Of a DNA stretch of 64,000 nucleotides, positions 1-64,000 are shown piece by piece (position 1 is the first letter of the stretch; every line of letters begins with the position of its first letter). The position numbers were made by a program, and so were the translations under genes. A model generated the notes under the pieces. It made no database searches. It saw nothing but the letters and a program-made list of their open reading frames with translations, and was not told the origin of the DNA. Source of the stretch: Clostridioides phage LIBA2945; the sequence record MF547663.1; one strand, given 5' to 3'.

Positions 1-3000
1 AAAATCAGTGATAAGTTACCTGCATTGCCAGGAAATATGGTTCAAGCATTAAATGAGCAATTTGCAAATGCTTTTACAGGAGACAATGCTCCTGAAATCA
101 CACCTAGTGTAAATGGAGAAAAAGCTAAAAAGGAATTAAAAGAGTTAGAAAAATTCAAACAAGATACTTTTAAATCAGATAAAATTGTGACTGAAATTAA
201 TAATAAAGGACTAGATTTCGCAAAAAAAGACTTGAGTGTATTAAAAGAACAGTTGGATAGATTTAAAAATGAAGATACAAAGTTGTCTTTTACTACAGAT
301 TGTGCAGATGCTTTTAAAGATGTAAATTCTTTAGAGGAAGCTAGAAAAAAAATATCTGCTCCAATGAGTTTAAAATATGATATAGATGTAGATAAAAAAG
401 GATTGACTGAAGCAAAAAAAGTCTATGATATTTTACCTGATAATCTCAAAAAAAAGATAGAAACAGAAGTAATAGGTATAGATAAATTAGACACATTACA
501 AAACTTAATAGATAAAGCTCCAAATAAAAAAGAAACTATATTTGAAATAATTAATAAAAATCCAGATAAGCTAAATGAGATAGATGAAATTCTTAATAAC
601 GTTCCAAATGATAAAAAGGAAGCTGTTATTGATTTTATAGTAAATAATTTAGACCAACTTGAAAAAGCTAAAAATGTACAAGAATTTATAAACAATTTAC
701 CTCCAGAAATAAAAAAACAACTTGGAATAGAAGTTGAAGGAGGAGAAAATGCAGAGAAAACTGTTAATACAGTTCAAAATGCAGATGGAACTAAGGCTGA
801 CCTTTTAGTAAATGCAGAAGTAAATGGAGAATCACAAGTAGTTGAATGCATAGAAACATTGGATAAGAATGGTAATAAAACATACACTCCTAATTTAAAT
901 CCTCAAGTTAATAATAGTGAAAAAGTTGTTCAGTGCATGAGAATATTAGATGAATATGGAAATGAATCTTATATTCCAATTGTAAGTCCTCAAGTTACTA
1001 ATGAAGAAGGGCTTAACAGTACTAAACAAAAAATGGATGAGTTAGATAATAAAACAGTAACTTCAACTGTACAAATAAAGACAGAAGGAGAAACTGAAGT
1101 TGAACAAGCAACCAATTTTATAGAAAATACAAATCCAACTAAGGTTATTGAGTTATCCATAAACAACTCTGGTAAAGATGAAATTGACAATACAAAACAA
1201 AAGTTAGATGAACTTAATAATGAAAAAGCCACTCCTACTATTGAAGCTACAGGTGCAGAACAAGCATCCAAACAATTAAATCAATTATCACAAAAAGCAC
1301 AAGAAATTGGGCAAGGTAATTATCATATAAATGTTAGTACTTCAACTGAACAAGGGGCTAAGAATATTTCAGGACTTATAGCTAGAGTAAAACAATTCTT
1401 AGCTTTGAAAGTATCTACACTTGTATTTAGAACTGAAACTGCACAAGCAGCAAAAAATGTATCAGGTTTGTTAGCCAAAGTACAAAGTTATGTTAGCCGA
1501 TATGGTGGAAAAACTATAAAGACTACATTTAGTGCATTAACTGCAACTGCTGCAAAGAACATATCAGGGCTTATTAGGAAAATAGAGTCATTTAAATCAA
1601 ATTATGCAGGAAAAACATTCACTACTACATTTGTAACTAATAAAGTGACTAATAGTTCTGGTGGTGGAGGAGGAGGAAATAGTTCAGATAAGACCAATAA
1701 AACTGAACGTACCTCTGTTACTAATGTAACTCCAATTCCAGCTAATCTATTAGCTCAACCTAGAACATCAGAACCAGCACCAATAAGTGACGAAACTCCT
1801 GTAACACCAAAACCATCCTTATTCTCAAGAGCAGTATCAAGAGCCACATCCGCTTTCAAAGTAATCAAACCTAAAGTTACAATAAACAATGACACAATAG
1901 ACTCATCTGTAAAATATAGTATAGAATTATTTAAAGAGTTAGAAAATGCTATATCAGCAGTAACAAATGAAATAGCTCTATTAGACAAAAAAATGGAACA
2001 TGCTACAGGTGATGAGAAGATTAAATACTTACAGGAGCAAAATAAATTATTTGCTCAACAAAAAGATTTAATAAAACAACAACAAGATGGATATAAAGCT
2101 GAAAGTAACAGACTTAAAAATAGATTAAAAGAAAAGAAAATGGGCTTTAAGTTTGATGATACTGGAAATCTAACTAACTATGAAGAAAAGTTAATATCAA
2201 TAGAAAAAGAATTAGACAAATTAAATTCAAAGTCTGGTGACAAAGAAAATAAAAAAGATGAATCCAGAAAAAAAGAGTTGGAAGAAACTAAGAAAGTCCT
2301 TGAAGAATATATTAAAGTTACATTTACAGAACTGCCTAAATGTGAGCAAGAATGGGAAGAATACAATAATAAAATTAAAGAACACAATGAGGAGTTAAGG
2401 AAAGCACAAGAAGAAATGTGGAAACTTAATAAGAATTCCACATGGACTTCTATGTACAAAGATGTAGAGCAAGTAAATAATGAAATAGCAATGATAGATG
2501 TATTACTTAAAAATGCTACAGGTGATGAGCAGATAGAGTTGTTAGAAAAGAAAAAAGAGTTAATGGCCAAGAAGGCTAAAGAACTATCTGAAACAACAGC
2601 ATATCTTCAAGAAACACAAAAAGAGCTACAACAAAAGCTACAAGGCTATGGATTTACATTTAGAGATAATGGCGATATAACTAACTTCATTCAACATAAA
2701 AATCAACTTAAAAAGAACATGACTGATGAAGAATTTAAGAGAATGGAAGAGGCAGCAGAGGGATATTTGGATTTATTGATAAATAAAATACCTGATGCCA
2801 ATAAGGAAATTGCTGAATCTAAGGAAGAAATTGAAGCATTAAATAAAGAAATTCAAGATGCTTATAAAGACCAGCTTAAAGAAGCTCAAAGCCTACAAGA
2901 AAAAATTAGAGACATGTATAAAAAAGAGCTTGAAGAGAGACTTAAAGAAATAGATAAAGAAACTAAAGCTAAAATTGATTCTCTTAAAAAGCAACAAGAT

Positions 3001-3723
3001 GCTTACAATGATTCAAGAAAAGAAGCCAAATATAAAGATGATTATGAAGAACAACAAGATGTAATAAGTGATTTAGAAAAACAAATAGCAATAGCTGAAA
3101 GAGATAGTTCTTTAAGTGGTCAGAAGAAACTTAAAGATTTACAAAAACAATTAAAAGAAGAACAGAAGAAATTACAGGATTTAGTACAAGACCATGTAGA
3201 CGACCAAGTTAACGATATGTATGACAAGGAATCTGACAGACTACAAGAAGAAGCAGATAAGTTAAAAGAAGAGTTAGAGAAAAAATACTCAGATGAAAAT
3301 TTAGTTGATTTAATTAATGAAGCAATTTCAAGCGGTAAATTTGTAGGTCTTGATGGAGAGGTTAAGAAACTTCAAGATGCTATTATTGAATACATAAATA
3401 AATATGAAGATGGTATGTTGGCAATGGGTTCTGTCACTAAGCAGGAATGGCTCGATAGATTAAAAGAAGGTAAAGAGACATTAGAAGATATTAATGACAT
3501 ATTGGATGAATTAGATTTAAGTAAATTTGCTATGCCTAATTATAATCCTCCTTCAAATTCTCGTTCAAGAAGTACATCTCCAATATCAGCAGTTAATTAT
3601 AATTCACCATTTGTTGTTGTACAAGGGAATGTAACTAAAGATGTAATGCCTGAATTTGAAAAGAAGATGAGGAAAATGATTGAAGAAAATAACAAAAAAA
3701 TTATTTCTAATACTAGGTCTTAA
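1..3723 (+). CDS. Tail tape-measure-like protein, 5'-truncated at the window edge. It is a long coiled-coil protein with an internal 3x ~33-aa tandem repeat (AKNISGLI...) and a poly-Gly patch
   Basis: The ORF is open from nt 1. Composition is K/E-rich coiled coil. It sits immediately upstream of the Dit/Tal-like pair. The assignment is positional/architectural only. Confidence 0.5.
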   Translation, partial: KISDKLPALPGNMVQALNEQFANAFTGDNAPEITPSVNGEKAKKELKELEKFKQDTFKSDKIVTEINNKGLDFAKKDLSVLKEQLDRFKNEDTKLSFTTDCADAFKDVNSLEEARKKISAPMSLKYDIDVDKKGLTEAKKVYDILPDNLKKKIETEVIGIDKLDTLQNLIDKAPNKKETIFEIINKNPDKLNEIDEILNNVPNDKKEAVIDFIVNNLDQLEKAKNVQEFINNLPPEIKKQLGIEVEGGENAEKTVNTVQNADGTKADLLVNAEVNGESQVVECIETLDKNGNKTYTPNLNPQVNNSEKVVQCMRILDEYGNESYIPIVSPQVTNEEGLNSTKQKMDELDNKTVTSTVQIKTEGETEVEQATNFIENTNPTKVIELSINNSGKDEIDNTKQKLDELNNEKATPTIEATGAEQASKQLNQLSQKAQEIGQGNYHINVSTSTEQGAKNISGLIARVKQFLALKVSTLVFRTETAQAAKNVSGLLAKVQSYVSRYGGKTIKTTFSALTATAAKNISGLIRKIESFKSNYAGKTFTTTFVTNKVTNSSGGGGGGNSSDKTNKTERTSVTNVTPIPANLLAQPRTSEPAPISDETPVTPKPSLFSRAVSRATSAFKVIKPKVTINNDTIDSSVKYSIELFKELENAISAVTNEIALLDKKMEHATGDEKIKYLQEQNKLFAQQKDLIKQQQDGYKAESNRLKNRLKEKKMGFKFDDTGNLTNYEEKLISIEKELDKLNSKSGDKENKKDESRKKELEETKKVLEEYIKVTFTELPKCEQEWEEYNNKIKEHNEELRKAQEEMWKLNKNSTWTSMYKDVEQVNNEIAMIDVLLKNATGDEQIELLEKKKELMAKKAKELSETTAYLQETQKELQQKLQGYGFTFRDNGDITNFIQHKNQLKKNMTDEEFKRMEEAAEGYLDLLINKIPDANKEIAESKEEIEALNKEIQDAYKDQLKEAQSLQEKIRDMYKKELEERLKEIDKETKAKIDSLKKQQDAYNDSRKEAKYKDDYEEQQDVISDLEKQIAIAERDSSLSGQKKLKDLQKQLKEEQKKLQDLVQDHVDDQVNDMYDKESDRLQEEADKLKEELEKKYSDENLVDLINEAISSGKFVGLDGEVKKLQDAIIEYINKYEDGMLAMGSVTKQEWLDRLKEGKETLEDINDILDELDLSKFAMPNYNPPSNSRSRSTSPISAVNYNSPFVVVQGNVTKDVMPEFEKKMRKMIEENNKKIISNTRS

Positions 3724-3861
3724 TATATGTAATTGGTCTTTATTTATTATTCACTCATTTACTTACGTTTTATAATTTATAGTCAGATTTTTTTTGAAAA
3801 TATATATTTATCTAATAAAAAATATTGTTTATAAAAAACGTATTTATGATATAATAGTAAT

Positions 3862-4005
3862 ATAAATGATATAAATTTATATCATAAAGACATAAAAAAA
3901 GAGACTACAACTATTTGTGCTAGGGTGTCTCTTCATAAATAAGCGAAGTGTTAATTAGAGGAAGAATCACCTGAATTGCCGTTCGGGTGATTCTTAATTT
4001 TTTGC
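3862..4005 (+). ncRNA. Candidate cis-antisense antitoxin RNA, copy 1. A plus-strand extended -10 'tgatataat' lies at 3847-3855. The terminator hairpin 3965-3994 plus a T-run lies inside the toxin ORF 3' end
   Basis: Promoter and intrinsic terminator read directly. The RNA would overlap about 50 nt of the convergent toxin ORF. The region is conserved in copy 2. Confidence 0.45.
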
Positions 4006-4130
4006 AACGTTTTCTTAAACTCATCTATTTCTTTAAAGAGTCTATTTAAATTCTGAACCAACTTAATCAAACTAATAATTATAGTTGTAAGAAATGTTAT
4101 TATCGTTAACAAACAAATTAGATATTTCAT
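3951..4130 (-). CDS. Small membrane peptide (59 aa, MKYLICLLTIITFLTTIIISLIKLVQNLNRLFKEIDEFKKTLQKIKNHPNGNSGDSSSN). Candidate type I toxin, copy 1
   Basis: Translated by hand. A strong SD 'gaggggaggtg' lies 7 nt upstream of the ATG at 4130. It has an N-terminal TM helix and a charged tail. An upstream minus-strand promoter is TTAACA-16-TATAAT with an extended TG (4224-4251). Confidence 0.6.
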   Translation of the reverse strand: MKYLICLLTIITFLTTIIISLIKLVQNLNRLFKEIDEFKKTLQKIKNHPNGNSGDSSSN

Positions 4131-4391
4131 AATATCATATCACCTCCCCTCTTGATTTGACATGGGAAGGCTTATGTATATGAAGATTCACCCTAATAGT
4201 TTTTTTATGTAGTCTCTAAAAATATTATACCATAAATTACCAATATGTTAAATTTAATATTATATTGTCTACAATTGTAAAAGAATATTGTGTTCTAAGA
4301 AGTTATTCTATTAATAGTATAGCTTTTTTATTTTTCAATGAAGATAATGACAACATTGACTATTTTGATAATATTGGAGTATAATAGTAAT

Positions 4392-4548
4392 ATAAATGAT
4401 ATAAATTTATATCATAGGGACATAAAAAAGAGACTACAAACTATTTGCTGTAGGGTGTAGTTCTTAAAGTTAACAATAAAAAGAATAGATTTATGTATTA
4501 CTTTCAGAATCACTAGACCCGCCAGTCTGGTGATTCTTTAGTTTTCTA
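4392..4548 (+). ncRNA. Candidate antisense antitoxin RNA, copy 2. Promoter TTGACT(4356-4361)-18-TATAAT(4380-4385). Terminator hairpin 4507-4536 'gaatcactagacccgccagtctggtgattc' plus a T-run
   Basis: Canonical sigma-A promoter and hairpin read directly. Convergent overlap with the toxin ORF 3' end. Confidence 0.5.
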
Positions 4549-4652
4549 ATAGATGCTTTCAAGTTTAAGATTGCATCTATTAGCTTTGTCAAATGATTGA
4601 TTATTCTTGTAATCATAATTATCATTATTAAAAACAAAACTAAGTACTCCAT
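4491..4652 (-). CDS. Small membrane peptide (53 aa, MEYLVLFLIMIIMITRIINHLTKLIDAILNLKASIRKLKNHQTGGSSDSESNT). Candidate type I toxin, copy 2, paralog of 3951-4130
   Basis: SD 'aagggggtgagac' upstream of the ATG at 4652. It has the same K-L/I-KNH-x-G-x-S-x-DS tail and the same promoter block at 4726-4760. Confidence 0.6.
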   Translation of the reverse strand: MEYLVLFLIMIIMITRIINHLTKLIDAILNLKASIRKLKNHQTGGSSDSESNT

Positions 4653-4910
4653 AGTCTCACCCCCTTTCTTACTGGGGATTTTAACTAAAGAGCCATCACC
4701 CTAATAGTCTAAACTGTAGTCTCTAAAAATATTATACCATAATTTTCCAATATGTTAAATTTAATATTATATTGACGACAGGAGTAGAATAAAGATATAA
4801 TACAGATAACAGAAAATTTAAAAATTTTACATAAGAATTACTACTTATCTATGCCACCTTAAAAAGTGGCTATTTTTCTATTCTGGTATATATTTAAGGA
4901 GGTGTTACAA

Positions 4911-5066
4911 ATGATAAATAATATAGAAGATTGTAAGCTTCTTATTGAGGCAGAAATAAGAATGAAAGATATAGATGAAAAAGAACTAATATCTCAAAGG
5001 GAGATTCTGAAAGACCTAAATATTAATGAAAAAGACCTTGAAGATATTGAAGTGAATTTTGAATAA
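4911..5066 (+). CDS. Small acidic hypothetical protein (51 aa from the ATG at 4911)
   Basis: Perfect SD 'aaggaggtg' 7 nt upstream of ATG 4911. The track ORF starts earlier at 4866. Confidence 0.4.
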   Translation: MINNIEDCKLLIEAEIRMKDIDEKELISQREILKDLNINEKDLEDIEVNFE

Positions 5067-5201
5067 TGAAATGATTTATAATATACCTATTTTAAATATG
5101 TATTAGTTGATATCAGTAATCGTCTTTATCTAGTGATTTTTTATTTATTAACTGTAAACGAATCTGTTTTACAAAAAACGTATCTGTGGTATAATAAAAG
5201 T

Positions 5202-5306
5202 AAGGAATTTAATCTACTTAATACAAAGAGTGATTGTTTCCTTAAAGTTAATTAAAAATTAATTTATCTTTTGAAACCACTCTTATTGGCGTCTGAGTGG
5301 TTTTTT
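5202..5306 (+). ncRNA. Candidate antisense antitoxin RNA, copy 3. Promoter 'aaaaaacgtatctgtggtataat' (-10 at 5190-5195). Terminator hairpin 5273-5300 'aaaccactcttattggcgtctgagtggttt' plus T6
   Basis: The promoter motif 'aaaaaacgtat.t.tg.tataat' is shared with copy 1 (3836-3855). The hairpin lies inside the toxin ORF 3' end. Confidence 0.45.
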
Positions 5307-5380
5307 GCTTTATCATATATGTAACAAGCTATTAAACTTGTTGCAATATTTAGGCAAATATTAAACACTACTGTTTCCAT
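5264..5380 (-). CDS. Small membrane peptide (38 aa, METVVFNICLNIATSLIACYIYDKAKNHSDANKSGFKR). Candidate type I toxin, copy 3
   Basis: SD 'taaggaggtg' upstream of ATG 5380. The minus-strand promoter 'tatggtataat' at about 5495-5512 gives a ~120-nt 5'UTR with a second SD-like 'aaggaaggaggtg'. Confidence 0.6.
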   Translation of the reverse strand: METVVFNICLNIATSLIACYIYDKAKNHSDANKSGFKR

Positions 5381-5582
5381 AAATTCACCTCCTTATAAAA
5401 AAATAAAGCGAGGCTCACCTCCTTCCTTTGAAGAAGTAGGCTAAATACAGAAACAACCACTCTTAGCACTTTCGATTTAAAATTCCTTACTATACTAGAT
5501 TATACCATAATTTTACAATTAATAAAATATTTTAGCTCATCTTAATTGATGGGCTTTTCTAATACAAAGAAGGTGATAAAAT

Positions 5583-7298
5583 ATGCATTTTAATGTGAAT
5601 CTTAAACAGATAAAATCTGATTACACATTAACCATTCACAAGATGAACAAATCATTTTTAGGTCAAATTCCAATCAACTTTTTAAACTCGATAAAGCGGG
5701 AGCTTGGTGGAGTAGATGAAATACAACTGACCATTCCAAAATATATTACAGATAGATTTTTATTTAATAAAATAATAAATCCCATTTTTGAAGAAGTAAA
5801 AGAAGAACGTCTTATTTGTCTTAATAATAAAGAGTACTTTGTAATTAAGAATGTTGTAACAACAGATGATAAGTTAAAAGTAGTAACAGCTAAATCTAAA
5901 GAAGTTAAACTAGGAAAAATTGATGTGAATATTGAGGACTATGGATTACAGATGTTTACCAAAGATGAAGAAGCATCTATTATATCTCTTAATGATTATT
6001 TAAAACAAGAGACAGGCTGGAAACTTGGTTATGTGGATGATTCAATTGCTTATGAAACTGATAGTGAAGGTAATAAGAGAGAAAAGGTAAGATGGCAAGA
6101 AAGTATTAATTCTAACTGGTTAGACTATTTTAATAATGAACTAAAAGAACAATTTGAATGTATAGCTGATTTTGATACTTATAATAATTTAGTTAATTTG
6201 TATCATATAGATAGTTTTGGAGATAACATTCAGTTATATTTATCTCATGATAACTACATAAAATCACTTGAAAGAACTACAAATAGTGATGATATAGTAA
6301 CTAGACTGAAGCTTGAAGGTAGTGAAGATATGAATGTAATAGGAGCTACAGTTACAGGATATGATTACATTGAGAACTATTCTTATTTCTTAGACAATAA
6401 AGAAATGAGTGAAGAACTTAGTAGAGCTATAAAGAAATACCAAGAAATGAATGAAATAAGAGAGCCAATTTGGAGAGAACTAATAGATACAAAGCTTAAG
6501 AAGCAAAGAGAACGTGATAGTAAAAGCAACGAATGGCAAATGGTAATAGAGATGATAAGTAAGAAAAAAGATATAAAAAAGACATATGATAATCCACAGC
6601 ATAAAGATGAAATAAATTCAGCTAAAATAGCAGTAGAGATAAGTGAACTAGAAGATAAAAAAGTCATATTGGATGTTCAAATAAAACATTTAGAAGAAGA
6701 AATAGCTAAGTTAAATGAAAGTATAAAAGATATAAATATTCTTTGTAAGAGGGAGACTTCAACTGATGAGGATGGATATCTAATATTTAATGAGGTTCTA
6801 TTAGATGAATTAAATGAGTTCCTCTACTATGACACTTATACAAATGATGCTTTTTTAAAAGTTGAAGATTTAATAGCAGAAGGTAAAAGGCAATTAAGTT
6901 TGAAATGTATTCCAACACGAGAATGGACTCTGGATGTTATAAACTTCTTAGATAGAATTATAGATATTAATTTTAGACAGCATTGGAAGGGTGATTTGAG
7001 CTTAGGAGATATTATAGTGTTACATAGCAAAGAATCTAAAGAAGAAGAATTAGTATATTTTACATCTTTTACCCAGAATTTAAAAAACGGGAAGTTAGAT
7101 ACTTTAGAATTAACTTTAAGTAATAAAAAAATAAAAGAAGATGACAAAAGAACTATAGCTGATTATTTGACTAAAGCTGAACACGCAACAAGAACATTGA
7201 ACTCTAAAAGACATTTATTTATTCAGCAACAGAAGAAAAGAATTAACCTACCAGATGAATATATTCCTAAGAAAAATATACAAAAGGAGTTGATGTAG
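5583..7298 (+). CDS. Putative distal tail protein (Dit-like), 571 aa
   Basis: It follows the tape measure and its stop overlaps the start of the next gene. Positional inference only. Confidence 0.35.
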   Translation: MHFNVNLKQIKSDYTLTIHKMNKSFLGQIPINFLNSIKRELGGVDEIQLTIPKYITDRFLFNKIINPIFEEVKEERLICLNNKEYFVIKNVVTTDDKLKVVTAKSKEVKLGKIDVNIEDYGLQMFTKDEEASIISLNDYLKQETGWKLGYVDDSIAYETDSEGNKREKVRWQESINSNWLDYFNNELKEQFECIADFDTYNNLVNLYHIDSFGDNIQLYLSHDNYIKSLERTTNSDDIVTRLKLEGSEDMNVIGATVTGYDYIENYSYFLDNKEMSEELSRAIKKYQEMNEIREPIWRELIDTKLKKQRERDSKSNEWQMVIEMISKKKDIKKTYDNPQHKDEINSAKIAVEISELEDKKVILDVQIKHLEEEIAKLNESIKDINILCKRETSTDEDGYLIFNEVLLDELNEFLYYDTYTNDAFLKVEDLIAEGKRQLSLKCIPTREWTLDVINFLDRIIDINFRQHWKGDLSLGDIIVLHSKESKEEELVYFTSFTQNLKNGKLDTLELTLSNKKIKEDDKRTIADYLTKAEHATRTLNSKRHLFIQQQKKRINLPDEYIPKKNIQKELM

Positions 7299-7299
7299 A

Positions 7300-9228
7300 T
7301 TGATATTAGATAATTCACCAGCGGATAGCTGGATAAGAATTACTGGAGTAATTGTTACTTACAATAACACACTTTATCAAGTAGTAGATAAAGAGACAAA
7401 TAAAAAATATATATACTGGGATGCTGATAATCCAGGGACATTGAAAGTTTCTAATGTAAGATTACCAGAAGGAAATACACAATTTTTAGTAGTTGTAAAT
7501 GATAATGGAAAGCATACAGAAGTTCCTACAAACTCATCAATATTCAATATATCTTTTGATGGTAATTCAAGAAAAAATACTGAAGAACAAATCTGGGGAT
7601 TGTATGAAACAGATGAAAAACACAATGAAAAGTTTGTAGTTATTGAAAAAGATATTGATGGAATACATCAAACAGTTTTAGAGGTACAAGAAGATGCATC
7701 TCATATAAAAGAAAATATGTCTCTTATAGACCAGAGAGCTGAAAATGTAAATATATTAGTAAAAGAAGTAACTAAAAATTTTGGTGGTTCACAAGAAAAT
7801 ATAACATTAAGAGAAAACATAAATAAGGCTATAATTAAGTTAAATACAGACTTAGGAACATTTAGCTCTAATATGTCTAATTATTTTAACGATAATGAGA
7901 TTACAGATGAAGAAAAAGAAAAGATTGATATTGAACTTAATTTATTAGATACAGACAAAGCAAGTTTATATACAGAGCTACAAAAACTTATTGATAGAAC
8001 TACTGGAGTAGACTTAGTAGCAATAAACACTTCAAAAACAGCATTGGATGCAGCAAGTACCAATCTAAACTCTATAATTGATTCAGTTATTTCAGATAGT
8101 ATAATTACACCTTCAGACAGAATTTTAGCTATAAATGCAAATGCTCAATATAACTTAAAGATAAATGAACTTAAAAATACAGTGGATAGAATTTATATAA
8201 CAGGTATGGGTGGAAGTATATCAGAGGAATTTTCACAGATAAATGCTACAGCTAAAGAAATAAAATTAGAAGTAGCAAAAGTTGATGGTGCAACTAAAAC
8301 AAATGCTGCTGAAATTAAATTAACTAAAGACGATATAACAATGATGGTTACAAGGAATAATTCTGGCTCAATTGTAGGAATTAAACCTGATAAAATTGAA
8401 TTTGGATTCAATGATATATCAAATTATGTAGAGATAAGCAGGAGTGGTCTAACAGTAAATCAAGGAGCTATAGCATGTGATATATTAACTACTCCATCTG
8501 GTCATGAACCAATAATCAGATTATTTGGAAGTAGTAGGTCTGGATTTGCAATAGATGCAAGAAGGTCTGATGGTTCTAGTCAAGCCTCAGCAATAAGATT
8601 AAAATATGATAGCAATAATTATTTTTGGGTAGGATATGATACTGCTGAGATTTATGTTGATGGAGAAGAACACTTTATTGTTGAAAGAGATGATACTTTT
8701 GTAAGATGTGGAGGAGCTACATTTACATTTACAAATGGAGATAGTTTAGGTATAGGATATTCATTTTATCCAGAGCGTTCATCAACTGATTTAGGTTGTG
8801 ATGATTATAAATGGAGGTATTTATATTCACGTTCTACTCTAAGTGAATCTGACAAAAAGTTTAAAGAGAATATAGTATACATAAAAGATATTAAGAATAG
8901 AACTCGTTCAAGTATAACGCCAACACCATTTTTAGATTTTATAAAAGATGAATTTAAACCAGCAACATTTGATTATATTGTATCAGCAGAAAAAGATAGA
9001 ACAATTGCAGACAGTCAAATAGGGTTTATAGCTAATGATTTTAAAGATAGTTATGTTGGAAAAACATTTCTATATGATTATGGAGAAGAAAATGGATTAA
9101 TGTTTAGCCCATCTGGTTATACAACTGTTGTAGCAACTGCACTTCAAGAGGAAATACAAAAAAGAGAAGAATTGGAAATGATAGTTAGTGAATTAAATGA
9201 GAAAATTAATAATTTAGGAGGATATTAA
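7300..9228 (+). CDS. Putative tail-associated protein (Tal-like / tail endopeptidase position), 642 aa
   Basis: Gene order TMP-Dit-Tal, with a 1-nt gap to the upstream gene. No motif verified. Confidence 0.35.
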   Translation: MILDNSPADSWIRITGVIVTYNNTLYQVVDKETNKKYIYWDADNPGTLKVSNVRLPEGNTQFLVVVNDNGKHTEVPTNSSIFNISFDGNSRKNTEEQIWGLYETDEKHNEKFVVIEKDIDGIHQTVLEVQEDASHIKENMSLIDQRAENVNILVKEVTKNFGGSQENITLRENINKAIIKLNTDLGTFSSNMSNYFNDNEITDEEKEKIDIELNLLDTDKASLYTELQKLIDRTTGVDLVAINTSKTALDAASTNLNSIIDSVISDSIITPSDRILAINANAQYNLKINELKNTVDRIYITGMGGSISEEFSQINATAKEIKLEVAKVDGATKTNAAEIKLTKDDITMMVTRNNSGSIVGIKPDKIEFGFNDISNYVEISRSGLTVNQGAIACDILTTPSGHEPIIRLFGSSRSGFAIDARRSDGSSQASAIRLKYDSNNYFWVGYDTAEIYVDGEEHFIVERDDTFVRCGGATFTFTNGDSLGIGYSFYPERSSTDLGCDDYKWRYLYSRSTLSESDKKFKENIVYIKDIKNRTRSSITPTPFLDFIKDEFKPATFDYIVSAEKDRTIADSQIGFIANDFKDSYVGKTFLYDYGEENGLMFSPSGYTTVVATALQEEIQKREELEMIVSELNEKINNLGGY

Positions 9229-9229
9229 T

Positions 9230-9385
9230 ATGGAAGTAAATTTACAAAAAGCATATACAGTAGCATTTGAAGAGATAAAAAGTTTATATAATGAACTAAT
9301 ACTTTATAAAGCACTTAACATGCAACAACAAGAAGAAATTGAGAACTTGAAAAAAGAACTAGAAGAACAAAATAAAGAACAATAG
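9230..9385 (+). CDS. Small coiled-coil hypothetical (51 aa)
   Basis: SD 'ttaggagg' then ATG 9230. Not in the ORF track. Confidence 0.35.
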   Translation: MEVNLQKAYTVAFEEIKSLYNELILYKALNMQQQEEIENLKKELEEQNKEQ

Positions 9386-9396
9386 GATGTGATACT

Positions 9397-11472
9397 TTGA
9401 AAAATTATGAAATAAAGAATCATACCATAGAAGTAGATTTTAGTAATTATAGAATAAATAAAAGGTTACTAGACTATTTTATTTATAATGAAAATGATGT
9501 TAAAACAGCTTATATTGAAGCAATATTGAAAAATAAAGATGAAATAATAGATTTATCTGAATATGATAGAGTTTTAGTTAGCATTACAAAAAGTGATGGA
9601 CAAAAGGTTAATGGTGAATGTGAAGTTGTAGATGCAGAAAATGGTGTTGTAGAGATAGAACTTAGTCGACAAGCACTTGCAAGTGTTGGTATAAATACAT
9701 TTCAACTATCCCTTGTGAAAGAGGGAACTCTACTTAATACTACAAATCTTTATTATAGAGTTGAAGAGGGTATGATTAATGATGATGATATCACCTCAAC
9801 TGATGAATATGGAGTATTATTGGTAATAATAGCCCAAGCAGAAGAGATTATAAAAAACAATAAAGAGTTAACTAAAAGAGTTGAACAACTTGAAATAACT
9901 ATCTTAGGAAATGAAGAAGTTAGGGATAAAGCAGAGCAGATTAGGATTTATAATGAAGATATAAGAAACATACAAGAAGAAGAAAGAGAGTTTAATGAGT
10001 TAACACGTCAAAACCAAGAAGCAAATCGTGAAGAATCCATTCAGAATATGCAAATCCAAGTTGATGATAAACTTACTGATTGTCAACTCCAATTAGATGA
10101 AATGATAGATGCCAAGTCTGAAGAAATAGACAATATTGTTGATGATAAAATGCTTGATGTCCAAGCTCAAACAGATAAGAAATTTCAGGACTTAGATACT
10201 AGAGCTAATAATATTTTTGATTTATATGATAAGACATTTGAAGATAAGCTTACAGACAACCAAGAACAAATTGATTATAAACTTGATGAAGTAAATCAGG
10301 CTATATCTAATGTAGAAGATTGTATTGATAAAAGTACTACAAAATTAGATACAAAGATAAAAGAAATAGATGACAAAATAGTTGAAGTAAATACTGCTAA
10401 GACAGATATGACAACAACTGTATCTAACAAAATAACTGAATTTGAAAATAGATTTAGTGAATTAGAAAGTCTTGATGCTAGAGGCGAGTTAATACAAGCT
10501 AGAGAAACTATTGATGGAAATGTAAAGGACACTTTAAAGGATAGATTAACATATGATTTTGAGAAAGTTAATGAGAAAATTGCTGAGATGACTTCTGCTG
10601 CAACTAATGTAGCTTTTAGTAAATCTTATGTTGAATCGGATTGGGTTGCTGATGGAGAATATTTTAAACTTATAGTTAATCATAATTTAGTTACAGAAAA
10701 TATATTTGTAGCAATATTAGATGAAGCAACTAAGAAAAGTATGACTAATTCTTATACTATAGTAGATTCTAATACGATAGAAATATTTAATGAAAGTAAC
10801 ATAAATGTAAGAGTAACTGTTGTAAATGGTAATACAAACAAAGAAGTTATACAAGCTACAATAAATGATAACATAACAACACTAGATAGTACTTATTCTA
10901 GTGTTAAAATTGATGCAAAAATTGATGAGAGTCTAATTAAGATAAATGAAAATAAAAGTAATATAGCTACTAACTTAGAGAAGATAAATCTAATACAAAA
11001 TAAAGTTGGTTCAAGTGAATTAAGTACAATATCTAAAAATATATCAGATGCAGTAAATGAATTAGATGCTAGTGTAAAAATTCTTGAGGCTGGTGGAAAC
11101 TTAGGTCAACAATTAGACAGTTTAAAAGCCAAGTATGACGCACTTTCTAATAAAGTCTTAGATATAGCAGTTTATTTGGAATTGGAATCTGGCTTACTTC
11201 CAGATGAAGTAGGACACTGGTTTGATGGTTTGTCTGATGATAAAGCGATATTATCTATTGATGGAGATTTAAAACTAGATACAGAAAATAGGAAAATACA
11301 AGGTGCTACTGGTAGTGTTACATTCAATAGAATAACAATTCCTTTTGAATGTAAAAAATTAAGATATATACATGAACTAAATGATAATTATATAGAAACT
11401 GTATCTGATAAGAATATATCTATTGGTACAACTATAATAGATTTAGACAAATATTCTTACGAAATTAAATAA
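9397..11472 (+). CDS. Coiled-coil tail fiber/baseplate structural protein, 691 aa
   Basis: Long heptad-rich central region. Position in the tail module. Confidence 0.4.
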   Translation: MKNYEIKNHTIEVDFSNYRINKRLLDYFIYNENDVKTAYIEAILKNKDEIIDLSEYDRVLVSITKSDGQKVNGECEVVDAENGVVEIELSRQALASVGINTFQLSLVKEGTLLNTTNLYYRVEEGMINDDDITSTDEYGVLLVIIAQAEEIIKNNKELTKRVEQLEITILGNEEVRDKAEQIRIYNEDIRNIQEEEREFNELTRQNQEANREESIQNMQIQVDDKLTDCQLQLDEMIDAKSEEIDNIVDDKMLDVQAQTDKKFQDLDTRANNIFDLYDKTFEDKLTDNQEQIDYKLDEVNQAISNVEDCIDKSTTKLDTKIKEIDDKIVEVNTAKTDMTTTVSNKITEFENRFSELESLDARGELIQARETIDGNVKDTLKDRLTYDFEKVNEKIAEMTSAATNVAFSKSYVESDWVADGEYFKLIVNHNLVTENIFVAILDEATKKSMTNSYTIVDSNTIEIFNESNINVRVTVVNGNTNKEVIQATINDNITTLDSTYSSVKIDAKIDESLIKINENKSNIATNLEKINLIQNKVGSSELSTISKNISDAVNELDASVKILEAGGNLGQQLDSLKAKYDALSNKVLDIAVYLELESGLLPDEVGHWFDGLSDDKAILSIDGDLKLDTENRKIQGATGSVTFNRITIPFECKKLRYIHELNDNYIETVSDKNISIGTTIIDLDKYSYEIK

Positions 11473-11488
11473 ATAGAGGTGGAAAAAC

Positions 11489-14400
11489 TTGAAAGAAAAT
11501 AAATTAATACAGCGTGGAAGATATTTTGATACTATTTATGAGATTGAGGATTTTGAACCAGAATTTGATAAATATGATTTTGTTAAAATGTTTACTTCAA
11601 AATATATAGACTGTACATATGGTTTGAAATCTGATGAAACATTGTGGGTAACAGGAAATAATCAAGTGGTTGGAAAATATAGTCCAAGAAATAATAACAT
11701 TTCACGTAGAGTAGATACATTTACAAAAATTGATGGGGTATCCAATATAAAAGATATTGCAATAGGAAGTGAGCATACTGTAATTTTAAAAAAAGATGGA
11801 ACTTTATTAGGTGTTGGTCAAAATTCAAATGGAGCATTAGGGCTTGGGGGAGATATTACAGTAGCAACAACTTTTACTAAACTACCTATAGAAGATGTTG
11901 TGAAAGTTGTTGTTGGAAGTGGACTTACTATAGCATTAAAATCTAATGGAGAGTTGTATTTTACTGGTTATAATGGTAGTCAACAATTTGATAACTTAGA
12001 GAATACAAATACTTTTATTAAATTATCAATAACAGATGTAAAGGATATAGATTGTGGTGATGGTTTTACTTTTATATTAAAAACTAATGGGGAATTATAT
12101 TCATGTGGTAGTAATTCATATGGACAATTAGGACTAGGAGACAATACTAATAGAAATACTTTTACTAAAGTTAATATAGATAATGTAAAAGAAATATCTT
12201 GTGGTAGATACAATTCATTTATAATAAAAAATGATGATTCTTTATATGGATGTGGATACAATACAGAAGGTCAATTAGGATTAGGTGATATTACCAATAG
12301 AAATGTATTTACCAACATGGCTCTTAATGTAAAAAAAGTTGTATATGGAATAAATTCTACTATAATTCTAAAAAATGATGATTCTTTATATGGATGTGGA
12401 CGAAATACATATGGACAATTAGGTTTGAGAAATGTTCCTAATCCTAAAACATTCATTAAAATTGGTATAAATAATATAAAGGACATATATTGCGGAAATA
12501 ATCATACGATTATGATAAGAAATGATAATAAACTTTTATTCTGTGGAACTAATAGAGAATCACAAATAGGCAATCCAAATAATATAAATTATCCTGTAGA
12601 CGTATTTACAGAATATAAAAGTGCTGAGGTGTTGGGATATAATAAATCTGTTACCATGAACAATAAAAACTATCTTATAAAAGAAAATGGGGATTATATT
12701 TGTTATGGAAACATAAAAAAAATTGTATCTGTTGAAGGTTCGACTTATGCATTACTAGAAAATGGTGAACTATGGGTATCTGGGAATAATACAGATGGAC
12801 AATTAGGATTAAATCATAAAGTAACTCAAAATTATTTTACTAGAGTTCCAATAGATAATATAAGAGATGTTGTTTGTGGTGCTTACTATGCTTTTATAAT
12901 AAAAAACGATGATACTGTATGGGTGACTGGACTTAATAATTCTGGGCAATTAGGAACTGGCAATACTTCTCAACTACAAAAATTTACAAAAATCTCCATA
13001 GATAATGTAAAAAAAATTGCATGTGGTCGTTCTCATGTTTTAATATTAAAAAATGATAATAGTATATGGGGTGCAGGAGCAGGTTATTATTTAGGAATAG
13101 GTACTACTAGTAGTACAGGTATAACATCCTTTACAAAAGTTCCTATAGATGATGTAAGAGATATAGCATGTGGATATGAATGCTCTATAATATTAAAAAA
13201 TGATAATAGTATATGGGGTGCAGGAGCAAATCATAGTGGTCAATTAGGGAAAACCTCAAATAATAGTGTGGAAAAATATTTTATAGAATTATCTATAAAT
13301 AAAGCAGTAAAGGTGAAAGAAATATATTGTGGGATTTATCATACATTAATATTGAAAACTAATGGAGAATTATATGGATGTGGTAGTAATACACAAGGAC
13401 AATTAGGAAGAAGGATTTCTACAGACAAATTAGAACAATTTACTTTAATAGAAACTGATACCACTCATATATGTAACAATCATTGCGAATCATATAATAC
13501 ACTTATAATAGATTCTATCGGAAGGTTAAAAGCTACTGGTCAAAATAATTATAATCAATTAGGTTTAGAAAATAATAAAACTACACTAATAGAAAGTTTT
13601 ACTCCTACAAATATTGTAATCGGACAAGGTAATAATAGATATATTGCTGGTGGTAGTGATTGTACATTTTTAGTAAAAACTGATGGTAAAGTGTATGGTA
13701 TAGGAAATAGACTTAATGGAAGGTTTGGTACAGGTTCAGATAGTGTAGCAGCATCTACATTTACAAGAATTGGTTTTGAATTTAATAGTACAGAAATAGA
13801 CTATAATAATGATTTTAGGATAGCAACTACTAATGTAAATGATTATATGAGTGTCTTTTTAAAAAAAAGTAATGGAGAATTATATGGTGTGGGGAATAAC
13901 ACATATGGTCAATTAGGTATCGGAAACAATTCTACATGTCATTACTTTTATCCAATAAATATAAAAAATATAAAAGATGTGATATGTGGATTAAATTATA
14001 CCTTAATATTAAAAAAAGATGGAGAGTTATTAGTTACAGGTAATACTTCAAGTCAAAAAGCATTAGACACCAAAACCTTGTTAACTAGTGAACCGTATAG
14101 ATTTAATCAAGTGAGTACTATAAGTAATGTAGAAAAGGTTGTATGTGGTTCACTAATTGTTTTTGCGTTACTTGGTGATGGAAGATTATATAGTACAGGA
14201 ACTAATACATATGGTCAATTAGGATTAGGTGATATTGCCAATAGAGATAGTTTTGCAAGGGTCAATATAAATAATGTAAAAGAAATTGCGTGTGGGATAA
14301 GTCATACATTAATATTAACAAGTAATGGAGAATTATATGCCACAGGGAGAAATGATGAAGGTCAATTAGGACTAGGAGACAATACTAATAGAAATACTTT

Positions 14401-16372
14401 TACTAAAGTTAATATAAATAATGTAAGAAAAGTAATATGTGGTGCTTATTACACATTGGTGTTAACAAATGATGGAGAATTATATGCTACTGGAAGAAAT
14501 AAAGAGGGGCAGTTGGGACTAGGTGATATTGTTAATAGAGATACTTTTACTAAAGTTAATATAGATAATGTGAAGGAAATATCCTGTGGTCTTGACCATA
14601 CATTAGTATTGAAAAATAATGGAGAATTATATGGATGTGGGAGTAATGGACAGGGGCAATTAGGATTAGGAGATAACACTGGCAGAAATACTTTTACTAA
14701 GATTAATATAGATAATGTTAAAGGTATTAATGCAGGTGGTCGTTCATCTTATATTTATAAAAACGATGGAAGTGTTTTTTCTACTGGACAAAATACATAT
14801 GGATTATTAGGATTGGGTGATGTTACTAACAGAAATATTTTTACTAAGGTTAATATTAAAATTTTTGACTTTGAAAAAATAACAGATTGTATAGTCAATA
14901 ATAATTTTAATTTAGTAAATAATAAATTTTTAATACCTACAAAAGATACTAAATATCAACATTATGTAACTTCGTCTGATGATTTTAATTACAACGAAAT
15001 ACTAGGCTCTCAATATCCTGTTTCACCTTATGCTAATGAAGTATTAGAATTGCCTTTCAATAATATAAAAGAATTTTGGATGTCTAAAACACATTCTTTA
15101 ATTGTTAATACTGATGGAGAATTATATGGATGTGGTAAAAATACTTATGGACAATTATTAAATCCATTAACAACAACTTCTTTGCTAGAGTTTACTAAGT
15201 TAAACTTTGATAATATTAAACAAGCTTCATGTGGAAATGGATTTTCATATTTTGTTAGAAATGATGGAGCTTTATTTTCTTGTGGTTTAAATTCAAATGG
15301 TCAATTAGGACTGGGTCATAATAATGATGTTTCTGAACCTCAACTGATTACAACAATATCTAATGTAAAAAAAGTAATGTGTGATAATAATTTTACATTA
15401 GCTTTATTAAATAACAATGAATTGTATGCACAAGGATACAATAGATTTGGTAACTTTGGTTTAGGTGAAGAGAAAAAAGATACTATAATACCTTTATTCA
15501 CTAAAATTGCTACAAATGTGGAAGATGTAGAAATAGGCACTAATTATATTTTACTTAGAAAAACAGATAATACAGTTTATATTAGTGGTAGAATAAGAGA
15601 TTGTTATAATATAGAAGAAAACAATATATATGTTTTTAATGAAATTAAAACACCTTCTAGTATATACAAAGAAAATTTAGTATGGGTTAATCCTGTAAAT
15701 GATGAAACTGTATCTTTAATTTATAAAGTAAATTCAGTTAATTCAACTATTGAAATTATTGAAAAAACAATCTCTGGAATAAAGTTAAAAATAAATGATG
15801 ATGGTAATGAAATTATAAAAATAGAAATGTATATAAATAATGAGTTGATTACTACTATGACAGAATTTACAAATAAATATTCTCAATTTACCATACCATT
15901 AGATAAATTAGTTCTTGGGAGAAATAATATTGTATTTAAAGGATATGATAATTTTAAAGGAAATATATATACTTCTTTGACAATAAATAAAGAAAATAAT
16001 TCTATATATGTATCTGAAAATTCAAGTTTATTAATTAATGGAAAAAGATATACTGTTCAATCTGTTTCAGAATCTGAGGGTAAGGTCACAGTAAATTTAG
16101 ATAGAGGTTTAGAAGGAAATGTTAATGTGGGTGATATAATATATCAATTAATCAATAGGTTAAATGTTCAAATAAAAACTAATAACACTGGTATGCATAA
16201 AGATGCTAAATTGCTAGAAATGAAAAAAGTTGACACAGGTTATCAAGAAATATATGAGTTTAAAGAAAATGGAATTAAAGAAGTAGAACCTAAAATTATT
16301 GTAAATGGAAATGAAGATACAGCAATAAAAAGACCATCTATGATATTTTCTATAGATGAGACTACACTTTAG
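11489..16372 (+). CDS. Giant RCC1-repeat (beta-propeller) tail protein, 1627 aa. More than 20 repeats of the 'Y(G/S)CG.N..GQLGLGD.TNR..FTKV.I.NVK.I.CG' blade motif. Candidate receptor-binding protein
   Basis: The repeated GQLGLG / CG..H(T/S).(I/L)L blade signature is read directly. The start uses TTG after the SD 'agaggtgg'. Confidence 0.6.
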   Translation: MKENKLIQRGRYFDTIYEIEDFEPEFDKYDFVKMFTSKYIDCTYGLKSDETLWVTGNNQVVGKYSPRNNNISRRVDTFTKIDGVSNIKDIAIGSEHTVILKKDGTLLGVGQNSNGALGLGGDITVATTFTKLPIEDVVKVVVGSGLTIALKSNGELYFTGYNGSQQFDNLENTNTFIKLSITDVKDIDCGDGFTFILKTNGELYSCGSNSYGQLGLGDNTNRNTFTKVNIDNVKEISCGRYNSFIIKNDDSLYGCGYNTEGQLGLGDITNRNVFTNMALNVKKVVYGINSTIILKNDDSLYGCGRNTYGQLGLRNVPNPKTFIKIGINNIKDIYCGNNHTIMIRNDNKLLFCGTNRESQIGNPNNINYPVDVFTEYKSAEVLGYNKSVTMNNKNYLIKENGDYICYGNIKKIVSVEGSTYALLENGELWVSGNNTDGQLGLNHKVTQNYFTRVPIDNIRDVVCGAYYAFIIKNDDTVWVTGLNNSGQLGTGNTSQLQKFTKISIDNVKKIACGRSHVLILKNDNSIWGAGAGYYLGIGTTSSTGITSFTKVPIDDVRDIACGYECSIILKNDNSIWGAGANHSGQLGKTSNNSVEKYFIELSINKAVKVKEIYCGIYHTLILKTNGELYGCGSNTQGQLGRRISTDKLEQFTLIETDTTHICNNHCESYNTLIIDSIGRLKATGQNNYNQLGLENNKTTLIESFTPTNIVIGQGNNRYIAGGSDCTFLVKTDGKVYGIGNRLNGRFGTGSDSVAASTFTRIGFEFNSTEIDYNNDFRIATTNVNDYMSVFLKKSNGELYGVGNNTYGQLGIGNNSTCHYFYPINIKNIKDVICGLNYTLILKKDGELLVTGNTSSQKALDTKTLLTSEPYRFNQVSTISNVEKVVCGSLIVFALLGDGRLYSTGTNTYGQLGLGDIANRDSFARVNINNVKEIACGISHTLILTSNGELYATGRNDEGQLGLGDNTNRNTFTKVNINNVRKVICGAYYTLVLTNDGELYATGRNKEGQLGLGDIVNRDTFTKVNIDNVKEISCGLDHTLVLKNNGELYGCGSNGQGQLGLGDNTGRNTFTKINIDNVKGINAGGRSSYIYKNDGSVFSTGQNTYGLLGLGDVTNRNIFTKVNIKIFDFEKITDCIVNNNFNLVNNKFLIPTKDTKYQHYVTSSDDFNYNEILGSQYPVSPYANEVLELPFNNIKEFWMSKTHSLIVNTDGELYGCGKNTYGQLLNPLTTTSLLEFTKLNFDNIKQASCGNGFSYFVRNDGALFSCGLNSNGQLGLGHNNDVSEPQLITTISNVKKVMCDNNFTLALLNNNELYAQGYNRFGNFGLGEEKKDTIIPLFTKIATNVEDVEIGTNYILLRKTDNTVYISGRIRDCYNIEENNIYVFNEIKTPSSIYKENLVWVNPVNDETVSLIYKVNSVNSTIEIIEKTISGIKLKINDDGNEIIKIEMYINNELITTMTEFTNKYSQFTIPLDKLVLGRNNIVFKGYDNFKGNIYTSLTINKENNSIYVSENSSLLINGKRYTVQSVSESEGKVTVNLDRGLEGNVNVGDIIYQLINRLNVQIKTNNTGMHKDAKLLEMKKVDTGYQEIYEFKENGIKEVEPKIIVNGNEDTAIKRPSMIFSIDETTL

Positions 16373-16385
16373 AAGGGATTAAATT

Positions 16386-16712
16386 ATGAACGTAAATATA
16401 AATGAAGAAAAAATTGAAAAGCTTAAGCAGAAAAAGAAAATAAGTAATTTAAATATAAGTCAAAAAACGCAAGATAATGACATTACAGATTTAATGTTAG
16501 CAACTGCTGAAATATGTGAAATGGTATTAAGTAGTCAACAGACATCTACTATGTCATTAAGAAATATAAAATTAAATGAAGGAGGAAGTAGTATGGCAGC
16601 AATTTATGTGGGATTGATAGAGAGAGGTTTAAAAACAATTGACCAAGTACCTGTAAAATACAGAGAAGAAGTAAGAAAAATGTGTGAAGCATTAGAGATT
16701 TCATTATCATAG
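16386..16712 (+). CDS. Hypothetical tail-module protein, 108 aa
   Basis: ORF with the SD 'agaagggatt'; operon context. Confidence 0.35.
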   Translation: MNVNINEEKIEKLKQKKKISNLNISQKTQDNDITDLMLATAEICEMVLSSQQTSTMSLRNIKLNEGGSSMAAIYVGLIERGLKTIDQVPVKYREEVRKMCEALEISLS

Positions 16713-16790
16713 AATTGTAAGAGTTCTTTTTTTATGTTCAAAATAGAGAGTTACTAATGTAGCTCTCTAACTTAAAAAGAAGGTGATAAA

Positions 16791-17120
16791 TTGTTAAATG
16801 AAGAGGTAGTAAAAAAATTAAAGAATGTACCTAGCGACACTAATAATGCAATAGAAACTGCTAAAACAGAGATTAACAACAAAATAGGTGATACAACACA
16901 ACTTACTACAACAGATAAAACAAATATAGTTAGTGCATTAAATGAGGTAAAAACTAGCGTAGATAGCATAGAAACAACAGCAGAGAAAACAAGTTATAAT
17001 AATGCAACAAGTAATCTTACTGCTACAAATGTTCAAGGGGCGATTGATGAAGTTGTTAGAAAAATAGAAAATTTTAATGAGGTTAATATATCTATACAAA
17101 ATGATATGTTACCTATTTAA
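16791..17120 (+). CDS. Hypothetical T/N-rich fiber-associated protein, 109 aa (TTG start)
   Basis: SD 'aaggtga' upstream. Low-complexity T/N/S-rich sequence typical of fiber proteins. Confidence 0.35.
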   Translation: MLNEEVVKKLKNVPSDTNNAIETAKTEINNKIGDTTQLTTTDKTNIVSALNEVKTSVDSIETTAEKTSYNNATSNLTATNVQGAIDEVVRKIENFNEVNISIQNDMLPI

Positions 17121-17136
17121 GATAGGAGAGTGAAAA

Positions 17137-18702
17137 ATGGCTATAGTTTATGAATTTAATTATACAGGTGCTGAACAAAGTGTAGTGTTGCCACCTGGTA
17201 AATATAAGTTTGAATGTTTTGGTGCTTGTGGTGGTAATTATTATGATTTTGTACAGTGTGCAAAAGGTGGCTATACTGCTGGTTCTTTAATATTGAAAGA
17301 AAATACTACATTACATGTTTACGTTGGGCAAAGTGGTTATTGTAAAGGTGTTAATGGTATTGAGACTTGTAGAAGTGGTTTTAATGGTGCGGGTGGTATA
17401 ACCACTTATAAAAGTACTTCTGATGGTTATTATAGTCTTGCAGGTGGTGGAGCTACTGATATTAGACTTATTGGTGGTAACTGGGATAATTTACAAAGTT
17501 TGCTATCTCGCATAATTGTTGCAGGTGGTGGTGGTGGTGGAAGCGGTGCTGGAGATGGCATTAGTGGTGTTGGTGGCGGTGGTGGTTGGTATTGTGGTGC
17601 AGGTAGTTTTTATGCTGAATTTGGTGGTGGTGGAAGTGGATATATTCTAACAAAAGATAGTTATAAGCCAGCAAATTATAGTCCATCTTCTAAATATTAT
17701 TTTAGCGATATAAATAGCGTTGTAGGTGGAAATACTACGAAACAAGATGGTTATGCTAAAATAACATTACTCCAAGCATTACCTTTTTTAACTATATCCT
17801 CTTATAATTCCACTACAGCTACATTTAAAGCTGACCACACAGACCCTACATTGCTTACAAAAATAGAATATTTTATAGATGATGTACTAAAAGAAACTAT
17901 AACAACAGATTTAACAACAGAGAAAATAATTAACTATACATTAGAAGATAATACACTACACACACTTAAGATAGTTGTCACAGACAGCGCTAATGCTACA
18001 GCAGAAAAAGTTGTAAGTATAAGCAAAGGAATTGCACCTCTTCCTGCTGGTTCTACAACAGATGAAGTTACAAGTAAATGGATAGAAATTAAAGATGCAT
18101 TTAAAAGTGGCAAAACAAGTATTATAAACACTTTAGCATTAAAGAATATAGAAGCAAGTTTAAATAATACGCTAGTTGAATTATCAGAGAAAATAAAAAC
18201 AAGTTTTGACAGTTCTGACGCTAGTGTGCAGGATTTGATGAACCAGTTAACACAAGCTAATAACACTATAAGTCAGTTAAATTCTAAATATAAATATGCC
18301 AGTGGTACTATTGATGTTGTTAAAAATAGTTCTTTAATGGCTAATTTATATGGAGAGTCCTTTGGTAGACAACCTGGTACTTGGCTTAAGATTGATAATT
18401 TAGGTTTTATTCCTAATATTTTTGTTGCTGAATGCCAATATGTTACTTCTAATAATTATTTTTTTAAACATATTGTTATTGCTACTTGTAATATAAATTG
18501 GTTTTGGGATAAAAAAGATTTTTCAGCTAGAATTGTATTTACTAAAGAAAAAAATTCTAATCAAGATTTTAGTGGAAGTGGAATTATTTATTCAAATAAT
18601 GAGTGTGATGTATATATAAATAATAAAGGCATTAATGTTCCTGCAAGTAGTCCTAATGTTTCTAGTTACCTACATTCTTGGCATGCTATAAAATTTATAT
18701 AA
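17137..18702 (+). CDS. Glycine-rich tail fiber-like protein, 521 aa (GGGGGGSGAGDGISGVGGGGGWYCGAG)
   Basis: SD 'ataggagagtg'. Long Gly-rich runs in the N-terminal half. Tail-module position. Confidence 0.5.
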   Translation: MAIVYEFNYTGAEQSVVLPPGKYKFECFGACGGNYYDFVQCAKGGYTAGSLILKENTTLHVYVGQSGYCKGVNGIETCRSGFNGAGGITTYKSTSDGYYSLAGGGATDIRLIGGNWDNLQSLLSRIIVAGGGGGGSGAGDGISGVGGGGGWYCGAGSFYAEFGGGGSGYILTKDSYKPANYSPSSKYYFSDINSVVGGNTTKQDGYAKITLLQALPFLTISSYNSTTATFKADHTDPTLLTKIEYFIDDVLKETITTDLTTEKIINYTLEDNTLHTLKIVVTDSANATAEKVVSISKGIAPLPAGSTTDEVTSKWIEIKDAFKSGKTSIINTLALKNIEASLNNTLVELSEKIKTSFDSSDASVQDLMNQLTQANNTISQLNSKYKYASGTIDVVKNSSLMANLYGESFGRQPGTWLKIDNLGFIPNIFVAECQYVTSNNYFFKHIVIATCNINWFWDKKDFSARIVFTKEKNSNQDFSGSGIIYSNNECDVYINNKGINVPASSPNVSSYLHSWHAIKFI

Positions 18703-18715
18703 ATGAGGTGATAAA

Positions 18716-19009
18716 ATGAATAGAGCAAATAGAATTATATGTGACCAAACCGGGAAAATATTACTCCAAACTGGAGAAGCAACAGGGGATATATTAGAAC
18801 ATGATGAAATAACGGAATTACATTTTGTTGATATTCCGTATGGAAGTGTAGATTATACTAAAAGCAGAATTGTAAGCATAAATATAGAAACAAAAGAACC
18901 TATCTTAGAAGAAATACCAGTATTTGTTTCAGAAGAAGAAAAGAGAATACAAGAGTTAGAAAATCAATTACTAATTGCAGAAAATGAAAAAGTAGGAGGA
19001 ATTTTATAA
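18716..19009 (+). CDS. Hypothetical phage protein, 97 aa
   Basis: SD 'atgaggtga'; it overlaps the next ORF's start. Confidence 0.35.
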   Translation: MNRANRIICDQTGKILLQTGEATGDILEHDEITELHFVDIPYGSVDYTKSRIVSINIETKEPILEEIPVFVSEEEKRIQELENQLLIAENEKVGGIL

Positions 19010-19191
19010 TGAATATAAATAATGTTGTAGTAAGAATATTAGCAGAGAGAATATTAAACGGAGGGTTAAACCCATTGAAAAATAGAGAATTTCAGTTAGA
19101 TGACGTGACTAACATAGGGTACAGAAAAGCAGTAGAGGATTATATTATAGAGCATAGTGGAGTAGTCGAAGAAGCAGAACCAATTGTATAG
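19009..19191 (+). CDS. Hypothetical phage protein, 60 aa
   Basis: Translationally coupled to the upstream ORF (ATGA overlap). Confidence 0.3.
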   Translation: MNINNVVVRILAERILNGGLNPLKNREFQLDDVTNIGYRKAVEDYIIEHSGVVEEAEPIV

Positions 19192-19260
19192 AAGGTTCTT
19201 TTTTAGATTATTTAATAAAAACATATTAAAATCATAATTTTAATTAGAAATTTAGTGAAT

Positions 19261-19288
19261 AAGAGCCTTGTTTTATAGGCTCTTTTTA
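19261..19288 (+). terminator. Intrinsic terminator (aagagcc-loop-ggctctt + T5)
   Basis: Hairpin and T-run read directly. Confidence 0.55.
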
Positions 19289-19316
19289 TATTAATTATTT
19301 AAAAGGAGTGGTAATT

Positions 19317-20132
19317 TTGAATATAAAAACATTAACAATTCATGCAGGACACAACCCAGATGGTAAAGTAGGTTCTGGAGCAGTAGGAAATATAAAAGAA
19401 TCTACAGAAGCAAGAAATGTACTAAAAGAGTTAATACCTTTATCTCAAAAGGAATGTAAAGTTTATGATTGTACATGTAACAATGGAACTTCTCAGAGTG
19501 ATATATTGAATAAGATTATAGATAAATGTAATTCATATAACACAGATTTAAATGTAAGTATCCATTTCAACAGTGGTGGTGGTCGAGGAGTAGAAGTTTT
19601 AGTGTATAATTTAAATGACAAAGAAACTGTTGAAATAGCATCAAGAATATGTAAAAAAATAACTGAAACTTATCATGCAAAAGGTGATAAAGATTTTAAA
19701 AATCGTGGAGTTAAAGAAAAGAAAACTCTAGCATTTTTAAGAAGAACGAAGGCAAAGTCAATTTTAGTCGAGTGCTGCTTTGTAGACACATCTGATACTA
19801 AAAAATATAATGCTAAAGATATGGCCATAGACATTTACGAAGGAATATTTAATAAGTCTGTAGCTGGTAAACCACAAGATAACAAAGTGAAATACGCAAT
19901 AGTTTATGAAGGTGAAGTAGATAAAGTTATAGCCCAATTAATGGCCATGAATTATAAATCTAATGAAGTCTCTATATGTGAGTTGAAAAATTATGTTCCT
20001 GGACATTGTGAAAACCTATATGTGATTGGTAGAGCATCCAGTAAAATTAAAACTAGCGAGAGATTCACTAAGTTACAAGGTGATGATAGATGGGCTACAC
20101 TTCATAAAGTGTTAGATTTTATAGGCAAGTAG
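19317..20132 (+). CDS. Endolysin, N-acetylmuramoyl-L-alanine amidase (Amidase_3-like catalytic domain 'IHAGHNPDG...VSIHFNSG')
   Basis: Amidase_3 signature motifs read from the translation. SD 'aaaggagtgg' then a TTG at 19317 (the track starts at 19308). Confidence 0.6.
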   Translation: MNIKTLTIHAGHNPDGKVGSGAVGNIKESTEARNVLKELIPLSQKECKVYDCTCNNGTSQSDILNKIIDKCNSYNTDLNVSIHFNSGGGRGVEVLVYNLNDKETVEIASRICKKITETYHAKGDKDFKNRGVKEKKTLAFLRRTKAKSILVECCFVDTSDTKKYNAKDMAIDIYEGIFNKSVAGKPQDNKVKYAIVYEGEVDKVIAQLMAMNYKSNEVSICELKNYVPGHCENLYVIGRASSKIKTSERFTKLQGDDRWATLHKVLDFIGK

Positions 20133-20143
20133 GAGGTAATGAA

Positions 20144-20761
20144 TTGAATATATTAGATAAATCAACAGCTACATTAGAACAAGTCTTTTCGTATTTAGAC
20201 ACATTAAAAAATAACTCTAATCCACCACATTTTTTATGCAGAGCTATAGTACCAATTATATATAAAGAAGCAGAGAAAAAAGGTGTAAATCCAGTTATTG
20301 CAATTGCTCAAGCATTTGTAGAAACTGGATATTTTAATTTTGGTAGAGTTTTAAATCCTTCTTATTGCAATGTGTGTGGTCTTAAAGGAAATAAAGGTGG
20401 AGGAGATTTAGACCCAACAGCTCATACAAGATTTAATTGTTGGGAGGATGGAGTATCAGCATTTATTGACCATCTAGCATTATATGCTGGAGCTAAGGGA
20501 TATCCAAAATATAGTGAATTAGTTGGTAAAGTTGAATATAAAGTAAATGGAACTACATTAGACCCTAGACATTTTCCATATTTACATGGAGAAGCTAAAA
20601 CAGTAGAAAGTTTATCAGGCAAATGGTGTCCAGATATGAATTATGGCCAAAACATAATAAATATATGTAATAAGATAAGTTCAATGAAGGTAGAAAACAA
20701 TGATGTAAAATTAGAGCAAATAAAAACTAAAGTAAAAGAATTAAATGAGATTCTTGGATAG
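20144..20761 (+). CDS. Second cell-wall hydrolase, glucosaminidase-like ('AIAQAFVETGYFNF')
   Basis: SD 'aggaggt' then a TTG start. Motif resemblance to mannosyl-glycoprotein endo-beta-N-acetylglucosaminidase (FlgJ-like). Unverified. Confidence 0.4.
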   Translation: MNILDKSTATLEQVFSYLDTLKNNSNPPHFLCRAIVPIIYKEAEKKGVNPVIAIAQAFVETGYFNFGRVLNPSYCNVCGLKGNKGGGDLDPTAHTRFNCWEDGVSAFIDHLALYAGAKGYPKYSELVGKVEYKVNGTTLDPRHFPYLHGEAKTVESLSGKWCPDMNYGQNIINICNKISSMKVENNDVKLEQIKTKVKELNEILG

Positions 20762-20772
20762 GAGGAAATCAC

Positions 20773-21024
20773 ATGGATATAATGCAATTTATACCTGAAA
20801 ATTTAATAATGTTAATAGGTGGGCTTTACATATTAGGAACATTTATAAAAGAATCTAATATTAAAAATAAATACATACCTTTTATATTGTTAGTTATAGC
20901 AATGATAAGCAGTTGTTTGTTTATGAAAGAGCTGTCAATAGAAGCTGTTTTTGAAGGTATTTTATGTTGGGGAGCATCTATAGGAATAAATCAAATACAA
21001 GTACAAAACAGAAAGGAAAAGTAG
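20773..21024 (+). CDS. Holin (83 aa, two TM helices, charged C-terminus)
   Basis: SD 'taggaggaaatcac'. Hydrophobic profile. It follows the lysins. Confidence 0.55.
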   Translation: MDIMQFIPENLIMLIGGLYILGTFIKESNIKNKYIPFILLVIAMISSCLFMKELSIEAVFEGILCWGASIGINQIQVQNRKEK

Positions 21025-21336
21025 ATGTTATCTAAAGAAATGATTGAATTATTAAGCCAATATGGATATACAGCCATACTACTTACAGTAGTAATGTTAT
21101 GGTTTGGCAGATATTTAGAAAAGAATAGACAACTAGAGCAGGATGATAGAAAAAAAGAAAGAGCTTATTTTTCAAGAGAAATTAAAGAGCAGAGAACTTT
21201 ATTTGGTAATACAATAGATAAGTTTGATGATAAATTAGATAAATTTGCTGAAGCATTAAATACTAATAACAGTAGACTTGAAAGAGTTGAAACAGACATA
21301 ACAAAAATTAAAGATAAATTAGAGACTAGAGATTAA
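21025..21336 (+). CDS. BhlA/UviB-like holin-associated protein (N-terminal TM + coiled coil), 103 aa
   Basis: Single N-terminal TM followed by a charged coiled coil; ATG overlaps the holin's stop (translational coupling). Confidence 0.4.
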   Translation: MLSKEMIELLSQYGYTAILLTVVMLWFGRYLEKNRQLEQDDRKKERAYFSREIKEQRTLFGNTIDKFDDKLDKFAEALNTNNSRLERVETDITKIKDKLETRD

Positions 21337-21361
21337 TTTCTCTAGTCTTTTTTATAAGGAA

Positions 21362-22306
21362 GTGAAGTATTTGGCAAAACAACGCAGTAAAAGAATAAGC
21401 ATAAATGGAGAACTAAATCCAGAGAATATTAAATTATGGAAGCAATACAAAAGAGCAAAACAAATAGCTGGGAAAAGTGAAAAAACAATATATAATTATG
21501 AATGTGATATAATGCAATTTTTTAAGTTTTTAAATATAGAATGTTTTGATGCATTACTAACTGATATAAATGAAGAAGAAATAGAAGCTTATATAGGTTA
21601 TTGTATGGAACATGGAAATAATGAAAAAAGAATTAGACGTAGAATAAGTTCAATTTCATCATTACTATCCTTTTTAAAGAAGAAGAGGAAAATTACTGAC
21701 AACTGGTGTGAAATGATAGAAAGACCAGGAACAGGCGAAGAAGTTCAGAAAAGAACTTTTTTAACTGAAGAACAGTTAAGCAAATTAAAAGAAAAGCTTT
21801 CAGAGCAAGACAATTTACAGTTAGAAGTTTATATAAATTTAGGATTGGCTACAATGGCTAGAAGTAATGAGATAAGTCAATTTAGATGGGACAATATAGA
21901 TTTAGATAATAGATGGATTCATGGTATTACAGCCAAAGGTGGAGTTTCAAGAGATTTTAGATTTTCAGAAGAAGTCCAGCATCTATTAATAGAATGGAAG
22001 GATTATCTATCTCAAAATAATATAGATTATCCGTATATATTCTTTACAAGATATGGAGGCAAATACAATCAAGTCAATTCAAATGTCTTAAGTTCATGGG
22101 TTAAAAAAGCTTTCAGGTTAATTGGTATAGAAGGTGGATATAATCATGACCTTAGACATAGTATGTCTAATCTTTTAAAAGACAGAGGAGTTCCAATAAC
22201 TACAGTTTCAAAATTGCTTGGCCACAGTGGGGTTGATGTAACTATAAATCACTACACAATAGAAAATAAAAATAAATTAGCTGAGGAATATGATAAGTTT
22301 ATGTAA
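21362..22306 (+). CDS. int: Tyrosine recombinase/integrase (314 aa; 'HDLRHSMSNLL...LLGHSGVDVTINHY')
   Basis: C-terminal R..H-R-H...Y catalytic box recognizable (HDLRH..LGH...Y). Confidence 0.75.
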   Translation: MKYLAKQRSKRISINGELNPENIKLWKQYKRAKQIAGKSEKTIYNYECDIMQFFKFLNIECFDALLTDINEEEIEAYIGYCMEHGNNEKRIRRRISSISSLLSFLKKKRKITDNWCEMIERPGTGEEVQKRTFLTEEQLSKLKEKLSEQDNLQLEVYINLGLATMARSNEISQFRWDNIDLDNRWIHGITAKGGVSRDFRFSEEVQHLLIEWKDYLSQNNIDYPYIFFTRYGGKYNQVNSNVLSSWVKKAFRLIGIEGGYNHDLRHSMSNLLKDRGVPITTVSKLLGHSGVDVTINHYTIENKNKLAEEYDKFM

Positions 22307-22325
22307 ATTGAAAGGAGGTGGTATC

Positions 22326-22367
22326 ATGGCATGTAAAGGTCGTAAAAAAGGTAAGAAAAAGAGATAG
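22326..22367 (+). other. 13-codon micro-ORF MACKGRKKGKKKR with a perfect SD (aaggaggtgg-6-ATG), immediately upstream of a strong terminator
   Basis: Read directly. Function unknown. Confidence 0.25.
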
Positions 22368-22377
22368 ATAAATAATA

Positions 22378-22432
22378 AAGCCCTTTAAGGATTACTCTTA
22401 AATGAGTTTTCTTTAAAGGGCTTTATTTTTTT
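22378..22432 (+). terminator. Strong intrinsic terminator (11-bp stem aaagcccttta/taaagggcttt + T8)
   Basis: Read directly. It ends the + strand late/int operon. Confidence 0.65.
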
Positions 22433-22462
22433 GTCTAAAATAGCTTCTTATTAAATATATAC

Positions 22463-22509
22463 ATACTTATATAACATATTTTTAATAATATTATATGTTA
22501 TATAAGTAT
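22463..22509. promoter_or_regulatory. 47-bp perfect palindrome (17-bp arms 'atacttatataacatat' with a 13-nt spacer). Candidate operator upstream of the XRE gene. A related half-site lies at 22514-22534
   Basis: Read directly. The half-site 'TTATAACATAT' recurs at 22987-23039. Confidence 0.5.
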
Positions 22510-22567
22510 ATTTTTGACATGTATAACATATCATTAAGATAAATAAACTAATATAATCTAATAAGGA

Positions 22568-22930
22568 ATGATAAAAATGTTAGAAGAAGATGAAATATAT
22601 AATGTAATTGGTAAAAGAATAAGAAATTATAGAAGAAAAGCAGGGTATAATCAAAATACATTAGCAAAAAAGACTGGTTTATTTCCTGCTTATATTGGTC
22701 AAATTGAAAGAGGTGAAAGTAAAGCATCACTTCGTTCAATTTTTAAAATTGCAAATGCATTAGAGATACCTTTAGAAGTTTTATTTGAAAATATTATACA
22801 GAATGAAAATGATGTTGAAACTCTTTCGTCTGAAGCTTATGAGTTAATTGATAGTTTAACAGTAAAAGAACAAAAAGCGATAATTAGATTGATAAAAGAA
22901 ATAATTGAATATCGAAAATTTGAAGAATAA
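22568..22930 (+). CDS. XRE-family HTH transcriptional regulator, 120 aa
   Basis: The N-terminal segment 'IGKRIRNYRRKAGYNQNTLAKKTGLFPAYIGQIERGESKASLRSIFKIANAL' matches the HTH_XRE pattern. Confidence 0.7.
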   Translation: MIKMLEEDEIYNVIGKRIRNYRRKAGYNQNTLAKKTGLFPAYIGQIERGESKASLRSIFKIANALEIPLEVLFENIIQNENDVETLSSEAYELIDSLTVKEQKAIIRLIKEIIEYRKFEE

Positions 22931-22986
22931 AAATTTAATAAAGAAGATGTCTTAAGATTGAGACATCTTCTTTTACTTTATGTTAA

Positions 22987-23039
22987 TATATACTTATAAC
23001 ATATATTTTATTATTTTAATGTCTATATATGTTGATATT
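22987..23039. promoter_or_regulatory. Second imperfect palindrome built from the same half-site (atatacttataacatatat ... atatatgttgatat). Candidate operator between the XRE and BlaI-like genes
   Basis: Read directly. Confidence 0.4.
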
Positions 23040-23067
23040 TTAATTGCAGAAAGGAATGTACATATCC

Positions 23068-23388
23068 ATGCAAAAAATACCACAAGCTGAATTAAAAGTT
23101 ATGAAATTCATATGGAATAAGAATGATATAGTAACATCAAAAGAAGTTATGGAAGCTATGGAATTAGAATATAACTGGAAGGCGACAACTACACTAACTC
23201 TTCTTTCAAGACTCACTATTAAACGTTTTTTAGATTCTGAGAGGATAAAAAGAATTACACATTATACAATACTTATTACAAAAGAAGAATATAAAATATT
23301 TGAAACAAAGAGATTTTTAGAAGAAGTACATTCTAATTCTATAGAAAGCTTAATTAGTTCTTTAGAGGATTGTTATAAGAATAAATAA
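23068..23388 (+). CDS. BlaI/MecI/CopY-family winged-helix repressor (orphan; no BlaR1-like partner in the window)
   Basis: N-terminal segment 'IPQAELKVMKFIWNKNDIVTSKEVMEAM...WKATTTLTLLSRLTIKRFL' resembles the Penicillinase_R fold signature. Confidence 0.5.
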   Translation: MQKIPQAELKVMKFIWNKNDIVTSKEVMEAMELEYNWKATTTLTLLSRLTIKRFLDSERIKRITHYTILITKEEYKIFETKRFLEEVHSNSIESLISSLEDCYKNK

Positions 23389-23542
23389 AGAAGTGAACTT
23401 TTATTATATACAAAAAGTTTTCGTAACGATATAATTAATACAATTTATTCTTATATATATAATAAAATATACATAGAGAGTTGACAACTAAAATAATATA
23501 CACTATCATTCATAGTATAAAAGGATGGGAGGATTTTACAAT

Positions 23543-24805
23543 ATGAAATTCAAAAGAAAAGCATTAACCTTAGCTATAATATCTTCTATTGTCATGTCTA
23601 GCACATTATTAGTTTCAGCTAAAGAACTAAAATTTAGACCTCCAGCTCATAGAATACAAGGAGCAAATAAGTATGAAACAGCAGGTTTAATAGCAGACAG
23701 AAGAAAATACACCCAAGCAATAATTATAAACACAGATAAAAGTCTTGCAGATGGGTTGAGTGCTAGTGGTTTAGCTGGAGCTTCTAACTCGCCAATATTA
23801 CTTGCTAAACAAAATTCTATACCAAATTCTACTCTTAAAAGATTAGATAAATTTAAAAAAATCTATTTAATAGGTGGAGTTAATTCTATAAGCAAAAATG
23901 TAGAAAATATACTAAAAAACAAAAAAATAAAGGTTATTAGGATAGAAGGAAAAGACAGAATAGACACAAGTTATAATGTTGCAAAAGAAATACGCAATCT
24001 AAAAAAGGTTGATGAAGTATATCTTACAAATGCTTACCAAGGAGAGGCTGATTCTATAAGTATATCTCCAGTTGCTGCTAAATATAAAAATCCAGTTGTA
24101 TTAACAAATGGAAAGAATATACCATTTAAAACAGATGGGGTAAAAACATATGCTATTGGAGGAACAGCATCAATAAACGACTCTTTAGTGAACAGTACAA
24201 AAGCAACTAGAATTGGTGGTGTTGATAGACTTGACACTAATGAAAAAATAATTAAGCATTTTTATAAAGATGAATTAAAACATCCAAATCAAATATGTAT
24301 TGTAAGTTCTGATAATTTAATAGATGCACTATTATCTTCTACAATACACAAAGAATATCCTGTATTTTTAGTAAATGAAACTAATGACAAATCATTAGTT
24401 ACTAGTGCTAATTTCCCAATAATAATAGGTGATATAAAAAATGAAATTTTAGACCAATGCTTAACTCCAGATTATATGTTAACTGGTAATACTAAAAGAA
24501 GTGACATCTCAAAAGCTTTAGATGCTATATATAAAGCAAAAGGTTCAAAAGCACATGAATATTGTTATACATATAATTATGGTAACTCAAGATATAAAAA
24601 AGCTGAAAATATAGATTTTCCACACTATGAGTTTGAAATAATCAGTGTTAAAAATGTTAAACAAGATGAATCTAGCACTGATGGTTCTGATACTTATACT
24701 GATAAAGAAGATAGCATTAAAACAGTAGGAACTCTAATTGTAAATTCTGAAACATTAGAAGTATATGAGTATAGTTTTGATACACAAAAGTTAACTAAAA
24801 TATAA
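23543..24805 (+). CDS. Secreted cell-wall protein. It has three CWB2 (cell wall binding repeat 2) modules followed by a ~130-aa C-terminal domain of unknown function
   Basis: Signal peptide (KRKALTLAIISSIVMSSTLLVSA). Three repeats of G(A/K/V)(N/D)R(Y/I/L)(E/D)T(A/S/N) spaced about 95 aa apart, typical of the Clostridioides Cwp family. Confidence 0.6.
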   Translation: MKFKRKALTLAIISSIVMSSTLLVSAKELKFRPPAHRIQGANKYETAGLIADRRKYTQAIIINTDKSLADGLSASGLAGASNSPILLAKQNSIPNSTLKRLDKFKKIYLIGGVNSISKNVENILKNKKIKVIRIEGKDRIDTSYNVAKEIRNLKKVDEVYLTNAYQGEADSISISPVAAKYKNPVVLTNGKNIPFKTDGVKTYAIGGTASINDSLVNSTKATRIGGVDRLDTNEKIIKHFYKDELKHPNQICIVSSDNLIDALLSSTIHKEYPVFLVNETNDKSLVTSANFPIIIGDIKNEILDQCLTPDYMLTGNTKRSDISKALDAIYKAKGSKAHEYCYTYNYGNSRYKKAENIDFPHYEFEIISVKNVKQDESSTDGSDTYTDKEDSIKTVGTLIVNSETLEVYEYSFDTQKLTKI

Positions 24806-24817
24806 TCAATTATAAAA

Positions 24818-24857
24818 TAAGGCTCTTTAGTTAATATTGAAAAGAGTCTTATTTTTG
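24818..24857 (+). terminator. Intrinsic terminator (aaggctcttt/aaagagtctt, 1 mismatch, + T5)
   Basis: Read directly. Confidence 0.4.
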
Positions 24858-25072
24858 TATGTTAGAGTTGATTAAAGAAATTATATTAAAATTAAAATTT
24901 CAATTATTCTTTAAATTCCCATTTAAGGAATAGTATATATAAAACATAGAACTTATTAAAAGTACTCTCTTTCATAGTATGTAATTAAAAATAAGTTATT
25001 TTGTACATTATGATTTCTTATATTTAATGGTATAATAAGATTAAATATAAGAATGTTGAAAGGAATGATATT

Positions 25073-25294
25073 ATGAAATTGCCTGAATTAGAGATTAATA
25101 TAAGTATATCAATACCAATTTTTTTAGTTATCTCTTATTTGGCTATAGTTTCTATAGTAATGCTAGGGATATCAGCTTTAAATAACTTTACTAATACAAC
25201 ATCAGTACCTATAAATGCTTTAGGTTCAACAGTTGGATTTGTTATATTTCAACTTTTAGTTAGTTTTTTTGAAAATAGAAAAATTACAGATTAA
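25073..25294 (+). CDS. Small membrane protein, 73 aa
   Basis: Two hydrophobic helices; weak SD. Confidence 0.3.
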   Translation: MKLPELEINISISIPIFLVISYLAIVSIVMLGISALNNFTNTTSVPINALGSTVGFVIFQLLVSFFENRKITD

Positions 25295-25350
25295 ATGTTA
25301 TTTACATGAAATTTTGTTTTAATATTCTTAATTTGTGGTATAATAAAAGC

Positions 25351-25473
25351 AAGGAAACATATTTTACTTAACTTTGAGTGATGTTTCCAAACTAAATTAG
25401 TTTATTTGGATTTTCTTTGGAACTTAATATTAAGTTCCCAGCCACTCTTAGTCGCGTTTGAGTGGCTTTTTAA
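25351..25473 (+). ncRNA. Candidate antisense antitoxin RNA, copy 4. Promoter 'ttgtggtataat' (-10 at 25339-25344). Terminator hairpin 25441-25468 'agccactcttagtcgcgtttgagtggct' + T5
   Basis: Same architecture and near-identical promoter ('tgtggtataataaaag.aaggaa') as copy 3. Confidence 0.45.
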
Positions 25474-25533
25474 TTTATCGTAGATATAACTAGCTATAAC
25501 ACCAGCTATAATACTCATCATTAGATTTTCCAT
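25402..25533 (-). CDS. Small membrane peptide (43 aa, MENLMMSIIAGVIASYIYDKLKSHSNATKSGWELNIKFQRKSK). Candidate type I toxin, copy 4, and closest paralog of copy 3
   Basis: SD 'gaaaggaggtg' upstream of the ATG at 25533. The minus-strand extended -10 'tgatataat' lies at about 25624-25632. It shares 'IA.YIYDK.K.HS.A.KSG' with 5264-5380. Confidence 0.6.
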   Translation of the reverse strand: MENLMMSIIAGVIASYIYDKLKSHSNATKSGWELNIKFQRKSK

Positions 25534-25715
25534 AGTTTTTCACCTCCTTTCATAAGAAAGTGAGGAAATTTCTATGGAAACACCACTCACAGCTTTTTCA
25601 AATATTTATTCCTTGCTATGTTTATTATATCATAAATATTGGAAATATAAAATTTTAATATTTTCTAAAATCTGACGCTTTAAACGCCATTCTAAGGCTT
25701 TATAAAAATTTACCT

Positions 25716-27560
25716 TTATATTTGTACCTTTGTTTTTTTATCATACAAATTATATATTGGATATAATTTAAATTTATTCAATAATTCTTTACTCATATTA
25801 TTCATATTATTTTTAGCTTCTTCATACTTTTCAATTAATATATTTATCGCACATTGAATCATTATGTCTTTTGAGTTTTTTCTTTTAATATTATCTAAAT
25901 CAAGTATTTCATCAATGCTAAAATTTCTAATCCTTTTTATTATTTGATATTTATTAATTTTGTTTATATCTACATCAACTTCATTTTCTATCCATTCTAA
26001 TAACTCTAGTGCCTCAATTAAATATTCTTTAATAAGTATTTTATCATAGTATTTAATTAATTCTAAAATATATGACATGACTCTATCTGTATACTCTGGT
26101 GTTTTTTTATATTTTTTAATATTTATAGTTGCTTTACTTACATCGAAATTAATACTATCCATATCATTATAATTTAAAAGTATATATGGACTGCATTGCA
26201 TGTCTCCTTCTCTTTGAGTAATAGTAAGGTTATTTTTTTTATCAAAAATATTAATAAGATTCCAACTATTATCTGTTTCTATCTTATATAAGATTATTTT
26301 CTTTTCATTAATTTTCATATATGCAAATCCTGAATGTTTACTCATATTCTTTTTTTTAATTGTTTTATTATTAATAAATATACTTATAAGTGTATTTATC
26401 TTCCCATAATCTTCCTGAGACATATTATCTAATAAGAAATTTTCTTGTTTTATTTCAAGCATCTCTAATAGATTCTTAAAATCTTCAAAAAATAATATAT
26501 TTTCTATTAAATCATTTTCTTCGCATGGCATAGTTTTTAAATCTAAATCAATAAGTTTATCTTTTGTTGAAAATTCTTTTATAAGTACTTTTTTATGTTT
26601 AAATATATCTAATAACATCTTTAAATTATTTAAATGACTATCAACAGTTCCACTTGGTTCTTTTATCGTAAAATTTATATCAATAGACTTATTGATTAAT
26701 TTCTCATCTAATATACGGTAAATATAAATAACAATAAAATTATTGATAGTTATTTTGTGATTGGTTTTATTTACTGTTGATATATATTCATTATTTTTAT
26801 AAATATTATTTTTTATAAAAATATCTACAATAGTTTTTGTATTTAATTCTTTAAGATACAATTTATTCACACAAGGTAAATCAATTGTATCTAAATCTTC
26901 ATGTTTAAGTGGTTTGTAAGCATACACACTTCTATTAAATAAATCATATCTATTATCTATTTCTGCAATATCTATTGAAATCTCTTTGTCTCTTTCACTT
27001 AGTTCTATTTGTTTATCTACTAAATTTTTTGTTTGTTTATTTATATTACGATAAAACGAATTAACTATTCTTTCAAAATGATTATTTTCAGGTCTTAGTT
27101 CATATAGCTCTACAGACTTGGTCAATTGATTTTTCTTCGTTCTATCTATTTCATTTAATATATTTATCAAATCAACTGGAAGTAAATTTCTATAATAAAC
27201 TTTTATTTTGTTAACACTTTTAATTTCAACAACAAATAAAATAACACCTTCATTATTGTAGTAGTTTCTTAAATCACTAACATCCATTGAAAAAGTTCTT
27301 TTTTTGCCACTTAACTTTTTTACCTCCTTTGCTTTAAGTTGTATATTTATTTTTCTTAATAAATTTTCTTTTTTATTATCTAAACAATTTTCCTTCTCAA
27401 TTTTATTTTTTTCATATAAAAATAGTTCTCCGTCCCAAGATGGTGTTTTGTCATTTGATTGAATATTTGCTTCAATATTTCCCGCAATCGCACATAATTT
27501 TTGAATCTCAGCAATAGATAAATTTTCCTTGTGTATATTTGAAATCTTACTTGTTCCCAT
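25716..27560 (-). CDS. Large hypothetical protein, 614 aa. The N-terminal ~120 aa has a PD-(D/E)XK-like D..E.K arrangement ('SWDGELFLY ... ILFVVEIKS'). Candidate defence/abortive-infection protein
   Basis: Motif read from the translation only. It sits next to the integrase. SD 'aaggaggtgg' upstream. Confidence 0.3.
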   Translation of the reverse strand: MGTSKISNIHKENLSIAEIQKLCAIAGNIEANIQSNDKTPSWDGELFLYEKNKIEKENCLDNKKENLLRKINIQLKAKEVKKLSGKKRTFSMDVSDLRNYYNNEGVILFVVEIKSVNKIKVYYRNLLPVDLINILNEIDRTKKNQLTKSVELYELRPENNHFERIVNSFYRNINKQTKNLVDKQIELSERDKEISIDIAEIDNRYDLFNRSVYAYKPLKHEDLDTIDLPCVNKLYLKELNTKTIVDIFIKNNIYKNNEYISTVNKTNHKITINNFIVIYIYRILDEKLINKSIDINFTIKEPSGTVDSHLNNLKMLLDIFKHKKVLIKEFSTKDKLIDLDLKTMPCEENDLIENILFFEDFKNLLEMLEIKQENFLLDNMSQEDYGKINTLISIFINNKTIKKKNMSKHSGFAYMKINEKKIILYKIETDNSWNLINIFDKKNNLTITQREGDMQCSPYILLNYNDMDSINFDVSKATINIKKYKKTPEYTDRVMSYILELIKYYDKILIKEYLIEALELLEWIENEVDVDINKINKYQIIKRIRNFSIDEILDLDNIKRKNSKDIMIQCAINILIEKYEEAKNNMNNMSKELLNKFKLYPIYNLYDKKTKVQI

Positions 27561-27604
27561 AGAATATAGCCACCTCCTTTGATAACCTATTATATATTAT
27601 ACCA

Positions 27605-28717
27605 TTAATTAGCTTTGAATAAATTTTCAGATATTCTATCTGAAGCTTCTTTATCCATTTCTTTAAGTACATGAGAATATACATTAAGAGTAGTATTAAT
27701 ATTTGAATGTCCCACCCTTTCAGATATAACCTTTATAGGTACTTTAGAATTTATAAGTAAAGTAACATGTGAATGTCTTAAGTCATGAAATCTAATATGA
27801 GGTAAATCATTGTTCTCTAAGAATTTTCTAAATTTCTTACTCATTACATCTTCAGCAATTGGATTCCCTTTTCTATCAAAAAATAGTAAGTTATATTCAT
27901 TTCTAACAATACTTCTCAATAACTTCTTATTCTGCTCCAGCCTATAATTTTTTAGTAAATTCATAAGCTCTATTGGTGCAAATATTTTTCTAACAGAGCT
28001 TTCTGTCTTTGGCTCTTTAAGTATAACAGAACCATCTAATCTACTAGTTATCTTATTTACTGTTATTGTATTTTCATCAAAATCAATATTATCCCAAGTT
28101 AATCCCAAAACTTCTGAAAGTCTTAATCCTAGACCTATAGCTAAACTAATAGGAAGCTCCATATTAGTTCCTTTAGCTAACTCTAATAATTTTAACATTT
28201 GTTCTTTATCATAAATTTCATTTTTAAATTTTTTAATTCTTGGACTTTCTATACCATCTATAATATTTTCTTTTATTAACTTAATTCTATACGCTCTCTT
28301 TATTGCAAGTCTCAATACATTTATATGTACTTTAATAGTTTGAGGGTTTAAGTTACCAGCTAAATCATCTACATAATTCTGTATATGAATATTTCTCAAC
28401 TCTTGAAGACGATATTTTCCAATAGAAGGATTAATATGATTTTTACAAATAGCAATGTAACTTTTATATGTAGATGCCGAAATATTATCTTTATATTTTT
28501 CAAGAAAGTCTAATATAAATCCAGCTAGAGTGATTTCATTTGGAACAAGAAAACTATCTTTATATATACTGTCCTTAACTTCAGCCAATCTTTTATTAGC
28601 ATCTCTCTTTTTATCAAAAGCTCCCATATTTTTTTGTTTTCTTTTTCCTGATTCATCATCTCTAAATTCTAAGTACACTACATAATTTTTATTTCTTTTT
28701 CTTATAAAAGCGTTCAT
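27605..28717 (-). CDS. int: Tyrosine recombinase/integrase, 370 aa ('LRLSE...HDLRHSHVTLL...GHSNINTTLNVYSHV')
   Basis: Full R...H-R-H...Y catalytic signature plus a SAM-like N-domain. SD 'ataggaggga'. Confidence 0.8.
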   Translation of the reverse strand: MNAFIRKRNKNYVVYLEFRDDESGKRKQKNMGAFDKKRDANKRLAEVKDSIYKDSFLVPNEITLAGFILDFLEKYKDNISASTYKSYIAICKNHINPSIGKYRLQELRNIHIQNYVDDLAGNLNPQTIKVHINVLRLAIKRAYRIKLIKENIIDGIESPRIKKFKNEIYDKEQMLKLLELAKGTNMELPISLAIGLGLRLSEVLGLTWDNIDFDENTITVNKITSRLDGSVILKEPKTESSVRKIFAPIELMNLLKNYRLEQNKKLLRSIVRNEYNLLFFDRKGNPIAEDVMSKKFRKFLENNDLPHIRFHDLRHSHVTLLINSKVPIKVISERVGHSNINTTLNVYSHVLKEMDKEASDRISENLFKAN

Positions 28718-29005
28718 GGTTATCCCTCCTATGAAAATTCATATACTTATTATACCATACAGAGGAGGCAAAAAATAGTCATTTTAGCTGACTTTCAACT
28801 GACTTTTTTAATTCTTTTATTTATATAATTATTGAAATTACTTAATTATAAAGAAATAAGACATAGAATACACAATTCTATGCCTTACACTATCACGCTA
28901 TTATTTTTATATATTTTCCATTTTAAGCAATCGATTTTCCGAACAGGATTAATTATAAGCATTAATTTTTACAAAGCCTTAAAATCGAATTTAAGAGGTT
29001 GTTTT

Positions 29006-29764
29006 TTATTTTCTAGTGTATTTACATTTTGGATACTGACTACATCCCCAAAATTCACCATACTGACCTTTTCTTTTAATCAAATGTCCAATTTGACATC
29101 TAGGGCACTTATCCTCTTCAGTAATATTTTTTAAATTTCTAACATGCTCTCTAGTATTTTGATTAGTGGTTTTCATACAATCAAAAATTTTATCTCTGAT
29201 AATTTTTATTTCTTCTTTATCAATAGTCACATCTTTACATTTACTTATTGTACTTAATATCTCACTTTCATTTATAACTATAATATTATTTCCACTTATC
29301 ATTACATTTTTTAGTGTAGCTTTGTCTGAAAAAACAATTATTGAATATATATTATATTTATTTCCTATTATATTTTCTATTGCTTTAATATGAGCATAAT
29401 TTTGTCTTACCGGATTATAGAATGTATTTTTAGTTTTTCCTACAATTTGAGTCCATACTTTATCTTTATCATTTCCGTAAATATATCCACTAAAATTTTT
29501 ACATTCTATAACAAATATTCCATACATAGAAATCACAATACTATCAATTTGTGTAGTCTTATTTGAGCCTGGTACAATAATGTCTTTAATTATTATGTAA
29601 TCTTTGCCTAATCTGCTAAGTATAAAATCTAATCTAAGTTCTCCAAATCCACCTTTTACTTGTATCTTAGTATCCTTAATAATATTATTAACTTCTTTTA
29701 CAGTTTTACTAACTTCTTCTGACATAAATACCTTTTCAAATATCTCCTTAAACATCCTCACCAT
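29006..29764 (-). CDS. NERD (nuclease-related domain) protein with a C-terminal topoisomerase-type C4 zinc ribbon (CPRCQIGHL...CSQYPKCKY)
   Basis: NERD-like central region. C-terminal CxxC...CxxxxC ribbon read directly. Confidence 0.5.
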   Translation of the reverse strand: MVRMFKEIFEKVFMSEEVSKTVKEVNNIIKDTKIQVKGGFGELRLDFILSRLGKDYIIIKDIIVPGSNKTTQIDSIVISMYGIFVIECKNFSGYIYGNDKDKVWTQIVGKTKNTFYNPVRQNYAHIKAIENIIGNKYNIYSIIVFSDKATLKNVMISGNNIIVINESEILSTISKCKDVTIDKEEIKIIRDKIFDCMKTTNQNTREHVRNLKNITEEDKCPRCQIGHLIKRKGQYGEFWGCSQYPKCKYTRK

Positions 29765-29877
29765 CTACCTTTCGACATATATTTTAATTATAGCATCTAA
29801 TACAATATGAAGTAGATGAAATATTCGACATAAATGCAAAAAAGTCACCTAAATTAATAGATGACTTAATTATTTTA

Positions 29878-30048
29878 TGCTACTTTTTCAATATATTTTT
29901 CATTAACAACATAAGTCTTAAACTTATGTACTACCATAATATCCTGCATGTTCTCTAGTGTCATTATAACTCTAACACATTTATTCCTAATTTCTTTTGG
30001 TAATTCTAAGTCATTTATTAAATTTACATAATCATCATATCTGTACAT
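29878..30048 (-). CDS. Small hypothetical protein (56 aa, MYRYDDYVNLINDLELPKEIRNKCVRV...)
   Basis: SD 'tgggaggag' 8 nt upstream of the ATG at 30048. Not in the track. Confidence 0.3.
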
Positions 30049-30212
30049 TTAATACTCCTCCCAAAGTTAGTCTAGGATATATTATAGTACTCTAATTCAA
30101 TTTTTTCAATAGAAAATCTTAATCCTGTATAGATATTTTCTAAATGATATAATGTCATACATTTGTCATCATAGTAATAATTATATTTTTCTAGGATTAT
30201 ATACTTATTCAT

Positions 30213-30716
30213 CTATATACCTGTACTTCCAAATCCATTACTTCCTCTTTCAGAGCTAGTCAATTCATCTACCACTTTTAATATAGCTCTTGGAACTTGT
30301 TGAAATACTCCTTGTGCAAGTTTAGTATGTTTAGGAATTAAAATATCAAAATCCTCTTCATTATATGTAATTATTTTAATTTCACCTCTATATCCTGAAT
30401 CCACTGTACCTAATCTTACAGTTGGATGTGCTACAAAAATTTTTCTAATTTGTTTTTTAGGTTGCACTTTATCATATATAGTCACATATCTTGTAAAAAA
30501 CATTCCTTTTAAGCTTATACCACTTCTAGGTCTGACTTGCATTTCATATCCATATGGAATTTCTAATGATATACCTGTAGATATTGCTACTGCTGATTTA
30601 GCTGGAATCACCGTATCTTTTAGTGTATATAAATCTATTCCACTATCACCTTCTTTTGCATAAGATGGCACTATTGCATTTTGATTTAATTTCTTTATTT
30701 TAACATTTATACTCAT
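30213..30716 (-). CDS. dut: Trimeric dUTPase with a ~20-aa insertion between motifs III and IV
   Basis: Motifs I (DSGIDL), III (RPRSGISLKG), IV (GTVDSGYRGE) and V (ERGSNGFGSTG) all present. Spacing between III and IV is about 32 aa. Confidence 0.8.
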   Translation of the reverse strand: MSINVKIKKLNQNAIVPSYAKEGDSGIDLYTLKDTVIPAKSAVAISTGISLEIPYGYEMQVRPRSGISLKGMFFTRYVTIYDKVQPKKQIRKIFVAHPTVRLGTVDSGYRGEIKIITYNEEDFDILIPKHTKLAQGVFQQVPRAILKVVDELTSSERGSNGFGSTGI

Positions 30717-30739
30717 TAATTTAATCTCCCTTTTTAAAA

Positions 30740-31234
30740 TTATCTATTAGTATCAAGTTTGTTTAAATAAGCTATTCCAAGTGCTATAGCATCATATATA
30801 TCACTTGTTTTAGCCTTACAAGTCCTATCAATATATTCTCCAATATCAATAATGTTTTCTCTTACATATGCAGCTACTTCTTCCTTTTTAGCTTTACCAT
30901 TATTCAGGAGATATTTTCTAATAGAAACTGGATACATATATTCAATCTCTATATTATTTAATTTTACAGTCCTCATTATTGCTCCTAAGAGTTTTCTTAA
31001 ACTAAGAATTGTTTTAGAGTTTCTTGAAGTGAATTGGTCTTCAATTAAGACTATTTGAATATTATGAGTTATAATTAACTCTTGAATTGCATTACAGATA
31101 TAACACATTCGCTCATCTTCAGACTTGAATTTATCTTTTTTAGTTACTATTTTTCCATATTTTAATATATTCTTATTTCTATTTATAACTGCCCATCCAG
31201 TTGAGGACATGGATACATCTAAGGCTAAGACCAT
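30740..31234 (-). CDS. RuvC-like Holliday junction resolvase, 164 aa
   Basis: N-terminal 'VLALDVSMSSTGWAV' catalytic Asp motif typical of RuvC-family phage resolvases. Confidence 0.6.
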   Translation of the reverse strand: MVLALDVSMSSTGWAVINRNKNILKYGKIVTKKDKFKSEDERMCYICNAIQELIITHNIQIVLIEDQFTSRNSKTILSLRKLLGAIMRTVKLNNIEIEYMYPVSIRKYLLNNGKAKKEEVAAYVRENIIDIGEYIDRTCKAKTSDIYDAIALGIAYLNKLDTNR

Positions 31235-31806
31235 TGAATCCCCTCTTTCATATGTATTTTAACTTGCTCTACTGCATTAGTTATACTTAAGTTATTTGCT
31301 ATTACAATGTAGTTTTCACTATTTAAAAACTCTTTAAATTTAATCTTATCATCAACTAATCTTCTTTCGATTTCTTTAAGATTATCACCTCTATCTATTA
31401 ATCTTTTTCTTATAGTATCTTCATCTGCGTTTATAAAAAATGGTACTAACTTAGTTTTTGTTCCTGTAAAATATTTTTCTAGTGCTTTATATCCACTTGC
31501 ATCTACTATAGTCAAAGCATATTTTTTATTCTCTAATTCAGATTTATGTATACCATATAGCCAAGTGCTGCCATCATGAACTATATACTTTCTCATTTCT
31601 ATAAAGTTATTTTTTTCTTTCTTAAAGAATTTATTATCTACAAAATAATAGGTTTTATTAATGATTTCTAAGTAATTACGGGGAGGTCTTGTTGTATGTG
31701 ATATTAGAATTGGAATATTGAATTGCTTTGAAATTTCTGTTACTATACTATCTTTACCTGAGCCAGAATAACCTAAAAATACAAATATATTTTTTAATTT
31801 ATCCAT
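31225..31806 (-). CDS. Guanylate kinase-like nucleoside monophosphate kinase, 193 aa
   Basis: P-loop 'GYSGSGKDS' plus a GMP-binding-like 'ISHTTRPPR......YYFV' segment. Confidence 0.5.
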   Translation of the reverse strand: MDKLKNIFVFLGYSGSGKDSIVTEISKQFNIPILISHTTRPPRNYLEIINKTYYFVDNKFFKKEKNNFIEMRKYIVHDGSTWLYGIHKSELENKKYALTIVDASGYKALEKYFTGTKTKLVPFFINADEDTIRKRLIDRGDNLKEIERRLVDDKIKFKEFLNSENYIVIANNLSITNAVEQVKIHMKEGIQWS

Positions 31807-32119
31807 CTATACTCACCTTAAGTTCAAATATATTAGGATTATCAATAATCACTTGATGAAGTCCCTTGCTTAATACATCTACTAAATATTCCTCATCTTC
31901 ACTCTCTATACATCTATCTCTAAATATACAATGGAATAACTCATGTAAGAAAGTAGCTTCTTTTACTCTTTCTGATTGTAGATTATTAGATAATTTTATT
32001 GTTTCAGTTCCATAATCAGCTAATCCATAACATAATTGATTATTTACTAAAATAGGTTCTTCTGTCTCTTCTATTTTATAGAATAAACCTCCTACTTTTA
32101 CTTGCTTTGGTATATTCAT
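31799..32119 (-). CDS. Small HExxH zinc metallopeptidase-like protein (ImmA/IrrE-like core 'FLHELFHCIF')
   Basis: HExxH read directly. Family assignment tentative. Confidence 0.35.
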   Translation of the reverse strand: MNIPKQVKVGGLFYKIEETEEPILVNNQLCYGLADYGTETIKLSNNLQSERVKEATFLHELFHCIFRDRCIESEDEEYLVDVLSKGLHQVIIDNPNIFELKVSIDG

Positions 32120-32156
32120 TTAAACACTCTCCAATCTTATTAAAATCTACATTTTA

Positions 32157-32996
32157 TTATGATTTTGATTTTCTAAAACTCTTGTTTTCCTTATGTTTGC
32201 AACCCTTGTTATAATGAGAGCATAAAGTTTTACAAAAAAACTGATTACTTTTGTCATCACTTTTGCACCAAACGCTCTCATCGTTGGAATCTAGCTGTTT
32301 TATTTGAGTAACTGTATCAACAACAAAATCAATTAATTGTTTCTCTAGTTCTTTAGTATATTTAATTTTTACTATAGCTCTTTCATAATCATTTATACTA
32401 TCAATCTTATTTCTTTCAATTAATACTCCTTTTTCATTATTCATATATTTACACATATCAAAAGCTACATATTCAATTATTTTATCTGGATATTTTTCTT
32501 TAAGATACATTGCATATAAGATAAGCTGCATTGATTTTTTAGGTAGGTCTTTTTTAGAAAATTTACTACTCGATTTATAATCTATAACATAAATTTTATT
32601 ACCTATTATATAATATAAGTCTATATATCCCCTCATTGTAATTCCATTAATATCAAACTCAAAATATTCTTCTATATAGTATCTATCACATTCAATTGGT
32701 ACAAAATTTTCTATATAATGTAATATACATTCTAAATAATTAATTCTTGAATTTGGTGTAGGAAAATTGTAATCCATTAGATTTGCATATTCTATAACTT
32801 CATTGTATTTTTGAATAGCTTCTTGATTTGTTATTTTTCTTTGTTGTAATTGTTCTAGTAAACTATGTAATTCATTGCCATAATAACCGTAACAACTTTG
32901 TTCTCGATTTAAATTTTTTACATATGTAAGATAGTACTGAAATGGACATGTGTTAAATGCATTTAATTTACTAAAGCTGTATAGTTCCTTTTCCAT
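32157..32996 (-). CDS. PD-(D/E)XK nuclease of the Cas4/RecB-exonuclease type with a C-terminal 4-Cys cluster
   Basis: 'GYIDLYY...IDYKSS' D..(D/E).K core. C-terminal C..(x)..C...C......C (CKTLCSHYNKGCKH) as in Cas4-like Fe-S nucleases. Confidence 0.55.
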   Translation of the reverse strand: MEKELYSFSKLNAFNTCPFQYYLTYVKNLNREQSCYGYYGNELHSLLEQLQQRKITNQEAIQKYNEVIEYANLMDYNFPTPNSRINYLECILHYIENFVPIECDRYYIEEYFEFDINGITMRGYIDLYYIIGNKIYVIDYKSSSKFSKKDLPKKSMQLILYAMYLKEKYPDKIIEYVAFDMCKYMNNEKGVLIERNKIDSINDYERAIVKIKYTKELEKQLIDFVVDTVTQIKQLDSNDESVWCKSDDKSNQFFCKTLCSHYNKGCKHKENKSFRKSKS

Positions 32997-33070
32997 TAAT
33001 TCTCCCCTTTCAAAAAAATAGAGAGCTATTAATTAATAGCTCTCAACCCTCAGTTCCTTAAAAATATATA

Positions 33071-33310
33071 TTAGATAATATTCTCTAGGATGCTATTAAT
33101 TCCTCTAAATAGTTTATTAAATTCTATTTCAGTATAATAAGATGTTATTCCTGATGTGTCTTTTACAGCAAAGATTTTGCTATCTTCAGATATGCTTATT
33201 TCATTTAACATGTATTTATTGTCTAAGGTCAATGGCATGTCATTTAATTCTACTTTACTTATATAATCCTTTAATTCCAATTTATTCACCTCACTTTGCA
33301 TCTTCTTCAC
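33071..33310 (-). CDS. Hypothetical protein, 79 aa
   Basis: ORF in an operon; overlaps neighbours. Confidence 0.3.
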   Translation of the reverse strand: MKKMQSEVNKLELKDYISKVELNDMPLTLDNKYMLNEISISEDSKIFAVKDTSGITSYYTEIEFNKLFRGINSILENII

Positions 33311-33557
33311 AATAATCCCTTAAACTGTTTATAAAGTTTTCTGTAACATCAAACCCAGCTAACATCATTGAGAAAAATAGTCCTATAGAGGTTATAATAT
33401 CCAGTATATATTCTTCTATGCAAGATGTACTAGAATAAAATCCAATCTCCGTATTCCTTCCAAAATATAAACTATATATTAAATTGAAAATTAGAAAAAA
33501 TATAAATAAATATAATGCTCTATATTTACTATTAATTATCTTTTTCATCTTCATCAT
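33291..33557 (-). CDS. Small membrane protein, 88 aa
   Basis: Two TM helices. Confidence 0.3.
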   Translation of the reverse strand: MMKMKKIINSKYRALYLFIFFLIFNLIYSLYFGRNTEIGFYSSTSCIEEYILDIITSIGLFFSMMLAGFDVTENFINSLRDYCEEDAK

Positions 33558-33786
33558 CCACCTTTTTTATTTCTTTTAATTCCCAAGAATAAATCATTCT
33601 TTCAGAAGTTTTATATTTCTTACTTGTATCTAATTTAATAAATAATTCTTTTGCTTCTTTAATTTTACCTTTACAAGTATGTTCTATTACATCTTCATCT
33701 GATTTGTATTTTATTTCTACCAAATCACCTGTATATAAAATCAAACCATTTTTTAATAGTATTTCTTGTCTGACTTCCTGTATCAT
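33532..33786 (-). CDS. Hypothetical protein, 84 aa
   Basis: Coupled ORF. Confidence 0.3.
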   Translation of the reverse strand: MIQEVRQEILLKNGLILYTGDLVEIKYKSDEDVIEHTCKGKIKEAKELFIKLDTSKKYKTSERMIYSWELKEIKKVDDEDEKDN

Positions 33787-34310
33787 ACAATCATCCTTTC
33801 TTCTTTTTCTAATAATATAGATATTAAAGATTTCGATATAACATCAGCTAAATCAAGTATAAGTTCAGGGTCTGAAGTATCATATATATCATATTTATTT
33901 CTACCTATAATCCCAACTATTGAATAATCACCAACTTCTAGTAACTTCTTATCTACCCCCAAACCTGGTTTAACAGGTTTATTGCTAATTATAATTGTTC
34001 CTTTATCTGAAATTTTACTTATACAAGCATCAATGGCTATTATATTTGAATTTGGATAATTATTTTTTATTGCTTGTATTTTTTGTTCTAAATTTAAAGC
34101 ATGTATTGAATCTCCTAATACTCCAAATATTTTATTTCTAATAGTAGATTTTTCTAGTATACTGCCAATCATAGGGGCTAATGAGTCAGCTAAAACTCTA
34201 TCACTACCTATACATACTATTAAAGTGTCCTCATTTACAATATCCCTTAATACTTCTGATATTTTTGATATAGCATTTAGATTGTTGTAACTGATTTTTA
34301 ATATGTCCAT
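33783..34310 (-). CDS. YyaC-like (DUF1256 / GPR-related) putative sporulation protein, 175 aa
   Basis: 'IVCIGSDRVLADSLAPMIGS' resembles the conserved 'CIGTDRSTGDSLGPLVG' segment of the YyaC/germination-protease family. From memory, unverified. Confidence 0.4.
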   Translation of the reverse strand: MDILKISYNNLNAISKISEVLRDIVNEDTLIVCIGSDRVLADSLAPMIGSILEKSTIRNKIFGVLGDSIHALNLEQKIQAIKNNYPNSNIIAIDACISKISDKGTIIISNKPVKPGLGVDKKLLEVGDYSIVGIIGRNKYDIYDTSDPELILDLADVISKSLISILLEKEERMIV

Positions 34311-34320
34311 ATAACACCTC

Positions 34321-34986
34321 TTAAATATAAAATTCTTTCATATCATCCAATCTTAAACAAGCCAATTTACCATTATCAAAACATGCTCCACAATCTATAT
34401 TTATAATTCCTTCCTGTTTATATATTTCAGCCTTTTCATAATCTTTAATGTTTTGAGTTGGTGTATGACCAATAATAATTGTGTATCCTTTTATATGTTT
34501 ATTAGTATTTAATATTGTTCTATCCCACACACAAATATCTTCTTCTTGTAACTCAATTATTTGCTCTATACTGAGATTCTCATAGTTATTTGGAAGGTAT
34601 AGTCCAGCATGGACTAGTATAAAATTATCTATTATCTCTAAATATGGAAGGTTCTTAATATATTTATAAAAATTTTCTTTATATTCATAAGACTTCATTC
34701 CTAAATCATAAAATGTATCTTTACCTCCATTATAAAACCAAAGAAAACTACTATTTACATCTGTATAACTTTCTTGAAACATTAACTCATGATTACCTTT
34801 TAGAAGAGTTATATTCTTATACTTTCTTATATAATCTATAATCTCTAAAGACTTATCCCCTCTATCTAATACATCTCCTAAAATATACAAATGGTCATTT
34901 GAATTGAAATTGATTTGCTCTAACATTGAAATAAATTTATCATACATACCATGTAAGTCACTCATTACATATTTAATAATTACCAC
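34321..34986 (-). CDS. Calcineurin-like metallophosphoesterase (lambda-phosphatase / Ser-Thr phosphatase type)
   Basis: Motifs 'DLHG', 'GDVLDRG', 'GNHE' in canonical order. Confidence 0.7.
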   Translation of the reverse strand: MVIIKYVMSDLHGMYDKFISMLEQINFNSNDHLYILGDVLDRGDKSLEIIDYIRKYKNITLLKGNHELMFQESYTDVNSSFLWFYNGGKDTFYDLGMKSYEYKENFYKYIKNLPYLEIIDNFILVHAGLYLPNNYENLSIEQIIELQEEDICVWDRTILNTNKHIKGYTIIIGHTPTQNIKDYEKAEIYKQEGIINIDCGACFDNGKLACLRLDDMKEFYI

Positions 34987-35006
34987 CTCCTATTAAAACT
35001 AACTTT

Positions 35007-35450
35007 TTAATCTAAATAGCTAACATCTAAAATACAGTCACCAACTATTTCAAAAGCACATAATATTTGTTTACCATAATCAGATAGCCATGACCCCCAA
35101 ATGCTACTACCATGTTCTAATAACCCATATGAATTTAAAGCATTTAATATAAATTCTTGTATCAAATCATTTTTACTACCAATTATTCCACAAACATTAT
35201 TAAATTCTATTTCAAATATGTAACATCTTTCTGTGTATTCTAAATTACAATTTTTTTCTTTATTTTGTATGGCAGTCAATACTCCTTTTATCATAAAAGA
35301 TATATCTTCAGGAGAACCACAACCACAAAAGTCCATTATTTCATATCTTAGATGTAATATCATTTTACTTGCTATTTTTTTTAATTGATAATTATCATAT
35401 ATATTCATTTCTTTTAACTTAATCAAATCTATCTTATTTATTTTGTCCAC
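35007..35450 (-). CDS. Hypothetical protein, 147 aa
   Basis: ORF, operon context. Confidence 0.3.
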   Translation of the reverse strand: MDKINKIDLIKLKEMNIYDNYQLKKIASKMILHLRYEIMDFCGCGSPEDISFMIKGVLTAIQNKEKNCNLEYTERCYIFEIEFNNVCGIIGSKNDLIQEFILNALNSYGLLEHGSSIWGSWLSDYGKQILCAFEIVGDCILDVSYLD

Positions 35451-35473
35451 ATTATCTCCCTTCTTTTTATATG

Positions 35474-36325
35474 TTACTTTCTTATATCTTTCATAAGCAA
35501 ATATATTATCATATCTTTAGATAAATTTTCTTTTGAATATGCTATTGCTTTATTTAAGATTTCTAATATTTCACAATAATTACGACATTCATCAAATAAT
35601 AATTGAGAAAATGTATCTGAAAATCTAATCTTTTTCATTTGATTCATAAACATTCTATGATAATATTCTTGTTCTCCTAATTTACATATGGCATACCATT
35701 TAGACTTAGTGTTTACTTCAGGAAAACTATTTTGTATATGTAGTTTTAATTTATCAAAAGTTAATTCTTCTAAAAATATTATCTCTTTAGCAGCTATTTT
35801 ATTTATTTTATGACCACGTAAAACACTACCTGAAAGGAGAGTCACTTCACCATATTCTTTACCATATTTATATTTATCGGCTTTTTTCACTAGAGCTTTT
35901 ACTTTAAAAAATCTATTGCTTAAATTTGGAGCATAATATTGAAATACGTCACCCAAGTCTAAACATAAATGGAATCCCCAATTCCATATATTAATATCAT
36001 CACCATCCATACTATAGGCTTTGTTTAATTCATATTGAAATTCCTTACATTTCATATTTTTATCTGTACATTTATATCCTTCAACCCAAGCCCATTCCTT
36101 TCCCTCATTTTCCTTTACTCTTTCTACTTTTTTTCTTTCTTCTTCTATCTTTTTTTCTTTTTCCAATTCTATTTTTAACCTATCAATATCTAATAGTTTT
36201 CTTTCCATTTCTTTATCATATTGTATATTATCTCTATTATATATTGGTTGTTTGGGAGGAGGAGAAGGAGGTTCTTCTTCTGTTATTTTTACATTTCTAC
36301 CATATTTTTTATTGAAGATACTCAA
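35474..36325 (-). CDS. Hypothetical protein, 283 aa, with an N-terminal proline patch and a K/E-rich coiled coil
   Basis: ORF, SD 'agtgaggtg'. Confidence 0.35.
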   Translation of the reverse strand: MSIFNKKYGRNVKITEEEPPSPPPKQPIYNRDNIQYDKEMERKLLDIDRLKIELEKEKKIEEERKKVERVKENEGKEWAWVEGYKCTDKNMKCKEFQYELNKAYSMDGDDINIWNWGFHLCLDLGDVFQYYAPNLSNRFFKVKALVKKADKYKYGKEYGEVTLLSGSVLRGHKINKIAAKEIIFLEELTFDKLKLHIQNSFPEVNTKSKWYAICKLGEQEYYHRMFMNQMKKIRFSDTFSQLLFDECRNYCEILEILNKAIAYSKENLSKDMIIYLLMKDIRK

Positions 36326-36345
36326 TATAATATCACCTCACTTTA

Positions 36346-36633
36346 TTATTTAGAAACTATTTTAATTTTATATCCTAGTTCATCTTCAATTTCTTCTTTA
36401 GTCATTGATTTAGGATTACTTTCTAACTCTTCTTTTTTTGGTAAGTGTATAAAATAACATTCAATTGGTAAGCAATTTTCTCCTTTAGTTTTATGAAAGA
36501 GTCCAAAAAAACTAGTATCACTCACTGTATAAATTTCACCTTTTTTATAATTTCCTATGTTATTTATACAATATAATTTATCTCCCATGTGTACGTTTTT
36601 TATTAAAAATTTTATCATGTAATCTACCTCCAA
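36346..36633 (-). CDS. Hypothetical protein, 95 aa
   Basis: ORF, SD 'ggaggtag'. Confidence 0.3.
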   Translation of the reverse strand: MEVDYMIKFLIKNVHMGDKLYCINNIGNYKKGEIYTVSDTSFFGLFHKTKGENCLPIECYFIHLPKKEELESNPKSMTKEEIEDELGYKIKIVSK

Positions 36634-36712
36634 TTCATATTAAAACACATATTTTATTTCATAAATTCTTCTTTAGTCAAAAATCACCTCCTAAGAAGGG
36701 AAATTTCCCTTC

Positions 36713-37213
36713 TTAATTCATATATAGTATTACTTGTTTTTTATTTAATGATTGTTGAACATCAATTATCCTTTGATTTGATGAACCTTTAAAAATTAAC
36801 TCTAAAGATTTTTTATCTTCTTCAAATTTTCCATCTACAAGAACATCTATTAATTTTAACAATTCTAGCTTTTCATTGTCTGTTATGAGTTCTTCAAACT
36901 TAAAACCTGTATAACACCATATTGTTTTGTTTGTATTCTTTTTAATTAATTTAGCTAAATGAACAAATCCTTGCAGTTGTAGAAGTGGGTCTCCTCCTGA
37001 AAATGTTACATCTGAAAATTTATTTGAAATGATTTCCTTATAAATATCTAATACTTTAGTTAAAGTTCCATTTTTTATATCCCAAGATTGAGGATTGTGG
37101 CAGCCTCTACACATATGATTACATCCAGAACAATAAATAGATGTTCTAAACCCTTCTCCATCAACAATTGTGTCATGTTTTATATCTAAAATATAAATAT
37201 AGTCTTTATCCAT
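36713..37213 (-). CDS. nrdG: Anaerobic ribonucleoside-triphosphate reductase activating protein (radical SAM)
   Basis: 'CSGCNHMCRGC' CxxxCxxC cluster. Size about 160 aa. Overlaps nrdD. Confidence 0.75.
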   Translation of the reverse strand: MDKDYIYILDIKHDTIVDGEGFRTSIYCSGCNHMCRGCHNPQSWDIKNGTLTKVLDIYKEIISNKFSDVTFSGGDPLLQLQGFVHLAKLIKKNTNKTIWCYTGFKFEELITDNEKLELLKLIDVLVDGKFEEDKKSLELIFKGSSNQRIIDVQQSLNKKQVILYMN

Positions 37214-39431
37214 GTGTGACTCTATCCTTTAACTCAGCTAATTTTGCATTATTCCAGCTATCCGTAGTTCCAACTAGATATCCTGTAATTCTTTGTATAA
37301 TATTTATGTTATGACTTCCACATTTTGGGCATTCTTTTAACTCTGAATCTGCATTTTCAAAACCACAATTAAGACATCTGCTTCTTGTATGGTTTACAGA
37401 ACCATAACCCATATTGTATTTTTTTATTAAATCCACAACCTTCATTATAGCTTTAGGATTATGTGTTGCATCCCCATCTAATTCAACATAAAATATGTGG
37501 CCACCACCTTCTAATTCATGGTAAGATGCTTCTATTTTCGCTTTATGTTCAACATTGCAGTTATACCAAACTGGAACATGAGAACTATTAGTATAATAAT
37601 CTTTGTCTGTAATATTTTTTATTTCTCCAAATATTTTTTTATCTTTTTGAGTAAATTTTCCAGAAAGACCTTCTGCGGGTGTGCCTAATACAGAATAATT
37701 GAGGTTATATTTCTTTTTATATTTTTCTACTTTAGACTTTAAAAATGATATGATTTCTAAACCTAATTTTTGTGCCTTTTCGCTTTCACCATGATGTTCA
37801 CCTATAAGAGCTATTAAACATTCTGCTAGACCTATAAATCCTACCCCAAGTGTTCCATGCTTTAAAACTTCGCTTACATCATCATTTGGATTTAAATTTT
37901 CTGAGTTTTTCCATAACCCACTCATTAATAGTGGAAACTGTTTTGCTTTAGCAGTACATTGAAATAAGTATCTATCATATAATTGTCTTGCTACTACATC
38001 TGAATATTTATCAAGAAGAAAAATAAACTCTGCAACTCTATTAGCTTCATTATTTGGATATTTTTCTTTAGCCTCTAATGCCATTTTTACTAAATTAAGA
38101 GTCGTAAAAGATAGATTTCCTCTTCCTATACTTGTTTTTTCTCCATGCAAATCTTCAAATACCCTTGTACGACACCCCATTGTTGCTACTTCATAAATAT
38201 ATCTGTTTGGGTCACACATTTTCCATTTTACATGCTTATTGAAGGTTGCATCTAAATTTAAAAAATTAGGGAAAAATCTTTTAGCTGATACTTTACATGC
38301 TAATTCATATAAGTCATAATTTCTATCAGTAGGATTATAGTTCACACCTTCTTTCACTTTCCAGATTTGAATTGGGAAAATTGGTGTTTCTCCATTTCCG
38401 ACTCCTTCATAAGTAGATTTTAGTATTTCTCTTATTATACATCTACCTTCTGCTGAAGTATCTGTACCATAATTTATAGAACTAAACACGACCTGATTTC
38501 CACCCCTTGAATGAATTGTGTTCATATTATGTATAAATGACTCCATTGATTGATGAACTCTCCATACAGTTCTGTTTATAGCATGTTGAACATTTCTTTT
38601 TTCGCTGTCTAATTCTTTTAAGTCCTTAATTATATAATCCTCTATTTCTATATTGTATAAATGAGATAAATCAATATCATCCTTTATTTCTATATTTTTT
38701 ATTTCTTCTATAAATGTTTTTCTTACACTCGGAGCATTATAAAAATCAAAAGCTGGTATCGCCTGTCCTCCATGCATTTCATTTTGTACAGTCTCTAAAC
38801 TAATACATCCTAATATACTTGAAGTCTCTATTCTTTTAGTAGGTCTACTAGAGCCATGTCCCGCTCTAAAACCATTATTAAAAATTTTATCTAAAGGATG
38901 TTGGATACAAGTTAATGATTTCGTAGGATAATAGTCTTTATCATGTATATGTATATAATTATCCATCATTGCTTCTTTTGCTTCTTCAGATAAAAGTACA
39001 TGGTCAGTAAAAGTTTTAGTAGCTTCACTTGCAAACTTCATCATCATACCTGCTGGAGTATCTGCATTCATATTTGCATTTTCTTTAGTTATATCATTAC
39101 TTTCAGTATTTACAATAGACATATAATCATTATAAGTTTTTCTTCCTCTTGCTATATTTCTTTTCTCTCTGTATGTTATATATTCTTTAGCGACATCTTT
39201 CTTTTTACTAGCCATTAAGCTAAATTCGATTATATCTTGTATATCTTCTATATGCATTTTTTCACATGGTTTATTTTTTATTTTTTTAGCTATTAGCGTT
39301 GCTAATTCTCTATCAAATGCTTCACTTTTTCCTTTATTCCTTAATGATAAAAAGCTTTTTTCTATTGCGTCTATTATTTTGTTTTCATCAAAGGGAACTA
39401 TTCTCCCATCTCTTTTAATTACGTTTAACAT
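37206..39431 (-). CDS. nrdD: Anaerobic ribonucleoside-triphosphate reductase (class III)
   Basis: 741 aa. C-terminal Zn ribbon 'CLNCGF...CPKCGS' followed by the glycyl-radical motif 'RITGYLVG'. Confidence 0.8.
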   Translation of the reverse strand: MLNVIKRDGRIVPFDENKIIDAIEKSFLSLRNKGKSEAFDRELATLIAKKIKNKPCEKMHIEDIQDIIEFSLMASKKKDVAKEYITYREKRNIARGRKTYNDYMSIVNTESNDITKENANMNADTPAGMMMKFASEATKTFTDHVLLSEEAKEAMMDNYIHIHDKDYYPTKSLTCIQHPLDKIFNNGFRAGHGSSRPTKRIETSSILGCISLETVQNEMHGGQAIPAFDFYNAPSVRKTFIEEIKNIEIKDDIDLSHLYNIEIEDYIIKDLKELDSEKRNVQHAINRTVWRVHQSMESFIHNMNTIHSRGGNQVVFSSINYGTDTSAEGRCIIREILKSTYEGVGNGETPIFPIQIWKVKEGVNYNPTDRNYDLYELACKVSAKRFFPNFLNLDATFNKHVKWKMCDPNRYIYEVATMGCRTRVFEDLHGEKTSIGRGNLSFTTLNLVKMALEAKEKYPNNEANRVAEFIFLLDKYSDVVARQLYDRYLFQCTAKAKQFPLLMSGLWKNSENLNPNDDVSEVLKHGTLGVGFIGLAECLIALIGEHHGESEKAQKLGLEIISFLKSKVEKYKKKYNLNYSVLGTPAEGLSGKFTQKDKKIFGEIKNITDKDYYTNSSHVPVWYNCNVEHKAKIEASYHELEGGGHIFYVELDGDATHNPKAIMKVVDLIKKYNMGYGSVNHTRSRCLNCGFENADSELKECPKCGSHNINIIQRITGYLVGTTDSWNNAKLAELKDRVTHG

Positions 39432-39570
39432 TAAATACCACTCCTTTGTATTTTATTTAGTTTATAAAAATTTTATAAATTTAATTAAGTTTAATATAAG
39501 TATAACACTCAACTAGATAAAATGCAATACTAGATTTTAAAAATTTTCATTTTAAAATCTAGTATTATCT

Positions 39571-40710
39571 CTATTGTTTTTGCTGCTGAATTGCAAATTG
39601 CTCTAAATATATATCTTTCAAGGTTCTTCTTGTACTTGTATTATTAATAATACTTAATCCAGAACTTGTTTCTCTCATAACTCTGCTCCAAATAGAACTG
39701 CCTTTATCCATATCTATATACTTAATACATTGCATCTTCTTTTTCCAATTTGAGTGTCTCCATAAATATAAATTATGCGCAAGACCTAGATATGCATAAA
39801 ACATGAAATTCTCACAAGTTAATGAGATTTCTTTAGACATTTTTCTTCCTTCATAAGACATCATCTCAGGATAAATTTTAACTAATTCTTCAAAAAACTC
39901 TTTTAAAAATTTAAAACATTCTTCTTCCATATTTTTGTCTTCGATATCACTAAAAGTATTTTTAAATGCTGTTACAAGTGTATTTAAAGTAACAATATTC
40001 ATCATATCATTTTTTGCAATAGATGTTTTAACCATATCTATTTTATTCTTTAATGCCCCTTTTTCATTTAATTTTATCATAATACGATTTACTGCATCCT
40101 GTTTATTAAAAGATTCAATTCTCGACTTAGAAAGAGTTTCGTGCAAGTTTAATTGCCAGAAATGTTCCATTGCAACTTCCATGTTATGACAAGTTATTAG
40201 AACAGGAAATTTAAGAGTTTTTAATATTTTTATTATTCTCTTTTCATCTTCTCCTCCTATTATTTTGGCATCCTGATATATATTATGTATTGCTTTTGTT
40301 CTATGTTGACCATCTTGCATACACATTAAACCTAGTATTATTGTTAGTTGCGAAGTATATTCATCATATATTACTTTTCCTTCTTTCCCATTTTCATCAA
40401 GTATATTTATTGTTAGTTGGTCTGGAAAATATTTTTCTTGTAATATCTTTTTTTGAATACTTTTGACTCTTGTTTTATTAAAAACTGCTTTATATTTAAA
40501 TGTTCCATCTGCTTGTTTTTTTGCTAATAGACCACGCTGTGTTGCAGGATAGTATATTATTTTTTGTTCATCCCATAATTTTGCTATTTCATATGCAGAA
40601 ATATTTATAGTCCACATTTTTTTATATAAGTGGTCTACTCCTTGAAATGTGTAGTTCTCAGTAAGTTTATGTTCATTAGGATTATATATATTATCAAATG
40701 TTATCGCCAA
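39571..40710 (-). CDS. DGQHR-domain protein (DndB-like / ParB-fold), 379 aa, stand-alone
   Basis: 'LMCMQDGQHRTKAI' motif read directly. No dndCDE/dpdA partner seen in the window. Confidence 0.55.
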   Translation of the reverse strand: MAITFDNIYNPNEHKLTENYTFQGVDHLYKKMWTINISAYEIAKLWDEQKIIYYPATQRGLLAKKQADGTFKYKAVFNKTRVKSIQKKILQEKYFPDQLTINILDENGKEGKVIYDEYTSQLTIILGLMCMQDGQHRTKAIHNIYQDAKIIGGEDEKRIIKILKTLKFPVLITCHNMEVAMEHFWQLNLHETLSKSRIESFNKQDAVNRIMIKLNEKGALKNKIDMVKTSIAKNDMMNIVTLNTLVTAFKNTFSDIEDKNMEEECFKFLKEFFEELVKIYPEMMSYEGRKMSKEISLTCENFMFYAYLGLAHNLYLWRHSNWKKKMQCIKYIDMDKGSSIWSRVMRETSSGLSIINNTSTRRTLKDIYLEQFAIQQQKQ

Positions 40711-40880
40711 TTAAATCTCTCCTTATTTTGTATTTTATTATATTATTATTATATACCATTTTCAACTGAATAAAAATAGACTTTAAACAATTTATCTGTT
40801 TTTTATTTAGTTTATAATTTACTCTAACATCCTTATTTTATACATAATCCTAAGTTTTAAATCTTATTAAAATAGTGATT

Positions 40881-41183
40881 TTAATTACTTTTTTTCTTCT
40901 TAGATTCCTCCTCTGTCTTTTTCTTATTTTTTAAATTTCTTGCTTCCTCTTCTATTAATTCAATCATAGTATCAATAAAGGTTTTTACAAATATTTTTTT
41001 ATAATTTTTAAATTCTTTATCAGTCAAATCTAACTCTTGTTCATCTACGATATTTTGGAATCTATCATTCGCAAATTTTTCTAAATATTTTTTTGAATAT
41101 GTTATAGTAAAACATGCTTTGAATGATTTAGCATATTCTTTAGTCCAATCTTTTAAATTATTTAATTCTATTCTTAATCCCAT
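40881..41183 (-). CDS. Hypothetical protein, 100 aa, with a K/E-rich C-terminus
   Basis: ORF. Confidence 0.3.
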   Translation of the reverse strand: MGLRIELNNLKDWTKEYAKSFKACFTITYSKKYLEKFANDRFQNIVDEQELDLTDKEFKNYKKIFVKTFIDTMIELIEEEARNLKNKKKTEEESKKKKSN

Positions 41184-41295
41184 TTGAATCCCCTTTTATT
41201 TATAAAAATTTAATTCCTCTATATTTATATATTTTATCTTTTTTAGATTTTATTTATTCTTTAAAATCACCACTAGAATTTTATTTATGGCATAT

Positions 41296-44200
41296 TTATT
41301 CAATTATCCAGTAAGAACTTACCCATATATCAATTCCCTCTACATCTACATAATCATCATTTATAAATCTCTTTTTTGATTCAGTTCTAGTTTTATTTAA
41401 ATATACTTTGTCAAACAATTTAATTGGATTGTTTTTAAATGTTTTTTTCTTTATCTTACATTCTTTTATTCTTCCAGAGCGTATATTATAAAATGTAATT
41501 TTAGGGGAGTACTTAGTATTAATATCTACAGCTATACAATGCCTTGGATTTTCATCAGATTTAATAATATTACAACTTCCTACATTTTCATAATGAGCTT
41601 TAATTAATTCTTCAATTGGAATATCTTTATTCTCAAAAACATCTTCCATGTATTCACACAATGCTAAAATATTTACATCCATGAACATTTTTTCAGTTTT
41701 TCTATTTGCGAATTTTTCTATATATTTCGCATAGATATTAGTTTTCTTTAATTGTTTTTTTTCATAAAAAGCACTAAATACTTGAACAATATTTAATAAT
41801 TTAGATGTCTTACCAAACTCTTCAAAAAAGTTTAACTTAATTAATATTTCTAATTGTCTACTATTGATATTTTTATTTAAATCAATTAACAATTTAGTAA
41901 AAGTATTATATTCATTATTTCTTAATGAATATAAATATTCAGCAACTTCAGTATTTAAATATTTAATACTTGATATACCTTTATATATAGTATTTGTTTT
42001 TTTGTCCATGAAATACTCTGCTCTTGAATATCTAAATTTACAATTTTTAACTTCTATCCCATATTCTTTTGCCAACTTTATTCCATTATTCAAATCTTCT
42101 TCATTATCTGCCCAATTTAAATATGATGTTGTAAATTCTAAAGGATAGTAGTATCTTAACATTCCACATATATAACCATTCATAGAGTATCCAGTTGAAT
42201 GGTTGTATCCAAATTGATATTCTGAAGAATCTGATATTATTTGTATAAATTCTTTCGCTTCTTTTTCAGCTATTTCTTTGGGTTTATTTGAGTGTTTACA
42301 ATAGCCATTTAAAATCTTTGGCAATTGTTTTTCTAATTCAACATCATCTTTTTTTCCTATTGCTCTTCTAGTTGTATCAGCTAAAGAGCCATCAAAATCA
42401 CATATGTCTGTTAAGAACTTTATTGTATCTTCTTGAAATACTAAAAACCCATTATTATCTTTTAATAATTCATCTATTTCTTCTGATGGATTTTTATTAA
42501 ATTCTCTATTTATTAATCTTTCTCTATATGATTTTCCACTAGGTCTTAAACTTGCATTTACTAAAGACATATCATTTACACATTTTGCTTTATATGTACT
42601 TAATAAATCAAAAGCGTAATCACCTTCAAATTGAAAAATTCCAACATTAATTCTATTTATATCTTCCCAAACATTTTTATCATTCCAATTTATTTCGTGA
42701 GCATACTTCCACTCTTTATTTATAAGTCTATACGTATCTTGAATTATACCTATAGTTTTTAATCCTAATATATCAAATTTCACATAATTCAATGAATCTA
42801 CTGCTTTCATCGTGCAAAATGATACTGGACTGTTTTCATTTCCATCTTTATAAAATACACCCAAATTATCATACAAAGTTATTGGGCTACCAATCATCCC
42901 TGCTGGATGTGTACCTTTAGAAGTTATTACTCCTCTAATCCCATCAAAATAATAAAACAAATCCTTATTATGTTCTCTTAACTCATCCCACATTTCTTTT
43001 AATTTAATTAATCTTTGTTTTTTCTTATTGTTTCTTATTGTATGCAAATATAATTCATGGTCTATAAAGTCTGGCGATTTACTTTCTTTGCCTTCTAGCT
43101 CTTCTATGTTTATTTCTTCTATAATTATCTTGGAATATTCTTTAAAGATATTATCAAATGTGTCTTTTATATTTTTAACCAAATTCAAATTATCATAATT
43201 TAATCCTTTAGCAAGTACATCTATACTGCCTCTATCCTTTATAGTTTGAAATGTTAGTATATATGATACTTTATCTTTTCCAAATCTATTAATTATATAT
43301 TCATAAACCTTTTGTCTATCTGATGGACTAAAATCTAAATCTATATCTCCAAGTGATATTCTATCAGCATTGCAGAACCTTGAAAATGCAGTTTTCCATC
43401 TAATAGCATCCACATCTGTTATTCCTGTTATGTATGCTATTAAAGAACCACCAACAGAACCTCTACATGGGCTAACATGAATATCATTATCTTTGCACCA
43501 ATTTACTAATTCAGCTACAAACAGCATGAAACTAGCCATGCCTTGATTACACATTATTTCATATTCTTCTTGTACTCTTAGTTTATATATATCTATTTTT
43601 TCTTTTTCAATAGCATTTACATTTATTAATTTTAAAAGTTTTTCATCTATGTAATCTTTCCATGTTTGATTGGCATTTTCCCCATATAAATTAGGATATT
43701 TAAAAGTTTTATCTAGTGTAAAATCTTCAACCATAGCAGCTAATTTATTTGTATTATTAATTGCTTCCAATATAATATCAATAGGTAGAATATTTTGTTT
43801 TTTAAACTCATCAACTAAATCATCATAATTTTTCCATGTTAAGTCAAATTCATCTTCTTCTCCATAGAAGCTATTTTTAGATTTTTGAAGCACTTTTCTA
43901 CATTCTGCTTTATATTCAGATGATGAATGAGTGTCTGTCCCTGCTATCAATGGTATTCCATATAAGATACTCCACTCATAGAGCATCTTATTATACTCTT
44001 TTTGACTATCGCAGTTGTGATATTGTATTTCTAAAAAACATCTATGATTATTTTTAGACATCCATTCTAGTAACTCTTGTCTTTTTTTAATATTATAATT
44101 ATATTTCTCAATACCCTCAATATCTATTATATTTGTATCACCTAGCTTCCATAATGGTGATGCTAGACAAGCAGAAGTTATTATTATATTATCGCTTGTA

Positions 44201-44628
44201 TTCATTAATTCATCAAATGATATTCTTGGATTGAAATAAAAATGACGGTCACTATTATCTTTTAAAATTCCTTTAGATGTAGCTTTTGACATTAGAGAAT
44301 TTAACTCTCTAACACCTTTTAAATTTTTTGCATATAAGCCAATATGCCAACCTCTATTATTATCTTCTAAATTTATGCATGTATATAGTTCTACACCATG
44401 AATATACTTTATTTCTGCGTTATCACACGCCTGTTTCTTTTTTACCCAGTCATAAATACCACCATGATTGCTAAATGCTATTGCTTTCATGTTATTTTCT
44501 TTTGCTAATGATATATATTCATCATATTTGCTACATGAGTCAGCAAAACCATTACAATTAGAAGTATCATCATGTAAGTGGTATACAACATAATTATTTG
44601 TTAATATTTCTTTTTGTATTTTATTCAT
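41296..44628 (-). CDS. dnaE: DNA polymerase III alpha subunit (DnaE-type, N-terminal PHP domain)
   Basis: PHP 'VVYHLHDDTSNCNGFADS'. 1110 aa. The polymerase core region. Confidence 0.7.
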   Translation of the reverse strand: MNKIQKEILTNNYVVYHLHDDTSNCNGFADSCSKYDEYISLAKENNMKAIAFSNHGGIYDWVKKKQACDNAEIKYIHGVELYTCINLEDNNRGWHIGLYAKNLKGVRELNSLMSKATSKGILKDNSDRHFYFNPRISFDELMNTSDNIIITSACLASPLWKLGDTNIIDIEGIEKYNYNIKKRQELLEWMSKNNHRCFLEIQYHNCDSQKEYNKMLYEWSILYGIPLIAGTDTHSSSEYKAECRKVLQKSKNSFYGEEDEFDLTWKNYDDLVDEFKKQNILPIDIILEAINNTNKLAAMVEDFTLDKTFKYPNLYGENANQTWKDYIDEKLLKLINVNAIEKEKIDIYKLRVQEEYEIMCNQGMASFMLFVAELVNWCKDNDIHVSPCRGSVGGSLIAYITGITDVDAIRWKTAFSRFCNADRISLGDIDLDFSPSDRQKVYEYIINRFGKDKVSYILTFQTIKDRGSIDVLAKGLNYDNLNLVKNIKDTFDNIFKEYSKIIIEEINIEELEGKESKSPDFIDHELYLHTIRNNKKKQRLIKLKEMWDELREHNKDLFYYFDGIRGVITSKGTHPAGMIGSPITLYDNLGVFYKDGNENSPVSFCTMKAVDSLNYVKFDILGLKTIGIIQDTYRLINKEWKYAHEINWNDKNVWEDINRINVGIFQFEGDYAFDLLSTYKAKCVNDMSLVNASLRPSGKSYRERLINREFNKNPSEEIDELLKDNNGFLVFQEDTIKFLTDICDFDGSLADTTRRAIGKKDDVELEKQLPKILNGYCKHSNKPKEIAEKEAKEFIQIISDSSEYQFGYNHSTGYSMNGYICGMLRYYYPLEFTTSYLNWADNEEDLNNGIKLAKEYGIEVKNCKFRYSRAEYFMDKKTNTIYKGISSIKYLNTEVAEYLYSLRNNEYNTFTKLLIDLNKNINSRQLEILIKLNFFEEFGKTSKLLNIVQVFSAFYEKKQLKKTNIYAKYIEKFANRKTEKMFMDVNILALCEYMEDVFENKDIPIEELIKAHYENVGSCNIIKSDENPRHCIAVDINTKYSPKITFYNIRSGRIKECKIKKKTFKNNPIKLFDKVYLNKTRTESKKRFINDDYVDVEGIDIWVSSYWIIE

Positions 44629-46321
44629 TTACAACACTACTTTCAACATCTATTATATCTATATAAGAATATCCATTTTCATTGTTTTTAATAGAAAATA
44701 ATATATTCATTATTAAATCCTTAGATTTAAGATTATTATTATCTTCGTTAATCATTTTGCTAAAAAATTTTTTACTACAAAAATCTTTTTTAAATAAAAT
44801 TTTATCTTTCATAAAACTATAACTAGCATTCCCATATTTTTTTATATCCATTGTATTTATTCTTAAGTCTTTAATTATAAATTTAGGTCTTTCAATTGTC
44901 CCACACCAAATATCTTCTAATTCTCCTATACATATTAAATCATTTATGTTTATATTGCTGTCAAATACAAAATCTACTTCTACATTACTTGTTATTGTTA
45001 TATTTTTAAATTTATCATTTGTATATTTTATAAACTTACTTATATTTTCTTTGGGAAACTCATATCCAAAACTAGATTCATGTCCTTTACACCAATTGAA
45101 TAATTTGCTGTCTACACAAATAGATTTAAAATTATCTATATAATTAGGGCATCTTACTGAACCTGTATAATTATTTTTATTGTCAGATTCTCTTATCATA
45201 AGTATTGGCTTGTTGAATACATTCATAAATTTATTTGCTACCAATCCTGTTACTTTTGCATCTATACTATTTGAATCAATTAATACAACCTTATCATTCT
45301 CCACTGAAAATAGTTTTACATTTCCCTTTATTGCTTTATCAGTTATATCTTTTTGCTTTCTTTTATAGTTTTTACCTATCCTTATAATAGCATCTTGTAA
45401 TTTCTGTTTTTTAATTTCTCCTTTTGATTTATATGTAATTGTTTTTTCTTCACCTATAAAAGCTCTAAACAACAATTCTTTATCTTCTATTGTTCCATTT
45501 CTAATTATTGCATTTATTATGGGTGAAATACCCCAAACAACATTGTCTATCTTTAAATAATTTTTTATTTTTAAATCATGAACAAATGATAATATTAAGG
45601 GATTAGTTATATGGTTTACTTGCTTACCTATATTGAATATATATCTGTTTTCTAGTGACCTCATATCCATAGAATCACTTATATTTGCAACATTAGCCAA
45701 GTCAATATATTTATATCCTATATCTAAATTTACTTTATCTACTATGTATCTTATGAATTTATATGTAACCATCGCCCCACTACCATCTATATTTTCTACT
45801 TCTCCATTTTTATTATTAATTATTATGCTTGTATCTGGCACTTTAGTTAAATCATACATATGATGGTCTAATGCAATGAAATCTATTCCATTCCTATTCA
45901 ATTCTATTTGTTCTTTAAAATTTTCTGATGAGCTATCTGGAGTAATCAATAGTTTTGTGTTGTCTTCAATTACTTTATCCATAACCTCTTTTGTTAGTCC
46001 ATGAACTTTTGCCTTTTCAGTATGTTGTATATAATACACATTGTCATATTGTAAGTCAAATTTAATAAACATATATATTATTGAAGAACTACAATAACCA
46101 TCAACATCTGTATCCACTAGTATACCTATTTTATTATTATTTCTAATATTTTTTAATAAACAATTGTAGGCTCTATCAATATTGGTGTAATTATTATAAT
46201 CTTCCCAATTTAAAATATCTGCATTTAAAAGCCAATTTATTTTTTGATTATCAAGACCTCTATTTTTTAAAACAGTATTTAATACTGTATCTTCTATATG
46301 GTTTTTTAGTTCCCATTCCAA
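44621..46321 (-). CDS. DHH-family phosphoesterase (RecJ-like exonuclease candidate), 566 aa
   Basis: Motif I 'VDTDVDGYCSS' and motif III 'LDHH' read directly. Overlaps the dnaE start. Confidence 0.55.
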   Translation of the reverse strand: MEWELKNHIEDTVLNTVLKNRGLDNQKINWLLNADILNWEDYNNYTNIDRAYNCLLKNIRNNNKIGILVDTDVDGYCSSSIIYMFIKFDLQYDNVYYIQHTEKAKVHGLTKEVMDKVIEDNTKLLITPDSSSENFKEQIELNRNGIDFIALDHHMYDLTKVPDTSIIINNKNGEVENIDGSGAMVTYKFIRYIVDKVNLDIGYKYIDLANVANISDSMDMRSLENRYIFNIGKQVNHITNPLILSFVHDLKIKNYLKIDNVVWGISPIINAIIRNGTIEDKELLFRAFIGEEKTITYKSKGEIKKQKLQDAIIRIGKNYKRKQKDITDKAIKGNVKLFSVENDKVVLIDSNSIDAKVTGLVANKFMNVFNKPILMIRESDNKNNYTGSVRCPNYIDNFKSICVDSKLFNWCKGHESSFGYEFPKENISKFIKYTNDKFKNITITSNVEVDFVFDSNININDLICIGELEDIWCGTIERPKFIIKDLRINTMDIKKYGNASYSFMKDKILFKKDFCSKKFFSKMINEDNNNLKSKDLIMNILFSIKNNENGYSYIDIIDVESSVVNE

Positions 46322-47203
46322 TCAATCACCTACTTTAATTTTATTTTTTAACAATTTTTCAAAAACATCTTTCCCTTTATCTATTGGAGAGTCTTTGTAA
46401 GACAATAAATTCTCTACATCCCATAACACATATACATCTACTAACCCAGATAGATTTTTAGTCATTTTTTTTATTTTATTCCACCATTTAGTACAATCAT
46501 CATCTTCTAGTTCTTGAAATTGTCTATCATATGCTATTATGATTTCTGTTACTCCTAAATCCAAAATCATTTTTTTCTGATAATTAGAAAATGAACTTCC
46601 ACAGGTCGCAACTGCTATATTATTTTTAGGATATATGGTCTCAAACTTTAATACTGATTTTTCACCTTCAAATATAAAAACTTTTTTCTTATGTCTTATA
46701 TTTTCTTTGTTTTTATTTAATCCATACAAATTCTTTCCTAATGGATGGTTATATCCTTTATCATCTAACCATAATGGATAATATTTTCCATATCTTTTCG
46801 TTAGATATTTATTAAATGCTCTTACTCTTATGCCTACAACTTCATTATTAATATTCATATGTGGAATTACAACCCTATTGTTCTCTATATCATACCTTAC
46901 ATCAAAATTTTTTATAGCTTCAAATGATATTCCTTCCTCTTCCCATTGCTTAATGCGTTTTTGTGGGTACGTCCTGTGTAAAAAAGGCTTATCTATACGA
47001 TTTAATATTTCAACTTCTATATCTAATATGGATTTGCTTTTAGTTAGATTAAGTGTACCAAAACCTATTTTTGGTTCGTAACAATATGTGCATTTCACTA
47101 TATCTGTGATGAATTTAATGGAACTTTTAAAATCTATATTTTTAGATGCCATAACCAAATCAAATAAAGACATATTTCCACAATTAGTAAAACAAGTAAA
47201 CAA
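46322..47203 (-). CDS. Toprim-domain protein, putative DNA primase, 293 aa
   Basis: 'VFIFEGEKSVL' (EG) and 'IIIAYDRQ' resemble DnaG Toprim E / DxD elements. It sits between helicase and polymerase. Tentative. Confidence 0.35.
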   Translation of the reverse strand: MFTCFTNCGNMSLFDLVMASKNIDFKSSIKFITDIVKCTYCYEPKIGFGTLNLTKSKSILDIEVEILNRIDKPFLHRTYPQKRIKQWEEEGISFEAIKNFDVRYDIENNRVVIPHMNINNEVVGIRVRAFNKYLTKRYGKYYPLWLDDKGYNHPLGKNLYGLNKNKENIRHKKKVFIFEGEKSVLKFETIYPKNNIAVATCGSSFSNYQKKMILDLGVTEIIIAYDRQFQELEDDDCTKWWNKIKKMTKNLSGLVDVYVLWDVENLLSYKDSPIDKGKDVFEKLLKNKIKVGD

Positions 47204-47396
47204 CTTTGAATCTTTATGATAATATAATTTATAGCTACACTCATCATTTGGATTATTGTGACATATTGTTTTAAATATTAATTCTTTGTCATTACTTCTT
47301 TCAGATAAATCACTTCCAAGTTCACTAAGTATTTTTATTATATCTTCTTCAGTTATGCTTTTTAAAAGCTCTTTCGCATCTATATATAATCACCTC

Positions 47397-48998
47397 CTAA
47401 TAGGTTAATTGCCCAACAAATACGTTATCACAATATGCTTTTTCTATAAATCTTCCTGACCTTCCATCCATTTCATACAATAATATTTTATTATCGTCAT
47501 CACCAGACCTAGTTTTATTTACAAATAATAAAATGTGTTTTTTTCTAATATCTATACAATTTTTGTCAAACTCTCTTTCTTTTCCTTCTTTTGTGGAACT
47601 ATCTATAATCTCTAAATATGACTTTTGAAGCTTCCCTTCTAACCTACCTTTTTTCCATCTGTACGGTTTTAAAAAATATCTATCTTTTTCGGGATTTAGT
47701 TCATCTGGTATTATTTTTCTCATCAATGTTATTGTATGCCCCACCTCTTTAATTTGTTTTGCATTTGATATACAAGCAGCAGTCAAATAACTGACTTTCC
47801 CTTCAGTATAAGTTGCTAATTGTATAGGAAAAATTATCCTCATCCTCATTTGTTTTCCAAACTTATCAAAATCTCTAGCTGCTTCATTCATTTCACCTGT
47901 AGAATTTCCTGATGAGGCATCTTCAGCTTTGAAAGTATCAAGTATCAAAGTATCATAACCTTCACTCAAACTTAATTTTTTGGCTATTTTTTTTATTTTT
48001 TCAGTGTTAAAATCATACATTGATATAAATTTAAGTTTTCCTGGTATTGAATATTTCTCTTCAATAAATTTATTTGCTAAGTAGAAAGTTTTTTCTTCTT
48101 CAATTGTAAAATCAAAATTTTTAACTTTTCTTCTAGTCATTGTATGACAATTAAATATAGCATTTGATATATATGTTATTAATATCTGTTTGTAGTATTC
48201 ACTTTGTTGTTCGTTACTTATTATCAAGACTTTACAATCAGATTCTACTAGCCCCATAGCCATATTTAAAGTAAAAGTTGTTTTTCCAGTGCCACTATGA
48301 CCTGCTATAAAATATATACCATTTGAATGCCCTACTCCATCTATTATGTTACTCAACATAGGCATACCCTGAACATATCTTTCTTCTCCAGTATCAGTTT
48401 GCCATCTTAAAGCTATTGCAAAACTAGCTGAGTTATCATCTTCATTATTTTTCTTTTTTAATATTTCTTCTGAAGTATAATGCAAGTCTTCTATAACAAC
48501 ATCATTTCCAACTAAATTAATACTACTATCTGCTAATAACATTTCATAAAAATCATGAACTTGAGATGCAGTCATAGAAGGAAATAAGTCTATTGGTTTT
48601 ACTTTTACACCTTCCACTTCAATTTCCTTATCTATATTAAAGCCTTTACTTTCTAGCCTTATTATAAGATTAGATTTTTCTAAATCATCTATATATTTTT
48701 TTTGATTGTGTATATTTCCTAAATCTCTAACTTTTTGTATGCTTTCCCAACCACCATATTTTTCATATAATTCATTTAATGAAGGAGACATTCCTACAAA
48801 TGCTGATACCGTCACTTCATCTATCTCTTTATATTTTGTACTTAATTCTCTTATGAGATTGTAAAAAAATTTAGTTTTCGGAAAAGTAAAGTCATTTTCA
48901 GATAGAGGATAGTCAGCAATTATACTTATATCTTGCAACAGAACCGATATCACAAGGCTTTCAATATTCCCTCTATTTTCTAATACCATTTTCTCCAA
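47397..48998 (-). CDS. dnaB: DnaB-like replicative helicase, 533 aa
   Basis: Walker A 'GHSGTGKTTFTLNMA'. RecA-like C-domain; N-terminal helical domain. Confidence 0.7.
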   Translation of the reverse strand: MEKMVLENRGNIESLVISVLLQDISIIADYPLSENDFTFPKTKFFYNLIRELSTKYKEIDEVTVSAFVGMSPSLNELYEKYGGWESIQKVRDLGNIHNQKKYIDDLEKSNLIIRLESKGFNIDKEIEVEGVKVKPIDLFPSMTASQVHDFYEMLLADSSINLVGNDVVIEDLHYTSEEILKKKNNEDDNSASFAIALRWQTDTGEERYVQGMPMLSNIIDGVGHSNGIYFIAGHSGTGKTTFTLNMAMGLVESDCKVLIISNEQQSEYYKQILITYISNAIFNCHTMTRRKVKNFDFTIEEEKTFYLANKFIEEKYSIPGKLKFISMYDFNTEKIKKIAKKLSLSEGYDTLILDTFKAEDASSGNSTGEMNEAARDFDKFGKQMRMRIIFPIQLATYTEGKVSYLTAACISNAKQIKEVGHTITLMRKIIPDELNPEKDRYFLKPYRWKKGRLEGKLQKSYLEIIDSSTKEGKEREFDKNCIDIRKKHILLFVNKTRSGDDDNKILLYEMDGRSGRFIEKAYCDNVFVGQLTY

Positions 48999-49530
48999 CC
49001 TCCTTTATTAAATCCTTTAAGGTTGTTGTTCTTTTTTTTCTCGCTACTGGAATTTTCATTGTTTCTTCAGGTATGTCCACTAAATCCATCTCAGTTTCTT
49101 TTTTCTCTTTTCTTTGTATATTTTTCTTTACAACTGTAACATCTCTTATATTATTTTTTAATATTGTAAATATATAGCATAGTTTTTGATATTCATTTTC
49201 TATATCTTTTCTAAACTCTAAAGCGTCAATTATTTGATTTTTCATTTCTAAAATACAATTATAAACATCTTCTCTTGTATAACCGTTATCTAACATCTCT
49301 TTTATCATTTTAGTCTTATTTTTTGCGATACATTTGTAACCAATAATACTATCTATTCCTAATAAAATTTGATTCCATAGCCATTTCTCTCTTTCTTCTA
49401 ATCTATAGTGTAATTCACAACAATAATTTCGTTTTTCTTCTCTACCCGTTTTAGTAATATGAATCACTGAGTATATATCTTCAGCTAGAAATTTTTCTTT
49501 ACAGTATCTACAAGTTATTTTTCTTCCCAA
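48973..49530 (-). CDS. Zinc-finger hypothetical (CRYCKEKF...CCELHY), 185 aa
   Basis: Cys pairs read directly; overlaps the dnaB start. Confidence 0.3.
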   Translation of the reverse strand: MGRKITCRYCKEKFLAEDIYSVIHITKTGREEKRNYCCELHYRLEEREKWLWNQILLGIDSIIGYKCIAKNKTKMIKEMLDNGYTREDVYNCILEMKNQIIDALEFRKDIENEYQKLCYIFTILKNNIRDVTVVKKNIQRKEKKETEMDLVDIPEETMKIPVARKKRTTTLKDLIKEVGENGIRK

Positions 49531-49596
49531 TAATTCTCCTCCTTCTTATTGTTGATGTTAAAAAGTCGCCCTAATTGAGCGACCTTTTAAATTATT

Positions 49597-50172
49597 CTAT
49601 ATTCTTCCAGAACGCTTAGGTTGGGTACTTTGAATATCTTGAGATGTATTTTTTTTACTAGGAGGTTTAACTTGAGAATTGCCATCATCATCCTCGCAAA
49701 ATGATAATTGAAGTAGGCTGCCTAGTGCATAACGCTTACTATATGTTTCTGTTGCTCCATATCCTTGAATATCTAATTTACTCGGTTTTATAGGTACACT
49801 ATCAGACTCCATAAACTGACCGCTAGAATGCCATAATACAGTTTTAATTGATACTGAATTGTTTCCACCAGAAATGGGAAATTGAGTTATACATAAATCA
49901 AATTTTGCTAATATTGGTCTTATTGTTGTTAGAATATCATCTAAATTTGCATATTTGCTATTATAAAATGGATTATTAGAACTCTTTTCAATACTTTCTA
50001 CCTCTTTTTGAAAATCAACTAAACTTACTAATAAATCTTTTATATTTTCACTTCTGCGAAATGGTATTAATGAATCTTTATTCTCATTTTCTTTTAAATC
50101 TCCAACCATTTTTCTTATTACATCTTTTAATTGTTTTACTTCGCTCTCTATGTTAGCTATTTGTTCTTCCAT
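49597..50172 (-). CDS. erf: ERF-family single-strand annealing protein, 191 aa
   Basis: 'NPFYNSKYANLDDIL' resembles the conserved ERF N-terminal motif (NPhFKSKYA.L). Confidence 0.5.
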   Translation of the reverse strand: MEEQIANIESEVKQLKDVIRKMVGDLKENENKDSLIPFRRSENIKDLLVSLVDFQKEVESIEKSSNNPFYNSKYANLDDILTTIRPILAKFDLCITQFPISGGNNSVSIKTVLWHSSGQFMESDSVPIKPSKLDIQGYGATETYSKRYALGSLLQLSFCEDDDGNSQVKPPSKKNTSQDIQSTQPKRSGRI

Positions 50173-50212
50173 AAAACCCTCCTTTTAATTTTATTCAGTT
50201 TATAAATATTAA

Positions 50213-51058
50213 TTAAAATGGTAAATCTGATTCTTCAATATTTATGTTATTTTTTTGTGCATCTTTTTCTTTCATGGCATTTTCTTTTTCTTCCATTTTA
50301 TCTATCATGGCTACTATATTATCCTTATAGAATGGATTAGGCTTCCCATCTTCACCAAAATCATTTTCTTTTGATATCTTATTTCCTGAACCTCCAGTTA
50401 TTCTAAGATATTTTATTATTTTATCTTTTTTCCCTGTACCAAATCCACCAGTTCCTTCTATTATCTCAGTTACTATATCTCCTTCTAATTGTGGTACATC
50501 TCCCACTTTATATAGCTTTTCAAATTCTTTTATTACTTCTGTATTATCAATTACAAGTCTAACTCTAAATCCATTATCATTGTATTTATTCATTATTCCT
50601 ATTACTTCTAATCCCTCTTCTATTTTTATTATTTCCTCCAAGTATACATATGCTCTCCATAATATACCTGCCTTTATAGGTAGTTTTGCATCTTTTTGTC
50701 TGTTACAAAATTTACCTTGTATTCTAAATCCTTCATGTTTTTCTCCATCACTATAATATGTATTGTCATCTAATTGACAGGTGCATCTAACTATTTCTCC
50801 TCTACCCTCTTCTGCTCTAGTTACAATATCATTCACAACTGTTTCTAATCCCTGTGATATCTTATTAACTCCTCCAGCAGATGTGTATATGCTTCCATAA
50901 TAATCAACTATTTCATTCTTATCTTGTGATATAGCAACATTAAGTTTAAACTTTATTGCTTCTTGTGGAGTTCCTTCTTTTACTCTTTCTGCTGCTAATA
51001 TATCTAACACTTCCCCACTAACAAAAACTTCATTGTAATTTACATTTTTTTTCGCCAT
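50213..51058 (-). CDS. Atypical single-stranded DNA-binding protein candidate, 281 aa
   Basis: C-terminal acidic tail ending '...ESDLPF' like the SSB DDDIPF tip. Next to ERF. Confidence 0.4.
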   Translation of the reverse strand: MAKKNVNYNEVFVSGEVLDILAAERVKEGTPQEAIKFKLNVAISQDKNEIVDYYGSIYTSAGGVNKISQGLETVVNDIVTRAEEGRGEIVRCTCQLDDNTYYSDGEKHEGFRIQGKFCNRQKDAKLPIKAGILWRAYVYLEEIIKIEEGLEVIGIMNKYNDNGFRVRLVIDNTEVIKEFEKLYKVGDVPQLEGDIVTEIIEGTGGFGTGKKDKIIKYLRITGGSGNKISKENDFGEDGKPNPFYKDNIVAMIDKMEEKENAMKEKDAQKNNINIEESDLPF

Positions 51059-51370
51059 AAATATTCTCCTCTTTTATTTTGTATTTTATTCAGTTGTAAT
51101 CATTCTTAATTTTTCTATATACTTATAATAACATGTTCTATTTATTATTTCAATACTTATTTTTAATTTTATTTATTTTAACTAAAAAATCCTCCCCAAT
51201 ACAATAAACCAAAAATTACTAGCTTTGAAATTGTAGATACTCCAAAACTTATTTTCATTTCTTTTACCTTTCCATTATTAGCTAAAGACACTCCTAATTG
51301 CATAACGTATATTATTATTACTAAAATTTGTGGTATTCCTAATTTCATTTAACCTCTCCTTTTAATATGA

Positions 51371-52036
51371 TTACATCATTAATTCTTTATATTTTGGTAA
51401 TGTTTTAAAGAAATCACATAAAATCCTCCATTCTTCCATTTTATGATTTTCTCTTTGATTTATCATAGATTTTATTTGTAGATAATTTAATGTAACTCTT
51501 GCAGTTAACATTAATCCTGATGGGCAATTTGATATTATAATTTTCCAAAGAGTTTCCTTTGTGGCTCTAATATTTTCTCCATTTCTAAGAGTGACTTCAT
51601 CAGATGCGGTTAATTTTAATTCCTGAAAATTATTATAATCGTAAATCAATTCATTCAGGAAGTTTATTGTATTTTTAACAACATACTTATTACACATATC
51701 ATCAATATTAAATTTGGTTAATCTGTGCATTTTACTTTGACTAGATACATAGTCATTATGATGATATCTATCCCACTGTCTCCACATATATTCTGACCAT
51801 TGCAAATCCATTTGGACAATAATTCCTTTAGAGAAGCAATCATGGCCTGAACCTTGTTTTGATTTGCCTAATTGACATGCTCGTTGTAAATCTTTTTCTG
51901 AAATATTTACTTCTCTCATATCTTTAATCTGTTGCTGCATAGGATAACCACTCGAAATTATACTTTCTTTAATTCCATAAACACACACATTTGATACATC
52001 AATAATTCCTGGTATTTTTATTCCATTTACTTTCAA
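51371..52036 (-). CDS. Hypothetical protein, 221 aa
   Basis: ORF only. Confidence 0.3.
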   Translation of the reverse strand: MKVNGIKIPGIIDVSNVCVYGIKESIISSGYPMQQQIKDMREVNISEKDLQRACQLGKSKQGSGHDCFSKGIIVQMDLQWSEYMWRQWDRYHHNDYVSSQSKMHRLTKFNIDDMCNKYVVKNTINFLNELIYDYNNFQELKLTASDEVTLRNGENIRATKETLWKIIISNCPSGLMLTARVTLNYLQIKSMINQRENHKMEEWRILCDFFKTLPKYKELMM

Positions 52037-52047
52037 TTTATCAACTC

Positions 52048-52620
52048 CTAACCTTCCACAATAATATAACCTTCTTTATAATGTCTTCCCATATTGTTCA
52101 CCCTTTTATAATACTTATAATCACTCTCCCCTTTTATTCTTGGCACAAATACATCTATTGCATTAGAATTTCCAAAATATTTATTAGAACCTCTGTCTTT
52201 GACTACCTTTAAATTTCCATCAACTAATATTTTAGTTCCGAATTTAAGATGATTATTGGCCACAAACCCATATTGTAATTTTTCTCCTGTAGCTGTAATA
52301 GCTCCATATTTACTATTTTCACAGTTTAAAGAAGTATAGTAACTTACTTCCCATGTTACAGGAATTAATTTTTCTATTTTTATTCCTAAGTCCTTTTCTA
52401 AATTAATTCTCTTGATTTCTAATTTATATTCAGAACTATTTTTGTGTTGCTCCCACTCATATTTATACATTAAGTTAATATTTTTAGCTGTATCTGCTAC
52501 AATATTTTTATCCATCCTGCTAGTACTCATTTCTTTAGTATTAGCAAATATATGTATGCTACTACCCATTACTAAAACACTTGTTACTAATATATTTCTC
52601 CACCTCATAAAGACCTCCAA
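52048..52620 (-). CDS. Secreted 3D-domain protein (MltA-like lytic transglycosylase fold), 190 aa
   Basis: Signal peptide; C-terminal 'LKVVKDRGSNKYFGNSNAIDVFV' matches the 3D-domain D..G..I..D.. pattern. Confidence 0.5.
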   Translation of the reverse strand: MEVFMRWRNILVTSVLVMGSSIHIFANTKEMSTSRMDKNIVADTAKNINLMYKYEWEQHKNSSEYKLEIKRINLEKDLGIKIEKLIPVTWEVSYYTSLNCENSKYGAITATGEKLQYGFVANNHLKFGTKILVDGNLKVVKDRGSNKYFGNSNAIDVFVPRIKGESDYKYYKRVNNMGRHYKEGYIIVEG

Positions 52621-52639
52621 TCATATTAAAATGATAAAT

Positions 52640-53065
52640 TTATTTATTATTTATTTCATCTAATACTAAATTTACTTGTTTCTTTGCTTTTTTAACTTCA
52701 ATTCTTGCCAGACATAACTTAATACCTTTATTTAAATTAAATTCATCTGTATCATGGCAAGTAGAGGATGCTTTAAAATTTCCTTTTCTAACTTCTACTT
52801 TTTTCCCATTTGTTCTATATAGATATGCTCCAGAGAAATCTCCTCTTATAGACCATGCACCCCATTCATATTTTTTCTTTTGTTGAACAATTTCAAAATA
52901 TGCTTCAAATTCACTATAGTTCATAAAACCTATTCCATAATCTGTTTTAAAATGTATAGCTCCATTATTTCCCACAGATGTAATAATAAATATATCTCCT
53001 ATTTTTAACATCTCAAAACCTTGTATTTCTTTCATTAATCTTATTTTAGTTCCTTCTATTAACAT
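52640..53065 (-). CDS. Hypothetical protein, 141 aa (PcfK-like by position?)
   Basis: Lies directly downstream of the PcfJ-like gene, as pcfK does in pCF10-type loci; no motif verified. Confidence 0.25.
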   Translation of the reverse strand: MLIEGTKIRLMKEIQGFEMLKIGDIFIITSVGNNGAIHFKTDYGIGFMNYSEFEAYFEIVQQKKKYEWGAWSIRGDFSGAYLYRTNGKKVEVRKGNFKASSTCHDTDEFNLNKGIKLCLARIEVKKAKKQVNLVLDEINNK

Positions 53066-54180
53066 ATTTTCTTCATCCTTTCTATTCTATTATTATATTT
53101 ATCAATTGCTTCTTGCTCTCTTTCATTGACATCTCTATTATATTTACCTTTAGCTTGGACTATTTTGCCATTTCTAACTTCAATTGTTACTAAACTTTTA
53201 CTTGGATTATCCTTTTTTCTCATAAATAATATATGACATTTTCCATCTATAACATTTTGAATATAACTACTTACACAATTATTTTGTTGTACTGCTTCAT
53301 CTTTAATTTCATTTGTATTTTTAGGGTATATAAATTTATAATCTTGATATGAATATTCTAGTGACTTGTCTATTCTTTTATTAAATACTTCTTCTTCAAA
53401 TTGAGTTTTAAGACGATTATAATTTCGAGATGCTATTTTATGAGTTGTTAAGAAATGTCTTGGATATTTTTCATATTTATCACTTATTACACTCATCATA
53501 ACAACATAGTCATATAATTCGTTTAGAGTGCTTTCAAGCCCATTTAATGCTTCATATGTCATCAGATTATCTATATAATTTATAAGTGATTGAGGTTTAT
53601 ATTTATATATGTCTATTAATCTATCAAATATCATTCTATCATAACCAGAATCAAGAATTGAAATTAAATTAGTTTTTCTTATTGAATTCAATTCTAAGCT
53701 TAATAAATTATTATATAAATTTGGGTTTTTACTATACCCTTGTATCAATCGGTCACTCAAAGTAATACTATGATTCCTACAGATAGAAATAAGACCTTTA
53801 GGTATACTCTTAATATCACAATGTATCGGATAAATTATTTTTTTTAATCCTGCTGAGAATAATTGTTCATACTCAGAATAATTATTTATTTCATTTAAAA
53901 AACTTCCTATATTTCTTATTCTTTCAACTCTCCTTCCCCAAGTTCTGCTACTCTTACTTCTATTTACTCTTCCGTCTACAAAATTTAAAAAACACTTATA
54001 ATTTTCATCTTCAAAAGAATTTATTACCTCATGTAAATCATATCCTCTAAGCTGAGTGCATACATCTTTTACAATCCTTCCAGATTTACCAATACATTCT
54101 CCTGTTGCTAAATTATATTTTACATTCTTCCCATCTTCAAATTCAAATACTAAAAACTGTTTTTCTTTATAAGATTTCAA
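53059..54180 (-). CDS. PcfJ-like protein, 373 aa
   Basis: C-terminal 'NNCVSSYIQNVIDGKCHILFMRKKDNPSKSLVTIEVRNGKIVQAKGKYN' matches the PcfJ-domain signature (NC..SY...G...ILF.R......VTIE...G.IVQA.GK.N), from memory. Confidence 0.45.
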   Translation of the reverse strand: MKSYKEKQFLVFEFEDGKNVKYNLATGECIGKSGRIVKDVCTQLRGYDLHEVINSFEDENYKCFLNFVDGRVNRSKSSRTWGRRVERIRNIGSFLNEINNYSEYEQLFSAGLKKIIYPIHCDIKSIPKGLISICRNHSITLSDRLIQGYSKNPNLYNNLLSLELNSIRKTNLISILDSGYDRMIFDRLIDIYKYKPQSLINYIDNLMTYEALNGLESTLNELYDYVVMMSVISDKYEKYPRHFLTTHKIASRNYNRLKTQFEEEVFNKRIDKSLEYSYQDYKFIYPKNTNEIKDEAVQQNNCVSSYIQNVIDGKCHILFMRKKDNPSKSLVTIEVRNGKIVQAKGKYNRDVNEREQEAIDKYNNRIERMKKIC

Positions 54181-54258
54181 ATATTAATCACTACCTCCTT
54201 TACATCTTGATGACAATTGTATGACATAAGTTATTTTTCCACCTATGTAATAATCATT

Positions 54259-54567
54259 TTAGATTTTTTTAGAATTTATATATTTTTCTTTTAAACCTTT
54301 ATTACCTCTTGTTTCCATAATTTTATTTATAGATTTTATATAGTTTATATCATTAGAAATTCTCTTAAGACTTGTTATAAAGTAGACAGAATAGCTTCTT
54401 GGTATCTTCTTTTTGATAGCTAAATCAATTACTGTTCTAGCAGCATTGTAACTTTTTAAATGAGTATGCCCTTCTTCAAATTTTTTATTTGTATTATAAA
54501 CAATATATCCAGTTTTACATTTGATAATAATATATTCTTTTTTCTCATATATTTTATTTGTATCCAT
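54259..54567 (-). CDS. Hypothetical protein, 102 aa
   Basis: ORF. Confidence 0.3.
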   Translation of the reverse strand: MDTNKIYEKKEYIIIKCKTGYIVYNTNKKFEEGHTHLKSYNAARTVIDLAIKKKIPRSYSVYFITSLKRISNDINYIKSINKIMETRGNKGLKEKYINSKKI

Positions 54568-54818
54568 TACAAATCCTCAATTTTATGCCATATCATTTCT
54601 AACTTTCCATGTTTTCTATTTAGCCTTCTTCTAATTTCATATGCAGATTTAATTTCTTCTTTTACATTTTGCCACTTATCTAAAACTTCTTCATATTCTT
54701 TATTCTCTTCTTTTAAAAATAGTATTTCTTCATTCAATTCACTAATTTTGATATTTAACTCTCTGTTCTTTTCTAATAAATTATAATATCTTTGTTCATC
54801 TATAAGTATTGAAATCAC
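54567..54818 (-). CDS. Coiled-coil hypothetical, 83 aa
   Basis: ORF, coupled. Confidence 0.3.
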   Translation of the reverse strand: MISILIDEQRYYNLLEKNRELNIKISELNEEILFLKEENKEYEEVLDKWQNVKEEIKSAYEIRRRLNRKHGKLEMIWHKIEDL

Positions 54819-54940
54819 TACCTTTCACAAACTTCGTATATGCCATTTTAAGCAATAAAGGTATAAACACAAGCAGTCATTTTTACAAAACCTTAGAATG
54901 TCATATACGAGACCATGTTTTTTAATTTAAAACTGACATT

Positions 54941-55150
54941 TTATAGTTTATATTTTCCATCATCCCTTGGATATAGAAATTTTATATCTTTAAGGTCTAA
55001 ACCATTTCTCTCGTAATAATTCTTTGCTCTTATACATTCTCCTGGCGACACTCCATATAATTTAATTAAATCTCTAAAATTTATAAAATGTTTTTGGCCA
55101 TCATTTTTTGATGTAATCTCCCATTCAAATACAACGTATTTAACTTTCAC
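54941..55150 (-). CDS. Hypothetical protein, 69 aa
   Basis: ORF, SD 'agaggtg'. Confidence 0.3.
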   Translation of the reverse strand: MKVKYVVFEWEITSKNDGQKHFINFRDLIKLYGVSPGECIRAKNYYERNGLDLKDIKFLYPRDDGKYKL

Positions 55151-55164
55151 TTTACACCTCTATT

Positions 55165-55767
55165 TCATTGACTTATTAATACTTTTAACTGAGAAAATTT
55201 TGGATTATACCCCTTCTGCCATACAAAATGAGCATATTCTATGCTATCTGTCTTTTTATCATCTGTAAAACTCATTCTTTTGTTGTGAACAAATATGTAT
55301 TTAGGCATATTATTTCCCCACAGTCTTTGTCTTACTTTTTCTCCAAGATAATTTAATCTTAGCAACATAATAACGAAACCACCTTCTCTTACATCATTTA
55401 AAGCTTTATTAATTATATCCAAGCTTAAATTAAAGGGAGGATTAGTAATAATTACATCGTATTTTTCTTTGGGCTGAAACTTTAAATAATCTTGCTTTAC
55501 ATTTGCCCTTGAATCATCTCTTATATCTACTGTATCTATTGAAATATCTTGATTTAAAAATTCTTGAATTGCAGTTGGATAACTCATTAGATTTGTATTA
55601 TCTCCACCTGCACATGGGTCTAATATTTTTATATTTGAATTGAGTATATTTTCATATCTACTGAACTCAGTTAAAAACTCTTTGATTTTAGTAATTGGAG
55701 TTCTATAATAATCACTTACATGAAAATCTCTAGCATTACTTCTATTTGTACTACTTATAAATATCAC
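55165..55767 (-). CDS. DNA methyltransferase (NPPF class, N6-adenine/N4-cytosine), 200 aa, orphan
   Basis: Motif I-like 'ILDPCAGGDN' and motif IV 'DVIITNPPF' read directly. No restriction partner visible. Confidence 0.6.
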   Translation of the reverse strand: MIFISSTNRSNARDFHVSDYYRTPITKIKEFLTEFSRYENILNSNIKILDPCAGGDNTNLMSYPTAIQEFLNQDISIDTVDIRDDSRANVKQDYLKFQPKEKYDVIITNPPFNLSLDIINKALNDVREGGFVIMLLRLNYLGEKVRQRLWGNNMPKYIFVHNKRMSFTDDKKTDSIEYAHFVWQKGYNPKFSQLKVLISQ

Positions 55768-55856
55768 CTCTACTTATTTACCACTTTATCTATTGTTTTG
55801 TTTACTAATATTTCATTTATAGTAGCAACAACAAATATAAGTATATCCTCAATATT

Positions 55857-56183
55857 TTAATCTTGTTTTCCAAAATATTCTTCTAGTGCCTTTATAAATA
55901 AATGCTCTTTATTTTTAGCATTTTTTATTATGTTTTTAATATCTTCTACAGTACAAACATATTCGTCGCCCCACGAATCCCATCCATTTTGATATGTATG
56001 GATTAAAATATATCCATATTCTTTTAACTTCTCATCTATCTCTACTAAATTATATTGAGCATCATATAGTCTATATTGGTCGAATTGATTTACATCTTTA
56101 CTGTGATTCATTGATATAGCACATATAATGTTATAATTTTTTATCTCAAATTTTTCGTTTTCTAATACATTTACTTTTCTCAT
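55857..56183 (-). CDS. Hypothetical protein, 108 aa
   Basis: ORF. Confidence 0.3.
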   Translation of the reverse strand: MRKVNVLENEKFEIKNYNIICAISMNHSKDVNQFDQYRLYDAQYNLVEIDEKLKEYGYILIHTYQNGWDSWGDEYVCTVEDIKNIIKNAKNKEHLFIKALEEYFGKQD

Positions 56184-56540
56184 ATATGTATCTCCTTAAA
56201 ATAATACTTTTAATCTAAGTCATTATTCAATAATAATAATGCTATAAGACAAAATCCATTAAGTAGTATCCCATTAGTATTATCTTGCAAGTAATTAGCT
56301 ACCATACAACCTAAATTAAAAATTGCAGCAATATTTAAAATCAAATTAATACTCCTTTCTTTTATTCTTTTTTGTCAATATATATACTACTTGATGGTAT
56401 AAGAATCCAGATTAGCAACCATGCTAAGGTATTGATTGGATATGTTGTATCTAAGAATTGAAATTGTGGGAAGTTTAAAATATCTACTACCCAAATTATT
56501 ATAAGAATTGTTTTTAAGACTTTAAACATTTAACTCTCCT

Positions 56541-56825
56541 TTATTTATTAGATGAATTTTCTTCTATTACTACATGAGCATTACATATAATCACCCTTTT
56601 ACCATCAAAATCTAGTGTTATAGTACCACCATCTCCATCTTTAACTCTCATGCTTTTACTTGTATATGTTTTTAATACCTCGCCATTATCTGAATATACA
56701 TTTACAGTTCTATTAAGCCCTGATACATCACTTTCAGCATCTTTCATTGAGCTTTGTATCCCTGTACATCCAGACATTCCTATTAACATTGTTCCTAATA
56801 CCCCTATTAATAAAAATCTTTTCAA
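56541..56825 (-). CDS. Lipoprotein, 94 aa (lipobox LIGMSGC)
   Basis: Signal peptide + Cys lipobox read directly. Confidence 0.45.
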   Translation of the reverse strand: MKRFLLIGVLGTMLIGMSGCTGIQSSMKDAESDVSGLNRTVNVYSDNGEVLKTYTSKSMRVKDGDGGTITLDFDGKRVIICNAHVVIEENSSNK

Positions 56826-56924
56826 TATAATTTCACTCCTTTATTTTTAATTGAATTGTAAATAAGAATATATATTTAGAATTTTTGAATTGGTTAAATG
56901 AATTTCTTAGAATTGAAATTTTGA

Positions 56925-57320
56925 TTAATCATTTACAACATTATATTTATCATCTTCTCTCCATCCAAAATTATATGGTTTTATAATATTACATATTATA
57001 TCTTTGCATAAACACATATAGTCTTCAATACTATCTTCAGAGTCACTATCTTGTATATTTATTAATGTATCACAGCCACTACAGCTTCCATAACCAACAT
57101 ATGTCATAAGATATTCATATTCATTAGGTTGGTATGTTTTTTTAGGTATTAAATATAATAAAGTACCTTGATAATGTCCATTATCTATTTCACTTATATT
57201 GTCGACATCCCACTCATCATCTTCATTTATATTGTCATTCAAAATATGTTTTACAGATAATTTAACCAAATCTTCATAGCTACAGTAACTATCACGATTA
57301 ATGAAATCAGACTCTAACAA
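56925..57320 (-). CDS. Acidic Cys-containing hypothetical, 131 aa
   Basis: ORF. Confidence 0.3.
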   Translation of the reverse strand: MLESDFINRDSYCSYEDLVKLSVKHILNDNINEDDEWDVDNISEIDNGHYQGTLLYLIPKKTYQPNEYEYLMTYVGYGSCSGCDTLINIQDSDSEDSIEDYMCLCKDIICNIIKPYNFGWREDDKYNVVND

Positions 57321-57389
57321 TGCTTCATGTAATCTTGTTTTATTTTTTTATCCACTTTTCTTTACAATATTTTATCATTTAGCTCTCCT

Positions 57390-57740
57390 TTAAATATTAT
57401 TTAGATTTTCTATTTGAATTGTTCCAGTAGCACAATCTATATGTTGCCCAAGAATAGATGTTAAGCAACAATCTATATCATCTACTACTATTTTTATATG
57501 AGGGTCTATTTTTAAAGATATTCCATTTATGGCTTTTGTATCATATATTTTACTTCCATTAAACATGTATTCTTTAAAGGTTCTTGGGTTTATTATATCT
57601 AAATTCATTGTTTTTGCTAAACTAATTATGTAATTTTTATTAGCAATAGAATGACATAATATAAGTGCATTATTTTCATAAGCATACTTTATTAATGCAG
57701 TAGTTTTCCCACTACTTCTGTTTCCATTTATTAATTTCAT
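57390..57740 (-). CDS. Small P-loop NTPase, 116 aa ('GNRSSGKTTALI')
   Basis: Walker A read directly. Confidence 0.4.
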   Translation of the reverse strand: MKLINGNRSSGKTTALIKYAYENNALILCHSIANKNYIISLAKTMNLDIINPRTFKEYMFNGSKIYDTKAINGISLKIDPHIKIVVDDIDCCLTSILGQHIDCATGTIQIENLNNI

Positions 57741-57765
57741 AATTATTTTTCTCCTATTAAAATAT

Positions 57766-57948
57766 TTATTTTAATTCTATTACTACCTTGTCACCTTCAT
57801 CATTAGTTACAGTTAATTCATATCTTAATTTTATCCAATCTTGAATGCCTCTAAGTATACCATCCTCATCAAAAAATGTTACATACTTTAAGTCGCTTGA
57901 TGGATGCTCCTTATTAGTCCTCATATCATAAGCCATTGTCTTAATCAT
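57766..57948 (-). CDS. Hypothetical protein, 60 aa
   Basis: ORF. Confidence 0.25.
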   Translation of the reverse strand: MIKTMAYDMRTNKEHPSSDLKYVTFFDEDGILRGIQDWIKLRYELTVTNDEGDKVVIELK

Positions 57949-58162
57949 TAGTACCTCCTTTAAATTTAACTTCCTCCTGATTTAACAATTCTTTTAGCAA
58001 TTTATTATATAGTTCTCTACTTATATACTTAAATTCTGGTTTCCCTCCTATTTGCCTAAGACCTATACTATAACTATCTGTTTTTATATCATTAACTAAC
58101 GTAACTTGTAAGTTACCATTTTTTAATATAACATTTCTTTCAAAATCCATAGCTCCCTCCAA
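57941..58162 (-). CDS. Hypothetical protein, 73 aa
   Basis: ORF. Confidence 0.25.
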   Translation of the reverse strand: MEGAMDFERNVILKNGNLQVTLVNDIKTDSYSIGLRQIGGKPEFKYISRELYNKLLKELLNQEEVKFKGGTND

Positions 58163-58370
58163 TTAAATATTATTTTACTCTTTCATTATACTTACCTCTT
58201 AGGTAATGTAAATCTTTCCATGCCCTATCAAACTTACTATCTCTTTTAAATATGTATTTTCCTTCTTCATTTTTTGTATATTCAAATCCTAACCAGACTA
58301 AAAAATCAGCAACATTTCTATAATTAACAATTCTTGTCTTTTCCATTTTATAATTCTTCCTCCAATTTGT

Positions 58371-58601
58371 TTATTCTGCATCATATATTTTCATATCAAT
58401 TTTATTTGTCTTAGGATGTACTTTTTCAAAATCTGTATCTATTTCAAATTTAGGTCTAAAATCACCATCTCCATCTGAGTAAATACCTACTATTTTACTA
58501 GAACCTACATCTCCTAAATTTTCCATCATTTTAAGCATAGAACAAAAATCATTAATCCATCTTTCTTCCATTTTAATTTTTATTGTTATTTCTTTTTCCA
58601 T
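58371..58601 (-). CDS. Hypothetical protein, 76 aa
   Basis: ORF. Confidence 0.25.
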   Translation of the reverse strand: MEKEITIKIKMEERWINDFCSMLKMMENLGDVGSSKIVGIYSDGDGDFRPKFEIDTDFEKVHPKTNKIDMKIYDAE

Positions 58602-58618
58602 AATATACTCCTTCTTTT

Positions 58619-58981
58619 TTAAAAACGTTTCTTTCTATATGATTTAATGTTTAATCCATAATATTCATCAACTGTAGTTATGCTTTTATAATCATCTCTA
58701 TTTTTTACTTCATTTAATAATTCAATTATAGTTGACATATCCTTATATGTTAATTTAGAGTTTATATTCCAATCATGAAATAAGTTATTTATAGATTCAA
58801 TATGCATGTTTCGTATATCTATTGTATCTCTTCTTTTATTTTCTTCAATTATCTCAATTATTTTAGCAGTACATTTTTCGCATACTGGAGTAGAAACAAA
58901 TAACTTATCATATACATCACATTTATTACTATTTGTTTTACAAAATGCACATTCTTCCCATTCTTCACTATAATGTCCCAT
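58619..58981 (-). CDS. Zinc-finger hypothetical, 120 aa (CAFC...C...CEKC)
   Basis: Cys pairs read directly. Confidence 0.3.
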   Translation of the reverse strand: MGHYSEEWEECAFCKTNSNKCDVYDKLFVSTPVCEKCTAKIIEIIEENKRRDTIDIRNMHIESINNLFHDWNINSKLTYKDMSTIIELLNEVKNRDDYKSITTVDEYYGLNIKSYRKKRF

Positions 58982-58997
58982 TTAATCATCTCCTTAA

Positions 58998-59150
58998 TTA
59001 TTTTTTATATTCCCATTCATCAAATTCTTCTTTATCTTCATAAGCACACATTTCTGACCAACCACAATCACAATGTAGTGGTTCATAGCAAAATCCTACG
59101 CCTACATCTATACCATCTGCATAAGCAATCCCTCCACATCTAAAACTCAT
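58998..59150 (-). CDS. Small Cys-rich protein (about 50 aa, MSFRCGGIAYADGIDVGVGFCYEPLHCDCGWSEMCAYEDKEEFDEWEYKK)
   Basis: SD 'aaggagtg' 8 nt upstream of the ATG at 59150. Not in the track. Confidence 0.3.
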   Translation of the reverse strand: MSFRCGGIAYADGIDVGVGFCYEPLHCDCGWSEMCAYEDKEEFDEWEYKK

Positions 59151-59717
59151 ACACATCACTCCTTCTTAATTTTATTTAAATCTTTGAATCTTAATATCTT
59201 GTCTTAGATGTTCTACCATATTGACTATTTCTTTTTCTGAATATTCCTTTCCATATATTGTATCCATATAAAATTGAAATTGCTCTTTGTCATAATGAAC
59301 AAATCCTATCATATACATTATTAAACCTATCTGACTATCATCTAATCTCATAATTACTCCTATATAACAAAATCTTAATTCTAATCATTTATATAATTAA
59401 ATTATATTTTAATATTTTTTGTCATATACAATTCCCACCTCCACCATATATTTCTTTTATTTCACTTATTTTCACTCAATATATATACTCTTTCATATTG
59501 TCCTCATTTCTTTATTATTGTAATATCATTTAAATCGATTTTACATGTATTTAAACTCTTCATATAAGAAACTATAGGTTCTACTATATTCTCAATGTCT
59601 TCATATTAGACTCTAACTATATCGCAATTATCATTTTCTTCATTATCTATAAATTCAACATAAATTAATTAGGCATATCTTTTTTTATCCTTTTGATTTT
59701 ATTTAAATAACAAGATT

Positions 59718-60971
59718 CTAATTGCTTTTAAAATTATAAATTGGCTTTAACACCTCCATTATCTCAATAGTATCTCCTATATTGTTTAAGATGTCCTCTA
59801 TAGGTTTGTATGCTTGTGGTGCTTCATCTAGTGTTGATTGACCTACGCAAGTTGTAAATATTTCTTTCATAGATTCTTCAAATTCATCTAAAGATATTTT
59901 TTCTTTAGCTTTTCCTCTTGATAAAATTCTTCCTGCTCCATGTGGTGCTGAATAATTCCACTCAGAATTACCTTTACCTTTTCCTAATATAATCCCATCT
60001 CTCATGTTTACTGGAATTATTACTGTTTCATCTTTATTTGCAGAAATTGCTCCTTTTCTAAGTATTTTACTATCCATATCTATATAGTTATGAATACATT
60101 CTATAACATCACATTTAATATCTCTTATAAAATGGTCATAATTTACATCTAGGCTGTTATATTTAAACAATATATCCGCAATTATAACCATTCTATTTGC
60201 AACAGCGTATTTTTGAGCTATACTCATATCATGTAAATAATCTTCCATTAAATCATTTTCTAAATAACATAAATCATCATGTGGCTTATTCAATTTTCTA
60301 TCACTAAGGTCTTTCAAATATTTATTTATCAAATGTTCTTTATTGTCTTTTTTTAGAGTAGATATTAAAAACTCTTTTGCATCATCATATGACTTTTTAT
60401 ATTTTTCAATACAATATTTTATAGCTTTGTCTTGGTAATAATCAGCTATTTGTTTTCCTAAATTTCTTGAACCTGTATGAACAGTAAGATACATTTGACC
60501 TTTTTCACTTTTATCAACTTCTATAAAGTGATTGCCTCCACCTAAAGTTCCTAACGACATATATGCTCTATTTTTATTCACCTCGCATCTAAGATTATTT
60601 ATGTCTATATTAAATAAATTCTTTAATAGTTTTTCTCTTGACTTATTATGTATTTTAAATCCATGAGGAATATAATCTCTTATAATCTTATCTAATTTTG
60701 TATAATTTATATTATTAATATATTTTTCTAATGGAATAGTAGCCATTCCACAACCTATATCCACCCCTACCAGATTTGGCACTACTTTATTACTTATAGT
60801 CATTGTCGTTCCTATTGTACATCCTTTACCAGCATGACAATCAGGCATAATTCTTATACTAGATTCTTTAAATTCCTTTTGATTACATAAATTTATTATT
60901 TGACTTATTGTTGTACTATCTACATTATCTGTAAATATTTTTGCTTTATTATATTTTCCTTTAATTTCCAT
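59718..60971 (-). CDS. rtcB: RtcB-family RNA 3'-phosphate ligase, 417 aa
   Basis: 'GTLGGGNHFIE' and 'APHGAGR' signature motifs read directly. The metal-binding Cys/His are distributed as in RtcB. Confidence 0.8.
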   Translation of the reverse strand: MEIKGKYNKAKIFTDNVDSTTISQIINLCNQKEFKESSIRIMPDCHAGKGCTIGTTMTISNKVVPNLVGVDIGCGMATIPLEKYINNINYTKLDKIIRDYIPHGFKIHNKSREKLLKNLFNIDINNLRCEVNKNRAYMSLGTLGGGNHFIEVDKSEKGQMYLTVHTGSRNLGKQIADYYQDKAIKYCIEKYKKSYDDAKEFLISTLKKDNKEHLINKYLKDLSDRKLNKPHDDLCYLENDLMEDYLHDMSIAQKYAVANRMVIIADILFKYNSLDVNYDHFIRDIKCDVIECIHNYIDMDSKILRKGAISANKDETVIIPVNMRDGIILGKGKGNSEWNYSAPHGAGRILSRGKAKEKISLDEFEESMKEIFTTCVGQSTLDEAPQAYKPIEDILNNIGDTIEIMEVLKPIYNFKSN

Positions 60972-61023
60972 TTATTCTCCTTCCAATCCTTTTTTAACAT
61001 ATCTACACTCCTTTAATAATCTT

Positions 61024-61455
61024 TTAAGATATCTCGACCCCCTTTAAAATAAATTCGGATTTATCATCGCTTAAACTAATGTACCAATTATCATATTTCT
61101 CTTTAATATGACAATTGTCATACCATAGTATTTTTCCTATAACTTGGTTATCTACTATTGCTACATCCATTATAATTCCTACAACTTCATCTTTATAAAA
61201 ATCATTTACTCTATCAGCATCTCTATAATCTGATAATTCTTGATTTGGATTATATATAACTGGTGCATTTTTAAAAGTATGTATAGATTTTTCAACCATA
61301 GCTTTAGTTATTTCTATATTATGGCCTTTGGATATATCCATAACAATCATATTTGTGCTTACATAATTAGTATTAATATTCATCATATTCTCCTTTTTAA
61401 TTTTATTTAAATAGTAAAACTCCATGAAAAGGCTTATATTCTTTTTTATATACAT
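61024..61455 (-). CDS. Hypothetical protein, 143 aa
   Basis: ORF. Confidence 0.3.
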   Translation of the reverse strand: MYIKKNISLFMEFYYLNKIKKENMMNINTNYVSTNMIVMDISKGHNIEITKAMVEKSIHTFKNAPVIYNPNQELSDYRDADRVNDFYKDEVVGIIMDVAIVDNQVIGKILWYDNCHIKEKYDNWYISLSDDKSEFILKGVEIS

Positions 61456-61870
61456 TCATAAAAAGTAAGACTAGTTTTATTTGCTCTGTAATGAAATTTT
61501 GGATAGTTTTATTTGAAGTGTTTACATCTACTATTACACATTCACCCCTGTACCCTCTCAACTCCTGATAATTTATATCCCTATCAAATATTAAAAATTT
61601 TATTAATCTATCTGTGTTAAGAACTTTTAACTCTATTTCTATATTGTGTTTGATTCTATTTCTATGCTTTATTAGAGTATATTTATTTTTTATAGCTGCT
61701 CTTATTAATTCTTTGTAGACAAGTTGTTTGTTTGTAGTAAAAATTATTATTGTTTCTCCTTGTTTAATATCATCTTCATGAGTTTCGTTAGAAAAACTAT
61801 TTATCAATGTATCATAAATATTTTCATTGTTGTATTTGAATATTTCTTTATTTATTATCATATCAAACAT
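61403..61870 (-). CDS. Hypothetical protein, 155 aa
   Basis: ORF. Confidence 0.3.
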   Translation of the reverse strand: MFDMIINKEIFKYNNENIYDTLINSFSNETHEDDIKQGETIIIFTTNKQLVYKELIRAAIKNKYTLIKHRNRIKHNIEIELKVLNTDRLIKFLIFDRDINYQELRGYRGECVIVDVNTSNKTIQNFITEQIKLVLLFMNVYKKEYKPFHGVLLFK

Positions 61871-62061
61871 GTTTTATCTAAGCTCCTTTCTTGTAAAATC
61901 TAAACTATTTATTCTTGTCAAATTTACCATCAATAGCTATTTCTCACTTTTTCATTTCAAATTATAATACTATAAAAATAACTCCTAGTATTATAATTTC
62001 ATATTAATAATATAAGTCAATTTACACTTATATTATTAATGTGCTCATTTTTAATTAAATC

Positions 62062-62424
62062 CTATTCTTCTAAAATCATCAAATTATCTATGTAATTCTC
62101 AAAATCAATACTTTCACTACTTAATTTTTCCCCACATAAGAAACAATATTTAAATGGTATTCCTCCTGCAAATCTATCCACATTTAACTTTATATTTTGA
62201 TTTGAATCTTTGACAATTAGATTGTGTTCTACTGATAAATTTATATTCCCTTCTTTAAATTTATAAAAACTAATATCAAAATACTCTTCCTGGTCTAAAA
62301 GTTCTGTACTCTCATAAGTAGTATCTTTTCCTTTGATTCCTACAGAAGAAATTCTTACTCTTCTAGTTTCATGTTTTTTCATATCTTTTATACTGTCACA
62401 AAATTTACACATATTTACCTCCAA
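62062..62424 (-). CDS. Zinc-ribbon hypothetical, 120 aa (CKFC ... CFLC)
   Basis: Cys pairs at both ends. Confidence 0.3.
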   Translation of the reverse strand: MEVNMCKFCDSIKDMKKHETRRVRISSVGIKGKDTTYESTELLDQEEYFDISFYKFKEGNINLSVEHNLIVKDSNQNIKLNVDRFAGGIPFKYCFLCGEKLSSESIDFENYIDNLMILEE

Positions 62425-62542
62425 CTAATAATTATATCACCCTTTTACTTATATTCATTTTAGCATATTCCAAAACTTTTATTATAAAACTAGCACTAAA
62501 TTTTCTATTGATATTAAATCCTGTATTTTAACTTGTTATTTG

Positions 62543-62824
62543 TTATCCCTTTATTAAATCCTGTACGTCTACAGCCACCGAACCTTTTCTTTCGAGTTTT
62601 ATAAAATTTTCCATTAGTATTTCAGGAAGTATATTCTCCCCATACTCTTCTTTTATTTTATCTTTTATTAAATTTATAATATATTCCTCCATTTCTTTAT
62701 CTGTCATATTAAGATATTTATCCAGGTCATAAATGACGAGTTGTTCTATATCTCTTCGATAATGGCATAGTATATCTTTTAAAAATATTTTTTTTATTAT
62801 CTTAATTCTTTTTTCATAAATCAA
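62543..62824 (-). CDS. Hypothetical protein, 93 aa
   Basis: ORF. Confidence 0.25.
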   Translation of the reverse strand: MIYEKRIKIIKKIFLKDILCHYRRDIEQLVIYDLDKYLNMTDKEMEEYIINLIKDKIKEEYGENILPEILMENFIKLERKGSVAVDVQDLIKG

Positions 62825-62984
62825 TAATTCTAAATTAAAATATGTTCTTTTTTCTTTGATTCTTATTTCATATTCAAAAATTCTTTCTAATGGTTTTATT
62901 GATTCGTTATTTTTTATATATTTTGACTTTATTAATTTCTTAAAAGAGTTAATTATATTTGCTCATCTCCTTCCATTTTAAGTT

Positions 62985-63431
62985 TTATATTCCATACATA
63001 TTAAAACTAAATTCTACCCCTTCATCATCCTCAAATTCTTCATTGAAGACTTCTTCTACTGTTTTATCCTTAGAGATAACTATATGTAAATAACCTCGTT
63101 TACTAATAAAAGAAGTTTGATAAAGATTATCTAAACCCAAGAAATCCCCTTCTTGTTTATAAGGTACATATATATCCTCCACACTTCCGTCTTCGTATTC
63201 TATCTTTACATTTGTAATATCCTTATAATCATGCAATCTTTGAATTTCATCAACACGTTTATGTATTTGTATATGTAAATAATCTGCCTGTTTGCATTTA
63301 CCTATATAACTCAAAGTAAATCCTCCAATAATTTCATGTATATTATCTAAATAAAAACCTCCTACATCTCCAATACCCAACTCTACATTCTCTAAGTTAT
63401 CTAATCCTAAAATTATTTTCTTTATTTTCAT
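62985..63431 (-). CDS. Hypothetical protein, 148 aa
   Basis: ORF. Confidence 0.3.
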   Translation of the reverse strand: MKIKKIILGLDNLENVELGIGDVGGFYLDNIHEIIGGFTLSYIGKCKQADYLHIQIHKRVDEIQRLHDYKDITNVKIEYEDGSVEDIYVPYKQEGDFLGLDNLYQTSFISKRGYLHIVISKDKTVEEVFNEEFEDDEGVEFSFNMYGI

Positions 63432-63628
63432 AACTCATTCCTCCATTAATTAAACTCTTAAAAATTATTGATGACGTCACACTTAGAGCATTTCCATCGT
63501 TTCTTTAATTTATAATTATCAAAATAAGAATTAAAATATCCTACAAATTCTTGAAATTCTATCCTTTCACATTGATAACACCATACTTTTACTACATCAC
63601 CTTTAGAATACATTTATTGTCTTTCTCC

Positions 63629-64000
63629 TTAATATAATCTCAATCTTTTAATTGTAGATGGTATTTCATCCTCATTAAATATTCCTAAGTTAACACATGT
63701 TATGCTATTTTTAGGAATTTCTGTTAATCCTCTATCCACTATAGTTAAATAACCTTTTTCTTTAAATTTTAATAATTGTGCCTCTTTAGCTTTCAATATA
63801 CATATTGTATCCCCATTATTCTTAAATGACGTTAAATCACATTTTAAATCTATTAATTCATGTGCTATTGTTTCTGTTTCATAAGAGCAAGAAACAGTGT
63901 CTAAAATTTTGTCATACAAATAATCATAAACTGCATGTGCAACTTGTGCTCCAACTTTGCCTGGACTCATATTTAAGTCTGAATTAATTGCTATGTACAT
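63629..64000 (-). CDS. PTH2-like peptidyl-tRNA hydrolase domain protein, 123 aa. The start codon is at the window edge
   Basis: 'NSDLNMSPGKVGAQVAHA' matches the PTH2 core (..DL.MGKGKIAAQCSHA). Confidence 0.45.
   Translation of the reverse strand: MYIAINSDLNMSPGKVGAQVAHAVYDYLYDKILDTVSCSYETETIAHELIDLKCDLTSFKNNGDTICILKAKEAQLLKFKEKGYLTIVDRGLTEIPKNSITCVNLGIFNEDEIPSTIKRLRLY

Follow-up and report, generated by a model that had tools for sequence, protein, structure and literature searches.

Tandem cassettes resembling type I toxin-antitoxin modules between the tail genes of a phiCD211-like Clostridioides difficile phage-plasmid

The window analysed here, a 64,000-nt stretch of Clostridioides phage LIBA2945 (MF547663.1), shows 100% identity to Clostridioides phage LIBA6276, a circular, phiCD211-like phage-plasmid of 134 kb. 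Two cassettes, A (3826-4290) and B (4356-4800), sit between the tape-measure and distal-tail genes. A preliminary description of this DNA had found neither of their peptide ORFs in its ORF list, which agrees with the LIBA6276 record, where both are unannotated, but not with phiCD211 and phiCDIF1296T, where both carry a hypothetical-protein annotation. A plus-strand ORF at 4338-4460 that is annotated in phiCD211 was rejected as spurious, because it extends into the antitoxin promoter and has no ribosome-binding site. The location had been called unusual for a toxin-antitoxin (TA) moron, but other C. difficile siphophages also have TA modules in the tape-measure/distal-tail slot, e.g. a known type of type I module in phiCD24-1 and a RelE/Phd type II module in pCd18_2. 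Cassette content and order differ between relatives in BLAST comparisons, in which some have A alone and others have both cassettes, in the order A-B or B-A.

The cassettes are a tandem pair of diverged copies, as first reported, with 67% identity between A and B (BLAST). The unit length of ~430 bp given for them fits the promoter-to-promoter module only, while the repeat period is ~510-540 bp, with start-to-start spacings of 507-543 bp in the direct-repeat families. Global alignment of A and B also bore out the contrast between diverged peptide genes and near-identical flanking RNA blocks: near-identity covers the toxin promoter and leader (4208-4271 vs 4715-4778) as well as the antisense -10 and 5' RNA (3850-3933 vs 4380-4460), whereas the coding cores have diverged. 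With different cores (ORF, hairpin loop, and spacer), the two pairs would not be expected to cross-neutralise.

Membrane-peptide ORFs of 53-59 aa had been proposed and both are present on the minus strand, pepA (3951..4130; 59 aa, MKYLICLLTIITFLTT...) and pepB (4491..4652; 53 aa, MEYLVLFLIMIIMITR...). They match PHROG 5620, a family with no function assigned, with E values of 4e-29 and 6e-23, respectively. In comparisons of pepA with its orthologues pN/pS was 0.07-0.16, pepB differed from its counterpart in L022 by six synonymous and zero non-synonymous changes, and for the peptide ORFs pS reached 0.20-0.35 against a pN of 0.007-0.057. These substitution patterns indicate that pepA and pepB are real genes under purifying selection. 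AlphaFold2 predicted one long helix for pepA (residues 2-46; mean pLDDT 85) followed by a non-helical tail of lower confidence; the first 22 residues of the predicted helix are hydrophobic. The peptides begin with a membrane helix, which continues as a positively charged amphipathic stretch, and close with a short acidic tail. Net charge is +4 in pepA and +2 in pepB, with the positive charges in the juxtamembrane helix and a Ser/Asp-rich extreme C-terminus. Both peptides share the generic traits of type I toxins: a length below 60 aa, a single predicted membrane helix, and charged residues in the C-terminal direction.

Searches of Pfam, NCBIfam, and PADLOC gave no match for pepA or pepB, and word-indexed protein searches returned phiCD211-type copies only, because such small ORFs are seldom called. 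In tblastn, the low-complexity filter masks the membrane segment, so that coverage appeared partial. A pepA/pepB profile search matched only six proteins among 1.84 billion representatives. Distant relatives of the peptides in unrelated genomic contexts retain the entire cassette architecture, and one of them is carried by an RCd11-type scaffold in which a c-di-GMP-I riboswitch precedes the antisense RNA. Adjoining such a relative is a 58-aa protein (MFKNKMDKCTH...) downstream of a c-di-GMP-I riboswitch and of unrelated sequence, for which we infer membership in the CD1980.2 family from its size and riboswitch context. Proteins of that family have 58-60 aa, are 50-88% identical to CD1980.2, and are usually encoded downstream of a c-di-GMP-I riboswitch (bioRxiv 10.64898/2026.06.10.731418). 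The CD1980.2/CD1667.1 58-aa sporulation family (antisense RNA SpoZ) was considered as a home for pepA and pepB and rejected, as its representative sequence differs and the profile search never reached this abundant family. A candidate homologue is CD1663.2, described as a 'divergent' small protein of 59 aa encoded close to CRISPR 9. Taken by sequence, pepA and pepB form a separate small peptide family and most likely a toxin payload that has not been described before.

Promoter-like sites were found at all four positions proposed for them, three with an extended TG. The promoter scan placed the antitoxin promoter of cassette A at 3828..3855 on the plus strand (TTTATA, 16-nt spacer, TGaTATAAT); 12 orthologous variants all share its -10 TATAAT, while the sequence upstream of the -10 differs among them, most offering a -35-like hexamer (TTGACG, TTGACT, TTTATA). 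The antitoxin promoter of cassette B lies at 4356..4385 on the same strand (TTGACT, 18-nt spacer, TATAAT). On the minus strand, the toxin promoters of A (4224..4251; conserved in orthologues) and B (4731..4758) are identical (TTAACA, 16-nt spacer, TGgTATAAT) and, from their sequence, constitutive-looking. Their -10 region TGGTATA fits the published SigB consensus KGGTAWA; a SigB-type toxin promoter was dropped because a convincing -35 WGWTT was not found.

Terminator-like hairpins at 3962-3995 and 4506-4537 agree with the plus-strand terminators reported earlier, and the region holds six terminator-like sites compared to 0.2 expected. The predicted antitoxin RNA A (3862..4004, plus strand; fold z -4.8) has ~133-143 nt depending on its predicted start, which is 3862 judged from the -10 and ~3871 judged by homology to RCd11. 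Near this start lies a perfect 20-bp palindrome, ATGATATAAATTTATATCAT (3866..3885), a candidate 5' stem-loop or operator that is dispensable, since variants L018 and L019 lack it. The intrinsic terminator of antitoxin A (3962..4003, plus strand) consists of a 15-bp hairpin (3962-3995) and a T-run and lies inside toxin codons 46-56 (K-N-H...G-D-S). In the predicted antitoxin RNA B (4392..4546, plus strand; ~155 nt; fold z -5.2), the palindrome lies at 4396-4415, the leader motif at 4429-4457, and the hairpin of the terminator at 4506-4537.

On the opposite strand, the predicted toxin A mRNA terminator, which is also its 3' fold-back element (3893..3933, minus strand), is an AGAGAC..GTCTCT hairpin with T7 and, read on the plus strand, is the shared leader motif (3900-3927) within the antitoxin. 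In position it is homologous to the 3' end mapped by RACE for the CD0977.1 mRNA. This minus-strand site of cassette A has a weak 6-bp stem and a large loop and was not among the calls of the terminator scan. The predicted toxin B mRNA (4423..4724, minus strand; 301 nt) comprises a leader (4697-4724), an anti-SD (4674-4678) that sequesters the ribosome-binding site (4658-4664), and a 3' terminator/fold-back (4423-4462), with a 5'-3' closing helix. Predicted sizes are ~300-325 nt for the toxin mRNAs, with 5'UTRs of 87 and 72 nt, and ~143-155 nt for the antitoxins. An overlap of ~50 nt between the two transcripts had been proposed; the predicted overlap is ~110-125 nt (112 and 125 nt), ~53 nt of it in coding sequence, since the T-run behind the AGAGAC..GTCTCT hairpin is the most likely end of the toxin mRNA. 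As predicted here, the antisense RNA has full complementarity to the final 110-125 nt of this mRNA.

The conserved 'KNH...GDS' peptide tail is the translation of both arms of the terminator hairpin, since the antisense terminator is written within the last peptide codons. Among 18 distinct hairpin sequences 91.5% of cells were paired, compared to 31-49% in slid controls; none of 500 shuffles reached the observed value, and nine of the 15 pairs change on both sides. Compensatory changes in the hairpin swap amino acids, KNH becoming RNR and GD becoming DD or DG. In 19 of 20 cases the antisense version of the hairpin is the more stable one, because its G-U pairs turn into C-A mismatches on the sense strand. 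These comparisons mark the embedded hairpin as a conserved RNA structure with a strand asymmetry that favours the antisense side.

The inverted leader motif AGAGACTACA..CTATT..AGGGTG occurs four times, as two inverted copies per cassette, with zero occurrences expected from shuffles. Both transcripts had been thought to begin with this leader, which holds for the toxin mRNA, while in the antisense RNA the motif lies 30-38 nt inside. The 5' leader of the toxin A mRNA (AGAGACTACA..CTATTAGGGTG; 4189..4217, minus strand, start ~4217) is complementary to the 3'UTR of the same mRNA and more conserved than any other segment, the variants differing at 0-2 of 39 nt. Downstream on the minus strand, the ribosome-binding site GGGGAGGTG (4141-4149) pairs in the predicted fold with an upstream anti-SD, CCTTCCC (4164-4170), and this pairing is retained in variants via matched changes (CC-TCCC with GGGAGG). 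Toxin A has a spacing of 12 nt between ribosome-binding site and start codon here, due to a TGATA duplication, which may weaken its translation.

Over its initial 30-40 nt, the toxin mRNA is complementary to its own 3'UTR. The resulting 5'-3' fold-back appears in the minimum-energy folds of the mRNAs of toxin A (z -7.2) and toxin B (z -7.0) and in all orthologous variants folded. Cognate leader/3'UTR duplexes reached -33 to -47 kcal/mol in 13 modules, and in a 10-module matrix the cognate partner ranked first in nine of ten rows, with 0 of 200,000 permutations reaching the cognate mean. Within a lineage, changes in the 5'-3' helix are mostly one-sided and wobble-compatible, and the covariation signal arises mainly between lineages. 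Across lineages, the 5'-3' complementarity is conserved and co-evolves. When 185,579 species-representative genomes were scanned for the leader motif, real matches were found in C. difficile only; outside this species there were five loci with single, chance-like matches.

A third cassette, C (5130..5582), adjoins A and B and was absent from the preliminary description. It has a 38-aa toxin ORF (5264..5380, minus strand) with a toxin promoter at ~5489-5518 (minus strand), and an antitoxin promoter (5168-5195) and terminator hairpin (5274-5303) on the plus strand. Its toxin matches NCBIfam NF047374 (CD_typeI_toxin) with an E value of 5e-7, under the family cut-off, and sequence similarity places cassette C in this previously described toxin family of C. 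difficile. Many C. difficile phages, phiCD38-2 among them, have homology to its antisense region, and the 5'-3' duplex has -41.5 kcal/mol. Compared with its counterpart in cassette C, the antitoxin promoter of cassette A shows ~73% identity, and a 29-nt stretch of it shares 96.6% identity with part of the cassette C region of phiCD211. Three predicted type I modules are consecutive here, a fourth lies in another part of the window, and relatives carry type II modules.

Comparison of the RNA blocks with RCd antitoxins, a check suggested at the outset, was positive: the 5' halves of the predicted antitoxins align with RCd11 and RCd10. In local alignments with the reference sequences of Suppl. 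Fig. 9 of PMC7699646, scores were 8.3 (A-RCd11), 8.6 (B-RCd11), 9.3 (B-RCd10), and 4.8 (A-RCd10) standard deviations above shuffles. An Rfam scan of 3000-6500 (E<=10) gave only chance matches to eukaryotic or unrelated families. The companion check of the peptides turned out differently, as no membership in the CD0956.2/CD2517.1-family of toxins was found by sequence. The NF047374 profile, in which known toxins score 82-92 bits against a curated cut-off of 60 bits, left pepA, pepB, and four relatives unmatched even at E<=10, and in a profile-profile comparison (hhalign) only 14 hairpin-encoded columns aligned, with a probability of 5%.

The RCd homology, the transcript geometry, the purifying selection, and the covarying hairpin all support the initial proposal of type I TA pairs overlapping at their 3' ends. 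We consider it quite probable that each cassette is a type I TA (addiction) module, built on the RNA scaffold of the validated CD0977.1-RCd11/CD0956.2-RCd10 modules and carrying a different toxin peptide. The minus-strand promoter would drive a ~300-325-nt mRNA for the small membrane peptide, and the convergent plus-strand promoter a ~145-nt antisense RNA. The full-length toxin mRNA would be closed, stable, and poorly translated owing to a 5'-3' fold-back like that of hok/aapA1 mRNAs, while an abundant but labile antisense RNA would pair with its 3' region, probably beginning at the hairpin loops or at an 18-nt single-stranded stretch around the stop codon. Upon loss of the phage-plasmid, the antisense RNA might decay before the stable mRNA and allow translation of the peptide, which would harm the membrane so that cured cells are killed or arrested. 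The phiCD211-like phages have been described as large plasmidial phages (PMC5786514), a plasmid-like lifestyle for which addiction modules would be useful.

A different, rather unlikely reading is that the peptides are antisense-tuned, non-lethal small membrane proteins, for example a SpoZ/CD1667.1-like regulator or a superinfection-exclusion or lysis-timing factor. It would suit peptides that stand outside the validated toxin family, with an acidic rather than lysine-rich tail, and that are encoded among tail genes; moreover, C. difficile does possess at least one small protein with a sporulation rather than a killing phenotype that is silenced by a cis-antisense RNA (PMC10602386; bioRxiv 10.64898/2026.06.10.731418). 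However, the RNA scaffold is homologous to RCd10/RCd11, whose partners are proven toxins, bona fide TA modules fill the same slot in relatives, and the CD1980.2/CD1667.1-type 58-aa protein beside the peptide relative is of unrelated sequence. Furthermore, a double translational lock (anti-SD and fold-back) is typical where the product of the mRNA is dangerous.

We give far less weight to an explanation of the repeats as DNA-level features, i.e. MITE-like cassette termini or recombination sites, with no RNA function. Inverted copies of a 28-nt motif do bracket each cassette, content and order vary between relatives, and gene conversion could have produced the near-identity of the A and B flanks. 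Yet the motif is placed inside both promoters and away from the edges of the cassette, and conservation of the blocks reaches past it. The 5'/3' complementarity is retained despite a completely different sequence in L036, L039, and cassette C, which fits pairing and not a recombinase site. The few differences within lineages, inspected by eye, are G-U compatible, and the genome scan found the motif in C. difficile only, with no extra dispersed copies seen. Least credible of all are spurious small ORFs with hairpins serving as terminators or attenuators of the tail operon, an idea in line with the plus-strand hairpins being oriented as the tail genes and the missing ORF annotation in LIBA6276, but at odds with the large excess of synonymous over non-synonymous changes in both ORFs, the conservation of a strong ribosome-binding site with its matched anti-SD, the PHROG membership, and a peptide family conserved in unrelated genomic contexts.

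Returning to type I TA modules, a broader proposal, whose joint validity we regard as evenly balanced, is that all C. difficile type I TAs, validated ones included, combine a co-evolving 5'-3' fold-back lock, a hairpin-derived motif, and a portable chassis. In the first part of it, the 3' partner of the fold-back would be the very sequence covered by the antitoxin, so that antitoxin binding would compete with self-closure of the mRNA. Secondly, the K-N/S-H ... S/G-D/G motif would be mainly a by-product of the hairpin and not a protein requirement. Thirdly, unrelated toxin ORFs might have been swapped into the RNA scaffold, with pepA and pepB as an alternative payload; a single kind of scaffold, RCd11-type and linked to a riboswitch, carries CD0977.1 in some cases and a pepA/B-type peptide in others. 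In the C. difficile type I TA literature compared here, we found no description of the fold-back lock, the hairpin-derived motif, or the swappable chassis.

Phage-plasmids of the phiCD211 type are present in a noticeable fraction of C. difficile strains, where they replicate as plasmids, and multiple TA modules would help account for their stable inheritance and make these elements hard to cure. NCBIfam and Rfam models miss both toxin and antitoxin, and the peptide family together with the RNA signature could be used to find more of them. The embedded terminator and the fold-back offer a mutationally testable view of how the whole TA family stays silent. Further, a toxin/antitoxin pair that does not cross-react would serve as a second, orthogonal marker.

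The closest known systems are C. difficile modules mapped by RACE and Northern analysis (CD2517.1, CD0956.2, CD0977.1), with mRNAs of 282-306 nt, antitoxins of 134-151 nt, 5'UTRs of 83-88 nt, and an overlap of ~130 nt (131-134 nt) (PMC5961336; PMC7699646). CD0977.1-RCd11, CD2889-RCd12, CD0956.2-RCd10, and CD2907.1-RCd9 likewise have a convergent, 3'-overlapping mRNA and antisense RNA, an arrangement predicted for A and B. In RCd-type modules, overexpression of the toxin stops growth and the cognate antisense RNA restores it, with a stable toxin mRNA and a labile antitoxin. These modules resemble A and B in transcript sizes, 5'UTR length, and the sequestered ribosome-binding site, and share a homologous antisense 5' domain (AGA(G)ACTACA-CTATT-TAG(A/G)GTG). 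In both, the antisense terminator lies within the C-terminal toxin codons and encodes K-(S/N)-H, the antitoxin 5' region is mirrored by the toxin leader, and the modules reside on a phage or mobile element. The peptides of A and B, in contrast, have no recognisable relation to the toxins of these modules beyond the hairpin-encoded motif, possess an extra amphipathic extension of 20-25 residues after the membrane segment, and end in a short Ser/Asp-rich tail instead of the lysine-rich, positively charged C-terminal tail called characteristic of the C. difficile toxin family (PMC7699646). A and B also differ from these modules as a tandem pair on a 134-kb phage-plasmid, without an adjacent CRISPR array and, in this phage, without a c-di-GMP riboswitch. 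The short variants CD0904.1-RCd13 and CD0956.3-RCd14, and cassette C, have the same convergent layout, and their hairpin-encoded tail motif KNHP(D/N)(A/G)N(K/S)G(D) resembles the pepA tail (cf. KIKNHPDANKGDLKK in phiCDKH02); unlike the A/B peptides, their toxins have 34-38 aa and are without the amphipathic linker, and the leader/fold-back sequence differs (AGTAAGGAATTT...).

Outside C. difficile, the Bacillus subtilis prophage systems txpA/RatA, bsrG/SR4, and yonT/SR6 (discussed in PMC6563280) have convergent 3'-overlapping antisense RNAs, degradation-based control, and a partly sequestered ribosome-binding site, without sequence similarity to A and B. In these 3'-overlap TAs of B. subtilis, the antitoxin terminator is not known to be encoded within a conserved peptide motif. 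In hok/sok of plasmid R1, with its plasmid-addiction context, and aapA1/IsoA1 of Helicobacter pylori, 5'-3' pairing locks the toxin mRNA and the ribosome-binding site is sequestered; Sok and IsoA1 target the 5' region, and activation requires 3' trimming of the mRNA. The sequences of these systems are unrelated to those of A and B, where the predicted antisense RNA instead covers the 3' end of the toxin mRNA, including the fold-back partner.

Judged by their sequence, cassettes A (3826-4290) and B (4356-4800) are genuine, well-formed type I toxin-antitoxin-like modules arranged as a tandem pair, and we regard the toxin-antitoxin reading of both as quite probable. At the RNA level they seem to belong to the C. 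difficile RCd scaffold family, and their toxin peptides would form an undescribed family. Since type I modules in C. difficile phages are already established (PMC5961336, PMC7699646, PMC6563280), A and B are not categorically new; what they usefully add is a variant of the toxin, the constraint set by an embedded terminator, and a fold-back that co-evolves. The tandem repeat was recovered by a repeat finder and by aligning A with B, but with direct-repeat families 507-543 bp apart instead of the ~430-bp period of the preliminary description, which had also counted two cassettes and missed a third (C). Global alignment placed two near-identical blocks on either side of a diverged core (remaining 5'UTR, ORF, and part of the 3'UTR): one with the minus-strand promoter and first transcribed nucleotides (4208-4271 vs. 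4715-4778, minus strand), the other with the plus-strand -10 and the 5' portion of the RNA that follows it (3850-3933 vs. 4380-4460, plus strand). Promoter and terminator scans confirmed the four promoters and two plus-strand terminators at their described positions, with six terminator-like sites in the region against 0.2 expected. The leader motif AGAGACTACA..CTATT..AGGGTG does form an inverted pair around each cassette (four copies, 0 expected from shuffles), but not at the position first assigned to it in the antisense RNA.

The 5' halves of the predicted plus-strand antitoxins A (3862..4004) and B (4392..4546) align with the RCd RNAs (RCd11, RCd12, and RCd10 printed in Supplementary Fig. 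9 of Peltier et al. 2020, PMC7699646) along TAAATT..TATCA..AAAAAAGA(G)ACTACAA(T)CTATT..CTAG(A/G)GTG. Scores lay 8.3, 8.6, and 9.3 sd above shuffles (4.8 sd for A vs. RCd10), bearing out the suspected homology of the antisense block to the validated antitoxin RNAs RCd11 and RCd10. In mapped C. difficile modules, the toxin mRNA is 282-306 nt long with a 5'UTR of 83-88 nt, the antitoxin measures 134-151 nt, and the two overlap by ~130 nt (PMC7699646). Predicted values for A and B are 324 and 301 nt for the mRNAs, 87 and 72 nt for the 5'UTRs, ~143 and ~155 nt for the antitoxins, and 112 and 125 nt for the overlaps, replacing the ~50 nt proposed earlier. In CD0977.1-RCd11, the RACE-mapped distance from toxin 3' end to antitoxin start is 21 nt (PMC7699646). 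The phiCD27 copy of this module is 95% identical to RCd11, and its toxin mRNA end, calculated from the printed RACE coordinates, falls in the T-run after TGTAGTTTC. The homologous T-runs after TGTAGTCTC, at 3893-3899 (A) and 4423-4428 (B), are the predicted ends of the A and B toxin mRNAs.

Phages, plasmids, IMG/VR contigs, and genomes yielded 12 distinct A cassettes and 10 distinct B cassettes, whose comparison shows that the peptides pepA (59 aa, 4130..3951, minus) and pepB (53 aa, 4652..4491, minus) are real genes. Synonymous differences far exceed non-synonymous ones, with pS 0.30 and pN 0.021 between pepA and its relative L005, 0.31 and 0.028 for L006, and six synonymous and zero non-synonymous changes between pepB and L022. 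Both match PHROG 5620, which has no assigned function (E 4e-29 and 6e-23). For pepA, AlphaFold2 predicts a single helix spanning residues 2-46, with pLDDT of 91-97 at residues 1-40, and then a non-helical tail of lower confidence; residues 1-22 are hydrophobic, the helix after them is positively charged, and net charges are +4 (pepA) and +2 (pepB). In toxin A, TGATA is tandemly duplicated ahead of the start codon (4131-4142), which puts the ribosome-binding site 12 nt away from it, compared to 7 nt in L004, L005, and L027; a tiny upstream ATG, out of frame, arises as well. The duplication may weaken toxin A translation in this phage. A B-type toxin from IMG/VR (L009) has lost its start codon, its ORF starting MIIMITR, and is possibly an inactivated copy with a retained antitoxin.

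The plus-strand terminator hairpin indeed lies within the 3' codons of the peptide gene, the toxin-sense codons AAG AAT CAC C.. and ..GGT GAT TCT (K-N-H and G-D-S) being the arms of hairpin 3962-3995. Pairing of the 15-bp stem reaches 91.5% across 18 distinct sequences, and nine pairs change on both sides; several compensatory changes alter the protein, e.g. CAC/GTG to CGT/ACG, turning KNH into RNR, and AAT/GAT to AAC/GGT, turning D into G. None of 500 shuffles reached the observed pairing or covariation score, and slid controls were 31-49% paired. The peptide tail thus doubles as the antitoxin terminator. In 19 of 20 cases the antisense strand forms the more stable hairpin, since its G-U pairs turn into C-A mismatches in the mRNA; selection on the structure therefore acts through the antisense transcript. 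The exception is an IMG/VR A cassette (L018), in which the middle of the hairpin seems to be inverted with respect to that of the window; three loop residues are altered (PNGNSG to LNCHSG) with no other damage.

The flanking inverted repeat is best modelled as a 5'-3' fold-back of the toxin mRNA. When the two full-length mRNAs are folded at minimum energy, nt 1-10 pair with the 10 nt that precede the T-run, and leader positions ~20-40 pair with the 3'UTR (fold z -7.2 for A, -7.0 for B); the same 5'-3' pairing recurred in every orthologous variant folded. In the validated family, the toxin leader likewise repeats the antitoxin 5' sequence (phiCD27, phiCD24-1, phiSemix9P1, HGP05, phiCDKH02). Cognate leader/3'UTR duplexes of 13 modules reach -33 to -47 kcal/mol (z -6 to -11), and pairing stays strong with fully diverged leaders (AAGGGTTACAACTG in L036, AGGATTGTAACTAAT in L039, AGTAAGGAATTT in cassette C); cross-lineage pairs give -7 to -28 kcal/mol. 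Nine of ten rows of a 10-module matrix had the cognate partner ranked first, and none of 200,000 permutations reached the cognate mean. No description of such a fold-back was found in the C. difficile toxin-antitoxin papers searched; it may be described elsewhere. We infer that it might protect the toxin mRNA from 5' and 3' exonucleases, keep it translationally silent, and compete with antitoxin pairing.

The non-coding parts are kept as functional elements. The initial 39 nt of the toxin mRNA show 0-2 differences among A variants, and in the more distant ones 8-21 of 180 pepA ORF positions differ. The antisense -10 TATAAT is invariant; 5' of it, the sequence has been exchanged several times, mostly for one that once more offers a -35-like hexamer at a distance of ~17 nt (e.g. 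TTGACG, TTGACT, TTTATA). In every predicted fold the ribosome-binding site pairs with an upstream anti-SD, and the two change in a matched way (the window pairs CCTTCCC with GGGGAGG, L005 pairs CCTCCC with GGGAGG). Downstream of the antitoxin -10, a 20-bp palindrome, ATGATATAAATTTATATCAT, is deleted in the IMG/VR A cassettes L018 and L019.

Region 3700-5600 is 100% identical in LIBA6276 (MF547662.1, 134 kb, circular) and 97.5% identical, covering 87% of the query, in phiCD211, phiCDIF1296T, and AR1086-1; PMC5786514 describes phiCD211-like phages as large plasmidial siphophages that carry addiction genes. The records of these phages annotate the long ORF ending at 3723 as tail tape-measure protein and the ORF from 5583 as tail endopeptidase/Prophage_tail protein, with a Peptidase_S74 tail fibre after it. 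The pepA and pepB ORFs are unannotated in LIBA6276 and "hypothetical protein" in phiCD211 and phiCDIF1296T. The slot between tape-measure and distal-tail genes varies across the group: most relatives carry A then B, L017 B then A, pCD1602_4 only A, and pCd18_2 (NZ_CP037807.1, L006) a single A-type cassette alongside a RelE/ParE-Phd/YefM type II module (1405-2075). In phiCD24-1 (LN681534.1, 17573-17722; L031/L035), an unrelated 44-kb C. difficile siphophage, a type I module of known type (49-aa toxin, RCd11-like antisense RNA) sits between a tail component gene and a 5.5-kb gene whose position marks it as the tape-measure gene. The location, first taken to be unusual for such a moron, is a recurrent cargo site. 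The phiCD24-1 toxin has the orientation of the tail genes; the window toxins point against them, and their antitoxin RNAs are therefore co-directional with late transcription. Four plus-strand terminator-like hairpins within 3724-5582 (3962-3995, 4506-4537, 4853-4870, 5534-5555) all lie between the tape-measure stop and distal-tail start codons, so late tail transcription must read through or restart. Between B and C, a very acidic 51-aa ORF (4911..5066, plus, MINNIEDCKLL...) matches PHROG 13860, of no assigned function, and has a promoter-like site (4772-4801), the 4853-4870 hairpin, and a strong ribosome-binding site.

Cassette C (5130-5582), directly downstream of A and B, is of the described short-toxin family, with a 38-aa toxin ORF (5380..5264, minus; E 5e-7 to NF047374, the NCBIfam CD_typeI_toxin model), a convergent promoter (5168-5195, ~73% identical to the A antitoxin promoter), an embedded terminator hairpin (5274-5303), and AGTAAGGAATTT beginning both transcripts. 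At ~4647-4648, phiCD211 and phiCDIF1296T (L003/L002) lack 164 bp found in LIBA6276 (window 5354-5517), a stretch that includes the start codon, 5'UTR, and promoter of the C toxin, so that only an orphan antitoxin C is left. A fourth type I module (25330-25635) has a 43-aa ORF (25533..25402, minus), a plus-strand promoter TGGTATAAT (25336-25344), a terminator hairpin (25440-25467), and AGCAAGGAA beginning both transcripts (5'-3' duplex -43.8 kcal/mol). Orphan A-type antitoxin genes occur in the 301-kb plasmid of C. difficile BI1 (NC_017177.1; locus L007, 2480-2700) and in CP061362.1 (locus L008, 2440-2660). Both have an intact terminator hairpin besides promoter and leader motif, but the toxin ORF is reduced to its 3' third, with a common breakpoint; that they neutralise the phage-plasmid toxin as anti-addiction elements is speculation.

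By sequence, pepA and pepB lie outside the CD0956.2/CD2517.1-type toxin family. Against NF047374 (cut-off 60 bits), toxins of the phiCD27 and phiCD24-1 type score 82-92 bits, the 43-aa peptide 55, and the cassette C peptide 30; pepA, pepB, and their relatives give no match at E<=10. Profile-profile comparison aligned 14 columns only (KIKNHPNGNSGDS vs. KVKSHS..KSG, probability 5%). A profile search of 1.84 billion representative proteins returned only six. Four of these are related more distantly and have 54-84 residues, one being truncated by a contig end; two of the four lie in chromosomal contexts of C. difficile type, and the other two in metagenome contigs where the neighbouring genes are unrelated. 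All their loci retain the promoter, mirrored leader, ribosome-binding site, embedded hairpin, and convergent promoter. A generalisation joining fold-back and payload exchange has roughly even chances in our view. Downstream of the riboswitch of one C. difficile chromosomal contig, L043, a 58-aa ORF (MFKNKMDKCTH...) on the strand opposite the toxin reads towards the antisense RNA and, by size and riboswitch context, would be of the CD1980.2 sporulation-protein type. This contig (2400-3210) and a second one, L041 (1-600), carry a pepA/B-type peptide in an RCd11-type scaffold, with 3'UTR and antitoxin closely matching RCd11. Downstream of the peptide and on the strand opposite it, both have a c-di-GMP-I riboswitch (73-75 bits in Rfam), which lies upstream of the antisense RNA. 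Since this arrangement mirrors CD0977.1-RCd11-cdi1_5 but with a different ORF, the RNA scaffold looks like a chassis carrying exchangeable toxin payloads.

Follow-up and report, generated by a model that had tools for sequence, protein, structure and literature searches.

What is the 38-codon frame that is read on the minus strand of a large Clostridioides phage, facing a putative antisense RNA and annotated in the public records only as hypothetical protein LIBA6276_00034? We examined it in the window, the whole 64,000-nucleotide stretch of Clostridioides phage LIBA2945 (MF547663.1), which is 100% identical to Clostridioides phage LIBA6276, a phiCD211-like phage of 134 kb. [quoted passage not shown] Modules 1 to 3 all lie within 3828-5518, which agrees with the proposal of a first-pass annotation, made from the sequence letters, that three TA-like loci sit within about 1.7 kb. 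The frame studied here belongs to the third of these.

Our analysis indicates that module 3 is very probably a type I TA system and a member of the C. difficile phage family whose type examples are CD0956.3-RCd14 and CD0904.1-RCd13. The family as such has already been characterized as phage addiction modules, and what is new is this member of it. CD0956.3-RCd14 and CD0904.1-RCd13 are short-variant systems of prophage phiCD630-1 that were validated experimentally in C. difficile prophages, where the toxins are toxic and RCd13 and RCd14 neutralize them (Peltier 2020, PMC7699646). The assignment is carried by the anatomy of the locus (Table 1), homology of both genes, compensatory changes in the antitoxin terminator, and a toxin frame that stays intact with conservative substitutions in several elements. 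The comparison is also anchored by published cloning primers: locus L004 (phiCDKH02) contains those of CD0956.3-RCd14 (JP694, JP695, JP574) and the U06 loci contain those of CD0904.1-RCd13 (JP594, JP595, JP635), which ties the sequences compared here to modules shown to be toxic and neutralized by an antisense RNA. The first-pass description of a small toxin with a convergent antisense RNA is thus backed by homology to two validated pairs.

Table 1 Features of the module-3 locus, in window coordinates
Feature	Position	Strand	Details
Toxin ORF	5264-5380	minus	38 aa, METVVFNICLNIATSLIACYIYDKAKNHSDANKSGFKR
Toxin architecture	residues 3-19		hydrophobic N-terminal segment, then basic tail with 5 K/R vs 2 D/E
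SD	5385-5394	minus	AAGGAGGTGA (also given as AAGGAGGUGA); GGAGG 5388-5392, ending 7 nt before ATG 5380
Predicted anti-SD	5410-5414	minus	GCCUC; predicted to pair with true SD or pseudo-SD
Pseudo-SD	5416-5428	minus	AAGGAAGGAGGTG (also given as AAGGAAGGAGGUG), 30 nt upstream of working SD
Toxin promoter	5499-5507	minus	extended -10 TGGTATAAT; repeat families D2 and D4, common to modules 1 and 2
Overlapping alternative toxin promoter	5489-5518	minus	TTGTAA-18-TATAGT
Predicted toxin mRNA	5199-5491	minus	~293 nt, 5'UTR ~111 nt; from promoter position and 298-306-nt mapped mRNAs of relatives
Toxin mRNA 5' arm	5450-5491	minus	resembles antitoxin 5' end; complementary to the mRNA's own 3' end (inverted repeat I1)
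Toxin mRNA predicted 3' arm (3'UTR)	5199-5240	minus	complement of antitoxin 5' end, then U-rich run (UUUUAUUAU)
Antitoxin promoter (putative)	5168-5195	plus	-35 TTTACA, 16-nt spacer, extended -10 TGgTATAAT
Antitoxin RNA (RCd14/RCd13 homologue)	5199-5306	plus	~105-108 nt, antisense to last 14 codons and 3'UTR of toxin mRNA
Antitoxin 5' stem-loop	5201-5244	plus	-12.5 kcal/mol, z = -3.0
Antitoxin Rho-independent terminator	5273-5306	plus	hairpin 5273-5304, U run to 5306; 5' arm AAAAACCACUC
Terminator-like hairpin and U run	5534-5560	plus	right edge of island; -11.4 kcal/mol, z = -5.1

To place the peptide, relatives of the 38-aa ORF were sought by DNA pattern scans, HMM libraries and exact cluster look-up. 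It is 47% identical over 34 aa to a CD0956.3-like peptide (BLASTP, E=1e-11) and matches phrog_738 (E=8.9e-13). It also matches the NCBIfam model NF047374 (CD_typeI_toxin) with E=5.2e-7 and 30 bits, below the curated cut-off of 60. The same cut-off is missed by the CD0956.3-like short toxin (53.6 bits) and by the toxin of the fourth module (55.1 bits), and therefore defines an equivalog of about 50 aa rather than the wider family. None of the small peptides had a meaningful match in Pfam. The Kyte-Doolittle maximum over 17 residues is 1.86 and falls on the N-terminal hydrophobic segment; by homology, the peptide would insert in the membrane and arrest growth. With CD0956.3 and CD0904.1 it has in common the C-terminal half, (A/C)YIYDK.KNH..ANK, and the SD spacing of 7 nt. 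Its N-terminal half, in contrast, is unlike the canonical LLSILAGVISA motif, with METVVFNICLNIATSLIAC in place of the M(I/L)(G/IN)FLLSI(L/V)AG(V/I)(I/V)SA of the two relatives, and it has 38 aa against their 34-35.

Module 3 had been described as a diverged copy of modules 1 and 2. This stands for the promoters, the 5' arms of the RNAs and the layout of the terminator, which are common to the modules, but not for the toxins, which have no detectable similarity and fall into different families (phrog_738 for module 3, phrog_5620 for modules 1 and 2). The closest paralogue of the module-3 toxin in the window belongs to the fourth module (25348-25640; 52% identity over 31 aa), where 25402-25533 on the minus strand is the sole further family member found in the window. 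A KNH motif had been reported for all four copies; it is present in three, whereas the fourth has KSH. The motif had moreover been taken as a sign that the peptides are related, and here we disagree, as it is not an independent character: its codons, AAA AAC CAC or AAG AAT CAC, make up one side of the stem in the antitoxin terminator, so that the motif is doubly constrained. In module 3 the 5' arm of the terminator is the complement of the toxin K-N-H-S codons.

The start region of the toxin mRNA sets module 3 apart from its relatives. In an alignment with 12 canonical loci, module 3 has a 39-nt insertion that bears a new SD, the ATG and the N-terminus, a trait seen in module 3 only when it is compared with CD0956.3 and CD0904.1; the old SD is left upstream as a pseudo-SD, and the 5'UTR is longer than the ~84 nt of these two. 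Judging from this alignment, the pseudo-SD is the ancestral SD of the canonical 34/35-aa family. An RBS consensus 7-8 nt upstream of the ATG is a criterion of the family (Peltier 2020, PMC7699646), and the spacing in module 3 falls within this range. Both the GGAGGUG core of the SD and the toxin promoter are kept in four elements of the module-3 type, the former without any change. The local features that the first-pass annotation pointed out at 5150-5530 are all present in the sequence, the perfect SD and the long 5'UTR behind a minus-strand promoter among them. Its second SD-like motif is there as well, namely the pseudo-SD, but cannot sequester the SD as had been suggested, because the two have the same polarity. 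We also considered the pseudo-SD as a second start site and discarded it: no start codon follows it closely enough to be used, and in the alignment it coincides with the genuine SD of the canonical relatives. Two C-rich motifs are predicted to pair with the two SDs, CUUCUUC (5433-5439) and GCCUC (5410-5414), and the unpaired probability of the SD ranged from 0.1 to 0.6 across full-length, 3'-truncated and antitoxin-bound mRNAs of five loci, with no consistent direction. Together, the altered N-terminal half and the 5'UTR insertion could mean that toxin activity is changed.

On the opposite strand, the putative antitoxin promoter agrees with 11/12 consensus positions, carries the additional TG and is one of the top five sites of the region. 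In position it is homologous to the promoters that the published constructs of RCd13 and RCd14 include (primers JP635, JP695). Its likeness to the antisense promoter of module 1, remarked on earlier, amounts to 73% identity over 49 nt (repeat family D5). The antitoxin RNA overlaps 43 nt of toxin coding sequence and the 3'UTR with full complementarity, folds at -26.5 kcal/mol (z = -4.95) and can be aligned from end to end with 17 distinct homologues. A covariance model (R1) of 18 distinct homologues, the antitoxin itself being among the training sequences, scores it at 99.4 bits. An Rfam scan of 3600-5700 at E <= 10 returned chance-level matches only (E >= 1.4), none of them on 5199-5306. In the 18-sequence alignment the GGAA/UUCC stem of the 5' stem-loop is kept, with one compensatory pair, and two stem pairs of the terminator change on both sides in 7 of the 18 sequences (C-G to U-A and U-A to C-G). 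As had been proposed, the terminator hairpin lies inside the last codons of the toxin (-12.8 kcal/mol, z = -3.6); a terminator scan missed it because its loop measures 12 nt, and direct folding confirmed it. Six terminator-like sites occur in the region, compared with 0.3 expected. We infer that the hairpin at 5534-5560, both arms of which are changed in loci L097 and L099, belongs to the module, where it may stop long, read-through antitoxin transcripts.

RCd14 and RCd13 have these traits in common with the module-3 RNA: a convergent antisense transcript of ~105 nt, the 5' AG(C/U)AAGGAA start, a 5' hairpin and the terminator CTTATTGGCGTYTGRGTG. The systems further agree in their toxin promoter and 5' arm, and all are phage-borne; the 5' ends of both module-3 RNAs read G-U-AAGG, in contrast to G-C-AAGG in CD0956.3-RCd14 and CD0904.1-RCd13.

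The module is widespread and occurs in intact and deleted forms. The whole unit recurs at 85 loci on viral contigs, and the identical 38-aa peptide was placed on 184 contigs by exact cluster look-up. Many phages and plasmids of C. difficile match by blastn at 74-80% identity over exactly the antitoxin span, 5199-5306. An intact toxin of the module-3 type is found in LIBA6276, CP083617, the CD161 plasmid, locus L062 and ES-S-0173-01, the last from another Clostridioides species, and I8V, A13V, T14S and D30K/N are the only substitutions among these peptides. At least six phiCD211-like elements (phiCD211, phiCDIF1296T, AR1086-1 and three plasmids) have lost the start, SD, 5'UTR and promoter of the toxin through a 165-bp deletion and are left with an orphan antitoxin, intact together with its promoter. 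The toxin is dispensable, because this deletion took its start and promoter in all of these elements. A toxin-less copy stands in tandem with the gp33 antitoxin in phiCD38-2, and several viral loci carry the antitoxin RNA without a toxin ORF. Intact and deleted alleles together provide a natural toxin-minus, antitoxin-plus series.

Such orphans could point to a module in decay, in which the toxin lost its activity when its N-terminus and SD were replaced and the antitoxin is selected for anti-addiction immunity against related toxins. Antitoxins without a toxin are indeed common, as the deletion alleles, the phiCD38-2 copy and the RNA-only viral loci illustrate, and blastn conservation peaks over the antitoxin RNA itself. 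Where the ORF is present, however, it is intact in at least five elements, including one from another species, its substitutions are conservative, the SD core and promoter are invariant, and the design of a hydrophobic head and basic tail is kept in a peptide found unchanged on so many contigs. We therefore regard inactivation as quite improbable. Far less credible still is the scenario in which there is no antisense RNA gene at all, the plus-strand promoter being inactive and the 5273-5306 hairpin merely terminating the upstream gene at 4911-5066, which the first-pass annotation had named as the refutation of its own reading. The hairpin does lie downstream of that gene and on the same strand, but 207 nt past the stop codon and with the extended -10 promoter in between. 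Antitoxin promoter, 5' hairpin and terminator recur as a unit in contexts from which the 4911-5066 gene is absent, such as phiCD38-2, phiCDKH02 and other phages and plasmids of 30-55 kb, and the left flank diverges directly upstream of the antitoxin -10 in loci L062 and L099. Promoter, RNA and hairpin thus move jointly into unrelated contexts, and the homologous RCd13 and RCd14 neutralize their toxins.

A functional type I TA system might also serve a purpose other than prophage maintenance, such as abortive infection, superinfection exclusion, or a stress or biofilm response. In favor of this, relatives are regulated together with CRISPR arrays, SigB and biofilm conditions, and for maintenance alone a set of four modules in a single phage looks redundant. 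Nevertheless, stabilization of plasmids and prophages is the only role of the family that has been tested (Peltier 2020, PMC7699646), and the circular plasmid records under which phiCD211-like elements were deposited make post-segregational killing a natural role. The sequence itself favors none of these roles over the others; on balance, we consider another role unlikely, if less so than decay of the module.

Transcript ends, toxicity, neutralization and the maintenance role would follow those of the relatives. Transcription from the minus-strand promoter would give a toxin mRNA of ~290 nt, starting near 5491 and ending near 5199. We position the 3' end after the CD0956.2 mRNA, whose own end maps to precisely the start site of RCd10 (Maikova 2018, Table 1, PMC5961336); mapped toxin mRNAs of relatives have 298-306 nt and end at the antitoxin start site (Maikova 2018, PMC5961336). 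From the plus strand, a sigma-A-type promoter of its own would yield an antisense RNA of ~105 nt that terminates within the last toxin codons. By analogy, the duplex of antitoxin and mRNA would block toxin synthesis and expose the mRNA to RNases. Published half-lives in relatives are ~89 min for the toxin mRNA and 8 min for the antitoxin; a stable toxin mRNA outlasting a labile antitoxin would poison cells that lose the plasmid-like prophage, i.e., post-segregational killing.

How the toxin mRNA could be kept both stable and silent may be hinted at by its two ends. The toxin mRNA and the antitoxin resemble each other over roughly their first 45 nt, and these stretches co-vary from locus to locus, which predicts a panhandle between the 5' and 3' ends of the toxin mRNA. 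The arm duplex has -41.4 kcal/mol, compared with -12.6 +/- 3.2 for shuffles, and the full-length mRNA folds at -86.4 kcal/mol (z = -6.4) with a 5'-3' closing helix in the MFE structure. In the inner helix, 94.8% of positions are paired across 18 loci and 7/13 pairs are compensated. These formal covariation counts cover the 13-pair inner helix, as MAFFT misaligned the outermost 5'/3' helix of the mini-constructs; by inspection, the outer helix has GUAAGG in both arms of the module-3 type and GCAAGG elsewhere. On their own, the toxin 5' arm (-4.4 kcal/mol) and the toxin 3'UTR (-7.8 kcal/mol) fold weakly, so that two independent hairpins are less favored than the panhandle.

We tentatively propose, as a possibility somewhat short of an even chance, that a panhandle and its strand displacement by the antitoxin operate in module 3 and throughout the type I TA family of C. 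difficile, with co-evolving arms. The mRNA ends would be closed blunt, the 3' arm being the target of the antitoxin, whose own 5' end nearly copies the mRNA 5' arm. By displacing the 5' arm from the 3' arm, the antitoxin would open up the panhandle and leave both ends of the mRNA accessible to RNases. If true, this would explain the very long published half-life of the toxin mRNA by a panhandle left without antitoxin, the mapping of its 3' end exactly opposite the antitoxin start site, and the published observation that the 'tightly folded' mRNA binds the antitoxin only partly in vitro. The family literature that we searched held no description of a 5'-3' interaction in the C. difficile family, and the similarity of both RNA 5' ends offers a testable structural hypothesis for the stability and silence of the toxin mRNA.

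Other type I systems show some of these traits in different combinations. In hok/Sok and Helicobacter AapA1/IsoA1, it is the 5' translation-initiation region to which the antitoxin pairs, and the mRNA becomes active once its 3' end is trimmed. Module 3 resembles them (fbi-tac in hok/Sok) in that its full-length toxin mRNA is predicted to be closed by 5'-3' pairing, whereas its antitoxin is complementary to the 3' end of the mRNA (5199-5306) and not to the SD/AUG region. The txpA/RatA and bsrG/SR4 systems of B. subtilis are prophage-borne small membrane toxins whose antitoxin pairs with the 3' part of a toxin mRNA with a partly sequestered SD, and SR4 changes SD accessibility. The predicted small membrane toxin, the prophage location and the 3' overlap of module 3 are alike, without sequence similarity. 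The convergent genes and the repeats at both RNA 5' ends also recall par of pAD1 (Fst/RNA II), where direct DNA repeats give complementary RNA 5' ends and a bidirectional terminator is shared. A par-like design was rejected, since the repeats of module 3 are inverted (I1), making the RNA 5' ends alike; a bidirectional terminator was rejected as well, the hairpin lying inside the toxin ORF with a U run on the plus strand only.

Within C. difficile, module 3 adds to a characterized family in an important pathogen an unannotated variant whose toxin has 38 aa and a replaced N-terminus and whose SD is duplicated, which is of relevance for annotation, for the persistence of these episomal prophages and for curing strains of them. 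CD0956.2-RCd10, CD2907.1-RCd9 and phiCD38-2 gp33 belong to the same superfamily (NF047374, phrog_738) and have the same convergent layout, and the geometry of CD0956.2-RCd10, with a mapped toxin mRNA of 298 nt that ends at the antitoxin start, is the one assumed for module 3 (PMC5961336). The large-variant toxins (CD0956.2, CD2907.1, gp33) measure 50-53 aa and continue beyond the terminator-encoded motif with an additional lysine-rich extension. The fourth module of the window is of this large-variant type, unlike module 3, and many large-variant modules adjoin CRISPR arrays.

Primer-anchored homologues, matches of the toxin, and compensated stems in the antitoxin place module 3 (M3) of the toxin-antitoxin (TA) island in the known Clostridioides difficile type I TA family. 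The first-pass annotation had rightly read this locus as a small-toxin/antisense-RNA module; judged by homology of both its toxin and its antitoxin to validated C. difficile modules, it is a real type I TA module of an experimentally characterized kind. Window positions 5162-5324 span the plus-strand RNA, starting at the -10 box and running slightly beyond the terminator; matches of 74-80% identity occur in about 30 other C. difficile phages and in about 25 plasmids. We located the CD0956.3-RCd14 and CD0904.1-RCd13 loci by the primers of Peltier et al. 2020 (PMC7699646): the matching locus of phiCDKH02, whose opposite strand encodes MIGFLLSILAGVISAYIYDKIKNHPDANKGDLKK, carries the CD0956.3-RCd14 cloning primers (JP694 and JP695 exactly, JP574 almost exactly), and a second locus type carries the CD0904.1-RCd13 primers JP594, JP595, and JP635. 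In both systems toxin induction arrests growth and the antisense RNA neutralizes it (Peltier et al. 2020, PMC7699646). The M3 peptide, with a hydrophobic head and a basic tail, shares 47% identity with the CD0956.3-like toxin and matches NCBIfam NF047374 'CD_typeI_toxin' (E=5.2e-7) and phrog_738 (E=8.9e-13). Scanning viral contigs with the terminator motif gave 85 usable loci (46 distinct), and the full-length antitoxin alignment comprised 18 distinct sequences; two terminator-stem pairs are changed on both sides in 7 of these 18, and the 5' hairpin holds one compensatory pair. No Rfam family covers the M3 antitoxin RNA. In public records all members of these toxin clusters, the experimentally validated types included, are 'hypothetical' or 'uncharacterised protein'. 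On the Terrisporobacter plasmids NZ_CP154618.1 and NZ_CP101639.1, blastn gave short hits for the antitoxin region (78-97% over 36-85 nt), which suggests that the RNA scaffold reaches beyond Clostridioides.

The ORF, SD, second SD-like motif, promoters, and hairpin noted earlier in M3 are all present in the sequence (see table), and the plus-strand RNA, predicted at 105 nt, has a folding energy of -26.5 kcal/mol (z = -4.95). By homology, this RNA would block toxin production by pairing with the toxin mRNA over its 3'UTR and last 14 codons. In relatives, the toxin mRNA is ~300 nt long with a half-life of ~89 min versus ~8 min for the antitoxin, decay involves RNases III, J, and Y, and the modules stabilize plasmids and prophage (Peltier 2020, PMC7699646; Maikova 2018, PMC5961336).

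Features of M3, the other modules, and neighboring genes (window positions)
Feature	Position	Strand	Remarks
M3 toxin ORF, 38 aa	5264-5380	-	labelled only hypothetical protein in the LIBA6276 record
M3 SD AAGGAGGTGA	upstream of toxin ORF	-	GGAGG stops 7 nt before ATG
M3 toxin extended -10 TGGTATAAT	5499-5507	-	
M3 upstream SD-like motif AAGGAAGGAGGTG	5416-5428	-	
M3 antitoxin promoter, TTTACA-16-TATAAT + TG	5168-5195	+	11/12 match
M3 hairpin, then U run	5273-5304	+	within last toxin codons
M1 toxin	3951-4130	-	59 aa, phrog_5620
M2 toxin	4491-4652	-	53 aa, phrog_5620
M4 antitoxin	25348-25471	+	
M4 toxin MENLMMSIIAGVIASYIYDKLKSHSNATKSGWELNIKFQRKSK, 43 aa	25402-25533	-	52% identical to M3 toxin; KSH, not KNH
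M4 toxin promoter and 5' arm	~25571-25640	-	
Tape-measure gene	25-3723		left border of the 1.86-kb gap holding M3
Minor tail protein gene	5583-7298		right border of the gap; phrog_6211, E=3e-212
Acidic ORF, 51 aa	4911-5066	+	phrog_13860, function unknown; own promoter 4772-4801, 11/12 match

The toxin mRNA and the antitoxin resemble each other over their first ~45 nt, which form an inverted repeat in the DNA (5199-5240 and 5450-5491, 74% complementary); we found no description of this likeness in the papers searched on the C. difficile type I TA family. The CD0956.2 mRNA was mapped to 1124042-1124339, where 1124339 is the exact RCd10 start site, and the long form of RCd10 ends at the toxin start (Maikova et al. 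2018, PMC5961336); if M3 behaves like CD0956.2, the ends of its mRNA (5491 to ~5199) would be complementary. When the predicted M3 mRNA was folded at full length (-86.4 kcal/mol, z = -6.4), a long helix between its 5' and 3' ends closed the structure; the 5' arm and the 3'UTR fold poorly alone (-4.4 and -7.8 kcal/mol). Cognate arm duplexes of the window's four modules reach -36 to -44 kcal/mol versus -11 to -14 +/- 3 for shuffled sequences, with non-cognate combinations among the four weaker than cognate ones; across locus types, cognate duplexes span -33 to -47 versus -18 to -33 for non-cognate pairs from unrelated types. One exception is U01, the commonest CD0956.3-like locus type, whose two arms are of mismatched type and whose duplex is weaker (-30 kcal/mol).

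Over 18 distinct loci, a 13-pair inner helix is 94.8% paired (slid controls, 41-61%), with seven pairs changed on both sides and 21 compensated cells versus 7.1 +/- 3.2 in shuffles, none of 500 reaching 21. GUAAGG stands in both arms of M3-type loci and GCAAGG in both arms of all others. Read in the toxin-mRNA sense, differences between the arms are G.U in nine columns versus A.C in three, an excess only suggestive of pairing in the toxin mRNA. The likeness of the arms might alternatively stem from gene conversion between duplicated promoter-leader cassettes or from a shared 5' stabilizer motif, and the conserved middle peculiar to each arm (GAAAGU for the toxin mRNA, ACUUU for the antitoxin) might instead make a loop-loop contact with the other. 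Based on the closing-helix fold, the cognate duplexes, the inner-helix covariation, and the weak folding of lone arms, we propose that the toxin mRNA forms a 5'-3' panhandle. Such a panhandle would shield the mRNA at either end; opening it would fall to the antitoxin, which would compete for the 3' arm with the 5' arm of the mRNA. End-to-end pairing, as predicted here, is known from hok and AapA1, whose antitoxins, unlike that of M3, target the 5' region. The co-varying 5' arms are the sole M3 observation that we consider worth an experiment.

The second SD-like motif had been suspected of sequestering the SD, but the two have the same polarity, so no pairing is possible. In the alignment, AAGGAAGGAGGUG is the working SD of 12 canonical loci, 8-9 nt before ATG, and a 39-nt insertion in M3-type loci supplied a new SD and ATG along with a different N-terminus; the upstream motif is therefore a relic. 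In the predicted folds, the relic paired with CUUCUUC (5433-5439) and the true SD, in some states only, with GCCUC (5410-5414), and SD accessibility did not change consistently among full-length, truncated, and antitoxin-bound models. M3 belongs to the CD0956.3/CD0904.1 short-variant group and differs from it by its novel N-terminus and duplicated SD. In mode of action M3 would resemble the Bacillus prophage modules txpA/RatA and bsrG/SR4, which likewise have a 3' overlap but no sequence similarity to it. A par/Fst-like design was rejected on account of the inverted repeats and the lack of a bidirectional terminator.

Three TA-like loci had been placed within 1.7 kb, and modules 1 to 3 (M1-M3) are indeed all packed into 3828-5518. 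The description of M3 as a diverged copy of M1 and M2 holds for the regulatory scaffold, namely both promoter cores (repeat families D2, D4, and D5), the architecture, and a terminator-encoded KNH, but not for the toxins: we found no similarity between the M3 toxin and those of M1 and M2, nor any match of the latter to NF047374. The M1 and M2 toxins may represent an uncharacterized family riding on the RNA scaffold common to M3. Their C-terminal tails are polar or acidic, and the 5' part of their antisense RNAs resembles RCd11. A search with a covariance model built for M3-type antitoxins uncovered a fourth module (M4, 25348-25640), whose antitoxin scored 37.5 bits against only 27.1 for that of M1; M4, whose toxin is a large-variant CD_typeI_toxin (55 bits), is the closest M3 paralogue within the window. 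KNH, said to be conserved in all four copies, occurs in M1-M3 but not in M4. Its codons (AAA AAC CAC in M3, AAG AAT CAC in M1) complement an arm of the antitoxin terminator, which places the motif under two constraints at once; in the M3/RCd14 family the compensated stems AACCACTC...GAGTGGTT versus AATCACCC...GGGTGATT amount to a synonymous N codon plus S/P at the following residue.

Intact M3-type toxins occur in LIBA6276, CP083617, the CD161 plasmid, an IMG/VR locus (L062), and ES-S-0173-01, a phage of another Clostridioides species; they differ only by I8V, A13V, T14S, and D30N/K, with no change in the SD core or the toxin promoter, and the identical M3 peptide is found on 184 contigs. A 165-bp deletion (window 5354-5518; 3147/3148 in the phiCD211 locus L003) in phiCD211, phiCDIF1296T, AR1086-1, and plasmids CP037823, CP132148, and CP149699 takes out the toxin gene's promoter, 5'UTR, both SDs, and start; the antitoxin gene survives with its own promoter intact. 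Given these alleles and the orphan antitoxins of phiCD38-2 and other loci, the toxin is dispensable; the antitoxin RNA is retained more often than the toxin. In phiCD38-2 (positions in locus L002), tandem plus-strand antitoxin-like RNAs lie at 1500-1620, an orphan with no opposing toxin, and at 1697-1850, antisense to gp33, a 50-aa toxin (Peltier 2020, PMC7699646). ES-S-0173-01 (L099, 1540-1600) has an M3-type RNA fused at the -10 box to a module-2-like upstream region, and several IMG/VR loci (L015, L034, L044, and L083) join an RCd11-like 5' part to an RCd14-type terminator. Such antitoxins are mosaic, with the promoter and terminator that they share apparently serving as recombination points.

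The stretch at window positions 3700-5600 is 100% identical in LIBA6276 (MF547662.1, 35700-37600), and its first 87% is 97.5% identical in phiCD211, phiCDIF1296T, and AR1086-1; these elements span ~130 kb and have been deposited as circular plasmids too. The region holds six terminator-like sites versus 0.3 expected from shuffles. Any transcripts running from tape measure to tail would need to pass four plus-strand terminators (3962-4003, 4506-4545, 5273-5306, and 5534-5560), the last of them a strong terminator-like hairpin (z = -5.1) 25 nt 5' of the minor tail gene SD, both arms of which differ in sequence in other elements. The leader of the 51-aa ORF, with a hairpin and U tract at 4853-4879 before the SD, looks like an attenuator-type leader.

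Follow-up and report, generated by a model that had tools for sequence, protein, structure and literature searches.

Between the end of a plus-strand gene block (25294) and the start of a minus-strand block (25716) of a Clostridioides difficile phage lies a short region that encodes a small hydrophobic peptide and carries a promoter reading against it. Is this a toxin-antitoxin locus, to which family does it belong, and what might it do for the element that carries it? All positions refer to the window, the whole 64-kb stretch of DNA analysed, which belongs to a phiCD211/LIBA6276-like C. difficile phage-plasmid. An earlier note on this DNA had placed a fourth toxin/antisense module (module 4) where the two gene blocks meet, and the block boundaries agree with this. 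We conclude with good confidence that the locus is a type I toxin-antitoxin (TA) module of the C. difficile CD0956.2-RCd10/CD0904.1-RCd13 family, which would act through a clamp in its toxin mRNA and through post-segregational killing.

Results

The element and the surroundings of module 4

The module region is 100% identical in phage LIBA6276 and in the C. difficile plasmid NZ_CP029155, and the same allele is found in at least four independent records. The homologous locus of phiCDIF1296T, from DSM 1296 / ATCC 9689 with its phiCD211-like element, is at 51.6-51.9 kb. Ten related elements are represented among the plasmid records of C. difficile and Clostridioides sp.; eight of the ten are 127-136 kb in size, comparable to the phiCD211 type, and both of the related plasmid records inspected (n=2) have circular topology. 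phiCD211 is not named in the text or supplements of Peltier 2020 (PMC7699646).

Module 4 is located in a variable region close to an integrase gene and a NERD-domain gene, with an endolysin gene some 5 kb upstream. This neighbourhood had been described as an integrase/defence islet. The integrase is real, but we have dropped the defence label: neither Pfam nor PADLOC gave a match for the 614-aa neighbour, and the 252-aa neighbour, which has NERD and Zn-ribbon domains, gives only a weak PglW-like match in PADLOC. That match aside, Pfam and PADLOC revealed no defence function among the neighbouring genes. No CRISPR array was found within 6 kb of module 4, and the C. difficile CRISPR repeat sequence used for the search is absent from the 64-kb window. 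Rfam returned no family at gathering score across the window, and for 25250-25720 gave one chance-level match (CRISPR-DR41, E=0.86).

Module 4 encodes a member of a known toxin family

The toxin gene lies on the minus strand and comprises the following features.

25624..25651, minus strand: toxin promoter, TTTATA, 16-nt spacer and TG-extended -10 (TGATATAAT); scan score 10/12 with the TG extension
25345..25617, minus strand: predicted toxin mRNA of about 273 nt, start and end inferred from the conserved AGCAAG and a hairpin
25534..25617, minus strand: 5'UTR of 84 nt, with the Shine-Dalgarno (SD) sequence GGAGGTG at 25541-25547 and a local anti-SD hairpin (inverted repeat I19)
25402..25533, minus strand: toxin ORF of 43 aa, with a hydrophobic segment at the N-terminus and then a tail rich in Lys/Arg

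The ORF translates exactly to the peptide that had been reported, MENLMMSIIAGVIASYIYDKLKSHSNATKSGWELNIKFQRKSK, laid out as NLMMSIIAGVIASYIY and then DKLKSHSNATKSGWELNIKFQRKSK with seven Lys or Arg residues in the latter, and the SD sequence stands 7 nt ahead of the ATG. The peptide is matched over residues 1-41 by the NCBIfam model NF047374 "CD_typeI_toxin" (E=7e-15), its 55.1 bits falling just below the equivalog cut-off of 60 bits, and by PHROG 738 (E=5e-16). Searching with it by tblastn gave matches in 43 C. difficile phage records, among them phiCD38-2 gp33, which was named a type I toxin homolog by Peltier 2020 (PMC7699646), and in 39 plasmid records, including Paraclostridium sordellii, from which plasmid homologs had already been reported (PMC7699646). 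Pfam contained no match for the peptide, Hok included. A profile search against 1.8 billion representatives recovered only 11 clusters, so the toxin family is narrow and small ORFs are under-called; no tie to other toxin families emerged.

The core of the earlier reading, a small hydrophobic toxin gene opposed by a convergent antisense RNA, is thus upheld by the NF047374 match, by phiCD38-2 gp33 and by a layout like that in PMC5961336. What that reading missed is that the family is already described: its members include CD2517.1-RCd8, CD2907.1-RCd9, CD0956.2-RCd10, CD0904.1-RCd13 and CD0956.3-RCd14 (Maikova 2018, PMC5961336; Peltier 2020, PMC7699646). At 43 aa the peptide fits the published family range of 30-56 aa (PMC6563280). 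It differs from the C. difficile type I toxins that have been tested in being an intermediate form known from sequence, with a hydrophobic segment as short as that of the 34-35-aa variants and a KSGWE..KF.K tail like that of the 50-53-aa variants. In current annotation it is a hypothetical protein (LIBA6276_00054 / WP_021377021.1).

Of the 11 distinct module alleles collected, 10 have an intact ORF, and pN/pS is 0.27-0.43 across the four diverged alleles tested. The existence of frameshifted alleles (L014, P0013-P0015) indicates that the toxin can be lost.

Both the toxin -10 element and the downstream AGCAAG, 6-7 nt past it, at which the mRNA start was placed, are kept in all homologous modules; the 3' end was placed past the hairpin and UUGCUUUU. 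For the resulting mRNA the predicted folding energy is -96.3 kcal/mol, with z=-11.3 relative to dinucleotide shuffles; the structure joins the 5' end to the 3' end and sequesters both the SD and the AUG. Homologous modules are predicted to give toxin mRNAs of 256-313 nt, and the published ones have 298-306 nt with 5'UTRs of 83-88 nt (PMC5961336). Across the start codon, UUUCCAUAG pairs with CUAUGGAAA, and within the first 100 nt of the transcript the predicted paired probability is already 1.0 for the AUG and 0.76 for an SD window set one base off GGAGGUG.

A convergent antisense RNA ends within the toxin ORF

On the opposite strand the predicted antitoxin gene overlaps the 3' half of the toxin gene.

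25315..25344, plus strand: antitoxin promoter, TG-extended -10 TGGTATAAT (25336-25344)
25349..25471, plus strand: predicted antitoxin RNA of about 123 nt, full complement of the last ~120 nt of the toxin mRNA
25353..25388, both strands: dual-use hairpin GGAAACAU...AUGUUUCC
25440..25471, plus strand: intrinsic terminator of the antitoxin within the toxin ORF, stem AGCCACTC/GAGTGGCT (25440-25467) and T-run to 25471

The promoter motif is kept as CTTGCTTTTATTATAYCAY across the Clostridioides modules, and primer JP663, from the CD0956.3-RCd14 module, holds an identical 19 nt (GTGGTATAATAAAAGCAAG). The promoter also conforms to a SigB-type pattern, TGTTT-N16-TGGTATA (25315-25342). The target of the antitoxin comprises the toxin 3'UTR and the last 24 codons. 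Its predicted fold (-37 kcal/mol, z=-5.6 against dinucleotide shuffles) consists of a 5' stem-loop, two middle hairpins and the terminator, and the antitoxins predicted for homologs, of 109-134 nt, have the same layout. Published antitoxins RCd8-10 measure 134-140 nt and overlap their toxin transcripts by 131-134 nt (PMC5961336). The hairpin at 25353..25388 belongs to both transcripts: in the minus-strand RNA it is the terminator of the toxin mRNA, with UUGCUUUUAUUAU after it, and in the plus-strand RNA it forms the 5' stem-loop of the antitoxin.

The hairpin that the earlier note had seen embedded in the ORF, at 25441-25468, is this antitoxin terminator, one base off the position given there, and a scan of 25000-25800 found it to be the sole terminator-like site. 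Its U-tract is read from Lys codons of the toxin. The stem varies by compensation, with a GC/AU exchange at column pair 221-249 in 6 of 14 homologs, and in phage CDMH1 CCACTC/GAGTGG has changed to TCACCC/GGGTGA. On present evidence the conserved K.K.HS...KSGW motif of the peptide may be largely dictated by this terminator on the opposite strand.

One further copy of the module in the window

The same module had been claimed to be dispersed in the element. This holds for copies 3 and 4, which are separated by about 20 kb, but not for copies 1 and 2 (3951..4130 and 4491..4652): these code for proteins of PHROG 5620, a separate family, so the window does not contain one module in four copies.

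5165..5510, minus strand: paralogous module, copy 3, with a 38-aa ORF (5264..5380, minus strand), an antitoxin promoter (5165-5207, plus strand) and an in-ORF hairpin

Copy 3, whose peptide matches NF047374 (E=5e-7), is indeed the closest paralog of the module 4 peptide (tblastn E=9e-9 with 50% identity), and the window contains no other. The near-identity of the two plus-strand promoters was likewise borne out: TGTGGTATAATAAAAGCAAGGAA at 25334-25356 (plus strand) has a single other match with up to three mismatches in the 64 kb, at 5185-5207 in copy 3, with one mismatch, where 0.00 matches are expected in shuffled sequence. Within the window the convergent plus-strand promoter TGTGGTATAAT occurs in copies 3 and 4 only, and two of the three occurrences of the SigB-like pattern are the antitoxin promoters of these copies. 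Both the promoter match and the RNA folds of module 4 exceed chance.

In the RNA overlap, copies 3 and 4 are about 60-65% identical (estimated by eye from the alignment), which makes cross-protection between them unlikely; published cross-reaction required near-identity (PMC6563280). Cross-talk between the two was judged unlikely for the further reason that the -10 region and the hairpin arms are all that they share in the alignment.

The ends of the toxin mRNA are predicted to form a clamp

Module 4 is bounded by an imperfect terminal inverted repeat.

25331..25398: left arm, covering the antitoxin promoter and the first ~45 nt of the antitoxin (inverted-repeat pairs I1, I3, I4)
25566..25637: right arm, covering the toxin promoter and the first ~50 nt of the toxin mRNA

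As RNA, the right arm is predicted to pair with the 3' end of the toxin mRNA, and the 5' domain of the antitoxin is a copy of the toxin 5' arm. Strong pairing between the first ~45 and the last ~55 nt of the toxin mRNA is predicted for 22 of 23 homologous modules, and compensatory changes accompany it. The minimum-energy structures of all 19 modules folded first contain 28-45 long-range pairs, and RNAalifold finds the clamp unprompted. Duplexes of cognate 5' and 3' arms have energies of -32 to -50 kcal/mol, whereas most pairings across sequence groups stay at -14 to -32. In the clamp alignment 92.8% of cells are paired and 11 of 25 pairs show a compensatory change; none of 500 shuffles did as well, and arms slid against each other gave 44-56%. 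The partners co-vary from group to group (AGCAAGGAA/UUCCUUGCU, AGCAAGAGAA/UUCUCUUGCU, AGUAAGG/CCUUACU, GGAACUGAAAAUCUAU/AUAGAUUUUCAGUUCC; the 5' arm of module 4 includes AGCAAGGAA and GAGUGGUGUUUCC), and the clamp is kept in Paraclostridium modules despite unrelated sequence. When the antitoxin target was masked, the paired probability of the 5' end in the predicted fold dropped from 0.73 to 0.20. We found no statement of pairing between the toxin mRNA ends in the accessible literature on the family.

From folding and covariation we therefore infer a 5'-3' clamp in the toxin mRNA. The arms also hold both promoters and both the 5' and 3' hairpins, so that several constraints are confounded, and the pattern is uneven among lineages. 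The duplex prefers the toxin strand by 8-11 kcal/mol in the tox4, tox3 and CDHM13 groups, and this preference is about zero or reversed in L022, L030, L031/L032 and L033. Among related groups some non-cognate pairings equal or surpass the cognate one: several are as good as the cognate duplex of L022 (-32) or better, and the 5' arms of L031/L032 find stronger partners in the 3' arms of L029/L030 (-38 to -42) than in those of their own modules (-34 to -35). In L036, a natural chimera, the clamp is poor, at -24.7 kcal/mol.

Discussion

A type I module of the C. difficile family

The homology of the toxin and the conservation of both promoters, the SD, the ORF and both terminators, together with predicted RNA sizes that fit the family, mark module 4 as a further member of a known and experimentally validated family, for which stabilisation of a prophage by post-segregational killing has been demonstrated. 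It shares with the C. difficile type I TA systems a homologous toxin, convergent transcripts with a 3' overlap of about 120-130 nt and the same antitoxin promoter core, as well as carriage on a phage or plasmid; a 5'UTR of about 84 nt, a sequestered ribosome binding site, an antitoxin of about 125-140 nt and a Rho-independent terminator are likewise common features, here as predictions. In contrast to the chromosomal members, which are typically CRISPR-adjacent, module 4 has no adjoining CRISPR array, although such adjacency is frequent in these systems and not defining. It also differs from the described members in its host, an episomal phiCD211-like phage of about 130 kb.

Experiments on homologs have shown that the toxin is toxic, that the antitoxin neutralises it, and that the modules stabilise a plasmid and maintain phiCD630-1 when it is excised and episomal (PMC7699646); by analogy with these, transcription, toxicity and a stabilising effect are predicted for module 4, which plausibly helps to keep the phage-plasmid in the cell. 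A Doc-family protein has been reported for phiCD211-like prophages (PMC10778935), and because large phage-plasmids carry such other candidate maintenance functions module 4 may be dispensable for stability.

According to the mechanism that we propose, the minus strand would give rise to the ~273-nt mRNA for a 43-aa membrane toxin, and the plus strand, from a strong promoter of its own, to the ~123-nt antisense RNA ending at the in-ORF terminator. Folding and covariation suggest that the toxin mRNA would be translationally silent from its synthesis, because local structure in the 5'UTR hides the SD and AUG, and that once transcription has terminated its first ~45 nt may zip onto the last ~55 nt, burying both ends. 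Such burial would account for the 89-min half-life of a related toxin mRNA, for which the antitoxin half-life is 8 min; for module 4 itself, the z-score of -11.3 and the buried ends are indirect hints of stability. Judging from homologs and from type I TA systems in general, as long as the element is present the short-lived antitoxin would pair with the 3' half of the mRNA and displace the 5' arm. A long duplex open to RNase III would form and the 5' end would lie exposed, leading to destruction of the toxin mRNA. On the same grounds, loss of the element would leave the antitoxin to decay first and the surviving mRNA to yield toxin, whereupon growth would stop, as in post-segregational killing.

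Alternative readings

The same type I module might instead be selected for defence or a stress response, be it abortive infection, phage exclusion or SigB-linked growth arrest. Its SigB-type antitoxin promoter and its position in a variable region beside an integrase and a NERD-domain gene would suit such a role, the family is reportedly regulated by SigB and in biofilms and often linked to CRISPR (PMC5961336, PMC6563280), and TA systems have been proposed to act, among other things, in abortive infection (PMC7699646). However, stabilisation of a plasmid and of an excised episomal prophage is the only function shown for the family (PMC7699646), the 6 kb around the module are free of CRISPR arrays and the window lacks the C. 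difficile repeat sequence searched for, and the neighbours gave no significant PADLOC match beyond the weak PglW-like hit of the NERD protein; we regard selection for defence as unlikely. It is distinctly improbable that module 4 is a decaying or purely selfish remnant that has lost its toxic activity: related elements do hold frameshifted alleles and orphan antitoxin remnants (L014, L016-L019), and the peptide scores under the NCBIfam cut-off, but the ORF, the SD, both promoters and both terminators are intact in the window, an identical allele recurs in at least four independent records with pN/pS below 0.45, and even the shorter 34-35-aa variants are toxic (PMC7699646). A role outside TA biology, as a holin or antiholin with coincidental antisense features, can hardly be credited. 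A PHROG holin match and the endolysin gene ~5 kb upstream are what might suggest it; the match is not significant (E=0.15), and on that account we rejected the holin reading, while the homology to type I toxins is strong and the antisense promoter and terminator are kept across all homologous modules examined.

As to the clamp, the terminal inverted repeat could be a feature of the DNA, such as duplicated promoter-leader cassettes, a shared regulator site or a recombination scar, with the two RNAs merely beginning with similar 5' stem-loops. Both arms include -10 elements, each RNA can form a local 5' hairpin, the strand asymmetry of duplex energy is missing or reversed in about one third of lineages, and chimera L036 persists with mismatched arms. 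Against this, the complementarity reaches position +45 of the transcript and co-varies across groups of unrelated sequence, G-U pairs on the toxin strand are enriched in most groups, and it is mainly the toxin mRNA that contains both arms. We consider a purely DNA-level origin rather unlikely.

Comparison with other type I systems

The logic of post-segregational killing by a stable, highly folded mRNA and a labile antisense RNA, as proposed here, is that of hok/Sok of plasmid R1 and AapA1/IsoA1 of Helicobacter pylori, in which long-distance 5'-3' pairing also closes an inert full-length mRNA; in module 4 this closure is predicted and supported by covariation. There the antisense RNA is directed at the 5' leader, and 3' trimming activates the mRNA; the module 4 antitoxin overlaps the 3' end instead, and the SD of module 4 is hidden by a local hairpin independent of the clamp. 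There is no sequence homology to them: module 4 works somewhat like hok and is not a member of hok/Sok.

With txpA/RatA and bsrG/SR4 of Bacillus subtilis module 4 shares a Gram-positive host, location on a prophage or skin element, a 3'-overlapping cis-antisense RNA, an SD sequestered in the 5'UTR and, as proposed here, degradation of the duplex by an RNase III-type activity. To our knowledge, neither a co-varying 5'-3' clamp nor an antitoxin that copies the toxin 5' arm has been described for these two. Transcription is also convergent in par (Fst/RNA II) of Enterococcus faecalis, where, as proposed for module 4, the interaction is shaped by sequence repeats with which the two RNAs begin. The par repeats are direct in the DNA, making the RNAs complementary at their 5' ends, and a bidirectional terminator is shared. 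In contrast, the repeats of module 4 are inverted, which makes the 5' ends alike and places the complementarity inside the toxin mRNA. The C. difficile toxins have no sequence homology to txpA/RatA or bsrG/SR4 (PMC6563280).

Implications for phiCD211-like elements and for the family

Module 4 is a real but ordinary member of its family, and current understanding is not overturned. The gene and its copy 3 paralog, which are 'hypothetical protein' or unannotated in phiCD211-like phages and plasmids, can now be named as type I toxins, and the naming extends to the cis-antisense antitoxins of both copies. phiCD211-like elements are prevalent episomes of about 130 kb in a major pathogen, and their persistence could be explained simply by the presence of two diverged modules, probably without cross-reaction, from a family that stabilises a prophage in its excised, episomal state; copies 3 and 4 are also obvious targets for curing a phiCD211-like element.

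More tentatively, and with some doubt, we suggest that the whole C. difficile/Paraclostridium family is a cassette of about 330 bp with imperfect terminal inverted repeats, by virtue of which the toxin mRNA is folded back and shut by a co-varying clamp and the antitoxin, its 5' domain copying the toxin 5' arm, acts by strand displacement. If this is true, a hok-like fold-back principle would have arisen independently in a Gram-positive system with 3' overlap, and antitoxin binding would unzip the clamp and expose the mRNA to RNases J, Y and III. The clamp and the mimicry by the antitoxin 5' domain, if real, would provide a testable mechanism for the long half-life published for the toxin mRNA.

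Results

The 43-aa peptide quoted in the earlier note is the exact product of a minus-strand ORF (25402..25533 (-)), the ATG of which has the SD sequence GGAGGTG 7 nt upstream. Together with the ORF translation, a promoter search and a terminator scan confirmed the overall arrangement of ORF, opposing promoter and in-ORF hairpin. Existing annotation gives this ORF no more than the label 'hypothetical protein' (LIBA6276_00054, WP_021377021.1), and Pfam and Rfam searches returned nothing for the module. The peptide matches NCBIfam NF047374 ('CD_typeI_toxin: type I toxin-antitoxin system toxin') with E=7e-15 and 55.1 bits, just under the equivalog cut-off of 60 bits, which explains the 'hypothetical' label. 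The 38-aa product of the paralogous module copy 3 (ORF 5264..5380 (-)) matches the same model (E=5e-7), and both peptides fall into PHROG 738. The family is narrow: a profile run against 1.8 billion cluster representatives recovered 11 clusters. Homologs detected by tblastn are spread over 43 phage records of C. difficile and 39 plasmid records, among them records of Paraclostridium sordellii and P. bifermentans; this distribution is consistent with Peltier et al. 2020 (PMC7699646). In form the peptide is intermediate, combining a short hydrophobic segment, as in the 34-35-aa 'short' toxins, with the tail KSGWE-L-NIKF-K that is typical of 'large' toxins (50-53 aa). Against diverged alleles pN/pS is 0.27-0.43, and the toxin ORF is therefore under purifying selection; some relatives (L014, P0013-15) carry frameshifts.

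The transcripts predicted at this locus and the neighbouring ORF are as follows.

25617 to 25345 (-): predicted toxin mRNA, ~273 nt, 5'UTR 84 nt
25349-25471 (+): predicted antitoxin, ~123 nt, overlapping the toxin mRNA by ~120 nt
25716-27560 (-): 614-aa ORF, in LIBA6276 and the CD161 plasmid; not in phiCD211, whose TA module directly adjoins the integrase

For the published pairs CD2517.1/RCd8 and CD0956.2/RCd10 the corresponding values are 298-306 nt for the mRNA, 83-88 nt for the 5'UTR, 134-140 nt for the antitoxin and 131-134 nt for the overlap (PMC5961336). The likeness of the plus-strand promoter to that of copy 3 was borne out: TGTGGTATAATAAAAGCAAGGAA at 25334-25356 has its sole other match (up to 3 mismatches, 64 kb) in copy 3, at 5185-5207, with 0.00 matches expected in shuffled sequence. 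This promoter also matches the SigB-type pattern WGWTT-N13-17-KGGTAWA, which has three matches in the window (25315-25342, 5165-5193 and 50197-50225); the first two are the antitoxin promoters of the present module (copy 4) and of copy 3. SigB promoters have been reported upstream of both genes in the C. difficile type I TA family (PMC5961336), and the same 19-nt promoter core is present in JP663, a cloning primer for the CD0956.3-RCd14 module (PMC7699646). The hairpin is embedded in the ORF as claimed, one base away from where it had been placed: it is AGCCACTC/GAGTGGCT at 25440-25467, followed by a T-run, on the strand opposite the toxin, and the scan gave no second terminator-like site in 25000-25800. 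The predicted antitoxin fold (z=-5.6) has a stem-loop at the 5' end, two hairpins in the middle and then the terminator, a layout retained in homologs despite different sequences.

All 23 homologous modules extracted for comparison share one element order: TG-extended -10, conserved start region (AGCAAG in Clostridioides), 5'UTR of 75-113 nt, SD GGAGGTG, ORF, in-ORF hairpin and 3' hairpin. The in-ORF hairpin is of the CCACTC...GAGTGG type with an A-run ahead (GAGTGA in P. sordellii, GGGTGA in phage CDMH1), and in Clostridioides the 3' hairpin is followed by CTTGCTTTTATTATAYCAY, the reverse complement of the antitoxin promoter. Since the antitoxin terminator (25440-25471 and homologs) lies in toxin codons, its arms and U-tract encode the peptide motif K.K.HS...KSGW, with AAA-(N)-AAA-AGC-CAC-TCA giving K.KSHS and AAG-AGT-GGC-TGG giving KSGW. 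The stem of phage CDMH1 has changed in a compensatory manner (CCACTC/GAGTGG to TCACCC/GGGTGA), and its peptide has HP and GD in place of HS and SG. Part of the shared motif on which the earlier note based the kinship of copies 3 and 4 is thus an RNA constraint.

Some related loci carry altered modules. In four IMG/VR contigs (L016-L019, ~1100-1500 in each), unrelated sequence replaces the toxin promoter, 5'UTR and start codon of a copy-3-type module, while the antitoxin promoter, hairpin and 3' part of the ORF are retained; from their sequence these look like orphan antitoxin remnants. The C. difficile plasmid pB12_1 (L036, NZ_CP132142, 30736-30873) has a chimeric module for a 45-aa toxin, of phiCDHM13 type in its 5' half and phiCD38-2 type in its 3' half, joined at the conserved CCACTC..GAGTGG hairpin, which appears to be a recombination point.

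The full-length toxin mRNA is predicted to fold at -96.3 kcal/mol versus -47.7 +/- 4.3 for shuffles (z=-11.3). In its 5'UTR the SD is covered by CCUCACUUUC/GAAAGGAGG and the AUG by UUUCCAUAG/CUAUGGAAA, a structure that is the minimum-energy fold already in the first 100 nt and is unchanged by masking the antitoxin target (SD paired probability 0.76 both ways, AUG 1.0). The first ~45 nt of the mRNA are also predicted to pair with the last ~55 nt, forming a 5'-3' clamp; at the DNA level this corresponds to imperfect inverted repeats (25331-25398 and 25566-25637) that include both promoters. One limit of the clamp evidence is that its arms double as promoters and local hairpins. The clamp is, according to the folding models, not peculiar to this locus, with 28-45 long-range pairs in the minimum-energy structures of all 19 modules folded first. 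Given 14 diverse sequences, RNAalifold predicted the clamp, SD hairpin and ORF hairpin unprompted, and 18 of the 42 pairs were compensatory. Scored separately, the clamp has 92.8% of cells paired and two-sided changes in 11 of 25 pairs; none of 500 shuffles reaches these values, and sliding the partner reduces pairing to 44-56%. The arms co-vary as AGCAAGGAA/UUCCUUGCU, AGUAAGGAA/UUCCUUACU (copy 3), AGCAAGAGAA/UUCUCUUGCU and AGCAAGAAGA/UCUUCUUGCU, and the Paraclostridium pair is GGAACUGAAAAUCUAU/AUAGAUUUUCAGUUCC. Cognate 5'/3' duplexes reach -32 to -50 kcal/mol and most pairings between sequence groups -14 to -32, although non-cognate pairing can equal or beat cognate (the related L029-L032 groups, and L022); the arms of the natural chimera L036 are mismatched (-24.7 kcal/mol). 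Through G-U pairs the clamp prefers the toxin strand by 8-11 kcal/mol in three groups, a preference missing or reversed in others. We found no statement of the clamp in those texts of the family literature that were accessible; Maikova et al. (PMC5961336) mention RBS sequestration alone, as 'data not shown'.

The region around the module, in a window of 26.6% G+C, is 100% identical to phage LIBA6276 (MF547662) and to a circular 130.5-kb plasmid of C. difficile CD161, and shares 84-98% identity with other phiCD211/phiCDIF1296T-like elements, a number of which were deposited as plasmids. The module sits, as had been noted, exactly at the junction between a plus-strand block ending at 25294 (structural and lysis genes, XerC/D-type recombinase, two regulators, CWB2 surface protein and a 73-aa membrane ORF) and a minus-strand block starting at 25716. 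Across relatives the conserved unit is ~25311-25661 and the flanks vary: phiCD211 has a BlaI-type regulator on one side, the integrase directly on the other, and lacks the 614-aa ORF, which is variable cargo. The integrase is real (PF00589) and is followed by a 252-aa NERD and Zn-ribbon protein. The label 'defence islet' is not established, because the 614-aa protein has no match in Pfam or PADLOC; no CRISPR array was found near the module. The 73-aa hydrophobic ORF (PHROG 26516, 25073-25294 (+)), on the antitoxin strand, has its own TGGTATAAT promoter near 25029-25037, with no terminator between that promoter and the antitoxin; read-through could yield longer antitoxin-containing transcripts ending at the in-ORF terminator. 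Beyond the integrase, the annotation of LIBA6276 (L001 10369-12524) lists an exonuclease gene and a transposase of the IS family, and the ORFs at 28832-30200 of the window, including the NERD and Zn-ribbon protein, are unlike this counterpart region in size and strand. The window may thus derive from a close relative and not from LIBA6276 itself.

Because copies 3 and 4 have only the -10 region and hairpin arms in common, each antitoxin is, judging from the sequences, probably specific for its own toxin; published antitoxins of the family are toxin-specific, except for near-identical pairs (PMC6563280). The copy 3 5'UTR (5385-5470) is 111 nt long and has two GGAGGTG motifs owing to a ~28-nt insertion relative to copy 4. 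Two further ORFs that the earlier note had counted as the same module, copies 1 and 2 (3951..4130 and 4491..4652), belong instead to a different family, PHROG 5620, and have no NCBIfam or Pfam match. They encode 59 and 53 aa on the minus strand (regions 3951-4240 and 4491-4745) and show by eye the same layout, with minus-strand TGGTATAAT promoters and a plus-strand hairpin and T-run at ~4508-4540 within the 3' end of the ORF. Arranged in tandem, copies 1 and 2 may represent another type I TA-like family, as yet undescribed.

Discussion

Homology, conserved signals, predicted sizes and structures, and covariation form the basis of this analysis, with function taken from experiments on homologs. 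The locus is best explained as a type I TA module whose main role would be the post-segregational killing of cells from which the episomal phage has been lost. In homologs, a membrane toxin causes growth arrest that is neutralised by the cognate antisense RNA (PMC7699646), the toxin mRNA has a half-life of 89 min versus 8 min for the antitoxin, and depletion of RNase III, J or Y stabilises the toxin mRNA; stabilisation of plasmids and maintenance of excised phiCD630-1 have also been described (PMC7699646). According to the mechanism that we propose, the clamp would shield both ends of the mRNA. Antitoxin pairing would displace the 5' arm (masking the antitoxin target lowers the predicted paired probability of the first 12 nt from 0.73 to 0.20) and would create a substrate for RNase III.

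The type I TA family in question was described in 2018-2020 and has already been reported to be ubiquitous in C. difficile phages; by its sequence features the module is a mis-annotated member of this known family. Only the predicted family-wide 5'-3' clamp, together with antitoxin mimicry, could contribute something novel.
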